DNA of 64,000 nt from Octopus sinensis (taxonomy: Eukaryota). Positions 1-64,000 of this stretch are shown one piece after another. Below the pieces are notes generated by a model. It was not told where the DNA came from. It made no database searches and was given only the letters and a program-made list of their open reading frames with translations. The stretch covers positions 27,279,360-27,343,359 of the forward strand of contig NC_043019.1 in NCBI RefSeq assembly GCF_006345805.1, written 5' to 3'. Both the position numbers and the translations under genes were made by a program. Within the stretch, counting starts at the first letter, position 1, and the number at the start of each line of letters is the position of its first letter.

Positions 1-560
1 AAGGCTTGGGGAAGAACTGCCATGAAATGTCCATGGTTTGTTTCTCGATTTCCAAATGTACTTAGAAGTTACTGTGGAGTTTTCTCGTTGGCAATAATTG
101 AATTAGTTATTAAGCTAGTGCAGGAAACTTCTGAAAGCGTGTTCTGCAAGCGCTCTGTAATTTCTTGATGTGTTTCTGATGGTGGGGAAAGACATCAGCA
201 CCGTAGTATACAATGCTTTTCTTTTAGTGATGCTCTTTAGGAGATGACATTCTTATTTATTTAGCAGTTGCATGCCAGCACCATTTGCTTGCAATATTTT
301 TGCATTGTGATTCATAATGACACAAAACATCTTTTCCACATAGCTGCAGTTCATTTTAATGCTGTTTTTATTGAGCACTTAGTAGAATGTTTTGTAACAC
401 ATATGTTGTAAGGTGAGTTATATCATATAACATTTCTGTTGCCTGTGTTTTAGGGTAAGTTGGTAGATAGTGTTGGTGGAATGGTTATTCGTGTCAGTTG
501 CTTGATAGCATGTCTTGTTGAAAGTTGTTTTGTCAGAAAATAATGCATTTAACCTCTCAA
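1..560 (-). mobile_element. Penelope-like element relic (RT-endonuclease linker and GIY-YIG part), heavily decayed
   Basis: Minus-strand fragments RNVI*YNSPYN, LNKNSIKMN, HNAKIL, SIVYYGADV, NSTVTSKYIW, with stops and frameshifts. Confidence 0.7.
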
Positions 561-899
561 TACTTAATAAACATTCACCATGTATACCGCATAGTAGTTT
601 TCTGGCACAACACCAATTCTATCATCCACCACAAAAACAACATTGTTAATAATAGTGGTTTCAAAGGCGGCGAGCTGATAGAATTGTTAGCATGCCAGGC
701 GAAATGCTTAACAGTATTTCGTCTGCCACTATGTTCTGAGTTCAAATTCCACCAAGGTTAACTTTGCCTTTCATCTTTTCAGGGTCGATTAAATAAGTAC
801 CAGTTATGCACTGGGGTCGATGTAATCGACTTAATCCCTTTGTCTGTCCTTGTTTGTCCACTCTATGTTTAGCGCCTTGTGGACAATAAAGAATGAAAT

Positions 900-1620
900 A
901 ATAATGGTTTCATGGAGTTAACGGTATCTTTCATTAGAAAAGGAACTCATATGGGTCCTAATACCTTGTCTTAAAATTTATTGTACTACCTATATAACTT
1001 ATCCAAACCATTCTCCTCTTTAACCATGCATTTATATACTACATTAGTCATGAGACAGAACCCCTTAAGGGGACATATGTCAGGGTCTCTACAATTGCAC
1101 AATTTACCAGATCCATCCTTAACCCTATTATTAATACTGACACTACTACCTAATTGGCTTCCTGCATTTCTTCATATATTTCACTACCAGGGCTTGATGA
1201 GACCAGTGGGAGCAAATGGTTTGTAGTACTCACTACAGGCATGTTTGAGTTAACCAGTTCTATATCAGAGGAATATTTCTTTTGCCATTGTCCATTTAAT
1301 TTGTTCCTATTAATGGACACAATAATAGAGACTAAGTTAGGCATTGCCAAATAGAACTTAATAGAAGACTTATTACAGATACTGTAATATTTATGATCCT
1401 TTGAGAAATTCTCCTTCAGAATCCTAAAGAACATCTTGGGTAAATTTCTAACTGTAAGGGAAAAAGGAAGAGCGAACCATAAAACCTCGCGTATAGACCG
1501 CAAGCTTTTTGTTTTTACTATCGCCCCACTGTCACTATCTGAATTCTGATATTTGTTCCAATATGTATGGCTAGTCGAAGACTTAACTTGATTGCATTCT
1601 AAGTTAATTGAAAACAAAGG
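900..1620 (-). mobile_element. Penelope-like element relic (linker and GIY-YIG endonuclease)
   Basis: ORF 1150..1617 has REVLWFALPFSLTV..NLPKMFFRILKENF..KSSIKFYLAMPNLVSII; downstream minus-strand LCNCRDPDICPLKGFCLMTNVVYKC and LYIGST...THMSSF. Confidence 0.8.
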
Positions 1621-2902
1621 CAGTGTATCTCAACAGAAATCATCATCATCATCATCATCATCATCGTTTAACGTCCGTTTTCCGCGCTAGCACGGGTTGG
1701 ACGGTTCGACCGGGGTCTGGGAAGCCAGAGGCTGCTCCAGTCTGATCTGGCAGAGTTTCTATGGCTGGATGCCCTTCCTAATGCCAACAACTCCGCGAGT
1801 GTAGTGGGTGCTGCACAGGTGCCAGGGGTGGTCCGGCATCGGCCCCAATCGGTACTCAACAGAAATATGGTAACAAAAGGGTTAAAGTGATCTATACTAA
1901 AACTTCCCATCAAAATTTTGTGTTAATTTATGTTCCAACAGCCAGCTTAATGAGTTATTTTACTAAATTCTTCATGATTTTCTAAGTCAATTCAAACAAA
2001 GACAGTGTATTTCAACAGAAATATGGTAACAAAAGGGTTAAATGTAGGTTAAGATTGCAGGAAAATTTGGCTGTTATTTCTAGCAAATCAAGCAACCATG
2101 TGGAGGTTTACCTAATGTCAAGTAGAAATAAAGGTGTACAGCTTCTGCTGTGCGTGTGTGTGTGTGTGTGTGCATCTTGCTAATGACATTTTCCACCTTG
2201 TTATATTAGAACTGTTGACCTAAATGTTACTTTTACTAAATGTTTAATAACTACAACAGCAACAACAACACTAGTTCAACTGCTACCTGTATGTTTACTG
2301 CTACCAATCAACACCTACCACTAGCACCTCTACTATCACCACAACTACTGCCACCACCATCACAATAATTCTCACCACCAACTACTACCACCACCGCTAC
2401 CATTATCACCATCACTACTGCCACCACCACCACCACCACCACCACAATCATCACCAACTACACTGACAATGAGCCAGTAAGAGATCTTCTATGTGGCAGC
2501 TCAGTCTACAACAAATTGGACACATTAGAATGTGTAGTCCTAGATATGCATAAGACAGGAGTGTCACTTTCCATCATAGACCTGTTTGATAGGGACTGAC
2601 CTGGGGCTAAACAACTACTACATTGTGTGAAATTATAGAAATTTAAAATTTTTATTACTTCTTATTTTGAACTTGACAAAGACAGACATACTATTGAAAT
2701 GTTGTTCAACTAATAAAATATCTTACAATCAAATTGCACTCTTCATCTTGATTATTATTATTATTAAGGGGGTGAGCTGGCAGAATTGTTAGCACATTGA
2801 GCAAAATGCTTAGCGACATTTTGTCCATCCTTATGTTCTGAGTTCAACTTTGCCTTTCATCCTTTCGGGATCAATAAATTAAGTACCAGTGAAATACTAG
2901 TA

Positions 2903-3640
2903 ATGAAGTATTTTTTTAATATTAGAAGCACATCTCAGTTATCAAAAATAATTTCTAATCATTACTCTACATTTAGGGATAGGAATAAACGTAACAGTAC
3001 AGGGCTTAGTAAATTAATTTGGGAACTAAAAGACCACAATAAGCAATTTAATTTAGATTGGTTGATTCTCTCAATCTTGATACCTTATGACAAAGGCAAG
3101 GAATTCTGTCTTCTCTGTAATTCTGAAGTATTTTTTATTCTGTTTTCTAAAACTCCCCTTGTAAACACGGTTATAGAACGTGCATACCGATGTAACATTG
3201 GCAGAAACACACCTTTAGTTCATATAAGTGATATCTATCATTATATATAATTTAAACATTAATTTTCTTCTTACATTTCACATTCACTAGATATCTCTTT
3301 TCACAATTCTATATGGTTTCATTTAATATACATATAGTTATATACTTCTCGTTTATTTAGTTTTTCTTTCCTTTATCCCTCCTCTTTCTATAGGCTACCT
3401 TTGACGTTATATCCTATAACATTTTTTTGAAACAATCTTAATGACGTTCAATTAATCACTATACAAATCCATCATTTTCTGTTAAAATGTCTTATTGACG
3501 AGTTTCATTTCTTCACTTCCCTGAAGAGAAGATTACATTGTTTTACACCATTTTATTCCTTTGGAATAATACCAGTGATATCTTCGAAACGTGTCAGAAG
3601 TAAAAGAATTTGAATAACACCTGTGTTTAACTCCATTTAT
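2903..3640 (+). mobile_element. Penelope-like element 3' end (GIY-YIG C-terminus followed by a hammerhead motif)
   Basis: ORF 2903..3250 has NHYSTFR..NSTGLSKLIWELK..W.IL..Y..C.LC.SE..LVN..E..C, followed by a CTGAAGA...GAAAC hammerhead core at 3521..3595. Confidence 0.8.
3511..3605 (+). ncRNA. Minimal type I hammerhead ribozyme motif (Penelope-associated)
   Basis: CTGAAGA 3521-3527; stem II GAAGAT/ATCTTC; GAAA 3586-3589; near-palindromic stem III ACGTGT; GTC cleavage triplet ending 3595; stem I ACTTC/GAAGT with a mismatched first pair. Confidence 0.6.
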
Positions 3641-3798
3641 TTATTTATATATATTATATAAAATATTTCACATAAACCCGAAGTTTCTACCTTTGAAAAC
3701 AAGGAGCTACAACCTTTTTACTTGTGTAATTTTTTGCTACCCTGGTAATTATTTATATATTTTTCCCGCTTAATTGTTAACAAGGGAAAAATACACAC

Positions 3799-3838
<40 letters not shown>

Positions 3839-4424
3839 TCTTTTACTTGTTTCAGTCATTTGACTGTGGCCATGCTGGAGCACCGCCTTTAGTCAAGCAA
3901 ATCGACCCCAGGACTTATTCTTTGTAAGCCTAGTACTTATTTTATCGGTCTCTTTTGCCGAACCGCTATTCTTTCTTTTATTCTGTTATTTGTTTCAGTC
4001 ATTTGACTGCGGTCACGCTGGAGCACTGCCTTTTGTTGAAGAAATCAACACTAGGACTTATTCTTTGTAAGCCTAGTACTTATTCTATCAGTAACTTTTG
4101 CTGAACTGCTAAGTTATGGGGGACATAAACACACCAACATTGTTTGTCAAGCGATGGTAGGGGGGGCGGGGAACAAACATAGATACACAAACATATATAT
4201 ATATATATAGACAGGCTTCTTTCAGTTTCCATCGACCAAATCCACTCATAAGGCTTTATATATAGACAGGCTTGTTTCAGTTTCCATCGACCAAATCCAC
4301 TCATAAGGCTTTGGTCAACCCAAGGCTATAGTAGAAGACACTTGCCCAAGGTGCCACGCAGTGGGACTGAACCCAGAGCCATGTGGTTGGTAAGCAAGCT
4401 TCTTACTACACAACCACTCCTACA

Positions 4425-4468
<44 letters not shown>

Positions 4469-6102
4469 AAGGACAGGTTTTTTTAAAAGGGATCCATGAG
4501 AAAACTCATTTAAATAAAAGGGGTCCTTGGTAGTGAAAAGGTTGGGAACCACTGCTTTAATCAAACATTCCTATGATTGAGAGTATTCCAGCTGTGACCA
4601 TCCTTTCTTTTAAGGGCTACCTTGGACTACATTAGCCAATGTGTCTTACCTACTTAGCATGTCTTGAGCAACCCACTCAACTGTTGTATAAATCATTCAT
4701 CAAAAGGTAGAAGTGGTGGTCGTGGTGGGAGGGAAGAGGTGGACTGCTTTTGTTGGTGAGGGCTGAAGTGATTTGACGTAAGCTTGTTAAACCAGACAAA
4801 TGACTGCAAACCGGTAAATAGAAAGTTTGTGATATATAATGGAGACAGATTTCAAATGTGTCATATCATTAATCTAGTTTATGTTGGGTGTGAATGTGGC
4901 ACAGTAAGATGACACAAAGTGATTATGAAAGGATCCATGATGTACTAGCAGGTGAGGGGGGTGAGAGAAGACATGTTGAATAGTGTTTTTAGTTTGCCAT
5001 CTAGAGCTGAAGAAACTGGGTTATAAATAAACCATCCTCATCATCGTCATTGTTTAATGTCCACTTTTCCCTGCACTCGTGGTTCGGATGGAATTTGTTG
5101 AGGTGGATTTTTTCTGCAGCCGGATGCCCTTGCTGTTGCCAACCCTCACCTGTTTCTAAGTAAGGCAAAGTTTCTCCATGGCCAGACATGTTTTCATGGA
5201 AGACTGAAAATAAACGACACTGCTTGCGTGATGGTGACATTCGTTTACAACAGTCACATAAAATCAAAGCAAACTCACACATACACACTGGGAATTTGTA
5301 GCCCCTGCTTGTAAACTGGTGTGGATTATAATGGGTTCCAGACCCATCAATGTCTGGAAAACTAGAGTTATCTTGTAATATTTATCCTTAGTAAGGCAGC
5401 AAGCTGGCAGAAACGTTAGCATGCCAGCCGGAATGCTTACGCTCTGAGTTCAAATTCTGCTGAGGTCGACTTTTGGGGAGGGGGCAGTCGATTAGATTGA
5501 CCTCAGTATGCAACTAGTACTTAATTTATCAACCCCGAAAGGATGAAAGGCAAAGTCGACCTCGACAGAATTTGAACTCAGAGTGAGCGTAAAGCCAGAC
5601 GAAACCACAGAGATTGAGGTGGGACTGAGTAAAGTGGTTGGTGTTAGGAAGGGCGTCCAGCTGCAGAAACCATGCCACAAAAGACAACTGGGCTCTGGAC
5701 AGCTCTCCGGCTGGCCGGCCGACTCCTTTCAAACTGTCCAACCAATGCTAGCACAGAAAACAGGATGTTAATTAATGGACAATGATGAATGCAAATGTCC
5801 TTTAATATCCCCTTATATGAAACTCATTATTATGAGTAGTAGTAGTAGTAACAATGATAATCCTGTCTTTATTCAGGAGTGCAATAAAAATATTTACATA
5901 TTGTTTTTTAAATGTTATAACAAACTATTGCGCGCGTGTGTGTGTGTGTGTGGAGCATGTGAGTATGTAACTTTAATGGGAAACTATAAAATAAATATTC
6001 TATTTGGCAGCAATGACAAATGATTATGAGTTTATGATATCTACTATATATAAGTGTGTGAGTGATTGTGCTAGATGTAGCAGAATGATGATGATGATGA
6101 TG

Positions 6103-6137
<35 letters not shown>

Positions 6138-6482
6138 CATCATCATCAATATTATTATTATGATTTTACCTCGCAGCCGTGTCTTTATCACTCAAGTGAA
6201 AGAAAAAAAAAAACCTGTATCACCTCATTCCCTTGTCCCACCTCGATCTCTGTGGTTTCAAAAAGTAGGTCAGCACAACATCAGATCACACCCTTCACCA
6301 CAGCTGAAGGTGACTGGTTCAATTAGACAAACACTCAACAGCAGAGAAATTGCCTTGTGGTAATAGTTCATTTACTGTCCTTTTTAATTCTTGGTAAAAT
6401 AAGTCTGGTCAACCAGGACTGACCTGGGGCTAAACGAAAAAACAACAGCAAGGATTGTACCGTTACAGGTGTATGATTATAT

Positions 6483-6895
6483 ACTCTTTACTCTTTTTCT
6501 TGTTTCAGTCATTTGACTGCGGCCATGCTGGAGCATCGCCTTTAGTCAAGCAACTCGACCCCAGGACTTATACTTTGTAAGCCCAGTACTTATTCTATCG
6601 GTCTCTTTTGCCGAACCGCTAAGTGATGGGGACATAAACACACCAGCATCGGTTGTCAAGCAATGCTAGGGGGACAAACACAGACACACAAATATACACG
6701 CACACACATATATATATATATATACATATATACGACAGGCTTCTTTCAGTTTCCGTCTACCAAATCCACTCACAAGGCTTTGGTCGGCCGAGGCTATAGT
6801 AGAAGACACTTGCCCAAGGTGCCACGCAGTGGGACTGAACCCGGAACCATGTGGTTGGTAAGCAAGCTACTTACCACACAGCCACTCCTGCGCCT
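6483..6895 (-). mobile_element. tRNA-derived SINE family B with CORE-like block and internal (TA)n(TG)n; representative of at least 10 copies
   Basis: Head AGGCGCAGGAGTGGCTGTGTGGTAAG..GGGTTCAGTCCC, block CCTTGGGCAAGTGTCTTCT, tail ACTGAAACAAGTAAAAGAGTA. Copies near 3836-4420, 8186-8600, 20204-20535, 25091-25461, 38735-39317, 41297-41707, 45794-46196, 53114-53486, 55377-55761. Confidence 0.9.
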
Positions 6896-6926
6896 ATGTA
6901 TATATATATATATATATATATTTCTA

Positions 6927-6970
<44 letters not shown>

Positions 6971-8908
6971 GAAAGAGAAGAAACTAATTGATGAGTTAGG
7001 ATTAAGAGGAATTGCTTAGGGAGGCTCTAAAGTGGTACTCTATTACTTTAACTCCCTCATACATTGTAGAGTACATTGTGGTACTCTATTGTCTTGATTC
7101 TCATCCACACTGTACCAAATATTTCAAAACTACATCATCATCATCATTATCTTGCATGGGTGAGAGGGAATTTGAGGTGGATTTTCTACTGCTGGATGCT
7201 CTTCCTGTTGCCAATCCTTATCTGTTTCCAAGCAGGGTAATATTCCCCCGTGACCAGACATGGTGACACTTAGATCTGTCACACAATGTCAAGACAAGAA
7301 GACAGAAATGCATACACACACACACGCACACATACACAAAGGTCCTGGAAGGGTAGAAAGACAGAGTATTGCCAGTGGCACAATATAAGAGCATACCTTC
7401 TCATGCAAGTCTGACGAGATGCCACTCTAGTGTTTAAAACCACAAATATGATGTAACTTTCCATCTGGAACTTTGGCATGCAGTGGTTTTAAAAAAGGGT
7501 GCTACAGAAACGATGGTAACTGATCATTGAAGATGAACTAAACTCTTTCTTTGTCATCTTACTTGGATTTAGGAAGGGCATCCAGCTGTAGAAATCACGC
7601 CAAAACAGACAATGGAACATGGTGCAGCTCCCAACCTTACTAGCTCTTGTCATACCATCCAACCTATGCCAGCATGGAAACGGATTTTAAATGATGAAGA
7701 TTATGATTCACAACACACACAATAGGCTTCTTTCAGTTTCTATCTACCAAATCTATCCTCAGGGTTTTGGTCACTTTACCAAGGTGCAACACAGTGAGAT
7801 TGAACCTGAAACCATGCAAATGGGAAGCAAACTTCTTACCACACAGCCATTCCTGGATCTACATTTCAAAGAAACCCTTAACCCTTTAGCCTTTAAACCA
7901 GCCATGCCCAACCAAAATAATCCACCTGTTTTATATCCAAACTAGCCAATAAAATGCTAACATAAGCAATCACACCATTGAAATCTCAGTTACAAGATTA
8001 GGCAGGATTAACTGAAATCAATGTGAATAAATCAGAATTACATTTGACTGAGTAATCTGAATACTGAAGGGTTAACCCTTTAGTGTTCGCATTATTCTGC
8101 CAAAATTAATGCTTTTTTTATTCACATTGTTTTGAACTAATCATGCATTATCTTGTAGCTATGAGATTTTGATGAGGTAGCTCTCTTTTACTCTTTTACT
8201 TGTTTCAGTCATTTGACTGCGGCCATGCTGGAGCACCGCCTTTAGTCGAGCAAATCGACCCCGGGACTTATTCTTTGTAAGCCCAGTACTTATTCTATTG
8301 GTCTCTTTTGCCGAACCGTTAAGTGACGTGGACATAAACACACCAGCATCGGTTATCAAGCAATGCTAGGGGGACAAACACAGACACACAAACATATACA
8401 CACCCATGTACATATATATATATGCGACAGGCTTCTTTCAGTTTCCATCTACCAAATCACTCACAAGGCTTTGGTCGTCCCGAGGCTATAGTAGAAGACA
8501 CTTGCCCAAGGTGCCACACAGTGGGACTGAACCCAGTACCATGTGGTTGGGTAGCAAGCTACTTACCACACAGCCTTGTCTTACCTCTGTTAATTTTTAA
8601 AACGATATTGTAGGGTTGGTGTGAGAGACCAGATCTGGCCAGTTTGAACATAAAACAGGCAGAATACTTTTGGCCGGATATGGACGGTTTAAATGCTAAA
8701 GGGTTAAAACCTGTTAACATCAATTTTGCCATTCATGCCCCTACCACCACCTTGGGGGGGGGGAATAAAATAGGGTACCAGTCTAGTACTGGGGTGAGGG
8801 GTCAATGTACTGAACTAATATCTCTTTCCCTTTTTTCTACAAAAATCAACATTCCTTACTTGAAAATATTTCATTCTAATTTAATCTTTTTCTTTTCTAT
8901 TTCAACAG

Positions 8909-9264
8909 CCATATTCATAAACATAGGAATCCTTATATTGGTAATAAAGACTTCACCAAGCAGCATCCTCACGGGGACATTTCTCTGTGGTCTCAGCTTC
9001 ATCTTGTTCTGCATCGGCGGTGCCTTGTCTTACCACTGTGTCAAACGAATGCCGTCCGGTCGGGACGAGCGAACGAGCAACCACGACCCAAGTGTATCCG
9101 TTATATCGCCACCGCCCTACTGCGACCCGCCGCCTTCATACGAGGAAATCATGGGAGCCCACTACATGGCCGATAACCCAGCCATGGTGGTCGATGCCAA
9201 TATGAGTCCAGAATTTAACAAACATCTTGAAGCCAGTGGTGAATTTCCTTCATCAAGCGAATAA
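8909..9264 (+). CDS. Terminal exon of an unnamed membrane protein with two hydrophobic segments and tandem PY motifs
   Basis: Acceptor ttttctatttcaacag| at 8908 (phase 1); encodes IFINIGILILVI-KTSPSS-ILTGTFLCGLSFILFCIGGALSY, then a tail with PPPY and PPSYEEI; non-repetitive, GC-richer than flanks; upstream exon not located. Confidence 0.7.
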
Positions 9265-11092
9265 AGACAAAAAGAGATATGCATGCAAAATGAATGCATC
9301 TATGTGCATCCATGAACATCCGTGTGCATATTAGTATCTATACATAATATATATATATATACCCACATATACACATGTGTATGTGAGCACATAAATGCTC
9401 ATATGAACATATACACATGATTTCATACATACATATATATAATATATATATATAATATATATATGTATATATATATATCACACACATCCCCACATACCAA
9501 TGTGCACACAATATCAAAGAAACTCTTGACAAACATGAGACCCTCTATGTGTTTGCACAAACTGCTAGAAACAGTAACCAATCTTCCTCGTATCACACCA
9601 TATCATCTGGGAAAGAGAAAATTGATAACCAAAAATGAAACAGGATGGTCATAGCTGGAATGCTTTTCATCATACATCTGATTGATCTAAGCTGATAGAT
9701 CAAACAGCAACAATAGACTAAGATAATATAATAATTATTATTATTATTATTATTATTGAAAAAAAATAATAAGCAAACATTGAACTGCATTTAGAAGAAA
9801 GAGAGTAACACAAAAGACCAAGTCTTCAGTTGTGCAACAACAATGATTGCATGCACATATACACATACACACACAAATATATATATATATATATATAGCC
9901 AGACAGACATACACACAGTGATGAAAAAAGTAATTGAAGTATTCAATATTCACAGAGCTGTGTAGAGAGATATATTATCTGTGTAACAAATGCCAATACC
10001 TAAGTGTAAGAGTCACTCCAGTATGTTCACTGAGAAACCACAGGAACAATTTGCTGTTTATATATATATATATATATATAAAATATACATACATACTCAC
10101 ATACATGTATGTGTGTATTTACATATATTTAAGGATCCAAATTGAGGGAGTGGAGTAGGTAAAATCCAGGCTACATATGTCTCCTAGCTAGGAGATCCTC
10201 TGATGTAATAATTACTCAATGAGGGGTACTCCACTAGCTAATCATCAGGCCAGGGATACCTTAATTATAAGAAGGTTACATTGTTGTTACATTATATCCT
10301 CAATGAGTTAACTTGGGATTCCTTAACGACAGTGTAAGCTTCATACAATTCAGGTAACTTCAACCTGATGAGGAGATAGCTTATTGAGTAATTATTACAT
10401 CAGAGGAATCTGCTAGTGAGGAGACATATGTAGCCTGAATTTTATACCTGATCCACTCCCACAATATGGATCCTCATTTGCATTCATAGCAACCAAAGTT
10501 GCTAACGGTGAGCTATAAAAATTTTTTTTTCACCTTATCAGACTTTGATATGGGAAAAGACATTGACACCAATAAATTTCTGATGTTCCTGAACATTATT
10601 TTATTACACCTACCACAGACTGCTTGAAGCTTAAAAACTTCCTCTGCTTAGATCCTTGGATCTTATAATTACACACACACACACACACACACAAACTTAC
10701 AGGGAAAAATTAGATTAGGATTAAATCCAATTTTATAGTATAGATATAATATATTATATTATATTATATTAAATTAGAGATAAAACCACTATTAGGCAAA
10801 TCAAACAGTGAACAACATAAGCCAATACAAAAAATTTATTTAAAAATATAAAATTTAAAAGATTATTAAAATTTATAAGTATAAATTATTTAAATAATTT
10901 TTTTTAATTTTAACTTTTATATTTTTAAATTAATTTTATGTATTGGCTTATGTTTTTCACTGTTTGATTTGCCTAATAGTGGTTTTATCTCTAATTTAAT
11001 ATAATATAATATAATATATCTATACTATAAAATTGGATTTAATCCTAAATCTAATTTTTCGCTGTAAGTTTGGATTTATTCCCTAATATTAT

Positions 11093-11151
<59 letters not shown>

Positions 11152-11984
11152 TATATTATGTAGTGTGTAGTCGTTGGCTATGGCTGGTGAGAAAGTTACC
11201 TTTGGTTTCGCATCTAGTCTTGCACTTGGCAATACAGGCAACTCATTAGACCTGGCCTGCTGGCCACATATATACTCACATACACACAAACAATGTGTAC
11301 AAACAAAAGACTCGTTACATTCTACAGTGCTTCTATTTTTGACTTAAACAGTGAATGATTCAGTCCTGCATGACTTACACACACACACACACATAACATG
11401 TCTGTAGTCAATTAGTTAAATTTGACGAAACACTGATAGACCAGACATACCTCATATGGGGCATGTCTACTTTTAAGCAATGCAATTCAGTTACTACTTG
11501 GTAATATATATATATATATATATACCGGAGTAAACGCATAAACGTGAAACAAGGTGGAAAAAAGAGTACTCAAATACCAGGGGTAGAGTAATATGCTTTA
11601 TTTAAAAGCAGCAGAAACTCAACAAAACCTGTTACTCAGAGTTTCACGTTCCCAAGTAACAGGTTTTGTTGAATTTCTGCTGCTTTTAAATAAAGTACAT
11701 ATATATATATATATATATATATAATAATTAAGAGAATGAGATAAAAAAAACCAAGGCTATCAATGGTTTTCAGAACATTTATAAAGAGAAAGTCTTATAA
11801 ATGTTCTGAAAACTATTCACAGCTTTGAGTTTTTTTATCTCATTCTGTTAATTATTATATATATGCATGCTAATACACGACCCACGTTGGACTTCTCATT
11901 CACATCATTATCAAACCTGGAGCTTAATTATGGTCTGTCCATAGCACTTACTCAGTGTTACCTGACACCAATACCTCTCATACC

Positions 11985-12015
<31 letters not shown>

Positions 12016-12364
12016 TAATTAAGGATAAAATCAATCAATGATCTTATCAGTGGCCAGCATGTAATAAAAACCACATAGGTAAAAATTAATATAGATATAA
12101 TTAAGGGTACGTGTGCTAATGGAGTATAATTTGAAGTGGTTTTTAGAGTCATTTGACATCTATCTCTAGCATGTAGGTGCTGTTTCTCAGTACCCTTAAT
12201 TATAATTATATCTATATAATTATTATATGTAATTTGAAAATCCAAGAAGTGAGTGGAGATTTATTCACGTCCAAAACTTAATTAAAAAGTTTTTCTACAC
12301 AAAATGTAACAATATATGTATGTGTGTGTGTGTAAACATACATATATATTATATATATATATAG

Positions 12365-12395
<31 letters not shown>

Positions 12396-13314
12396 CATAC
12401 AAATGTATTTTTGAATATTGGTCACAAAAGCAGACATTACTACTTCCAAGATTTACATATGTTTATATGTGTACAGTGTGTGTGTGTATTTGTATGTATG
12501 TATGTATGTATATATAATCTTCCATGTCCTTTTTGATTGTTCATTGTATTTACGTTATGTAAATATACGTGCATATGTATTCTTCGGTATTGTTCAGCTA
12601 TTCTTCATTGTATTTGTATTGTGTAAATATACAAGCACACACACATATATATATATGTATGTTTGTATGAGTAATATATATATATTTGCACACCTTGCAG
12701 AAATACAATGAACAATAAAAAAAGACAGCACAAAGGGAAGAAATTTTAACAAATACAGTGTTAGCCTAACACGTTTGTGGCAACAGAATATATTTCTACA
12801 CACACACACACAAAAACATATATCTACATACATCTATTATGCATTCCCATACGCACATACTCATGCAAATGTACTGTACTTCAGTCCTGCTATAATAGGG
12901 GATATATATATTTTTACTATGAACATTGTCTGTACACATATTTTGGGATCTTTGAGTAATTAAAAGGCTCGTTGCCTGTCCCTTTATTAAAAAGGGAAAG
13001 CATTGGTTGTGGTAGTTTTTGAGTCACTATACGTTTATAGAGCGTGGGCCAAAAGTCATGCAAAACCCTGGAATTGTCAAAGACATGCCGCATTTTTTAA
13101 AAAATTGAATAACATAAATAGAATAGGGATGACTTATAAATGGTGAGCAAAATGAATAATGATAATAATAATAATAATATAAATAAAATGTATGTTTTGG
13201 TGCGTGACTTTTGGCCCACCCTGTATATAATATACACAACAATGTATGTGTCTTTGTACATCATAGTATATGCATGTATACATATTTACACACACGCACA
13301 AACACGCATATATA

Positions 13315-13346
<32 letters not shown>

Positions 13347-13364
13347 ATATATATATGTATATAT

Positions 13365-13396
<32 letters not shown>

Positions 13397-14259
13397 GTAT
13401 GTATGTATTTTAAATACATACAAAAATAGTGCTCAGAGTTTCTCTTGTACTATGATTTCATGCTAGCATCCAGAAATTTCAACACGGCGATCCTCAGAGA
13501 ACCTTTGCAGTACTTGGAGAAGTACTTCACAAACACACACACACACACACATTTTTATATCTAATTATATATAAGCATACATTTTTTTATATATAATAAG
13601 TGTATATATATATATATATCTATATATATATATATTATAAATTATAACATATATATATTTTATATATATATAAATTATAACATATATATTATATATATAA
13701 TATAAATTATAACATATATATATTTTTATATATATATATAATATATAATAATATAGATATATGTATTATATATTCAACAGCACAAGTTTTGTATGTTTTT
13801 GTAATTTTCAAAATATTTTTTTTAAAAAAAGATTATATATGTTATATCTTTCCATTTTTGTTTTTCAAATGAAATCATTTTCAACTGGTTCCGACACAAA
13901 TCCAGTTTGATTAATTAATACCAATATGTAAATATTTTTATAAATGTCGTTATTAAAAAAAAAATTTGTTTTATTTCTCTTTATTTTCTTTTTTTTAACT
14001 GTTCAACTTCTTCAGCCATCAACTTCTCGTTCTCTTTTCCAGCAGCATCTTTTACTACCTCCCCAAATATCAGAAGTTCTCTCCACCCCCCCACACACAC
14101 ACACACATCTTGATGACAATGCCAGCAGCATTGCCATTACTACTGCAGAAGGAAACCAACCACCAGTATTTGGGGAATTCTCTAAGAAAAATAATTTGAA
14201 CTTCCAGAACTGATTAAACTGCTATCACTATTCATAATATCTCTTAAACAATTATCTAC

Positions 14260-14605
14260 ATCTTTCAAAGCATAAACTGATATCATTGAAGCTTTTACTC
14301 ACCTAAGAATGTTTCCTTGATCAGAATTAAAAGTTGGAGCAATTATTATGCTTCTTAGAAACGTCTCTATAACTCAAGGTCTGTGCAATTGAATTCGCTT
14401 GGAAGTACTTCAGCTCCATGAGCATAGCATCGAAGCATCAGATGAGAATACTGATTCCAAGAATAAAACTTACTCCAAGAGATGCAAACATTCCATTCCT
14501 TCTGCATCAGACCCAGTTTCCAGGTTCGTCTGTCCTATTCTATGACAATCAATAAAGCACAGGGGCAAACATTCAATAGAGTTGGCATACACTTGTCACA
14601 GCTAT
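14260..14605 (+). mobile_element. Helitron Rep-helicase (PIF1-type) C-terminal relic
   Basis: Translates LKVGAIIMLLRNVSITQGLCN*..., ILIPRIKLTP.., VRLSYSMTINKAQGQTFNRVGIHL (helicase motifs), with a stop and frameshifts. Confidence 0.85.
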
Positions 14606-14839
14606 TTTTCTTTACTACCCACAAGGGGCTAAACACAGAGAGGACAACAAGGACAGACAAACGGATTAAGTCGATTACATCGACCCCAGTGCGTAACTGG
14701 TACTTAATTTATCGACCCCGAAAGGATGAAAGGCATAGTCGACCTCGGCGGAATTTGAACTCAGAACGTAACAGCAGACGAAATACTGCTAAGCATTTCG
14801 CCCGGCGTGCTAACGATTCTGCCAGCTCACCGCCTTCTC
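14606..14839 (-). mobile_element. tRNA-derived SINE family A (A1 tail), full-length, with 17-bp TSD; dozens of related copies across the window
   Basis: Minus strand has TGGCAGAATCGTTAG A-box, GAGTTCAAATTCC B-box and core CCTTTCATCCTTTCGGGGTCGATAAATTAAGTACC; TSD ACACTTGTCACAGCTAT at 14589-14605 and 14840-14856. Other copies e.g. 662-893, 20868-21078, 21790-22021, 29560-29792, 32655-32886, 38094-38291, 59125-59355. Confidence 0.9.
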
Positions 14840-16220
14840 ACACTTGTCACAGCTATGCTTCATCCAATGAATAGTTCCCTCTGCAACGCCAACCACTTCA
14901 AGGGAGTAATGGGTGTTTTTTTACATGCCACTAGCATATATGAACCTTCTTGAACAGATCCAAAAGATGCCCCCTAACTGCTTAGCATGAAGTCATCCAT
15001 CAACACACCGCAACTTCTGGCCCACAGATGTGTTGTGTCTTCCATTTGTCCTTGCTACCGCAAATACAATAGCCTTCGTTCCCTTTGATACTCTCGTCTC
15101 CTTCCTTCGTCCATTTTGTCTCCAATCCTGCTTTCTATCCAAACTATTCAAATTTCTTTTTCACGCTGAGAGTTGCTGAAGCATGGAACAAACTGCCGGC
15201 ATCGGTTGTTAGTTGTCGGAGCACTGCATCCTTCAAAACTTCCATGCTTTCTGAGATTCGCCAACACTACATCTGAATTTCTACCCTCCATACACACACA
15301 CAAGCATGTATCTGACTCATACATTGTTTGCTTTCCAGACATTTGTACATTACTGCATACACTTTATACGCACTTTCTGACAAGTTGTGGTGCACCTGGG
15401 CACTGTATACAATAATTTCATTTTATTATATTAAACCCTCAATCCACTGCAATCTCCACCTTATCCTTCTGCTGCAGTTATTCCACCTAAATATCAGCCA
15501 TATTGATTTCGTGACTACAAGGGCGTGTGAAACCACTTTCCCTGACTAAATAATAATTAACCCTTTAACCACAAAAGTATTCTAGAAATGATGCTAAATA
15601 TCTACCAAAATAATCAGAGCTGGTTTTTGTGTAAGTTACATTGCTTCAATAGATTTGACATATTTCAACAAAAAATAGTTTCAAACATGATATTCCTCAA
15701 CAAAAGATAAAACTGCTTTCCACAGTTAACGGTAATGAAATTTTGAGTAGATATATTTGATTTCTACAGCAAAAGGTTTCGAATACTGTTTTACGGAGCC
15801 GGAAATTCGTAATATCAAAGGCTAAAGGGAGATAACTCTCATAATCTTTGCCTCGTCGTGCTTGCATGAGGAAGAGAAAAATAGTTCATATTCCACCGAG
15901 ATTGACTTTGCTTTTCATCCTTTCGGGGTCGATAAAATAAGTACCAGTTGAACACTGGAATTAATATAACCAACTACCTCTTTCACCCAAAAAAATTCTG
16001 GCCTTGTGGCTATAGTAGAAAGGATTATAACTCGTCGTAAAAACATAGATTAGTGAGTGAAAGAAAACCAACTGGAAACCGACTACTAACCTATTGAACT
16101 GGTAAACTCGTTCACCCGATGTGGAATAGCGCTGAGGGGCTTTTATGTATTTAATTAAAGACTTTGCAATGAAACTAAACTCGAAATCCTCAAACTCAAT
16201 CAAAACGAAATTAATGTTTC

Positions 16221-16298
16221 GGCATATGGCGAAGTGGTTAAGTGGTTAAGAGCGCGGGCTACTAACCCCAAGATTCCGAGTTCGATACCAGGCAGTGA

Positions 16299-16339
<41 letters not shown>

Positions 16340-16520
16340 GCAACAACATCGAAAATACCTTAGGAATGAGGACCCAGGTTCGAAATTTCCCCCAAGACAC
16401 CTGATGAAGGCTGGAGGGTATATCAGCCGAAACGTTGTGTTAACAACAAACATGATGAGGACAAATATCCGTCAATTGTAAATAATGTACATAATTCCTC
16501 ATCTCTTAAATATAGAACTG
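16221..16520 (+). mobile_element. tRNA-Ser-like-headed short element: A/B boxes, (AAT)n, hammerhead-bearing tail
   Basis: TGGCGAAGTGGTTAAG A-box, GAGTTCGATACC B-box, anticodon-like arm GGG-CTACTAA-CCC; relatives at 46674..47077 (-), 47080..47465 (+), tail fragment near 31316..31392. Confidence 0.75.
16396..16441 (+). ncRNA. Minimal dimer-type hammerhead ribozyme motif within a tRNA-headed element
   Basis: Stem I GACAC/GTGTT; CTGATGA 16401-16407 plus an extra A; stem II GGCTG/CAGCC; GAAA 16429-16432; loopless palindromic stem III ACGT; GTT triplet ending 16436. Confidence 0.65.
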
Positions 16521-16649
16521 AAATATGTTAGTTGTCTTTATTTTTTTGTGTATTCACTGTATTGCATTCAAATCTCAAAGTAAAACTCTTTAGAGTAAGG
16601 GATTAAAGTATTCGGTGAGTAGAGCACCAAGTTCTGGAATCTAATATTT

Positions 16650-17275
16650 GGACATTTTCCTTTTGAACGGCACACAATTTCTAGTTAGCTAAACACTTTA
16701 AAACTTCATATGCTAGTAGAATGTGTCAAAATAAAACATTTTTTTTCTCTTGGCTTTCTTGATAAAATTGTAATTCGTTTGTTTAACGTAGTTTAATTTT
16801 TCGAATTTTAACCAATGAATCGCCTCTAATTGAGCTAAAATCATTTGCTGCGTCTAAAAATTGAGACAACATCCTGTCACTAACCCTAAACCTCACCCTA
16901 ACCCTAAACATTTTTTTCTTAATTGTTAAATTAATTTAATTGCTACGCGTGTAAAAAAAACGTTTTTTTTTTTACACGCGTAGCAATTAAATTAATTTAA
17001 CAATTAAGAAAAAAAATTTAGGTTTAGGGTTAGTGACAGGATGCTGTCTCAGTTTTAGACGCAGCAAATGATTTTAGCTCAATGGAGGTAATCGATTGGT
17101 TAAAATTGCCGAAATGCTCGAAATTTCAGACGAAATATCTTACAAACTATAGAATTTTCTCAATAAAACCAAGAGAAAATGGTGTTTTATAAACACATTC
17201 TACCAGTATACGAAGTTTAAAACTTTTTAGTTACCTAGAAATTGTTACAAAGTGCCGTTCAAAAGGAAATTATCC
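16650..17275. mobile_element. Palindromic fold-back/MITE, about 625 bp
   Basis: Termini GGAYAWTTTCCTTTTGAACGGCAC in inverted orientation; symmetry centre A8-CG-T11 at 16961/16962; partial relatives near 23355-23550 and 55000-55110. Confidence 0.8.
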
Positions 17276-20200
17276 GTGACTTAATATCTAAAGTGGTAGA
17301 ATGGGGTGTTGGTTTGTTTATACCCTCGTAAGCAAACCAACACCAGTTCGACAAAAAAAGAGCGATTGAATAAACACCAGACTTCATAAAGAAAATAATA
17401 TGTACTGGAGTTAACTCGTTCGAGTAAAATCCACCGAGGCAGTACCCCAGCATGGCCGCAGTCCAATGATTGAAACAAGTAACATCAGTACTCCGCGGCA
17501 CACTGGTATTTCAGCCTGGCTGTGTTTGTAGACAGTTGAAATACTTAAAAAAAAAAATTAAATGATAGCATGGCCACAGCTCGTGAGCTGAAACTATAAT
17601 CAATCATTGTAGTTGCGGGTTGGCCCCCTTGTAGTTGCAGGTGGGCCCGCTTAGTCTCCTAGCAACCAATACTTTTAGACCCAGTCCGCCATTGCTTTTA
17701 GAAAAAATTTTTAGTTCAGGTGTACTCTCAAATTTTGAAAAGAATATAAGAGTACCGCGAGTGGGAAAAAGGTTGCGGAGTACAGCTCTACGTAACAACT
17801 TCGGCAGAGGTAAAGAATAAGCACACCACCCGTTTTCAGCGTAACCCTAACCCTAAACCTGGCCGCCTGGTGTGCGTATTCTTTATCTTCACCACAACTT
17901 CTACTAAGACGTTGAGCTAGCAGAATCATTGGCACGCCGACCAAAATGCTTACCGGCGAGCTGGCAGAAACGTTAGCACGGCGGGTGAAATGCTTAGCGG
18001 TATTTCGTCTGCCGCTACGTTCTGAGTTCAAATTCCGCCGAGGTCGACTTTGCCTTTCATCCTTTTGGGGGTCGATAAATTAAGTACCAGTTACGCATGT
18101 AATCGACTTAATCCGTTTGTCTGTCCTTGTTTGTCCCCTCTGTGTTTAGCCCCTTGTGGGTAATAAAGAAATAGGTATTTCGTCTGCCGCTACGTTATGA
18201 GTTCAAATTCCGCCGAGGTCGACTTTGCCTTTCATTCTTTCGGGGTCGATTAAATAAGTACCAGCTACGCGCTGGGGGTCGATATAATCGACTTAATCCG
18301 TTCGTCTGTCCTTGTTTGTCTTCTCTGTGTTTAGCCCCTTGTGGCTAGTAAAGAAATAGGTATTTCGTCCGCCTTAGCGTTTTGAGTTCAAATTCCGCCG
18401 AGGTCGATTTTGCCTTTCATCCTTTCGGGGTCGATAAAATAAAGTACCAGTTGAGTACTGAGGTCAATGTACAATCGACTTACCCATCCCCTAAAATTGT
18501 TGGCCCTGTATCAAAAATTGAAACCATTATCGTTATTATAGGCGAAATGACTCTTTCAAAACAACAAAATTCTACTATAAAATATCCGTATATTCCCGCC
18601 AATTATTCTAACCCATCATTAACACCCCCCACCTCTTTTATCAACTACACCGCTCTGCAACCCCCCCCCCCTTATTTCAGGACTACTAACTCCTACTCCC
18701 GATCAGCCTCTTCGTGACCACTACCACCACCATCACGTTAAGTATCCTTCCCGTTATAACCCCCTACTCTTACTGTTCCTACCGTCACCAAGGGTACCCC
18801 GCTTAAAGCTAGTTACCCTTCAAACACCTCTAATAACACATCTTCTCCTACTATTACTCCTATTCTTCTTACTACTATTACTGTTACCCCCGACATCGCA
18901 CCCTCTTCTGAACGAATATCACATCCTCCCCCTCTACATCCCACTCTGTACTATATTACCTTCTATTATAATCACCACTAACATCAACAAACTAAATAAT
19001 AATAATAATAAACAAGTAAATCAATCAAAGCCGAGTCGAAATCGAGGCTGGTTCTGCTCAGTTGTTGATATAGAAGTGCGAAGGTGCATCACATAACGAC
19101 GCATTGGTGGATGGTACAGGTGCAGCTGCAATAACAAGTGTTCCAACAGCAACAACTTTATGTATGTGTAGGTCTGTATGAAGTTTCTACATATTTACTA
19201 AATACATTTGTTTATCTTTTAAATGTCTTTGTGCAACACTTTGTGCAAATGTGTGTCTTTTCATTCACAAGAACGACAACAACAGCCAGAACCAACCCTC
19301 GTGGTCTGTCGATCTAAAATATAGTAGCCAGATCGCCCTCAAATCAAATCTGATTGTTTCAAATAAGACAACGGCATATCTGATGATGTAGGCTTTAAAA
19401 AAGACGCGATGGACACGGATGGACTGACTTTAAAGTTATGCGGCTAAACAACAATATCTGTCACCGGTCTATAATTGTCATCATTCGCATCATGTTTGTT
19501 ATTATTATCATCTTTGTTTTCCAACTTCATTGAAATTTCGTTGTTGCTTTTAGTTGGAAACTTCGTCACACTTCACTGGGAAAGAAAAAACATTGAACCG
19601 GGAAATTCTTGAAACAATCCTTACTTGTTGCTTTTTTTAAAGAATAAAACACAAAAACATATATTCTCTCTCTCTCTCTCTCTCTCTCTGTATATATTTT
19701 GACACACACACACAACTTTAGGCTGCAGTGTGGCCCAATAGTTAAGAAGTTCGCTTCACAACCACGAGATATCGGGTTCGATTCCATTGCCTCGGCTCCA
19801 CTCATACTCTGATTGAAATTGGATGGACAGAAACTATAGAATTCCATCGGGTAGATTAATACCTCTAATTCAATAGGAGAATTGCAATTAGAGTACATGT
19901 GCCTGTGGAATACTCAGCCACTTATAAATTAATTCAGGAGCAGGTAATTTGTCGGCGAACGGCGGAGATCCGCACACACGCGCCAACACATATATATCCT
20001 GCTGGTTAAGGAATTTAAGATGAATCTATTTTCATTCCACTCTGTGAACTTTTGTTATTCTCCCACAAAGATCTTTACTTACTACACCGCTCTAGTTGTA
20101 CGATTTAACTCAAAACTTTTTGGCGAAAAACAATATATTTTTTAATATATATATATATTGTATATATATTTATTTACTGATTGCTATATAGATTGGTTAC

Positions 20201-21201
20201 CATACTCTTTACTCTTTTACTTGTCGAGCAAATCGACCCCAGGACTTATTCTTTGTAAGCCTAGTACTTATTCTATCGGTCTCTTTTGCCGAACCGCTAA
20301 GTTACGGGGACGTAACACACAAGCATCGGTTGTCAAGCGATGTTGGAGGGACAAACATATATACACACATACTTATATATATACGACGGGTTTCTTTCAG
20401 TTTCCGTCTCACAAGGCTTTGGTTGGCCCGAGGCTATAGTAGAAGACACTTGCCCAAGGTGCCACGCAATGGGACTGAACTCAGAACCATGTGGTTGGTA
20501 AGCAAGCTACTTACCACACAATCACTCCTGCGCCTACTGGTTATTATGTAAAAAAGACTTTACTTCTCGTCCTGTCCGGGTCGCTAATCTAAAGTACCTA
20601 TTAAGCACTGGGATCAGTAATCGACTTCCTCTCCGAAAATTGTTGGCCTTCTGCCATAATTTGAAAGATTTATGCAAAGAAGACAACGATTAAAACGATA
20701 AACATTGGAGAAAAATAGAAAGATTTGCGTGTCTAATGTTTAAAAGACCACCTTATTGATAAGACAATTAAAGGTAGTTAAAATATGATGGAGTACATAG
20801 AAATAACAACTGTCAGATTCTGTGAGAATGAGTTTATAGAGAAACAAACACACGACAGGCAATAACTATTTCTTTACTACCCACAAGGGGCTAAACACAG
20901 AGGGGACAAACAAGGACAGACAAACGGATTAAGTCGATTACATCGACCCCAGTGCGTAACTGGTACTTAATTTATCGACCCCGAAAGGATGAAAGGCAAA
21001 GTCGACCTCGGCGGAATTTGAACTCAGAACGTAACGGCAGACGAAATACGGCTACGCATTTCGCCCGGCGTGCTAACGTAGTCTTGATTATACTGAGAAG
21101 ACTTACCATGATGGCTCGGGTTGAATTCGAACTCACGACTGCGAGATACAGGTGTCCGAAATGTTATCTTCATAGCTACTTTTAATATTGATTTCAGCTT
21201 A

Positions 21202-21625
21202 TGGCACAAGGCCAACAATATTTTAAAGATGGGACTAAGTCGATTACATCGACTCCAGTATTCGTCTGGTACTTATTATATCGACTCCGAAAGGATGAAA
21301 GGAAAAGTCGACTTCGGCGGAATTTGAACTCAGAACATAAAGACGGACGAAATGCCGCTAAGCATTTTGTCCGGCGTGCTTACAATTCTGCTAAGTCGCT
21401 GCCATAACATCAAAAGTAGTTATGGCAGCGACTTAGCAGAATTGTAAGCACGCCGGACAAAATGCTTAGCGGCATTTCGTCCGTCTTTATGTTCTGAGTT
21501 CAAATTCCGCCGAAGTCGACTTTTCCTTTCATCCTTTCGGAGTCGATATAATAAGTACCAGACGAATACTGGAGTCGATGTAATCGACTTAGTCCCATCT
21601 TTAAAATATTGTTGGCCTTGTGCCA
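21202..21625. repeat. Perfect 207-bp inverted duplication of a SINE with a 10-bp spacer
   Basis: Arms 21202-21408 and 21419-21625 are exact reverse complements when compared base by base. Confidence 0.95.
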
Positions 21626-23564
21626 ACTACTTTTGATGTTGGTTTCTAACGTCTCACATTTCGGGGTAGGATAATAATCAATGCCGGTACTTCACTGGTA
21701 CTTATTTGTCGACCAACGCATAACGATGAAAGACGAAGTTAACACCGATGGGATTTGAACTCGGAACGTAAAGAGCCGTAACTGAAATACTTATTTCTTC
21801 ACTACCCACAAGGGGCTAAACATAGAGTGGACAAACAAGGACAGACACACGGGATTAAGTCGATTATATCGACCTCAGTGCGTAACTGGTACTTATTTAA
21901 TCGACCCCGAAAGGATGAAAGGCAAAGTCGACCTCGGCAGAATTTGAACTCAGAACGCAGCGACAGGCGAAATACTGCTAAGCATTTTGTCCAGCGTGCT
22001 AACGATTCTGCCAGCTCACCGCACCGATTCAGCCACTTCACTGCCCTTTTCTGTTTTAATTTGGGAAGTCTAAGACTAACTTTGTGTTAGGAATAATTTG
22101 TCAGTTCTCGAGTGGTAACAATGTTTAAATATAAAGAGATAGGGGTCTCACGGTTTATAGGAAGGTGGTGGTGGTGGTGGTGTTCCAGGTCAGCTCCATA
22201 CTCAAAAACCTTCCAGTCGCGACTTCCCTGTTCTTTTATAATAGGGGTTTTGTATCGAGTGTTTCCTTTTTTATAAGACTGTTAAGATTTGATTTAAAGG
22301 AATTCGACTGCTATTTCGGTAAATTTTCAGATTAACACCCGCACGATTTTCACTAAGAAAAAAAATCGGATTTTTTTTGCGTGGAATCAAGTACCCTAAC
22401 CTCCTAATATGCTGCAAATCCTTTATTTTGGTTCGGAAAAAAAGGTGGGGGCGATGGGGGATATACTTAATAACGAACCGTGTAATTCACACTCTGGAAA
22501 ATTTATTTCTGTAAAATGTTTTTGGTTTTTTTTCGTAAACACACAAGATATAGTCTATAAATTTAGGATGTTTTTGAAAGATACTTTATTTTATCATCAG
22601 AATATATATACTTTCTCACACAACAATTAAGATATGTTTATTTTAAATCGTTTATATTTTATTTTGGTAAATTTGAAAATTTAACGCTATTTCTTTCTAT
22701 TAAGCGGAGAAACTTTTTAGTAACAGGGCCGAATTACAATACGTTAGGATCTTGCTGGGACGTATCTTTACTAATAAAAATAATGACTCTACTTTCGCGA
22801 ATTCATAATTATGTGACTTATAATCAATAATTGTTTTGGCTTTAATCAAAGCTCAACCTGTTGCTTTCATGAGGGTGGGTTAACGAATTCGTCAGTGCAG
22901 TGGCATAGTTAGAGTGTGTGCCACCCGTGACCGCCCTTCAGTTTGCCGCCCCTGGGCTCTACAAACAACACATTGCCTACAGCAGACCCAAAAGTGCTGC
23001 CCGAGGCGGACCGCGGCAAGACTTTCGTTTCCCCCTCCCCCACATCCTTCTTTAAAACTTTTTTTCGACACAAACCCCCCATTTCGGCTATGGGGAATAC
23101 GAATCTGCAAAAAAAAATTGGCAAAAATCGACATTTCTAAATTACTAACCCACCCCCATTTATTTCCTTCATTTTTAACTTTTTACAGATTTTTTTTTTT
23201 TTCAAAATATGCGGAAAAATACGGAGATTATGATTCAGGAAAAAATTTTCAAAAATCTTTGTAAAATTTTTTTCCAGAATTTTTTCTTTTCTAAATATGT
23301 GGAAAAATACAGACATATGTGCATATTAAATGCTTTCAAAATATTTAGTTTGGATCTTTTCCTTTTGAACGGCAGATGTCAACACAATTTCTAGTTAACT
23401 AAACACTTTTAAACTTCGTATACTGGTAGAATGTGTTTATAAAACATCATTTTTTTCTTGGCTTTATTGAGAAAATTCTATAGTTTGTAAGATATTTCGT
23501 CTGAAAGTCCGAACATTTCGGCAATTTTAACCAAGCGATTACCTCCATTCAAGATCCTTTAGTT

Positions 23565-23930
23565 TGACTGAAGGCGGAGGTATTGTTTTCAGTCGTGTTT
23601 GTTAGTTTGTCTGTGAACAAGATATCTCAAGAACTATTGGGTGGATTTGGATGAGACTTTCAGGGATGTTTGACCTCATGACTGGTATGAACTGATTAGG
23701 TTTTGGGATCAACTCTGTACCGGACAAGGATTCTGGATTATTTTTCCGCTTTTTGGGGTTTTTTTTACTTAATTTTTGAAAGTGGTTGGGTTCCTTTTTA
23801 ATATTCTCATTTGTAAGAGCAACCGAGTTTATTTCAGATATTCTCATTTTAAAAATCATCTCTGGCTAATCGTTAAGAGGACGTTGGTGTTGCCTTGGTG
23901 GAGGTTTGCACTCTCCGTGTGCTCGTGTTG
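23565..23930 (+). mobile_element. Helentron-associated (HINE/DINE-like) non-autonomous element, tentative
   Basis: GAAGGCGGAGGTATTGTTTTC followed by GTTTGTTAGTTTGTCTGT micro-repeat, and a 3' GGAGGTTTGCACTCTCC hairpin-like end; matches this architecture as recalled. Confidence 0.45.
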
Positions 23931-24073
23931 TTATTATTATCATTATTATTTTTATAATTATAATTGTGTTGTGTTTGTGCGCGCACACAGTTTCTGTGTA
24001 AAAGAATGGCAAGTAATTAGAATATCATTTATTCATTCAGGTGTCTTCCAAATTCAAGATATAAAAGAAAAAG

Positions 24074-24497
24074 ATGACAGGTGACATCTTTGCCTATACC
24101 AGTCACTTGTTATGTCTGGTATTGCTGGCGTGTTTGTTGTGTTGGCCTCCTTGTGTGTGGACCACTCGAATGGATGATACTGGCTTCTACACCGACAATG
24201 GCCTGGAACAGTCTGTGATGGTCAGCCGGATCCCACATCGTGTGAAGAAGGAATTTCAACAAGAAATACTCACCTTGATGGGATTACACCACAAACCGAA
24301 ACCGCGGGCTCCCGGTAAGGAGACTTCTGCTCCCCGCTTCATGATCGATCTGTACAATAGGCTGCATGGTTCAGGTGCCAGTGGATCCATTGAAGACGAC
24401 GATGAGGATGAACACCCCCACTTCTTCAGCAGAACTTTAGAAAATGAAATGCCTAAACTCAACAGTTCTGATGTTATCATGAGTTTTGTCAACCATG
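24074..24497 (+). CDS. BMP5-8: BMP5-8 (gbb/60A class) exon 1: signal peptide and prodomain start
   Basis: ATG 24074; hydrophobic leader LLCLVLLACLLCW; prodomain motifs EFQQEILTLMGL, SAPRFMIDLYN, SDVIMSFVNH; donor G|gtgagt at 24497/24498 (424 nt, phase 1). Confidence 0.95.
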
Positions 24498-24900
24498 GTG
24501 AGTATTTACTCATTATTATTATCATTATTATTATTATCATTATTATTATTATTATTATTAGTGAAAGTGCGTGGCTCAGTGGTTAGAGCGTCGAGCTTAC
24601 GATTGTGAGATTGCTAGTTCGAATCCCAGACCGGGCTGCATGTTGTGTTCTTGAGCAAGACACTTTATTTCATGTTGCTCCAGTTCACTCAGCTGTAGAA
24701 ATGAGTTGCGATGTCACAGGTGCCAAGCTGTATCGACTCCTTTGCCTTTCCCTTTGATAACACTGGTGGCATAGAGAGGAGAGGCTGGTATGCATGGGCT
24801 ACTGCTGGTCTTCCATAAACAACCTTGCATGGACTTGTGCCTGGGAGGTTAACTTTCTAGGTGCAATCCCATGGTCAGTCATGACCAAGGAGGATCTCAG

Positions 24901-24975
<75 letters not shown>

Positions 24976-25188
24976 AGATGCTTAATGGTATTTTTCCCGT
25001 TGCTACACTCTGAGTTCATATTCCGCCAAGGTCGATTTGACCTTTCGTCTTTTTGGGGGTCAATAAAACAAGTACCAGTTGAACACTTGGGGTCGATGGC
25101 ACCTTGGGCAAGTATCTTCTACTATAGCCTTGGGCCGACCAAAGCCTTGTGAATGGATTTGGCAGACGGAAACTGAAAGAATCCTGTC

Positions 25189-25236
<48 letters not shown>

Positions 25237-25462
25237 ATGTGTGTGTGTGTATATGTTTGTGTGTCTGTGTTTGTCCCCCCCAACATCGCTTGACAATTGA
25301 TGGTGTGTTTATGTCCCCGTCACTTAGCAGTTCAGCAAAAGAGACCGATAGAATAAGTACTAGGCTTACAAAGAATAAGTCCTGGGGTCGATTTGCTCAA
25401 CTAAAGGCGGTGCTCCAGCATGGCCACAGTCACATGACTGAAACAAGTAAAAGAGTAAAGAG

Positions 25463-25498
<36 letters not shown>

Positions 25499-27795
25499 TA
25501 CACACATACTCCCATACTGCATATATAACATCAGTAGAGGATATCCTCTCTCTCAGATTACCTCTAAGTAGAGGAATTATATCCTGTAAATTTGGTTAAT
25601 TTGCCATCAAGCAGGCAGACAGCCAACATAAATATTGGTTGGTTGGTTGGATGCCACTTACTGATGCGCAAAGACAAGAGCAAGAGAAAGAGGCCATGTG
25701 TTGTCAGACAAAGTGAGAACTTCTATGTAGCCACTGCCAAATTTTCCTCCAGTCTCTCTTTGTCATCTTAACCTTTCTGATACTAACTCTGTCTGAAACT
25801 GGCTCCGGTTCCATAATACAAAAGTTCCTGTTTGAACGTGACACAAATTAAAACCTTCCATCAAAATTTCATGTTTATCTTATGTTCCAAATACCGGGTT
25901 AATTTGTGTCAAAGTTATTTTCTTAAATTCTTCATTCTTTTCGATGAAGTTGCATATTTTAACCCTTTCATTACTGTATTTATTTTGAGACGCTCTGTGT
26001 TTCTTTCGATTACTTTAAATATAACAAAGAGTTTATTAAAATAACTTAGTTATCACTCAGCTAGTGTTAGGAACATAAATTGTGACTAAGGTTTGGTGGA
26101 AGATTTTAATTCAAAACTTACGAAAACAAGACATTTGTACTACAAAGCCAGAGCCAGTTTCAACCGGGCTGGTATCAAAAGGGTTTACAGAAATATGGCA
26201 ACAAAAGGCTTAAAAGAGGGAAGACATATTAGTTAACTCTTTAACTGTGAGATTAAATTTTATGGTCGTTATTCCAGTAAAAATTTACCAAAAATAGAAT
26301 TGTTATTTTCTGCAAGTCACATTGCCTCTATAAACTTGACTTACATCATCATCGTTTAACGTCTGCTTTCCATGCTAGAATGGGTTGGACAATTTGACTG
26401 AGAAATGGCGAACCAGATGGCTGCACCAGGCTCCAATGTTGATCTGGCAGAGTTTCTACAGCTGGATGCCCTTCCTAATGCCAACCACTCCGAGAGTGTA
26501 GTGGGTGCTTTTACATGCCACCGGCACGAGGGCCTGTCAGGCAGTACTGGCAACGTCCTCGCTCGAATATTTTTACACGTGCTACCGGCACAAGTGCCAG
26601 TAAGGCGACATTGGTAACAATCACGCTCGAATGGTGCCTTTTACATGCTACCGGCACGGAAGCCAGTTAGCCGCTCTGGCAACGATCATGCTAGGATGGT
26701 GCTCTTAGCACCCTACTAGCACAGGGCACAAGTGTCCATAAGGCGACTCTAGTAAAGATCACACTCAAATGGTGCCTTTTTTGTGCCACTGGCATGGAAG
26801 CCGGTTAGCCGCTCTGTCAACGATCACTCGTATGGTGCTCTTTGCACCCCGCTAACACGGATACCTCAGCAGAAAATAGTTTCAAATATGACATTCTTCA
26901 ACAAAATTTAGATTGATATATAAAGCTGCTTCCTGCAGTTAAGGATAATTAAATTTTGGGTGGAGATATCTGCTTTCCACAGTAAAAGGGTTAAGGTAGT
27001 CTTAGACACTTTATATCAGAAGGCAAGGCACCATAATCATGGCCAGAATATCACTTAAGGATCGTGTTCTGATTACTAAAGACAAATATGTTATGATATT
27101 TACACGGAAGGGTCACTGAGTGATCAGAAGTTTGCTTCTCACATGCTTCTGACTTCAGTCTCACTGAAGTGACACCTTGAGCAAGTGTTTTCTAATATAG
27201 CCCTAGGCTAACCAAAGCTTTCTGAGTGGATTACATCAACATCATCATCATCATCACCATTATCATCACCATCATCATCAACATCATCATCATCGTTTAA
27301 TGTCAGTTTTCCATGTTGGCCTGAGTTGGACAGTTTGACAGAAGCTGGCCAGTTGAAGGGCTGTTCAGCCCCCCCCCCCTGTCTGTTTTGGTATGGTTTC
27401 TATGGCTGGATGCCCTTCCTAGCGCCAACCCCCTTACAGAGTGTACTGGGTGCTTTTACGCAGCTCACCATCACACACACACCATCAACATCATCATCAT
27501 CATCATCGTCATTTTAATGTCTGTTCTCCATGATGATGGGGTGGGGTGCATGCATTGCTGTATCCTCACCTTGACATCATGTGATTGTTGTAAACAAGTG
27601 TCAGCATAGAGGTCTACTTTCAGTTTCCCTCTACCAAATCTATTCACAAGGCTTTGGTCAGCCCAGGGACTATTGTACAAGACACTTGCCTCAAAATACC
27701 ATGAAGTGGGGGGAAGCAAACTTCTTACCATACAGCCATGCCTGCACCTAAATATTTAAATCAACAGTTTTCAATCACAGCTGACAAAGGTGCAT

Positions 27796-28168
27796 ATGGC
27801 CCTAAAGCAACCTTTTCATGGCCCTCAAGCAACCTTTTCATGGCCCTCAAGTAACCTTTTCATAACCCTCAAGCATCCTTTTCGTGGCCCTCAAGCATCC
27901 TTTTCATGGCTCCCAAGCATCCTTTTCATGGCCCTCAAGCAACCTTTTCATGGCCCTTAAACATCCTTTTTGTGGTCCTTAGCAGCCATTTCGTGGCCCT
28001 CAAGCATCCTTTTCATGGCCCTCAAGCAACCTTTTCATGGCCCTCAAGCAACCTTTTCATGGCCCTCTAGCAGCCATTTCATGGCCATCAAGCAACCTTT
28101 TCATGGCCCTCAAGCAACCTTTTCATGGCTCTCAAGCAACCTTTTCATGGCTCTCAAGCAACCTTTTC
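27796..28168. repeat. 22-bp minisatellite, about 17 units (ATGGCCCTCAAGCAACCTTTTC), in BMP intron 1
   Basis: Direct tandem repeats visible in the sequence. Confidence 0.95.
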
Positions 28169-28589
28169 TTTGACTTGTGTCTTACATTTTTTGGTGCAGC
28201 CCCCTAAAAAAAAAAATTCCAGGTTTTGGACCTGGCCTGGCCTGGATTTTAAAAAGGTTGAAAACAACTGATGTAAATATTTCATATTCAAAATGATTAT
28301 GGACAAGGAGAGCTGCATCAAAAAGTGCCAATCACTAATTGTGTGGGGAACCTGTGGAAGGGGTACAGTAATCCCTCACCATATCACGGTTCACCTATAG
28401 CACACTCAGTACATCGCAGTTCACCTATCATGCCCTCAGTACATCATGGATTTTTCTAGTCAATATATGTGAATTTATATCACAGGCTCCTCAGTATATC
28501 CAGGTTTCTGTGGCCAATAGGTATTTATAGTTTTTTTAATTTTAATTACTTCTGTGGGAGGTTTTGGAATGTAACACCATCGATAGTTG

Positions 28590-28955
28590 AGGATGACTGT
28601 AGACCCGGAAAAACATGGGACAAAGTGGTGAAGCATGACCTTCAGATGTTAGGTCCCACAGAGGCAATGACAAATGATCAAGACCTCTGGCGGTTTGCTG
28701 TGCTTCAGAAGATTTGTCAGGCCAAGTGAAATTGTTGTCATGGACAGCGCCAATGACACGTAAAAGGCACTTGTGACAGTGACACATAAAAGGTATTCAT
28801 TACATTCTTGGAGTGGTTGGTGTTAGGAAGGGCATCCAGCCATAGAAACCATGCCAAATCAGACTGGAGGCTGGTGCAACTCTTTGGCATACCAGTTCCA
28901 GCCAAACCATCTAACCTATGCCAGCTTGGAAAGCAATTGCTAAATGATGATGATG
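28590..28955 (+). mobile_element. RTE-clade LINE 3' end with 3' UTR and (ATG)n tail; 5'-truncated relatives are common (e.g. 1640-1850, 26345-26530, 46710-46885)
   Basis: RPGKTWDKVVKHDL...DQDLWR (RTE-type ORF end), then GGAAGGGCATCCAGC...GATGATGATG shared with many dispersed short copies. Confidence 0.7.
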
Positions 28956-30593
28956 GTTAAGAAAATAAAATGGAGTTGACATAGACCAGAAAGAGTCAAA
29001 GCCCCAAAAAACTGCCTCAACATCTGTGATCTATAATTCTTTAAATATAAACACCAATTTATATTGCCAGTTTGTAAGGAAATTTCACACGCACTCTTTG
29101 TGTGTGTGTGTGTGTGTGTTCGTGTGTGTGTGTGTACGTGTGTGTGTGTGATCATGTATCATTAAGCCATGACTGTTGGTAGCAGTGTTTGGTGTAGCTT
29201 ACTGCCAAATGTCGTTATAATTAATTTTTTATTAATTACATATGCTATTAAACAGTTCCACAATATACTCACTGTAATTTGCAAATCTCCCTTGCCAAAA
29301 TCTCACCCTGTTGGATGTTTTTGTCATTTGTTTTCTCTTTTGTATGTTTTCATAACCCCCATACACTCACACACAAAAACTCATTTGTTTATCAAGTGAT
29401 TTACTTAATATAACAACAAAACTCTCTCACCAAACTCCATCTAGTTTCTTTTCAAAAGAAGATCCATACCAGCCTATAAAAAAGTTTCATCTAAAAAGGA
29501 TCAAAAGCAAAGTCAACCTCAGTGGAAATTGAACTCAGAACATAAAGAAAAATGAAATACCTATTTCTTTATTACCCACAAGGTGCTAAACATAGAGGAG
29601 ACAAACATGGACAGACATAGGTATTAAGTCGATTATATCGACTCAGTACGTAACTGGTACTTAATTTATCGACCCCGAAAGGATGAAAGGCAAAGTCGAC
29701 CTCGGCGGAATTTGAACTTACAACGTAACGGCAGCCGAAATACCGCTAAGCATTTCGCCCGACGTACTAACAATTCTGCCAGCTCGCTGCCTTTAAAATA
29801 TACAGGGAGGACAAGATCCAATTGATCGAAATTGCAAGAGACAGGCCTACAATTCCAGTCTGTTATATATTTTGAGTATTGTTATCACTAGCGATATCAA
29901 GATATAACTTTGTATTTTGTATTTTATGTGTAGATGTATATATATAGTTGTACATGTAATATGTACACATATATACATGCATAATATATCTACCCATACG
30001 CACACACACACACACATACATAGGGGCAGGTGTGGCTGTGTGGTAACAAACTACGTTCCAAACACATGGTCCTGCGTTCAGTCCCACTGTGTGGTGACTT
30101 GGCATGTGTCTTCTGCTGTAGCTTCAGACCAACAAAAGCCTTCTCAGTGGATTTTGTACATATATACAGGCATACATACATATATATACATGCATGTTCT
30201 ATATTTTATAAATTACCCATATTTACTTACCCATGCTTCATTCCCCTCTTGCCTACATAGGGCATCCATTCTCTTTTAACACAGCATGAAGTTTTGTAAC
30301 AGCACATCCGCTGCCGTTCGTGGAAAACGAAGAGACCCTATTCACCTGCGAACGTTTTACACCGCCTTCCACGACTATCAAATTCTTACAATTATGAGAA
30401 CAATAACATGGCTCTTTTCAGGGCAACCTCGCATTCAATTCTTACACCATTCTACGAGGGGGTAGGAACCCCTTTACATGGCTTTCTATACACTTACAAA
30501 TACATTCATTCGCCGTAAACTTATATCAATATTTGCCTGAATAATCATCATAATTCAGTGCAATCATTAACAGTACTTTCAAGCAATTCAGCC

Positions 30594-30620
30594 CCGAGCA
30601 TCGCCGGGCAATTCTGCTAG
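30594..30620 (+). mobile_element. Helitron 3' terminus (5' end not securely located)
   Basis: CCCGAGC-ATC-GCCGGG hairpin then CAATTCTGCTAG|T, nearly the same as the terminus at 61925..61952. Confidence 0.6.
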
Positions 30621-31820
30621 TATATATATAAAACTGTGTGTGTATATGTGCATATATCTACATGTTGTTTGTGTGTGTGTGTTTCTGTTTTGTTTTTGTT
30701 GTGTGTGTCCCTTAAAGATGCATGCTTCTCATTACCCTGCTGTCTGTCTAAATGTGTTTTGGTGCCTTTTGATGACTCCTGCTTCTGAGGTACAGCTGAA
30801 TACACACTGACCCACACATGTTTGTGTGTATAGTGTGTACATTTTGATTGATCTCTATCTTACACATTTATTATGTATATTTTTATATATATATATATTA
30901 TATTTATATTCATATATATATTTATATATATATATATTTATATATTCATATATATATATATTTATATTTATATTTATATTTATATATATATATATAAAGA
31001 GAGAGAAAAAGAGAGAGATGGTTAGATATATATCACCATGGGGTTAATTAATTATACATAAAGCTATAAGTCTCTCTCTCTCTCTCTCTTTCTAAGTGTC
31101 TGTGTTTGTGGATGCTTGTATGTCTGTCTGTCAATGTGTCTGTCTGTTGCCCACAGTTCTTGGTGAACTAAACCTGTTGTCCAGTTTCCAGTTTCTAGTT
31201 GGTATCGCATTTCAGTAATATCACTAATACTCTAAAAAGAGGCATGAGCATCGCAACATCTCATCTGTCTACACCTTAGACAAATGATATGGCATTTTAG
31301 ATTCTGCACATTCAACAACAAACAAGATGAGGACAAATATTCGGCGAATGTAAATAATGTACATAATTCCTCATCTCTTATATATAGAACTTTACATATT
31401 CTTTATTAAGAATAATGAATTTGTGCTCAACAAAAGTATAGAGTAACCATTAGATTAATGTGAAATTGTTTTTATTATAACTGAACATAAAAGCAGGCAT
31501 GTTTGTGTTTGTGTGTGTGTTTGTATACAAGGAACCTTCTTTCTATTTGCTTCTATCAAATCTTGTGTCACAAAGCTTTGGTCAGCTTCAGGCTGTTGTG
31601 GAAGACACAGCATTTCTTCTGGCTTTTTATGTTCTCAGTTCAAATCCTGCCAAGATCAACTTCGCTTTTTTTTTTTTTCAGGGTCATTAAAATAAGTACC
31701 AGTTGAGCATTGGGGGAGGTCAATGTTATTGACTGTCCCTTGCCCCCTTTCCCCCAAAACTGCTAGCTTTGTGCCAAAATTTGAAACCATTCTTATTGTT
31801 ATTATTATTATTATTTGCAG

Positions 31821-32004
31821 TGCACAAAATCCATTTCCTTCGCCATGAAAGGGACCGAACCTTCTTCTTTGACTTTGGAGAAGTGTCCCCACAAGAGACA
31901 GTGACAGGGGCCGAACTGAGGTTGTACAAAGCCAAGGATAGGCGTGGTCGCCATACAACTTATCATATTGAGGTGTTTACCATCCAACAGGGAGTTGATG
32001 AACA
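31821..32004 (+). CDS. BMP5-8: BMP5-8 exon 2 (prodomain)
   Basis: Acceptor ttatttgcag| at 31820; encodes (V)HKIHFLRHERDRTFFFDFGEVSPQETVTGAELRLYK...GVDE; donor CA|gtaagt; 184 nt, phase 1 to 2. Confidence 0.95.
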
Positions 32005-33372
32005 GTAAGTATTGACATCGGTTCTACACCCATCATCTTTTGAACTGGATTCATGTCACCACTTTTATATACACTCACTCGTGTGGAAGCAATCCTCTAA
32101 TTTACATCAGGAGGGAAGGTCATTAAAATTTGATACCACCTCCTACAAATAGTAGTGGGTGGTGTCAAAATTTTCATAATGTGGTGTGAATAACTATGAC
32201 TCCTCCAAGTAAAATTCTTCATGGTGGTATCCCAGCATGGCCACAGCCTAATGCCCAAAACAGGCAAAAGATGAAAGATGAAAGGTGAGAAAACAGAGAG
32301 ATTGTGTTGCTAATTTCAGTTGCGTGTCTAGCTTCTGTGTTGCACTGTAGGTTGTACATAAGAGGGTTGTGGCTCAGCTGGTGAATCGACAATGTTTTGA
32401 GAAAAGGGGACAAGTAATTAAACCGTTTTGCAGATCCCTTCCAGCAATTAATCAGTGAACCAAGAAACAGTAATTGGTAAACTTTGGAAAATGCGATATA
32501 TCACACAGTTGACGTATCGAAGAATGAGCCATCAAATGTAGAGAAAGTATATTGGTTGCAACCAGGCAAGTCACAGGTAGAAAGGTCCCAGGAAGGGACA
32601 AAATACTTGCAGAAGCGTGGGGAGAAAATGGAGGAAATAAACCCATTAGATACCTATTTCTTTATTACCCACAAGGGGCTAAACACAGAGGGGACAAACA
32701 AGGACAGACAAACGGATTAAGTCGATTACATCAACCCCAGTGTGTAACTAGTACTTAATTTATCGACCCCGAAAGGATGAAAGGCAAAGTCGACCTCGGC
32801 GGAATTTGAACTCACAACGTAATGCAGACGAAATACCGCTAAGCATTTCGCCCGGCGTGCTAACGTTTCTGCCAGCTCACCACCTTATATATAAGTGAAA
32901 TCCAAATACAACAAATTCCATTAGATACCTTCACCTGTTGATGCTAGAATCATGAGAGGCTGGTGATAACTTGAAAGGTTGGGAAGATGCTAATATTGTT
33001 CATAAGCTGACAGAATTGGGCAAATTGCTAAGCAGTATTTCGTCCATTTCATCTGAGTTCAAATTCCGCTACGGTTGACTTCACCTTTCATTTTTTTATT
33101 GTCAATAAAATAGGTACCAGTTAAGTACTGGGGTTGATGTAATCAACTTACCCCCTCCTCCAGAATTGCTGGCCTTCTACCAGAATTTGAAATCTGCAAA
33201 CTGGCAAAATCGTTGGCATGCTGGGCGAAAGGCTTAGAGGCATTCTGTCCGTCTTTATGTTCTGAGTTCAAATTCCACCAAGGTCAACTTTGCCCTTCAT
33301 CCGTTCAGGTTTGATAAAATAAGTACCAGCTGAACACTGGGGTCAATGTAAATGATTTTAAGCCAGAAGCCA

Positions 33373-34204
33373 TTAGCCATTGACGGGCAAGGGCTTTGCC
33401 AACATCGGTATTATTCGCTTTCTTTGGGTACTTGTCATTGAGAGGTTTTTCTTGCTATTTATCAGTAAGAATGTCTTAGCTTTTTCTGTGCTTGTTTCTA
33501 GTACATCTAATTCTGGAATTTGTTGTATTTGGATTTCACTTACATATTCCTTTGCCTGTTTTGTTACTGAGTATGATGCTTTCTTGTTTTCATGTTTTGA
33601 GACAAGTTTTAACTTCCAGTCCTCAGAATTTTTCAGGTAGGTGTCTAGGCCAATTGTAGCAATCTTCATTGTTATTGCCAGTTGTAAAAGTCCACGGCCT
33701 CCCACTTTTCTTGGCAGATAAAGTCATTATGTATTTGCCTTCTATGCATTTTTACGTTTATATATTTGTTGTGCAAGATTTTTTATGTGAAATTGTGTGT
33801 TGAAACAGATATTGTTGTATTTAGGAACGGTCATTTTGCCAGTTTAGCCAATAAAAACACACACACTATATATTTGGTGTTACTTTGCTTCAGCGTTATT
33901 CATATCACATAGAGATATATGCATGCGCAAATGAAGACACATACAATAGAAATACAAAATGGCTGACGGTTAGTAAGGAGAGACACACAAATAAGAAAGA
34001 AGAAAGCAAAGGACCACTGATGATGCGGTCACAGGAGTGTGACGAAAGAACTCTGGCCGAAATAAGATTAAGATTGATGTAAAAAATAAATAACGCTGAA
34101 GCAAAGTAACACCAAATATATAGTGCGTGTGTTTTTTTTTGGCTAAACTGGCAAAATGACCGTTCCTAAATGCAACAACTTCTATGCATTGTCAACAATT
34201 TCCG
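33373..34204 (-). mobile_element. R4/Dong-like non-LTR retrotransposon RT relic, interrupted by an insertion
   Basis: Removing 33751..34190 joins RKLLTMHR...LYLPRKVGGRGLLQL..IGLDTYL; 12-bp duplication CTTCTATGCATT at 33739-33750 and 34179-34190. Confidence 0.7.
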
Positions 34205-34257
34205 TATTATTATCATCGTCATCATCATCATCATCATCATTATTATTATTATTATTA

Positions 34258-34470
34258 TTCAGTAGTTTTATTTTTATAGCGTGCTTTCACTTCACTACCG
34301 AGCGCAGCTCTGTGTGCCTTAGGTATGTGCTGTGATTTGTTGTGATGCTCTGATGGTTATTGTATGGAAAGTGTCTGCGTAGGATGTGTGCAGTGCCTAG
34401 TAGTGCAATTCTCTGTATGCTATATGTGTTTGTAAGTCCTGGTGTTTTTGTTATGTATTTGTCTGAATAT
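34258..34470 (-). mobile_element. 5'-truncated R4/Dong-like 3' end embedded in (TAA)n; second copy at 37434..37624 (+)
   Basis: Encodes KYITKTPGLTNIYSIQRIALLGTAHILR, the restriction-like endonuclease C-terminus; both copies are flanked on both sides by (TAA)n/(TTA)n. Confidence 0.7.
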
Positions 34471-34490
34471 TTTTATTATTATTATTATTA

Positions 34491-34521
<31 letters not shown>

Positions 34522-35531
34522 GTTATTGTTATCATTATTATTATCATTATTATTATCATTATTGTTGTATTAAGTATTTAGGGGTTTCTCTACCTGCTTC
34601 AGTCAGGGAGACCTTTGCAAGTATATTTCTCAATAAACTGAATTCAGCAATATAAGTTTCTTATTTTGGCACAAAACCAACAATTTTGAGGGGAGGGGGG
34701 TCAGCTGATTACATTGTACCCCAGTACTTGAGAGGTTCTTTATTTCCTCATTTCATCGCAAGAGAAATTTGATTACTGTTTTGGGCAGATCTAGAAGCCA
34801 CAAAGAAGCTCCTTCATCGGTATTCCAGTGGTGACCATCTTACCTTAAAACAGGATGGTCATAGCTGGAAATCCTATGATCATTGATTTGCTCCACCAGT
34901 ATCAACCTAGGGTTAAACAACAACAACAATAATAACATTTGATTTATTGATTCAAGACTTGTCAAAAATTTGCTCTTATTCAGCAACTTTGACAGTCACA
35001 CACACACATGCATATTCAGCAGTTTTAGTTGGTTTCCTTCCTTCTCTGATATCCTCCACCATCCCCACCTCACCCCACCATCTTTACCCCCTCTAAGCCC
35101 CTTTTTGTGGATTTCATTGATTTCTATTGGAGCCATCACCACCACCATTACCATCACAACCACCACCACAACCACCACCACCATCACCACCACCACCACT
35201 ACTACCACCACCATCACTACCACAACCACCACCACCATCACTACCACAACCACCACCATCACCACCATAATCACTACTACCACCACCATCACCACCACAA
35301 CCACCACCATTTTCCTTAGATATGTCTGTACATACTTTTAGTTTGGTTGTTTGAAGATGTCATACATAGATTAAGACAGCTCTCTCTCTCTCTCTCTCTC
35401 TCGCTCTATCTATCTATCTATCTCACCTCTCTCCTCTTCATCATTTCCTCCTGTTATCACCTCACTTCCACACATGTCTAGGCACACTTATATAGATAAA
35501 CCCCTACATAAAGACCCAACCCCAGCAAGCT

Positions 35532-35562
<31 letters not shown>

Positions 35563-35582
35563 TGCACACACACGCACACACA

Positions 35583-35621
<39 letters not shown>

Positions 35622-37231
35622 ACCCTCCCTCCCTCCCTTCTCTTCCCTCTCGTCTTCTTGCAGCACCCATCTTTTACTCTTTGATCTGTCACAATTCATT
35701 AACTAACTTCACATGATGTCAGCAATGAACATTTTCAAGCTTCTGAACTCTTCCCTGACCCCGACCACGACCTACTTTGGGTTTTTTTTCTTTTTCTTTT
35801 TGGTTTTGTTTTTACTCTTGATTTTATCCCCCCCCCTTTTTTTTTTCTTTTTTGCTTGGCATTTTTAGGCTTCCTTTTTTTTTTCTGATTTAGTAATTTC
35901 TTCACCACACTTCACTTTGGGCAAATGTCTTCTATTATAGATTCAGGCCAACCAAAAGCCTTGTGAGTGTATTTACTGGGATGGAAATTGAAGAAGCCTG
36001 CCATCATCATCATCATTATCATCATCATCAATAAGCGTCCGTTGTCCATGCTGGCATGGGTTGGACGATTTGACCAGGGCTTGTAAACTGAAGGGGCTGC
36101 ACCAGACTCCAGTCTGATTTGGCATGGTTTCCACAGCTGGAAACCCTTCCCAATACCAACCACTCCAAGAGCGTAATGGGTACTTTTACATGCCAGTCGC
36201 ATAACACCAGTGTCTGCCACAACTACAATTTCATTTGGCTTGATGTTGGTGTGTTTACATTTTCAAGTTTCACTTGAAATGGAAAGTGTAGGTGGAGAAG
36301 GAGATGCTGTCCTGGAAGGAATTTTGTGTAAGGTGGGTGAGAAAGTTGTGAAAATGTTAAGAGTGGATGGTGCCACTCTAAATGTAAACCTGTGAGTCAG
36401 AGGAAAGGAATTCAAGAGGGCACCTGCCCTTAGTGTTCAGGAAAATCTTGGACAATGGGGATTCCTCAATTATCCTTAAAGGTCTTCCTGTATCAAAAGG
36501 ACCAGATCACTATCATCCCCTTTTCTCCTTTTTTTTTCTTTTTACTGCTGTATACTATGTATACTTACTTTCTTTGTTTTATTGTATACCATGTATAGAT
36601 CCTTTCTTTTTTTTTTTTCCTTAATCATTTCATTATATATAAACCCCCGCATTTTACATGTGTCATTATATTGTCCCCTTCATCCTTCGCAAATAAAAGA
36701 AATTATGATTATTCTCATTATTATTATTTTAATTAATATTTTATTACGCAGTTTTGAATTTATTAATTAGGACCATTTCCTTCCTAATATTGCTGGGATT
36801 AAGAACGGTCTCCACAACATGCAAGTTTTCGTTTCTTCTTGTGTCTAAAAATATCTCTGCCTTCCTCGCAGCACCACAAACAAATCCTTTCCAATTATTT
36901 ATGACTTCAAAGTTTTAAAATACTTTTTCACATATGCTAATGTGATTAAAATTTGTAATATTTCTCTCTAATTTTGGCACAAAACCAGCAATTTTTAGGG
37001 GAGGGGTAACTCAAATACATCGACGCCCCCCACCCTCTAACGCTTGACTTGTACTTATTTTATCAAGCCTTAGCAAAATTTGAACACTGAACATAAAAAG
37101 ACAAAAGAAGCATTCTATCCAATGCTCTAACAATTCTGCTAGCTCACTGCCTTAAAATTTTTAATATTGGTTTCAGATTCTGAGTTCAAATTCCACTGAG
37201 GTTGACTTTGCCTTTCGTCCTTTCAGAGTCA

Positions 37232-37271
<40 letters not shown>

Positions 37272-37340
37272 TAATAATAATAATATAATAATAATAATAA
37301 TAACAACAATAACAATAATAATAATAATAACAACAATAAC

Positions 37341-37372
<32 letters not shown>

Positions 37373-39604
37373 TAATATAATAATAATAATAACAATAATG
37401 ATAATAATGATGATAATAATAATAATAATAATAAAAACACCAGGACTTACAAACACATATATCATACAGAAAATTGCACTACTAGGCACTGCACACATCC
37501 TACGCAGAGCACTTTCCATACAATAACCATCAGAGCATCACAACAAATCACAGCACATACCCAAGGCACACAGAGCTGCGCTCGGTAGTGAAGTGAAAGC
37601 ACACTATAAAAATAAAACTACGGAATAATAATAATAATGATGATGGTGACAAGCTGGCAGAATTGTTAGCACACTGAGAAAAATGCTTAGTGGCATTCCG
37701 CCCATCTTTTTGTTCTGAGTTCAAATTTGGCTGTGGTCGACTTTGCTGTTCATCCTTTCAGGGTCGATAAAATATGTACCTGTTAAGCTCTGAGGTCAAT
37801 GTAATTGACTCATCCCCTCCCCTAAAATTGCTGGCCTGGTGCCAATATTTGAAACCAATGATGATGATGATAATAATAATAATAATAATAATAATGGCTT
37901 TATTTATTTGGCACCAGGGTGGAGGGTGAGGGGGACAATACAATGTAAGATATTCAGCAACAGTACTTTGGAGTAAAGATTGTTTGCCAGCATAACATGG
38001 CAGTCCTGGTTTAGGACGAATGTTGCTGTAATTTAGTTCCAGGAGACATCGTCACCGGCTGGCTATATGACACGATCTGTGTCCTTATCTTAGGCGGCGA
38101 GCTGGCAGAAACGTTAGCACGCCGGGCGAAATGCATAGCTGTATTTCGTCTGTCGTTACATTCTGAGTTCAAATTCCGCCAAGGTCGACTTTGCCTTTCA
38201 TCCTTTCGGGGTCGATGTAATTGACTTAATCCCTTTGTCTATCCTTGTTTGTCCCCTCTATGTCTAGCCCCTTGTGGGCAATAAAGAAATAGATCTGTGT
38301 CTTTATCTGTTCAAAAATATAAGGACACAGATCGTGTCGTATAGCCAGCTGGAGACGATGTCTCCTGGGGCTAAATTACAGCAACATTCCTCCTAAACCA
38401 GGACTGCCATGTTATGTTGGCAAACAATCTTTACTCCAAAGTGCGGGGGTTAACATATAATGAAATGATAAAATAAATAAATAAAATAAATAAATAAGCA
38501 AAACAAAAAAGAGTAAGTATACCCAGTACACAATGAAAAGGAAGGGAAATATACCTGTTATACAAAGGTTAACAAAAAAAAGCGGGGCAATAATAGAGAT
38601 GTAGTTCTCCTGATACAGGATGACTCCTAGGGATAATCAAGGAACCCCACTGTCGATGATCTCCCTGAACACCAAAGGTAATAATAATAATGTTATTTTA
38701 TCAAACATCCTCAAATTCTTAATTATTTTCTAACAGGCGCAGGAGTGGCTGTGTGGTAAGTAGCTTGCTAACCAACCACATGGTTCCGGGTTCAGTCCCA
38801 CTGCGTGGCATCTTGGGCAAGTGTCTTCTGCTATAGCCTCGGGCCGACCAAAGCCTTGTGAGTGGATTTGGTAGACAGAAACTGAAAGAAGCCTGTCGTA
38901 TATATATATACGGGTGGCACGTAAAAAGTACCCACTACACTCACGGAGTGGTTGGCGTTAGGAAGGGCATCCAGCCGTAGAAACACTGCCAGATCTGACT
39001 GGGCCTGATGAAGCCTTCCGGCTTCACAGACCCCAGTTGAACCGTCCAACCCATGCTAGCATGGAAAACGGATGCTAAACGATGATGATGATGATGATGA
39101 TATATGTATGTGTGTGTATATGTTTGTCTGTGTTTGTCCCTCTAGCATTGCTTGACAACTGATGCTGGTGTGTTTACGTCCCCGTCACTTAGCGGTTCGG
39201 CAAAAGAGACCGATAGAATAAGTACTGGGCTTACAAAAAGAATAAGTCCTGGGGTCGATTTGCTCGACTAAAGGCGGTGCTTCAGCATGGCCGCAGTCAA
39301 ATGACTGAAACCAGTAACTAAAATGTATAAAAAGTAAATTAGAAATATGGCTTTGGAAGACAGACAGCTGCCACCCATCCTCTGTCCCCCCCTCGCTCTT
39401 CTTTTCTCATTTTCCACTAAGTCTTGTGGAATGGTGTGTCTTGGGAAGTTTGGTACATTCCAGAAGTAACCTGGATATTGTTTTTATAAGTGAGTGTAGA
39501 CAGTGGTGTTGGCGACAGCGCTTCATGCTGTTGTAGTTCCATCTGTAAAAGTATGTCTATGTTAATTAATAAGACATGTCTGAAATTATAATTGGAAAAC
39601 ATAA

Positions 39605-40135
39605 AGTGTGTGTGTGTGTGTGTAGCTTTGTGTATCTGTGTGGGTGTGTAGTTTTGTTTATCTGTGTAGATGTGTGTGTGTATGTAGCTTTGTGTATCTG
39701 TGTGAGTGTGTGTGTGTGTAGCTTTGTGTATCTGTGTGAGTATGTAGTTTTGTTTGTATGTGTGTAGGGGTGTATGTATGTGTGTATAGCCTTTTTTATC
39801 TGTGTGGATGTGTAGGGGTGTATGTATGTGTGTGTATAGCTTTGTGTATCTGTGTGGGTGTGTAGTTTTGTTTGTATGTGTGTAGGGGTGTATGTATGTG
39901 TATATAGCTTTGTGTATCTGTGTGGGTGTGTAGTTTTGTTTATCTGTGTAGATGTGTGTGTGTGTTTATATGTAGCTTTGTGTATCTGTGTGAGTGAGTG
40001 TGTGTACCTTTGTGTATCTGTGTATGTAGTTTTGTTTGTATGTGTGTATAGCTTTGTGTATCTGTGTGGGTGTGTAGTTTTGTTTATCTGTGTCGGGGTG
40101 GCTGGCTACATATATTTATGTTTGTGTGTAACTGT
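39605..40135. repeat. TG-rich compound minisatellite
   Basis: Recurring TGTGTAGCTTTGTGTATCTGTGTG / GTAGTTTTGTTT units. Confidence 0.85.
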
Positions 40136-40439
40136 GTGAAAGAGAGAGGCTGATGTAGTTTCTATATCATGGCCTGTGGCTCCTGTGATTCCTTAGAAGA
40201 CAAGGAATGGGATGGGTGCAGTGGAGCCTTATCATCTAAAGGAAGGGTAGTATTAGTGTATGTATGTGGCTGTGTGTATTTGGGATAATGTGGTAGGTCT
40301 GTATGATAGCAGTGTATGAGTGTATATGTTGGTTCTCCTTTAACCCTTTCTTTACCATATTTATTTTGAGATGCTCTGAGTTTCAGTTAATTTTAAAGAA
40401 GCTTGTTGTATATATATGTATATGCTTATGCTAGTTCCC

Positions 40440-40960
40440 TTATGAAATTATTGTATACAGTGCTCAGGTGCACCACAACTTGTCAGAAAGTGCGTATAAA
40501 GCATATGCAGTAATGTACAAATGTCTGGAAAGCAAACAGTGTATGAGTCAGATACATGCCTCTGTGTGTATGGAGGGGAGAAAATCAGGTGTAGTGTTGG
40601 CGAATCTCAGAAAGCATGGAAGTTTTGAAGGATGCAGTGCTCCGACAACTAACAACTGATGCCGGCAGTTTGTTCCATGCTTCAGCAACTCTTAGCGTGA
40701 AAAAATGTTTCCTAAAGTCATGGGAGCTGTGCTGTTTTCTGACTTTGTAAATATGTCCACGGGTGTTAGATGGGTGGAGTTCAAAAAGGTGCTCAGAGTT
40801 ATTGTTTGTAAGATGGTTGATAATTTTATGGGTGTCTGCCAAGTTAGCTGCCAGATGTCGGAGTTTCAATGTGTCCATGCCCAGGGAAGTAAGGCGTTCA
40901 GAATATGGCAAATGCCTGATGGAGGGTATTCTTTTGGTTGCATGTCGCTGAACGGCTTCC
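40440..40960 (-). mobile_element. CR1/L2-clade LINE 3' end (RT C-terminus and 3' UTR); same family at 15128-15425 (+) and 62215-62700 (+)
   Basis: ORF YSERLTSLGMDTLKLR...SNTRGH..K..RKHFFTLRVAEAWNKLP is the typical CR1 ORF2 end. Confidence 0.85.
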
Positions 40961-41096
40961 AGACGATTGATATCCTTATGTTACTAATACTGTTCATTAG
41001 AAGAAAGGCATGAACATCACAGCATCTCATTTGTTCTTCCTTTAAAACGTTGCTTCCAACCATTTGTGTTTAGTAAAGAATTTTATTTTGTTTCAG

Positions 41097-41248
41097 AGAC
41101 AAGACTTTGGTTCCTGAAACCAATCATTTGGTGTCTTCTGACTTTGAAGGCTGGATCTTAATGAATGTTACCAATGCTGCAGACTCTTGGACCATCATGC
41201 CAGCTTCCAATATGGGTCTTTTTCTCAGAATCACTGACATGAGCACAG
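41097..41248 (+). CDS. BMP5-8: BMP5-8 exon 3 (prodomain)
   Basis: Acceptor ttttgtttcag|; encodes DKTLVPETNHLVSSDFEGWILMNVTNAADSW...NMGLFLRITDMST (EGWxxxNVT motif); donor G|gtggga; 152 nt, phase 2 to 1. Confidence 0.93.
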
Positions 41249-41503
41249 GTGGGATTTTCATAAATTTTTTGTGGGGGGGGGTCTTTTATTTACCCTTACT
41301 CTCTTTTACTTGTTTCAGTCATTTGACTGCGACCATGCTGGAGCACCGCCTTTAATCGAGCAACTCAACCCCGGGACTTATTCTTTTTGTAAGCCCAGTA
41401 ATTATTCTATCGGTCTCTTTTGCCAAACCGCTAAGTAACGGGGACATAAACACACCAGCATCAGTTGTTAAGCAATGCTAGGGGGACAAACACAGACACA
41501 CAA

Positions 41504-41534
<31 letters not shown>

Positions 41535-42845
41535 CATACATACGACGGGCTTCTTTTCAGTTTCCGTCTACCAAATCCACTCACAAGTCTTTGGTCGGCC
41601 CGAGGCTATAGTAGAAGACACTTACCCAAGGTGCCACGCAGTGGGACTGAACCCAGAACCATGTGGTTGGTAAACAAGCTACTTACCACACAGCCACTCC
41701 TGTGCCTATTTGTTCATCTTTTTATTTTTTATGTTTCAATCTTTCAACTGCTGCTCAGGTGGGGGCACCACCTTTGAAGGGTTTCAGCCAAAAAATCAAC
41801 CCCAACACTTATGATTTTTTAAGCCTGGTACTTACTCTATCATTCTCTTTTTGTTGAACCACCAAGTCACAGGGTCATAAACAAATTAACACCAATTGTC
41901 AAGTGATGGGTGAGTGGGATACAAACAAATACACACACACACAGTGGGCTTCTTTCATCTACCAAATCCATTCGCAAGGCTTTGGTTGGCTCAGGACTAT
42001 AGTAGAAAACACTTGCCCAAGGTACCATGCTGTGGGACTGAACCTGGAAACTTGTGTTTGAGAAGCAAATTTCTTGCCACACAGCCACTTCTAAATTTAG
42101 AGGCAGTTAATGCTTTCTTTTATTTTGAAAATCTATCTGCATAGACAGAGAGTGAGAGAGAAACCGAGGTAGACATGTGCATGGAGGGGGAGACACACAC
42201 ACACACACACGACACTCACCCACACAACACTCACACACACACACCCGACACACACACACACACACACACGTGCGCAGCTTTTTCATTTGTCCATAAAAGC
42301 GAATGATCAAGCTTATATATGATCTCTCAACTTGCTTGAAATAGTAACCAAATTTCCCTCAGATAACACCTTCCTATCTTACAAAAGAAAAAAAGATACA
42401 TTGGATAACACTGTACTAAATACAAAATATCAGAGAAAAAGACAGAATGGTCATGAGTGAATCAAAGGTAAACTTTATTTAATTGTTTCTGTTTTCAATT
42501 TCTAAACATGTGTGGGAGTTTGTTAAAAATAATTGTACACTCCTTTATATTTCTAAATTGTTCGTTTAAATCTTTATCTTTTCTTGTTTCAAATATAATT
42601 TTCCCAGAGCTTATATTGAATGTGTTGGCATTCAGATTTCTCTGTCAAATCTAATGCTTATTTATTCTCATCATTTTGTATTAATCCTGCATTATCTCAT
42701 AGCTTCGAAATTCCTATGATGTGATTGTTTATCTTTAGAATGACATTGTAGAGTAGGTGTGAGAGACCAGATCTGGTTGGGATGGATGTAAAACAGACAG
42801 AATATTTAGGCCAGCCATGACCAGTTTAAATGCTAAAGTGTTGAG

Positions 42846-42921
42846 CTTTAAAAGTCCTTAACTGCAGTTAAGGACTTTAAAAGTCCTTAACTGCAGTTAA
42901 GGACTTTAAAAGTCCTTAACT
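42846..42921. repeat. 29-bp tandem repeat built from two alternating palindromes
   Basis: Unit GGACTTT-A-AAAGTCC plus TTAACTGCAGTTAA, about 2.6 copies. Confidence 0.95.
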
Positions 42922-43011
42922 TTTTCTCTTACCCTTTATTTCTCCTTTTGATTTACTGTTCCATTTATTGACCCATATTTACTTTCTTCTCTTTTCTTTC
43001 CATTGTTGTAG

Positions 43012-43206
43012 GTCAAGAATTAAGACCCAACCATATCGGTATTGTAGGACATAGAGGAGACCCCGATAAGCAGGCGTTTTTGGTCTGCTTTTTCAAGATG
43101 AGTCGACAGCTTCATGTACGACGAACACGTTCTGCACGGCGGCAAATGGATACTCGTACAGCAGTTTCACGTCGCGATGATTCTCAATCAACATGGAGAC
43201 GGACAC
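43012..43206 (+). CDS. BMP5-8: BMP5-8 exon 4 (prodomain end, RRTR furin site)
   Basis: Acceptor cattgttgtag|; encodes QELRPNHIGIVGHRGDPDKQAFLVCFFKMSRQLHVRRTRSARR...STWRRT; donor C|gttagt lies just before an in-frame TAG; 195 nt, phase 1 to 1. Confidence 0.9.
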
Positions 43207-43385
43207 GTTAGTTATTTATTTTCTTTTGCTGTTCTGCTTTGCGGTTACAATCATGTCACAAAAGTCAGGTGGCGGCCCAATGATAACATGTACTACAGTG
43301 GAACTAAAAATATTCTGCAGTCACTAATAATCATTATGTACCAAAGGTTTCATTCAAAGATTGATTGCAATATGTAATAATGTTA

Positions 43386-43417
<32 letters not shown>

Positions 43418-43916
43418 GATGATGATGATGACAATAATAATAAGGCGAGCTGGCAGAAACGTTTACACACCGGGCGAAATGCTAAGCAGTATTTCATCTG
43501 TCTTTACATTCTGAGTTCAAATTTCACCAAGGTCGAATTTGCCTTTCATCCTTTCAGGGTCGATAAATTAAGTACCAGTTGCATACTGGAGTCAATCTAA
43601 TCAACTGGCCCCCTTCCCGAAAATTTCAGGCCTTGTGCCTAGAGTAAACGAAAGCAGCGAACTGGCAGAAATGTTAATTACGCTGGGTGAAATGCTTAGC
43701 AGTATTTCGTCTGTCTTTATGTTCTGAGTTCAAATTCCACCGAGGTCGACTTTACCTTTCATTCTTTCGGGGTTGATAAATTAAGTACCAGTTGCATACC
43801 AGGGTCAATGTAATCGACTGACCCCCACTTGCCAAAAATTTCAGGCCTTGTACTTAGAGTAGAAAAGAATATTGATGTTTTGTTCTACATGCTTCACTCT
43901 CTCTGTTCTCTTCTAG

Positions 43917-43984
43917 GACGTTATGTACGACCAGTCTGCCAAAGAAACACAATGTATGTTGACTTTGAAGCTTTAGGTTGGCAG
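43917..43984 (+). CDS. BMP5-8: BMP5-8 exon 5 (start of cystine-knot ligand domain)
   Basis: Acceptor ctcttctag|; encodes (R)RYVRPVCQRNTMYVDFEALGWQ; donor CAG|gtaagt; 68 nt, phase 1 to 0. Confidence 0.95.
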
Positions 43985-45114
43985 GTAAGTCTTTTGTTTC
44001 TCTCTGCATTTTGGGTCTGTGTAGGGAAGGAACAATGTCCCTCACCATTTTCGTTTCTCTTGTTTCTGTCACGTCTCCTCCTTGCCTGAATTAGTGGGAG
44101 AGATACTTTAGGTAATGTTGTAAATTAGGAATGTTTCAGTTCAGGTAAGATATATGTTTTTCTACTCTAGGCACAAGGCCCAAAATTTTGGGGGAGGGGG
44201 CCAGTTGATTAGATTTATCCCAATACGCCACTGGTACTTAATTTATCAACCCCAAAAAGATGAAAGGCAAAGTCAACCTCAGCAGAATTTGAACTCAGAA
44301 CGTAAAGACAGATGAAATATTGCTAAGCATTTTGCCTGGCATGTTAACATTTCTGCCAGCTCACCCGCTTTACATTGACAAGACTCTAAGCAGAAGGCCC
44401 AAAATTTTGGGGGAGGGGCCCAGTTGATTAGATCAACCCTATTATGCAACTGGTACTTAATTTATCGACCCCAAAAGGATGAAAGGCAAAGTCAACCTCG
44501 ACAGAATTTAACTCAGAACATAAAAACAGACGAAATACCGCGAAGCATTTCGCCCGGCATGTTAACATTTCTGCCAGCTTGCCACATTTCATATAAGATA
44601 TACTGTGTAAGTCCTTGTCTGGTTAAGAATTTTGCTTTGGAACCATGTGGTTTAGGGGTTCAGTCCTACCATATGGATGCTGTCAAGTTGGCATCCTGAA
44701 CCGTAACCATGGGTTGAGCAATATTTTGTGAGTGAAATTGGTCGACAGAAACTAAACGAGTCCATCATATGTACATGCACGTATCTGTGTGTGTGTGTGC
44801 ATGTCTGTATGTGTATGTATCTGTGTTTGTACATGTATGCATCTGCATGTATATGTGTACATATCTGTATGCATGTGTATCTATGTATCTGTGTGCGTGT
44901 GTGTTTGTGTGTGTGTTTGCATCTATGCATGTCTGTATTTGTGTGTGTATATGTGGCTGTGTGCATCTATGTAGCTATGTGTGTATCTGAGTGTACACGA
45001 ATCTGTGTGTGTCACAAATTTATAACCCCTTTCCTATGTAAGTAATCAATTAAAAGACGTAATTATTTCTTCATTTGCTTTTTTCTTTATTTTCTCCTTT
45101 TTTTTCCCCCGCAG

Positions 45115-45375
45115 AGTTGGATCATTGCACCTGAGGGTTACTCTGCATTCTACTGCGACGGCGACTGCATATTTCCTCTCGGTCTGAACATGAACGCCAC
45201 AAATCATGCCATTGTACAACTTCTGCTTCATACAGTGAAATCTCAGACAATGCCTAAGCCCTGCTGTTCCCCTACCAAACTGAGTGCCATCTCTGTGCTC
45301 TACTTTGATGATAATTCCAATGTCATTCTCAAGAAATATCGAAGTATGAAGGTGAAGGCTTGTGGCTGTCACTAG
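45115..45375 (+). CDS. BMP5-8: BMP5-8 exon 6 (mature ligand domain to stop)
   Basis: Acceptor ttttcccccgcag|; encodes [39 protein letters not shown]...[39 protein letters not shown]. All 7 cystine-knot Cys are present across exons 5-6. Exon lengths sum to 1284 nt = 427 aa + stop. Confidence 0.97.
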
Positions 45376-45960
45376 TGTTCACCTCATACCTCTACGTCTT
45401 GTAAGACTGTATTGCACACACACACACACATTCATTGGACTCCTGCTAGCCGAAAGACATTGATGCATGTGTGCATGGGACGGCTGAGTGCACTTGCAAT
45501 GCCACTGTCCTGTTTTTTATTTTTCTTTTGCGTTTTCAATTTGGGTGTGCAACAAATGTTGCACATTTGCAGGTATCAGGATTTAGTATTTTTTTATGTA
45601 CAGTCTCTATGGACATATGATGAATGAACGTGTATGGCTGTGTGTGTGAGTATGGCTCTGTGTGTGAGTGTGTGTATGCTTGTATATATCTGTATACCTC
45701 TTTCAATTCATGTTACAGTTGGTGAGGTCCTCAAGAATACTGCTGAAAACAGTAAAATGCAAAAAAATAAACTATACACATGCCTATACTCATAGGCGCA
45801 GGAGTGGCTATGTGGTAAGTAGCTTGCTTATGAACCACATGGTTCCGGGTTCAGTCCCACTGCGTAGCACCTTGGGCAAGTGTCTTCTACTATACCCTCG
45901 GGCCAACCAAAGCCTTGTGAGTGGATTTGGTAGACAGAAATTGAAAGAAGCCAGTCGTAT

Positions 45961-45996
<36 letters not shown>

Positions 45997-48900
45997 ATGT
46001 TTGTGTATTTGTGTTTGTACCCCCAACATTGCTTGACAACCGATGCTGGTGTGTTTACATCCCCGTAACTTAATGGTTCGGCAAAAGAGACCGATAGAAT
46101 AAGTACTAGGCTTACAAAGAATAAGTCCTGGGGTCGATTTGCTCGACTAGAGGCGATGCTCCAGCATGGCCACAATCAAATGACTGAAACAAGTAGAAGA
46201 GATACCACACACTCACACTACACATATACACTCTCACACCTTCATACACACATGTATATACATACCATATGGACTTACATTTTCTGGTCACAAAAACAGG
46301 GTTTAACTGCTGTAAAGAACATCAAGAACAAAAACAAGTCTGCCTCAAAATAAGAAAAACAAACCTTTTTTATTTGTAAATAATTAAATAATTAATTACC
46401 TTCCCTGCCACTTCACCACCTCAACCTCTTTGTTTTTATTTCTGTATCATCTTAATTGTTTAATTGCTAAAAACTTTGTAATATTAAAGTCTTTAACAAA
46501 CAGAAGACCTTAGACATGAGGGACAGATATGGCTAATTAAATCAGCCTCCAATATTCAAGTATTAGCTAAAGATAACCCCATACACAATAGACGAACTTT
46601 TGATCACCTGGTCTTTCAAACAGGTTGTGGAAATTTTAGGAACACTACAAAATGTGGCTATGTAGTAGGAATACAGTTCTATATCTAAGAGATGAGGAAT
46701 TATGTACATCATCATCGTTTAACTGTTTTCCATGCTAGCATGGGTTGGACTGTTTGACCGGGGTCTGGGAAGCCAGGGGGCTGCACCAGGCTCCAGTCTG
46801 ATCTGGCAGTGTTTCTACCGCTGGATGCCCTACCTAACACCAACCACTCCATGAGTGTAGTGGGTGCTTTTTACGTGCCACCGGCAGTCCTCATCTTGTT
46901 TGTTGTTAACACAACGTTTTGGCTGATATACCCTCCAGCTTTTGTCAGGTGTCTTGGGGAAATTTCAAACCTGGGTTCTCGTTCCTAAGGTATTTTTCCA
47001 TGTTATTTTTATTATTATTCAATTCACTGCTTGGAATTGAACTCTGAAGCTTGGGGTTAGCAGCCCGCGCTCTTAACATGGGCATATGGCATAGTGGTTA
47101 AGAGCACGGGCTACTAACCCCAAGATTCCGAATTCGATTCCAAGCAGCAACCTGAATAATAATAATAATAATATATTTCTTTATTGCCCACAAGGGGCTA
47201 AACAGAGAGGGGACAAACAAGGACAGACAAAGGGATTAAGTTGATTACATCGACCCCAGTGCGAAACTGGTACTTTATTTATCGACCTCAAAAGGATGAA
47301 GGGCAAAGTCAACCTTGGCGGAATTTGAACTGAATAATAATAATAATAGTAACATAGAAAAATACCTTAGGAATGAGAACCCAGGTTTGAAATTTCCCCA
47401 AGACACTTGGTGAAGGCTGGAGATGAGGACAAATATCCGTCAAATGTAAATAATATAAATAATGTGTAGTAGGAAGTTTGCTTCCCAACCACAAGGTATA
47501 CATATATCATCATCGTTATCATCTAATGTCTGCTTTCCATGCTGGCATGAGTTGGATGGTTTGACTGAAAACTGGTAAGCTGGGAACTGCACCAGGTTCC
47601 AATCTGATTTGGCACGGTTTCGTCTGCTGGATGCCCCTTTTCTACAGCTAGGAAGGGCATCCAGCTGTAGAAACCACGCCAAATCACATTGGAACCTGGT
47701 GATCTGTGCATGCATGTCTTTGTGTCTGTCCCCCACCACCACCTCTACCTATTTCTTTATTACCCACAAGGGGCTAAACAAGGACAGACAAACGGATTAA
47801 GTCAATTACATCAACCCCAGAAAGGATGAAAGGCAAAGTTGACCTCGGCAGAATTTGAACTCAGAACGTAACAGCAGATGAAATACCGCTAAGCATTTCG
47901 CCCGGCGAGCTAACGATTCTACCAGCCCACCACCACCTCTACCGCTTGACAACCGTTGTTGGTGTGTTTATGTCCCCTTAACTTAGTGGTTCAGCAAAAG
48001 ATTTCAATAGAATAAGTACCAGGCTTTAAAAAATATAAGTCAGGGGGTCAATTTGTTTGACCAATACCCTTCAAGGCGGTGCCCCAGCATGGCCACTGCC
48101 TAACGAATGAAACAAGTAAAAGATAAAAGAATATTTTAATAAAGAATAACCCTGTGGGAGATTTTACTGCATTGTTCTTGGAGGTGAATGGCTTAGTGGT
48201 TCCAGTCTTGGACTCATGAGTGTAAGATTGTGGTTTCAATTCCTGGACGAGGCAATACATTGTGTTCTTGAGCAAAACACTTCATTTCACACTGCTCCTG
48301 TCCACTCAGCTGGGAAAATTGAGTAATCCTGTGATGAACTTGTGAAGATATATGCCACAGAATCCAGGAAACCAATTCTATGAATCTGTATGACTCAGGA
48401 AAAACTTCTTTTTTTTAAAATTGTTTTTGGCCTTCTAATATACCATTGCTGCAACTTTACAAAATCAATTTACTGCTGCTACCTTTATCTGCCAAGTAAT
48501 TTTTCAGCATGCCAGGCGAAATGCTTAACAGTACTTCGTCTGCCACTATGTTCTGAGTTCAAATTCCGCCGAGGTCAACTTTGCCCTTCATCCATTCAGG
48601 GTCGATTAAATAAGTACCAGTTACGCACTGAGGTCGATATAATCGACTTAATCCATTTGTCTGTTCTTGTTTGTCCTCTCTGTGGGTAGTAAAGAAATAG
48701 GTATTCGTCTGCCGTTACATTCTGAGTACAAATTCCACCAAGGTTGACTTTGCCTTTCATCCTTTCGGGGTCGATTAAATAAGTACCAGTTACGCACTGG
48801 GTTCGATGTAATCAACTTAACCCCTTTGTTTGTCCCACTATGTTTAGCCCCTTGTGGGCAATAAAGAAATAAGAAGCTTGCTTTCCGACCACATGGTTCT

Positions 48901-49938
48901 GGGTTCAGTCCCACTGTGTAGGGACTTTAAGCAAGTATCCTTGTGAGTGGATTTGGTAGACAGAAACTGAATCTTTTATGAAAAGAATTTTGGTCTGGGA
49001 CACCCATCAATTTGACTGGCACTGCAATTGTCTATAGGACCTGTGACCATTGAGAAAAAAATTAGCAATGAAATGACAAGCAAAAATTAAACAAGTCCAA
49101 CAGTCAACAAAAATTTATTAAACCAAGTCAATCAAAAGTTTAAATAAGGAAAGAGCAGAGTAGTTAATCCATTCTCAAGAAAGTGTTCAGGTCATTAGAT
49201 GTCTTTTATAACTGTTATCCAAGTGTTACTAAAAAATGTTCTCCAGATGGAAACAGCAAGCTTATATTTTTCTCATTTTTCTGTTACCACATACATATGT
49301 ATATATGTATATATAAATATAATGTGAGTGGGTAATTCACAGTTATATAACCTAAAGGCAAAAATATATACATCATTGAACAAGGAATCTAATCAGCACA
49401 AATATTGCTAGAAATAAGAGTTGAAACAACTCAATAGCACATACATACGTATTTACACACACACACATATTAACAGTTGAAAACAAAATAAATATTTGGA
49501 ATGCTTATAAGTAACAATCTATGAAAACTAATCAAAATAGCTTGTTGTAATTTTAAATCATTGGCTACATTTGAAACTCTCTACAGATGAGCTCTAGGAC
49601 CATATTAAAGGATTCTTTTTCAGATTCCAATGATTTCAGAATCAGAAAGATACATGCCAGTGAAATCACCACTACCATCGTCATCATCATTATCATCATC
49701 AAGACCAACACAAAATTCAGCATCTTCGCAATATGAGATCCAGAATATTGATGCATCAGCATCATCTCGTTTTAATATCCACTTTTCCATGCTTGCATGG
49801 GTCGGACGGAGTTAATTGAGGCAAATCTTTTACAGTAGGATGCCATTCCTGTCACCAACCATTACCCGTTAACCAAGCAAGGTAACATTACCCCATTACC
49901 AGTAACACTACTTGTATGACTGTGACAATCATTTATAA

Positions 49939-50262
49939 CAGTGATTCTCAACCATCTTTTGACCTATGGACCCCTTTGATTAGTATTTTATTCTGGTGGA
50001 CCTGCACTCCACTCCCATAGCCATTAGATGTTTTAAAACTAATTTTATAGATACTCCTTTCAAAATTCCTTAATTTGTTATTCACTTGCGTAGGTTGAAC
50101 GATTTAAAATTTCAGAGGAAAAAATTTATTTGTTTCTTGCAATAAATTATCTAAAGCAATTTTTTCATGAACCTTTAAAATATTACTGTGACTCTTCAAT
50201 TTACTATTTTGCTTGCTTGGACCCTCAAAAATCTCATATGGACCCCTGGTTCAGAACCATTG
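49939..50262. mobile_element. hAT-like MITE with 8-bp TSD
   Basis: Ends CAGTGATTCTCAACC / GGTTCAGAACCATTG; flanks ATTTATAA (49931-49938) and ATTTACAA (50263-50270). Confidence 0.75.
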
Positions 50263-51301
50263 ATTTACAACCATCCCAGAATGTTAAGACGGGAAGACAC
50301 AAACACACACTATCAAATCCACCAGCCTGTTTCAGTCCTCGGCTGTAACCATTTCATTTATATAGGCTTATTAATGTCATATGTTGTTAAAAATAGAAGG
50401 ACCACCATTGATTGAGAAAGTGGAATTAAAAGAAATTAATTAGTTTAATTGGTTAAGTTAGCAAATTACAAAGAATAAAATAAATGTCCAATTATATGTT
50501 CTTGGTTCACGACAGATTCAGTCCCACTGCATGGTACCTGAGGCATGTGTTGATTACAATAACCTCATGTTGGCCTATGCTTTGTGAGTAGAATGTGTGT
50601 ATGTGTATAGGCTTGGCTGTGTGATAAGAAACTTGCTTCCCAACCACATGGGTCTGGGTTCAGTCCCATTGCGTGGTACCTTGGGCAAGTGTATTCTACT
50701 AGTCTCGGGTCAACCAAAGCCTCATGAGTGGAGTTGGCAGACAGAAATTGGAAAAAGGCTCTTTGTAAATATATGTGTGTGTGTTTGTCCTCCCATCACT
50801 ACTTGACAACCAATGTTGGTGTGTTTACATCCCCATGGTTCAGTGAAGGAGACCAATAGAAGAATAAGTATTAGGCTTTCAAAACAAAGTCCTGGGGTCG
50901 ATTTGTACAACTAAAACCCTTCAGGGCAATGCTCTAGCATGGCCGCAGTCAGATGACTGATACAAGTAAAAGAACAAAAGAATGTGTGTGTATGCATAGA
51001 GAGATATATATACACATTTGTGTGTGCCAGTTTAAAATGGTGTTGTGTTGCAGAATGCTAAAGCATAATTTCATTTGATAAATAGAGAACTGTAAATACC
51101 AGGTTGAAATAAGTGCGAGAAGGGGTATGTCCGTTCTAGTGAGGACTATAATATTTCTACATCTAGAGACATTTACAAAATTTGACCATACATAAGTTAA
51201 TTTATACATACATCAGCATATATACAACTTGATTTGTACAGCTAATCATACAAAATAATGAACTGATTAAAAGTAAAACTACACACATACAGAGAATGTA
51301 C

Positions 51302-52585
51302 TCAGTAGTCGTAACTGGCGACGGTTGGCATGACACCATAGGCAAGATCAGTCCGTATCTGCCATCGAAGAGAATGTCTCGGGTTTTGTGAAGGTATCAC
51401 ATAATTATTGGGCACGAAAGTTTTCCGTGGACGGCTTCCTATGACGTCGTGTTTGGCAATTTTCTCTTTAATGCTCCACCGAAGGGCGTTGTGATTATTT
51501 TCACCGGGAGGCTTGTGCAGGTCCCAGTAGTTCTGAAATTCATGGAACCTACTCACGGGGTCTGTCTTCCTGTTTTTCTTCAATCTCGGCGGTGTCGGAG
51601 TAACTATAATCGTGGACTTGGGCCGGCTATCGCAGGAACTTGGAGATCTCGGATAGAAATAGCCGTCTCTATTTGTTATCTCACTCAGACGATTCTGGTA
51701 CTCAGCGGGGTCAGCGATACTGCTACAGCAACTGCCACAGACACTACTACTAGTGCTACTGATACTACACACAGATTCACTTTCATCGATGTAACGTTTA
51801 CCATCGGGGCCTTTGCGAGACACCTTCCTCTTGGTAACAAAAGTGTTTAGCAGTGGAGGTTTTTCGGTGTCGGTGGAGGCGATTTGTGATGGTTTGGAGA
51901 CCGATACTTGTGATGAGAGGGAGGAGGAAGATGACGAAGGCACAACTTGACGAGACCAAGCGTTTTCTTTGTTCTTGGGATGATCAAAACTATTTACCTG
52001 GTTTGGCTGCGGAACGTTTGTTCTGGTGAAAGTTCGAAGGAGATTCTCCTGCTTTTCATGTTCCGTTTCCGATTCATTAGTCAGTGGCTGTTGAGTGTAT
52101 GTGTATTGATGGTTGAGTGTCATACCCGAGTGACCATCCACCTTATTGACACTGTTGAACAATTGACAGCTTCTATAAGCAACGTGTTCGTAACTTTCAA
52201 CTGTATTCTGGGGCCGATTGTGAGAAACGGTAACAGACGACGGCTCCATGGAATTAACAGAACGATAATTACCTGTGTGAGTTAGATATGACTTAGCATC
52301 TTCAACGTTCTCGGCAGCTGGTGATGTGAACGTTGGAGAAGTTATAGAAAAGGGTGCAGGAGGGGACGACGAAGACAAGTTTGGGCAAGTGACCGGTGAG
52401 TTACTGGAAGAAGGGGAAATTGTAGTGGATTTATCAACATTCTGAAGTGAATTGTAACTACTTTCTTTCATCAAATTTAGAATATCTTCTCGAAATTCAC
52501 GCAAAGTACTCTGGTCGATATCCTTAATCCCAAATCGCGCAAGTTCGTTTCTTATTTCTTCTTCTGAAAATTCAAACGAAGCCAT
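51302..52585 (-). CDS. HYLS1: Hydrolethalus syndrome protein 1 homolog (centriolar/ciliary), single coding exon, 427 aa
   Basis: Long uninterrupted ORF (first ATG 52585; the track start at 52591 is TTG). TKRKVSRKGPDG, SRPKSTII and the C-terminal KTDPVSRFHEFQNYWDLHKPPGENNHNALRWSIKE...FVPNNYVIPSQNPRHSLRWQIRTDLAYG match the HYLS1 conserved blocks as recalled (e.g. [28 protein letters not shown]). Confidence 0.9.
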   Translation of the reverse strand: MASFEFSEEEIRNELARFGIKDIDQSTLREFREDILNLMKESSYNSLQNVDKSTTISPSSSNSPVTCPNLSSSSPPAPFSITSPTFTSPAAENVEDAKSYLTHTGNYRSVNSMEPSSVTVSHNRPQNTVESYEHVAYRSCQLFNSVNKVDGHSGMTLNHQYTYTQQPLTNESETEHEKQENLLRTFTRTNVPQPNQVNSFDHPKNKENAWSRQVVPSSSSSSLSSQVSVSKPSQIASTDTEKPPLLNTFVTKRKVSRKGPDGKRYIDESESVCSISSTSSSVCGSCCSSIADPAEYQNRLSEITNRDGYFYPRSPSSCDSRPKSTIIVTPTPPRLKKNRKTDPVSRFHEFQNYWDLHKPPGENNHNALRWSIKEKIAKHDVIGSRPRKTFVPNNYVIPSQNPRHSLRWQIRTDLAYGVMPTVASYDY

Positions 52586-52643
52586 TTTCAAATATTTTTG
52601 TTGTTAGTTACTAACGCCACCTGGTGTTAGCATCAGTAAGTTA

Positions 52644-52656
52644 GTTTCTAAGCAAC
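52644..52656. promoter_or_regulatory. Candidate RFX X-box upstream of HYLS1
   Basis: GTTTCTAAGCAAC fits a 13-bp X-box variant and lies 59-71 nt upstream of the HYLS1 ATG in non-repetitive DNA. Confidence 0.45.
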
Positions 52657-55600
52657 TGCAAGGGAGGTAACACTTCAGTATTTCGTTTCCAATTTATTTC
52701 TTAACAGATCGTCAGGATCATCGTTATGTTGTCTCCGGTTAATCCTTGATCGACTAAATGTATGGTCAGCGGCCTTCCATCTCTGACCATTCCTTATTTT
52801 AGAGGCTTGCAGACCTACATTATCCAACATGTGTCTTTCTTTAGACAGTAAATATGATTTGACTGAATTTAGCTATTTCTAACATATCGAGTGACCACTT
52901 AGGTTAAACTCAAGTGTTTGACCCAACCAAAAAAAAATATATATATAGTGTAATAGGTGTAAAACATGTAGTAAACGAATATGAAAAAAAAAGGTTAATG
53001 TTTACATCTTGCCCCGGAAATGAAAATCCCAAAAATATACTGGAATGGGTATAAAACAATGTGTAGGAAACAAATATGTAAAAAAATAAATATACTTATA
53101 TAGATATACCACACAGGAGTGGCTGTGTGGTAAGTAGCTTGCTAACCAACCACATGGTTCCGGGTTCAGTCCCACTGCGTGGCATCTTGGGCAAGTGTCT
53201 TCTGCTATAGCCCCGGGCCGACCAATGCCTTGTGAGTGGATTTGGTAGACGGAAACTGAAAGAAGCCTGTCGTATATGTATATATATATGTGTGTGTTTG
53301 TCCCCCTAGCATTGCTTGACAACCGATGCTGGTGTGTTTACGTCCCCGTCACTTAGCGGTTCGGCTAAAGAGACCGATAGAATAAGTACTGGGCTTACAA
53401 AGAATAAGTCCCGGGGTCGATTTGCTCGACTAAAAGCGGTGCTCCAGCATGGCCGCAGTCAAATGACTGAAACAAGTAAAAGAGTATACGCGCAAAGCAA
53501 CGAGAGGACTTCGGAAAATTCCCAAGATCCGAGTTTTCCCTCGTAACTTTTAGGAAAATGAGTTTTTTTTTTTTTCAGTTAAATTTTATAGAAATACCTT
53601 TCAAACGGCATACATTGCGATTACGAAGAAATTTGTTGGGAAAATCTTTTCTAAGAGGGTGGAGAGAGGACTTGGAAAATTCACAAGATCCGAGCTTTTC
53701 CCTCGTAACTTTTAGAAAAGATCTGAATTTTTCCTCGTTATATTCCGAAATCACATTCAACTTTCTACAGGTACCCTAGCGTAGTAGTAGTATTACTACT
53801 ACACTACGTAGTGTTTTTTTTCGGTCAGACTAAAGGGTTTGACCTGAGCAAAAAAAAAAAAGTAGTGTAATAGGTGTAAAACAACTTGCTGTAAACGAAT
53901 ATGTAAAAAAAAAATGCGCGCTCGCGAACGGGGTGTGGGGAAGAGGACTCGGAAAATTCACATCGTCAGACCATGACCTTTAAACTCTAGTGTTTGACCT
54001 GAGCAAAAAAAAATCAGGCAATCTTTCGTCTCTAGTAGACCTTTCCGTAAAAAATTTTTTTTTTTTACATATGGGCTTGCGGGAACTTTTGAAGTAATGA
54101 GAGCGAAAGAGACTAAGAGAAAGCGATTGTATGACGAGGGAAGTTCTTTTGAAGTTACCGTGCATGTGAAGCATTGATGTACATGTGTGCGTGTTTGATG
54201 GGGTGTGGGAGACAGACAGTATGTTGTGTAAGTGAAGTGCTTCTGTTAGTGTGTGTGAAGAGACAGAGTAATGTGTAAAAGAAAGAGATAACTGGAATTT
54301 TTTACTCGGTGTATGTGTATATGTATGTATATTACTTCAAAAGTTCCCGCAAGCTCATATGTAAAAAAAAAAAAAAAAAACTTTTTTACGGAAATCGACG
54401 GAAAGGTCTACTAGAGACGAAAGATCGCCGAAATAATAATAATAAAGAGTGTAATAGCTGTATGATGAATATTTTAGTAAACGAATATTTTTTAAAATGC
54501 TCGCGAACGGGGGTGTGATGTTTGTTAGTATGTATGTGTGAGAGCCCACCATTTTGTTTTTTTATTTTTCATATTAAATTCCGATATAATCAGATTCTAC
54601 ACCGCATGAAGGGTATTTGTAGAACAATTTCATTAAAAAATATCCATTTTACGTAAAGTTATGAGGAAACAAAGTGACTCATGTAAATTTTCGAAACTCC
54701 TCTCCCCATCCACAAAAAACTTTTTCACAAGAAATTCCGATATAATCAGGAACATATCTGTAGAATATTTCATTAAAGAATATTCATTTTAGTGGGAGTT
54801 ATGAGGAAACCAAGTCAATAACAATAATTATTATTTTTTTTTTTTTTTTAATTGGTACTTTTGAAACCAAGTCGGCAGGGGCACACTTGTGTAGGTATGC
54901 CCTCACACACATCGCATCCACGAAATGAAACTTGAAATTTTGAAAAAGAATTATGTGGTGCGTTTTAATGTGGGATCTTTTCGGTTTGACCGGCAGTTTT
55001 TTAAAATTAATTTCCACGTAACTAAACACTTTTAAACTTCGTATACTGGTAGAATGTGTTTATAAAACATCTTTTTTCTTGGCTTTATTGAGAAAATTCT
55101 ATATAGTTTGTAAGATATTTGGTTTTTTTCTTCTTCAGTTTCTGCAATTTCAACCAATCAATGACGTTTATTGAGGTGAAAACATTCTGTGCCGTATGAA
55201 TATGTCCCTCGTTTAAGAAACAGATTGGGTTTATTTACATTTCTGGAGAAAAAAAGATACCCTGATAAGGTTAATAATCCTAAGACACAAAAGTATTTTT
55301 CTTGATTTAACCCTTTAGCTGTCAGTTGTAATATTTATTATTTACCCGCATTGTTTTGAATTAATCATGCATTAATAGGCGTAGGAGTGGCTGTGTTGTA
55401 AGTAGCTTGCTTACCAACCACATGGTTCCGGGTTCAGTCCCAATGCATGGCACCTTGGGCAAGTGTCTTCTACTATAGCCTCGACCCGACCAAAGCCTTG
55501 TGAGTGGTTTTGGTAGACGCAAACTGAAAGTCCGTTGTATATATGTATATATATATGTATGTGTGTTTGTCCCCCCCACCCCAACATCACTTGACAACCG

Positions 55601-56117
55601 ATGCTGGTGTGTTTACGTCCCCGTAACTTAGCGGTTCGGCAAAAGAGACCGATAAAATAAGTACTAGGCTTACAAAGAATAAATCCTGGGGTCGATTTGC
55701 TCAACTAAAGGCGGTGCTCCAGTATGGCCACAGTCAAATGACTGAAACAAGTAAAAGAGTATTATCTTGTAGATTCAAGACATCAATGATGTAATTGTAT
55801 ATTTTTAGAATGACAATGTAGGGTAGGTATGAAAGGCTGGATCTGACTACTTTGAACATAGAACAGGCAGAACATTAGAGTTGGATGTGGATGGCCACTT
55901 AAAATGCTAGAGTTAAGCCTTCAGCTTTCAGTTTACTGTCAAATGCAACACTTATTTATTCATATTGTTCTGAATTAATCATGCAATATCTCACAGTATC
56001 AAAATTTCAATGATATGATTGTTTATTGTTAGGGTAGGTGTGAGAGGCTGGATCTGCTTTGAATATAAAACAGGTAAAACATTGGAGCTGGGTCTAAATG
56101 GCCACTTGAAATGTTAA

Positions 56118-56339
56118 CCCTTTCGATACCAACCCGGCTGAAACTGCCTCAGGCTCTTTAGTATATACGTCTTGTTTTCATAAGTTTTGAATTAAAATCT
56201 TCCACCAAACCTTAGTCACAATTTATGTTCCTAACACTAGCTTAATGATAACTAAGTTATTTTACTAAATTCTTTGTTATATTTAAAATTAATTGAAAGA
56301 AACACAGAACATCCCAACAGAAATATGGTAACGAAAGGG
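56118..56339. mobile_element. piggyBac-like TTAA MITE (about 220 bp); representative copy
   Basis: TTAA on both sides; TIRs CCCTTTCGATACCA / TGGTAACGAAAGGG (13 of 14). Copies at 25963-26183 (inverted), 56371-56590, 61129-61348, 61405-62009; related family 56603-56800 and near 8074-8702. Confidence 0.85.
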
Positions 56340-56919
56340 TTAAAATATATAATAGACAAACAATTCTTAACCCATTTGTTACCAACCCACCTGAAACCAC
56401 CCCAGGCGCTGAATACAAATGTCTTGTTTTCATAAGTTTTGAATTAAAATCTTCCACCAAACCTTAGTCACAATTTATGTTCCTAACACTAGCTGAATGA
56501 TAACTAAGTTATTTTACTAAATTCTTTGTTATACTTAAAGTAATTGAAAGAAACACAGAGCATCTCAAAATAAATATAGTAACAAAAGGGTTAAATGGTT
56601 AACCCTTTATCATTCAGTTTATTCTGTCGAATGTAATGTTTATGTAATTCACATTGTTTTGAATTTATTAATTATGTATTATCTCATAGCTTTGAAATTT
56701 CAATGATGTAATAGTTTATTTTTAGGGTAGGAGTGAGAGGCTGGATCTGACTGCTTCGAACACAAAACAGGCAGGACACTTTGGTTTAAAAGCTAAAAGG
56801 TTAATGTCATATAAAGCGAAAAGTAGCAAGAGATAGGTGTAGAAGCTTTATTAAAAACGATGATTTCTTTATTTCTAGAAAAATATAAATGATACATTGT
56901 ATGAGACAAGCAAATGAAT

Positions 56920-57080
56920 GTAACACAGATTTTGATACATATTTATGGAATGTGACACAAGTATAGATTCTATTTAAAGAATGTAACACAGACGGTGATT
57001 CATATTTAAGGAATGCAACGCACATTTTGATACATACTTGAGGAATGTAACACAGATACCAATACATGTTTAAGGGATAC
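56920..57080. repeat. Degenerate tandem repeat of about 35 bp (about 5 units)
   Basis: Recurring GAATGTAACACAGA...CATATTTAAG. Confidence 0.7.
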
Positions 57081-58059
57081 TGGTATAAACATAATCCTTT
57101 CTATTGAAGGCACAAGGCCTGAAATTTTGGGGGAGGGGGTAAATTGATTACATCAACCCCAGTGTTTCACTGGTACTTAATTTATCAACCCCCGAAAGGA
57201 TGAAAGGCAAAGTCGACCTCAATGAAGTTTGAACTCAGAATACAGGGACAGATGAAATACTGCTAAACATTTCGTCCAGCATGCTAACAATTCTGCCAGC
57301 TCGCCGTCTTTATACATAAATAAATAATGTAAAACATCCTGATACAGTTTAGTAGTAAACAATCTATTAGATAAACAAAGGAATGTAAACAAGTCTTAAT
57401 ACTGGAATGTTTATTTATTTATATTCTATTTTATAGGCAAACTTATGTAACAGACTTAATCATATTGAGACAGTGTTGAGGCCACAGTGCACTCAAATAT
57501 CTTCAACTGCAACCAGAAAAGAGTCATCCAAGTGCTTGGCATAAAAATCACTCACAGATGATATGCCCCCGTTTCTGGCTCACAGACACACTACCTCCTC
57601 TTACTGCTTTTTTCTACAACTCTAATGGCCCCTGCTCCTTAGAGCTAACTGGGACTGCACAATCTCCATTCAGGTACTCCCTTCTTGGGTCTAAATTCCC
57701 AGGCCCTACACTAACCACAACACCCTAGCCTTCTTTCCCAGAGTACCAACCCTCTCAAATTTCCTCCTTGCAACTGTTAGTGTTAGAAAGGTTCAAAAAA
57801 GAACATTAATGGCATTTGTCTTATTGGTCTAGCAGGGTCTGCAAAAGCTATGGGCAGTGATCCTTCCTCCAAGGCCAACAAGTTTTTTTTTTAAATCATC
57901 TTCGTCACCTAATGCCCATTTTTTCCTTACCTGCCTGCATCAGACAGAATTTGTTGAAGCAAATATTCAGGCAAGTATTCATCATCATCATTTAATGTCC
58001 ACCTTCCATGCCGGCATGGATTGAATGGTCTGACAGCAGCCGGCCACTCTCTTTCATTT

Positions 58060-58112
<53 letters not shown>

Positions 58113-59516
58113 TGTGGGTTAAAGTAGTGAGGAAAGGCAATTTCCTCATTGCTGTTTCTCACTACTTTAGCCTATTCCTTCTGACTCAAAGGGAAACCAC
58201 CATCAGCTGTTTCTTGAGCAAGACAATCACACAACCACAACTTCAATTGCTGCTCTAACTGGAATTTTAGTGCAACACCTATTTGAGCACTCTGAACACA
58301 TGCCTGTTAGCTTGAGTCATCCTCATGTAAAGTCCTCATATCCTAGATATATGTGTGTGTGTGTGTGTGTGTGGTTGATGACATAAGAATTTATAATCCG
58401 AAGAGTGTGAACTAAGTCTTTTTGGGGAATGGTGAAACACGAAGCCAAGAAAGCTATAAACAACATCATATAAATATTCTTTTCTACTCTAGGCGCAGGG
58501 CCCGAAATTTTGGGGGAGGAGGCCAGTCAATTAGATTGACCCCAGTATGCAACTGGTACTTAATTTCTCAACCCCAAAAAGGATGGAAGGTAAAGTAGAC
58601 CTCAGTGGAATTTGATCTCAGAATGTAAAGACAGATGAAAAACCACTAAGCATTTCGTCTGGCATGCTAACGTTTCTGCCAGCTCACCGCCTTATCTTGG
58701 TACCATATATTCTTTTCTATTCTAGGAACAAGGCCCAAAATTTTGGGGGAAGGGGTCAGTCAATTAGATCAACCCCAGTATGCAATTGGTACTTAATTTA
58801 TCAACCTCGAAAGGATGAAAGGTAAAGTCGACCTTGGAAGAATTTGAACTCAGAGCATAAAGACCGCTAAGCATTTCACCCGGCATGCTAACATTTCTGC
58901 CAGCTCACCGCCTTACAACATATAAATATTGGGTTAAAAACCTTTCGGATAGAAAAGTTGGAAGCTGCCCGTGGGACAGCTTTAGTCTTTTTCTATCCAA
59001 GAGGAATTTTCCACCCAATACTTACATGCTTTTATTTATAGTATTATGTGCTTTGAATTTCACCATCCAAAAATAGGATTATATATTGAGAGAGAGAGAA
59101 AGTTAATATATATACATATATACCTATTTCTGTACTACCCACAAGGGGCTAAACGGAGAGAGGACAAACAAGGACAGACAAACGGATTAAGTCGATTATA
59201 TCGACCCCAGTGCATAACTGGTACTTATTTAATCGACCCCGAAAGGATGAAAGACAAAGTCGACCTCGGTGGAATTTGAACTTAGAATGTGAAGACAGAC
59301 GAAATACCGCTAAGCATTCCGTCCGGCGTACTAACGATTCTGCCAGCTCGCCACCTTATATACATATATACACACATACAAATTCACTATATATGTATAT
59401 ACACACATTGGTGATATTTACATATCAAATAATCAGTAACATAATTCACAAAGATAACACAGAACTAGTAAGTTCCAATTCTGGCCATCACCTCATACTA
59501 CAATATCAACAATAGC

Positions 59517-59797
59517 TCATAGTTCTTCTTTCTTGGTTCTGTTGACCTTTACAGTTGCTCTGAGCTGCTTCTTTCCTTGACCCCTTTTTCTTGATCCCTT
59601 CGGCTCCTTTAAATATCTCATTTTGGGGTGTGGGACATTTCCATGGCACCCTTGCATGAGGTGCTCAGCTGCTCGGAGTCCAGATCTAAACGCCCCCTGG
59701 ATGGTGCCGAATCTGGTGGAGTCAGTATAGTCGTTGGCGAAGTAGATGTGAGGACAGACCGGCTTGGAGACAGCATCCCACTGGGTTTGGGACATAC
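59517..59797 (-). CDS. Flavin amine oxidase family gene, terminal exon; upstream exons lie mostly beyond the window
   Basis: Acceptor ...ctgcaactgaaag|GT ATG; encodes (G)MSQTQWDAVSKPVCPHIYFANDYTDSTRFGTIQGAFRSGLRAAEHL...TKKEEL*; aligns without gaps to the family C-terminal FAD-binding segment (LFFAGEHT...TVHGALLSGLREA type). Confidence 0.85.
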
Positions 59798-61567
59798 CTT
59801 TCAGTTGCAGAGAGAAAAAGATGAAAATGAGAAACAATATTTCTGATACAGAATGCTGAGTGAAAAGGATAAAAAGAAAAAAAAAAACCTGCATCAACAA
59901 CATTATAACAATCTTTAGTTTTATGTGTCTTTCTTCTTCTCAAGGAGAAAATGAAGAAGACAACGAAGATGACAAAGACAATGACGAAGATGACAACGAT
60001 GAAGAAGAGAGGACGACAGCAATGAAGACAGGGTGACAAAGACGACAGCGACAAAGATGACGGAGACATTGACAACAAAGACAATGATGATCAGGAAGAA
60101 AGAAAGAAAAACGGAAAGAATGAAAGAAAGAAAGAAAGAAAGAAAGGAAAGAAGGGAGGAAGGAAAGAAAGATGTAAAGAAAGAAAGAAAGAGAGAGAGA
60201 AAGAAAAAGTGAGGAAGAAGAATGAAGAGAGAATGAAAAGAAGAATGAAGAAAGGAACAATAAAGGAAGAAGATCGAAGAAGAAATTATTCATTAAGCCC
60301 CTAAAGTGTGAAAAGTGAAGTTGACTGGAACAGGATTGAAACTCCCTATGTAAGGGAGGAGGACCTAATTAAATATAACATCATCTCCCCTTGTATATGT
60401 TGACCTACATAACAATAATGTAGTTGTTTTGTATAAACATAAGCAGTGAATATGTATTAATGTGATCCCATACAGGCTTTCTGCTTTGATTTAGGGACTA
60501 GGATCTAACTGTGGGTATGTCTCCATAGTTACACAGACAAGGGGTCCAAACAGAATCATTGTCACCTGAGGAATTTTCAAAAATTATTCTTAATAATAAA
60601 AGAAATAGGCACAGGCGTGGCAGTGTGGTAAGAAGTTTGCTTCTCAATGACATGGTTCTGAGTTCAGTCCCACTGTGTGGCGCTTTGAGCAAGTGTCTTC
60701 TACAACAGCCCCAAAACTTTAACAACAAAAGCTAATATGGGCCCCACTCCAATGGTCATATGGATCCTGATTGAGAACTATTAGACTAAACCTTTGAAGC
60801 TGGTGCCCCAGACTGGCCACTTTTCAATGATTGAAACAAATAAAATATAGAACATAAATAAAAAAAAAAACTCTGTCTCAAAGGTCTGTGAAATGAGTCA
60901 ACACCATTAACAGAAGGAGAAGAACGAGGTGGGGTAGGGGTGGTATATATGTTAAATCTTTGGAGACAAAACTTTAAAGCAAACAAACATTTTTACAGAT
61001 TGGCACCATTTCAACAGAGGCAGCAAAACTTGTAGTCTTATAGTTAAAATAGGACCTGACATCTTGCAAAGCTTGTCACTGGTGACCGAGAGAGTGGCAA
61101 AAGGGTTGTGCAAGCATTTATCACTTAACCCTTTTGATACCAATCCAGCTGAAACTGGCTCTGGCTCTGAGTACAAATGTCTCATTTTCATAAGTTTTGA
61201 ATCAAAATCTTCCACCAAACCTTAGTCACAATTTATGTTGCTAACACTAGCTTAATGATAACTAAGTTATTTTTCTATATTCTTTGTTATAATTAAAGTA
61301 ATTTAAAGAAACACAGAGCATCTCAAAATAAATACAGTAATGAAAGGGTTAAAAGCACTCATGCTGGTGCCATGTAGAAAGCAGTACTGATGGTACCACA
61401 TTAACCCTTTTGATACCAATCCGGCTGAAACTGCCTCTGGCTCTGAGTACAAATGTCTTGTTTTCAAAAGTTTTGAATTAAAATTTTCCACCAAACCTTA
61501 GTCACAATTTATGTTCCTAACACTAGCTTAATGATAACTAAGTTATTTTGCTAAATTCTTTGATATA

Positions 61568-61952
61568 TCTTTATATATAAAAGTCAAGTTGTGTGTCCGT
61601 CTCTTACGATTTAGATTCCTAACTACTCCCACATTTTGCGGTGCAGTTTAACCAAAACTGGGTATCTTATAGTCGTGATTCATATCGAGCCCTTCTGAGT
61701 ATTAGCGCGCGTCTACGATGAGTCTACAATTTAAAAAAAAATTTACCATCATTTTTTCCATTTTTAATGCATTTTTTCACTATTATATAAGGGAAGTAAC
61801 TCTCTAAAAATGTCTATGATGAGTCAACGATTTTAAAAAGAATTTACCATAATCTTTTTTCCATTTTTAATGCATTTTTTTGCTATAACTCTAAAAATGC
61901 TTATATAGTTATTTCCCTTACAAACCCGAGCAACGCTGGGCGATACTGCTAG
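61568..61952 (+). mobile_element. Non-autonomous Helitron, 385 bp, complete ends
   Basis: 5' TC (TCTTTATATATAAAAG); subterminal hairpin CCCGAGC-AAC-GCTGGG 61925-61940; 3' CTAG; inserted between A and T with no TSD in a TTAA MITE. Confidence 0.85.
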
Positions 61953-62737
61953 TTTAAAATAATTGAAAGAAACACAGAGCACCTCAAAATAAATACAGCA
62001 ACGAAAGGGTTAAATCCAAAGACATACGGATGTCTCACTATTCATTTCATATCTTGATCCGTTTTGTATTTTATAAACTCCTATGGTGATGGCTGCATAG
62101 TGACTATTCATGCACAAGTAATGATGAAAGTAAATTAGACCTTATCAGGTTGAATGTGAAATGGCCATCATATGAGAAGATGAGGTTATCATGTCACATA
62201 CACACACACATCTAGCAAAAGAATACCCTCCATCAGGCATTTGCCATATCCTGAACGCCTTACTTCCCTGGGCATGGACACATTGAAACTCCGACGTCTG
62301 GCAGCTGACTTGGCAGACACCCATAAAATTATCAACCATCGCACAAACAATAACTCTGAGCACCTCTTCAAACTCCACCCATCTAACACCCGTGGACATA
62401 TTTACAAAGTAAGAAAACAGCACAGCTCCCATGACTTCAGGAAACATTTTTTCACGCTGAGAGTTGCTGAAGCGTGGAACAAACTGCCGGCATCGGTTGT
62501 TAGTTGTCGGAGCACTGCATCCTTCAAAACTTCCATGCTTCCTGAGATTGGCCAACACTACACTTGATTTTCTCCCCTCCATACACATACAAGCATGTTC
62601 ACTTTCCAGACATTTCTACATTACTGCATGTACTTTATATGCACTTTCTGACAAGTTGTGGTGCACCTGAGCACTGTATACAATAATTTCATTATTATTA
62701 TTATTATTATAACTAAAATTGACATGAGAATACTCAC

Positions 62738-62863
62738 CGACGGTGGGGTAAGAGAGAAGTCCCTGACTGAAAGGATCAGCTGCCCAGTTACTTGTTGTCA
62801 CACTCAAGATGGCATCTTTGGACAAATTCTTCAAATGAAACATTGCTGCTAACCGTTCCAGTG
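62738..62863 (-). CDS. Flavin amine oxidase family (PAO/LSD/MAO-like) gene, penultimate exon
   Basis: Acceptor ctgtttcttctag|; encodes LERLAAMFHLKNLSKDAILSVTTSNWAADPFSQGLLSYPTV (WxxDP...G motif); donor G|gtgagt; 126 nt, phase 1 to 1, in frame with 59517..59797. Confidence 0.85.
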
Positions 62864-63399
62864 CTAGAAGAAACAGTCAAGTGTATTGTTAGTTATTGGA
62901 GTTTTGTATGGAAGTTATTGTCTTTCAGACAGTCAGACACACAAACAGCATTACTGTTTGACCAACACCTTGAAGCAAACAAAAAAAGCCTTTACGTAAT
63001 CACTCAACCTGCTAGAAATAGCAGCCAAATCTCCCTTAATCACACTCACACCAATAACAAAAAAAAAACAGGATGAAGTGTCACAAACGGAATACCTCTG
63101 ATCATGAATCTACTCAATCAAGGCTGACCTGGGGTTAAACAAGAACTAATATTCTCTTTATAAAATAGTTAAAATAGTTAAATAAATTTCTTTAAGATTT
63201 CCTCAAAATCCTGTTAATATTGTTTCAGCTTTGATGTGAAAAGAATATGGAATTGTGTAAATATTTGTGAGTTAAGTTAAGTTAATTTTTTGGCTCAAAA
63301 AGCAAAAAGCAAGGCCATGTAGGGGGACATGGAGTTAGGTACAGGGAGGGTGTTCATGCAAAGAGTTCAGGCCATTTGTGGTCAAGGGAGACTTTGAAC

Positions 63400-63870
63400 T
63401 GAGTGGTCATCGGCATCTTCACTATCTCGTCCGGCAGCTTATTCCACGGATCTGCAACCCAGACGGAGAAAGCCCCTATCCTTCAATTGAGATGAAATTG
63501 TCGCAGATAGAGCTTTTCGGAGTGACCCCGCAACCGACGCTCTGGAGCAGGAGTGAAGAACAGCTCTTTCGAGAGGTTACACTTTCCGCTTATGATGTTG
63601 TGAGCAAGAATGAGATCACCACGGCATTGGCGTTTTTCTAGAGAATAAAGGTCGAGCGTCTTCAGCCTTTCTTCATAAGACAAATGCGTGAGACCAAGAA
63701 CCATGCGGGTAGCCAGCTTCTGGACTCTTCCGAGATGATGTATGTCTTTGAGGAGATAAGGAGAAGAGGCTTGAATCCCGTACTCCAATATGGGTCTCAC
63801 CAGCGGGACTTTATGATTTTCGTGAGAGGAACAGTTAGGCCTCCAATACTGAGGAATCAGGAAACTGGAA
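63400..63870 (-). mobile_element. CR1-clade LINE RT relic (second family)
   Basis: RPILEYGIQASSPYLLKDI..L.RVQKLATRMV.GL..LSYEERLKTLDLYSLEKR..RGDLI. Confidence 0.85.
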
Positions 63871-64000
63871 ACTTCATCTAAACGAACTCCTCTAATACCA
63901 TCTAAGGGTGAAAGATTTACAAATGAAGTTTAATAGATAAACATAGAGCACTGACTTAGTTCATTTGACTGTAAATAAATGCTCTAAATAAATGACACAA

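Follow-up and report, generated by a model that had tools for sequence, protein, structure and literature searches.

A seven-exon gene of Octopus sinensis has its last two coding exons, 6 and 7, on the minus strand of the window (i.e., the whole stretch of 64,000 nucleotides that was analysed). This gene is intact and conserved, and its product is a soluble 524-aa protein of the flavin amine-oxidase fold. With a probability of roughly 0.6, the protein is read here as a repurposed flavoprotein of the endoplasmic reticulum (ER) lumen, in which FAD would be kept and the classical amine:O2 oxidoreductase chemistry would be lost or changed.

Exon Structure and Fold of the Encoded Protein

Coding exon 6 lies at 62738..62863 (-), with the acceptor AG at 62865-62864 and the donor GT at 62737-62736; it equals 13366-13491 of L003 and encodes residues ~390-432 of XP_029649757.1, including Trp416 (the equivalent of LSD1 W751), the GLLS motif (G424-S427, 62762-62751) and an NLS sequon. 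It is followed by intron 6 (59798..62737, -), a GT...AG intron of 2940 nt, rich in repeats and degraded retroelement-like ORFs. The last coding exon, exon 7 (59517..59797, -), begins after the acceptor AG at 59799-59798 and ends with the TGA stop at 59519-59517, and it codes for the C-terminal FAD motif, the last helix, and a disordered tail of basic character that closes with KEEL. After splicing, the two exons give a 134-aa peptide (...NWAADPFSQGLLSYPTVGMSQTQWDAVSKPVCPHIYFANDYTDSTRFGTIQGAFRSGLRAAEHL...NRTKKEEL*), and the exon 6/7 junction is continuous in the spliced mRNA of Sepia. The window is identical to O. sinensis CM016881.1 (100% across 6484 bp), and the upstream exons were located, undisrupted, in the same genome. 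The initial annotation had described the ORF and splice sites as intact, which is borne out by the full gene: there is a unique 7-exon GT-AG model, and its translation is exactly XP_029649757.1 (524 aa). The gene of O. bimaculoides has an identical 7-exon structure.

The assignment to the amine-oxidase fold, made at first from the two exons, is confirmed by the profile match and by the predicted structure. The 134-aa peptide of the window matches Pfam PF01593 (Amino_oxidase) with E=2.6e-14 and 53.8 bits, against a gathering cut-off of 19.8 bits, over profile positions 370-442 of 443; the full-length protein matches over residues 45-478 with E=7.9e-55, and no other domain was found in it. Moreover, the motifs of the peptide align without gaps with those of mouse PAOX, maize PAO and LSD1. 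For the orthologue of O. bimaculoides, AlphaFold2 gives a two-domain amine-oxidase fold with a mean pLDDT of 88 (below 50 in the C-terminal tail) and a pTM of 0.87, and the best Foldseek matches of this model are the oxidase domains of LSD2, LSD1 and maize PAO. In a sequence search of PDB chains, LSD1 was matched at 1.3e-26, maize PAO at 7.6e-26, and the L-amino-acid oxidase (LAAO) chains at 1.7e-13 to 3e-12. The dinucleotide-binding GxGxxG, which could not be seen in the two exons, was found in exon 1, outside the window: the GxGxxG...E and RxGGR motifs read VVVVGAGVAGLAAAR...VTVLEARRERYGGRVWT, and neither GxGxxG nor the LEAR Glu nor RYGGRVWT is altered. A search of NCBIfam returned only sub-threshold matches to the Rossmann motif.

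Altered Residues of the Active Site and of the Flavin Motif

The GLLS and FAND sequences pointed out in the initial annotation are present as described in the spliced peptide, which aligns gap-free in both motifs. The second Leu of GLLS, Leu426 (codon CTC, 62754..62756, -), corresponds to Tyr761 of LSD1, as counted along the pairwise LSD1 alignment, to Phe403 of maize PAO and to Tyr430 of mouse PAOX. Of 271 relatives, 234 have Y and 12 have F in this column, and the Sepia codon at the site is TTC (Phe). The Tyr of GSYS is absent throughout the mollusc clade described below, including members that retain the Lys and FAGE, and in most mollusc members the Tyr site is non-aromatic and FAGE is kept. 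Since the loss of Tyr is common to the whole mollusc clade, it does not show that Octopus in particular has an inactivated enzyme.

Asn453 (codon AAC, 59733..59735, -) stands in place of the Gly of FAGE, so that the C-terminal flavin motif h-h-F-A-G-[ED] reads FAND. This Gly is found in 269 of the 271 relatives and in 96 of 97 sequences of a second alignment. At this site, Sepia has the codon GGC, O. bimaculoides has AAT and the L001 species has AGT (Ser), and the replacement of Gly by Asn or Ser is confined to Octopus; in addition, the Glu next to it has become Asp in octopods. It had been argued from the codon that a single-base error was unlikely; FAND is indeed no sequencing error, as it is read in each of the independent assemblies of O. 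sinensis, O. vulgaris and O. bimaculoides. Among the changes first noticed, only the one from Gly to Asn is specific to Octopus in the sequences compared.

The Tyr loss thus turns out to be a trait of the clade, but the initial claim of an altered active site is strengthened by the loss of the catalytic Lys. Outside the window, K661 of LSD1 aligns with a Ser (Ser320 in O. bimaculoides numbering), in a column where 87 of 97 relatives have Lys; the site is Ser in octopods, Asn in cuttlefish and Arg in some mollusc members. It has been reported that the K661A mutation abolishes the activity of LSD1 and that K300M makes flavin reduction in maize PAO 1400-fold slower (PMC3184146), and that more than 90% of animal APAO have Tyr430 and Lys315, which are common to SMO too (PMC3517346). 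At the Trp62/His64 site (GA-x-W-x-H-G), MAFFT sets DLGIVMFDD against the consensus DLGASWIHG, a placement given by the multiple alignment only; a phmmer search of PDB with the N-terminal 93 aa aligned only the first 45 residues and did not cover this stretch. Trp416, Thr463 and GAxxSG are retained.

Predicted Signals for Retention in the Endoplasmic Reticulum

At its N-terminus the protein carries a signal-peptide-like hydrophobic leader, MVVSFTVLLLCLVWSHAVEG, whose hydrophobic core spans 13 residues and precedes AVEG|S, and no transmembrane anchor was recognised in the remainder of the model, which is a globular oxidase fold. The leader was judged to be a signal peptide, the feature that KEEL would need at the other end of the chain to act in retrieval, from hydropathy and the (-3,-1) rule, which is a heuristic. 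A hydrophobic leader ahead of the Rossmann strand is found in 13 of the 14 clade members. At the C-terminus, the KEEL codons (59531-59520) are followed directly by the TGA stop (the whole at 59517..59531, -). ER retrieval tetrapeptides are of the C-terminal [KRHQSA][DENQ]EL type, and every one of the 14 members ends in KDEL, KEEL, RDEL, REEL or KTEL; the sequence before this tetrapeptide is unalignable across them. The proposal that KEEL is a KDEL-type terminus therefore stood up: it is the true C-terminus, and it is not incidental, because a KDEL-type end is kept 14/14 while the preceding tail varies freely. The TGA after KKEEL also occurs in a further, fourth species of octopus. The predicted protein P0001, a relative, shows a Trp after KKEEL, as though KEEL were not terminal in a sister species; this reading was rejected, since the contig DNA also has TGA there and the Trp is a gene-caller artefact. 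PMC8276033 counts KEEL among the putative sequences for ER retrieval. Taken with the two cysteines shared by all 14 members, the leader and the KDEL-type end make ER residence of the protein a well-supported prediction.

A Mollusc Clade, and Purifying Selection on the Gene

The protein belongs to an uncharacterised clade, found here in molluscs only and sampled by 14 members from three mollusc classes. A word-indexed protein search with the 134-aa peptide gave one fragment, and the family was found by an exhaustive search of representatives. When the clade alignment was used for a profile search, the members scored ~690 bits and the next relatives among the matches listed, which are bacterial, 263, although this search missed known members and is a weak guide to the distribution outside molluscs. 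Limited literature searches found nothing on this mollusc clade, on KDEL-tailed amine oxidases or on pseudoenzyme members, and no description of a KDEL-tailed ER resident with the flavin amine-oxidase fold; nor did they turn up an active subfamily, already characterised, that carries such substitutions.

Two cysteine positions do not vary among the 14 members, and in the alignment checked both are confined to the mollusc rows. Cys446 (59754..59756, -) lies within PxCP[HYG][IL][YF]FA, and in its column of the 97-sequence alignment only the seven mollusc rows have Cys, the other relatives having G, A, D or E; Cys482 (59646..59648, -) comes directly after the last helix. The equivalents of these two are the sole cysteines of the Haliotis and Patella proteins. 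Cys446-Cys482 is probably a disulfide pair that stabilises the protein, a candidate put forward from this conservation.

The gene is under purifying selection, as seen from the dN/dS of O. sinensis versus O. bimaculoides, which is 0.167 (intron identity ~90%, with dS close to the intron divergence), and from that of a Sepia pair, which is 0.168. In addition, RNA contigs of Sepia pharaonis contain the entire ORF, uninterrupted.

Proposed Explanation

In the preferred reading, the protein would enter the secretory pathway via its N-terminal signal peptide and would be returned to the ER lumen by the C-terminal KEEL, where the clade-specific cysteine pair would probably stabilise it as a disulfide. 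Three residues on which canonical amine oxidases rely would have been exchanged one after another. In cephalopods, the Lys of the Lys-water-flavin N5 motif would have been replaced by Asn or Ser; in octopods, the aromatic residue before the flavin would have gone from Phe to Leu; and in Octopus, the Gly of the C-terminal FAGE would have become Ser or Asn. Given unaltered dinucleotide-binding motifs and purifying selection on the gene, FAD binding is probably kept, while the activity of a classical amine:O2 oxidoreductase would be gone, and the protein may then be either an enzyme of altered chemistry or substrate (e.g., one of poor O2 reactivity) or a ligand-binding pseudo-oxidase. Several observations count against this explanation. 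Arg occupies the Lys site in some mollusc members, and in most the Tyr site is non-aromatic although FAGE is kept, so the clade as a whole may use a different but active catalytic arrangement; in mouse PAO, mutation of the corresponding Lys reportedly changes flavin reduction only modestly; no other non-Gly residue adopts the left-handed backbone conformation as readily as Asn, so that the replacement of Gly by Asn may be structurally tolerated; dN/dS is equal with Asn (Octopus) and with Gly (Sepia), which counts against a loss of function there; and cephalopods keep as many of the 82 generic conserved positions (58-61) as the other molluscs (54-61).

Comparison with Known Systems and Alternative Readings

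The best match of the protein is to LSD1/KDM1A and LSD2/KDM1B (E ~1e-26; Foldseek E ~1e-37, TM ~0.72, query-normalised), with which it shares the N-terminal GxGxxG...LEAR.R.GGRV, WxxDP and the C-terminal FA-x-[ED]-x-T...GA..SG. Because of this similarity, annotation pipelines give it a demethylase name, and a nuclear LSD1/KDM1-type histone demethylase, as the RefSeq and ENA names would have it, also has LSD1 and LSD2 as the top PDB matches in sequence and fold on its side. Nevertheless, the octopus protein of only 524 aa has no SWIRM domain (no PF04433 match) and no Tower insertion in the alignment; the residues K661, Y761, G800 and E801 of LSD1 are Ser, Leu, Asn and Asp in it; and its targeting elements are a signal peptide and KEEL, not nuclear ones. 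As judged from the sequence, this reading is refuted at the level of domain architecture and is left with practically no chance. The polyamine oxidases (maize PAO, PAOX, SMOX and yeast Fms1) have the same fold and a similar size (~470-520 aa), with E ~1e-26 to 1e-20, and maize PAO is an apoplastic enzyme that reaches the secretory pathway via a signal peptide. With this secretory-pathway precedent, the protein could be conceived as an ordinary active polyamine or amine oxidase in the ER lumen, one that tolerates the substitutions and in which the part of the Lys is taken over by a different residue or a water network. The purifying selection is of an enzyme-typical kind, the N-terminal FAD motifs, Trp416, Thr463 and GAxxSG are kept, and other clade members with Lys and FAGE are quite possibly active. 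But the protein keeps neither the Lys nor the aromatic residue nor the FAGE Gly, and, in the multiple alignment only, the Trp and His of GA-W-HG are replaced too. Unlike animal PAOX and SMOX, the protein has Ser and Leu at the equivalents of Lys315 and Tyr430 in pairwise alignment and, in the multiple alignment only, has Trp62/His64 replaced; unlike the polyamine oxidases in general, it is predicted to be ER-retained, not apoplastic, peroxisomal or cytosolic. In LSD1 and in maize PAO, mutating this one Lys is enough to cripple the enzyme (PMC3184146), and an ordinary active oxidase is considered unlikely. The bacterial proteins of the "flavin monoamine oxidase family", which are the nearest non-mollusc relatives listed (~28% identity, 250-263 bits), are single-domain and of similar length; they keep the Lys, the Tyr and FAGE and have neither the KDEL tail nor the cysteine pair.

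Another alternative is a flavin-free scaffold, in which the change from Gly to Asn would block the FAD ribityl/pyrophosphate site and the protein would be retained in the ER for a binding or structural role. This would suit a Gly that is present in 269 of 271 relatives and altered only in Octopus, next to a Glu that has become the shorter Asp in octopods. The full conservation of GxGxxG, the LEAR Glu and RxGGR in three Octopus species and Argonauta is, however, unexpected if FAD binding were dispensable, dN/dS is not raised compared with Sepia, where the Gly is kept, and the path from Gly through Ser to Asn consists of single transitions under continuing constraint; a scaffold of this kind is unlikely. 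A charged disordered tail ending in [KR][DE]EL, together with a signal peptide, is shared with soluble KDEL-type ER residents such as ERp72/PDIA4, which ends in KEEL, but the fold of the latter is unrelated. The mollusc LAAOs escapin, aplysianin A and achacin are flavoproteins that have a signal peptide and fall into the same superfamily as the octopus protein, and a secreted defensive oxidase of this kind had been offered speculatively as a context for the octopus gene. This suggestion fared badly. These proteins belong to another subfamily with much weaker similarity (~1e-13 to 1e-12 for LAAO structures versus ~1e-26 for LSD/PAO), the conserved ER retrieval signal opposes secretion, and escapin and its like are secreted and active, whereas the octopus protein is without the catalytic Lys, which LAAOs share with the rest of the amine-oxidase fold; the reading is very improbable. 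Finally, a decaying pseudogene or an annotation artefact would account for odd substitutions at near-invariant sites and for the fact that no Octopus transcript contig was recovered. It is hardly credible in view of seven undisrupted exons, bordered by GT-AG, in each of two species, a dN/dS of 0.167 with dS close to the intron divergence, the same substitutions in three assemblies and an existing orthologous mRNA of Sepia.

Significance

In the genomes examined of three Octopus species and Argonauta, the gene is systematically mis-annotated as "lysine-specific histone demethylase 1 homolog 3". A broader reading is only tentative, namely that molluscs possess an undescribed family of ER-luminal, KDEL-retained proteins of the flavin amine-oxidase fold, whose cephalopod branch has been converted under continued selection to a non-oxidase, the Lys-water-N5 motif, the aromatic residue opposite the flavin and the FAGE Gly having been lost step by step. 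Flavin amine oxidases are located in mitochondria, peroxisomes, the cytosol, the nucleus, the apoplast or secretions. If the broader reading is true, the ER-retained clade would add a compartment to these, and the question would be what amine or H2O2 chemistry the ER lumen needs; the cephalopod form would then be a pseudoenzyme, acting as a ligand sensor that carries flavin or in a chaperone-like way, or else an enzyme whose redox chemistry is new. In the cephalopod branch, residues known from mutagenesis to be critical in LSD1 and PAO are substituted in a natural, ordered series, and this branch is suited to asking what really depends on the Lys-water-flavin motif and on the Gly of FAGE, and by which route an oxidase may become a pseudoenzyme.

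Gene Model and Neighbouring Sequence

The oxidase gene is located on the minus strand, and its last two coding exons lie in the window: exon 6 at 62863-62738, with AG before and GT after, and exon 7 at 59797-59517, with AG before and ending in TGA. The spliced 134-aa peptide carries NWAADPFSQGLLSYPTVG followed by MSQTQW...IYFANDYTDSTRFGTIQGAFRSGLRAAEHL, and then a basic tail, KKEEL and the stop codon; its Pfam match is to PF01593 (Amino_oxidase; E=2.6e-14), over the final 73 positions of the profile, and both of its motifs align gap-free to mouse PAOX, maize PAO and LSD1. The peptide of the initial annotation, with its exon borders, splice, motifs, gapless alignment and KEEL, was thus reproduced. 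By exhaustive search, a full-length protein of Argonauta hians was identified with 65% identity over all 134 residues, and a search with that protein retrieved the O. bimaculoides orthologue. The cluster of the latter also includes the proteins of O. vulgaris and O. sinensis, both of which are identical to the window peptide in their final 134 residues. The window shows 100% identity to the O. sinensis CM016881.1 locus across 6484 bp, where a GT/AG site search gave a single solution translating exactly to XP_029649757.1 (524 aa), namely seven coding exons, of which 6 and 7 are in the window. This seven-exon structure is common to the O. bimaculoides gene, and in the exact GT-AG model the exons upstream of the window are undisrupted.

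A single 429-aa ORF at 51302-52591 (-), on the strand of the oxidase gene and some 7 kb downstream of that gene, contains a HYLS1_C domain (E=3.7e-25) and represents a hydrolethalus-syndrome-protein-1-like centriole/cilium gene. At 24074-24586 (+), a 170-aa ORF has a signal-like start and a match to the TGF-beta propeptide domain (E=2.4e-18); it probably represents coding exon 1 of a gene for a BMP-type ligand and continues into an Ile-rich low-complexity stretch, likely intron read-through. The intronic ORFs at 63483-63800 (-) and 62241-62567 (+) resemble, by eye, the C-terminal part of non-LTR retrotransposon reverse transcriptases, with no Pfam match at E<=0.01. A repeat of about 170-235 bp, which looks like a SINE-type element, is scattered in the introns in both orientations as 90-93% identical copies (about 61120-61570 and 61960-62030 in intron 6 of the window; 4927-5157, 5668-5902 and 14662-15107 of the O. 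sinensis gene locus L003). One and the same repeat-derived sequence occurs just 3' of the gene (59210-59515, +) and at about 14.6 kb (14482-14874, +); its translation includes ...RRNTAKH..RR.NDSASSPP..., and its DNA (ggcgagctggcagaatcgttag...) resembles a tRNA-derived SINE. Directly upstream of the polypyrimidine tract of the last exon, a long CT-rich low-complexity tract of cttt/cttc repeats (59940-60300, -, intron 6) yields spurious ORFs of >100 aa.

Protein Architecture and Naming

The N-terminus of the 524-aa protein is MVVSFTVLLLCLVWSHAVEG followed by SK, that is, a short hydrophobic core and then small residues at -3 and -1, and after this leader comes the classical dinucleotide-binding unit VVVVGAGVAGLAAAR...VTVLEARRERYGGRVWT, so that the signal peptide-like start and the GxGxxG motif to be looked for are both present. 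A Pfam scan of the full protein returned the amine-oxidase domain (residues 45-478) and Rossmann sub-motifs only, with no SWIRM domain, and the LSD1 alignment contains no Tower insertion. The AlphaFold2 model of the O. bimaculoides orthologue (pLDDT 88, pTM 0.87; leader and last 40 residues not confident) has the oxidase domains of LSD2, LSD1 and maize PAO as its top structural neighbours. The names used by RefSeq and ENA ("lysine-specific histone demethylase 1A / 1 homolog 3") reflect similarity, not architecture: LSD1/KDM1-homologue names are borne by XP_029649757.1, XP_014779148.1, CAI9739531/2 and the orthologue of Argonauta hians, which all lack SWIRM and Tower and have a predicted signal peptide and KEEL. 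The O. vulgaris CAI9739531 is an isoform model whose start falls inside the signal peptide.

A Mollusc Clade with KDEL-Type Tails

After the cephalopods, the next-closest relatives are from bivalves (Sinanodonta, Ylistrum, Solemya) and gastropods (Haliotis, Patella, Bulinus, Biomphalaria, Candidula), and their annotations all go no further than hypothetical, uncharacterised or unnamed protein. Among the profile-search matches listed, the nearest non-mollusc relatives are bacterial/metagenomic 'flavin monoamine oxidase family' proteins (up to 263 bits), and plant LDL2 reached 208 bits in the profile search with the clade. A literature search of incomplete coverage found no papers on a KDEL-tailed amine-oxidase-fold family or on these accessions.

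In the 14-sequence alignment of the clade, every member ends in KDEL, KEEL, RDEL, REEL or KTEL, of which KEEL and RDEL are putative retrieval variants in the literature (PMC8276033). The charged tail ahead of this tetrapeptide varies freely in length and sequence, and conservation of the tetrapeptide despite such variation supports the proposal that KEEL serves as an ER retrieval signal. A hydrophobic leader is present in 13/14 members, the exception being Bulinus, whose gene model looks truncated. All members share two cysteines, of which the first precedes FA(G/N) by five residues and the second closely follows the last helix; the first position is Cys in mollusc rows only (97 sequences, alignment A3), and the Haliotis and Patella proteins have no other cysteines. 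The β-α geometry and this conservation suggest a disulfide between them. In L001, a contig of a fourth Octopus-like species (Logan SRR11869391), TGA comes directly after KKEEL. The read-through in its predicted protein P0001 was rejected as a translation-table artefact, in which TGA was translated as Trp and the product ran 50 residues into the 3' UTR; it could mislead arguments on C-terminus conservation. Since tails, leaders, invariant cysteines and this stop point the same way when taken together, there is strong comparative evidence, not proof, that the clade protein would be a soluble, disulfide-bonded resident of the ER lumen.

Altered Active Site

Counted along the LSD1 alignment, Tyr761 corresponds to the second Leu of GLLS, and the Gly preceding Glu801 to the Asn of FAND. 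Of 271 aligned relatives, 234 have Tyr and 12 have Phe in the GSYS Tyr column; members of the mollusc clade mostly carry Ser, Val, Ile or Gly there, with Phe in cuttlefish-like sequences and Leu in octopods. The loss of this Tyr is therefore real but not peculiar to Octopus, being a trait of the clade. The FAGE Gly, by comparison, is kept in 269/271 relatives, the sole exceptions being Octopus (Asn) and the L001 species (Ser), which bears out the reported replacement. The Asn codon is AAC at 59735-59733, as first read. Sepia has GGC at this position, L001 AGT, O. bimaculoides AAT and O. sinensis AAC, a series consistent with a path Gly -> Ser -> Asn via single transitions. In octopods the residue that follows is Asp in place of Glu.

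Outside the window, LSD1 K661, the catalytic Lys of the Lys-water-flavin N5 motif (in GNLNKVVLCFDRVFW) and a column with Lys in 87/97 relatives, is matched by Ser in Octopus and Argonauta (SSVNSVVFKFASIFW), by Asn in decapodiforms, by Ser in Solemya and by Lys/Arg in most other molluscs. In known enzymes, LSD1 carrying K661A is inactive, and maize PAO carrying K300M reduces its flavin 1400-fold more slowly (PMC3184146). In the multiple alignment only, the GA-x-W-x-H-G loop is replaced by GIVMFDD, with four Asp in succession; phmmer leaves the stretch unaligned to PDB chains. This exon 2 stretch, GIVMFDDDDPEN, lies outside the window (O. bimaculoides residues 95-107; O. sinensis 94-106) at the relatives' GA-x-W-I-H-G near the flavin, the alignment being uncertain, and could be a candidate cation- or polyamine-binding site. 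Of 82 columns with conservation of at least 85% among 90 non-mollusc relatives, all mollusc members retain 54-61 (outgroup median 78.5), and the cephalopods show no more global erosion than the others.

Selection and Expression

For the full CDS of O. sinensis and O. bimaculoides, dN/dS is 0.167 (dS 0.132, dN 0.022), with intron identity of about 90%; for the last exon against L001 it is 0.19. As a Sepia-type orthologue pair that keeps the Gly gives 0.168, the step from Gly to Asn did not relax the constraint. In Sepia pharaonis, 1.9-kb contigs derived from RNA in several runs carry the orthologue without interruption, and PMC5541922 identifies one of these runs as S. pharaonis whole-animal RNA. 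No Octopus transcript contig was recovered for the gene, and its expression there is suggested by gene models and selection.

Interpretation and Alternatives

Read most economically, the evidence points to an ER-luminal protein that would still bind FAD, and in which canonical amine:O2 chemistry would be lost or substantially changed in cephalopods. FAD binding is indicated because selection preserves all N-terminal cofactor motifs and, near the flavin, the Thr and GAxxSG elements as well, and a flavin-free scaffold is accordingly improbable in our judgement, even with the tightest glycine of the flavin site replaced in Octopus. The same cofactor motifs would suit an ordinary active oxidase, to which we give the same low weight: the Lys-water-N5 motif is gone in cephalopods, and octopods have no aromatic residue facing the flavin, which together with the replaced glycine argues for altered chemistry. 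The outcome of this FAD-binding, ER-luminal reading may be either a new activity or a binding pseudoenzyme.

The defensive context suggested initially, a secreted enzyme of the L-amino-acid-oxidase type, has a signal-like leader in its favour and is contradicted by both subfamily similarity and the retention signal, so it is very unlikely. Still less credence goes to a pseudogene, the gene being alive by every test run, and true LSD1 can practically be dismissed in spite of the database names. The protein fails membership of KDM1, being without SWIRM, Tower, K661 or Y761, and of PAOX/SMOX, being without equivalents of Lys315 or Tyr430, which are among the few residues >90% conserved in animal APAO and common to SMO (PMC3517346). 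It is a divergent member of the flavin amine-oxidase superfamily and would work like it. In summary, the gene is a clear example of automated naming that misleads, and its protein is moderately interesting for flavoenzyme and ER biologists.
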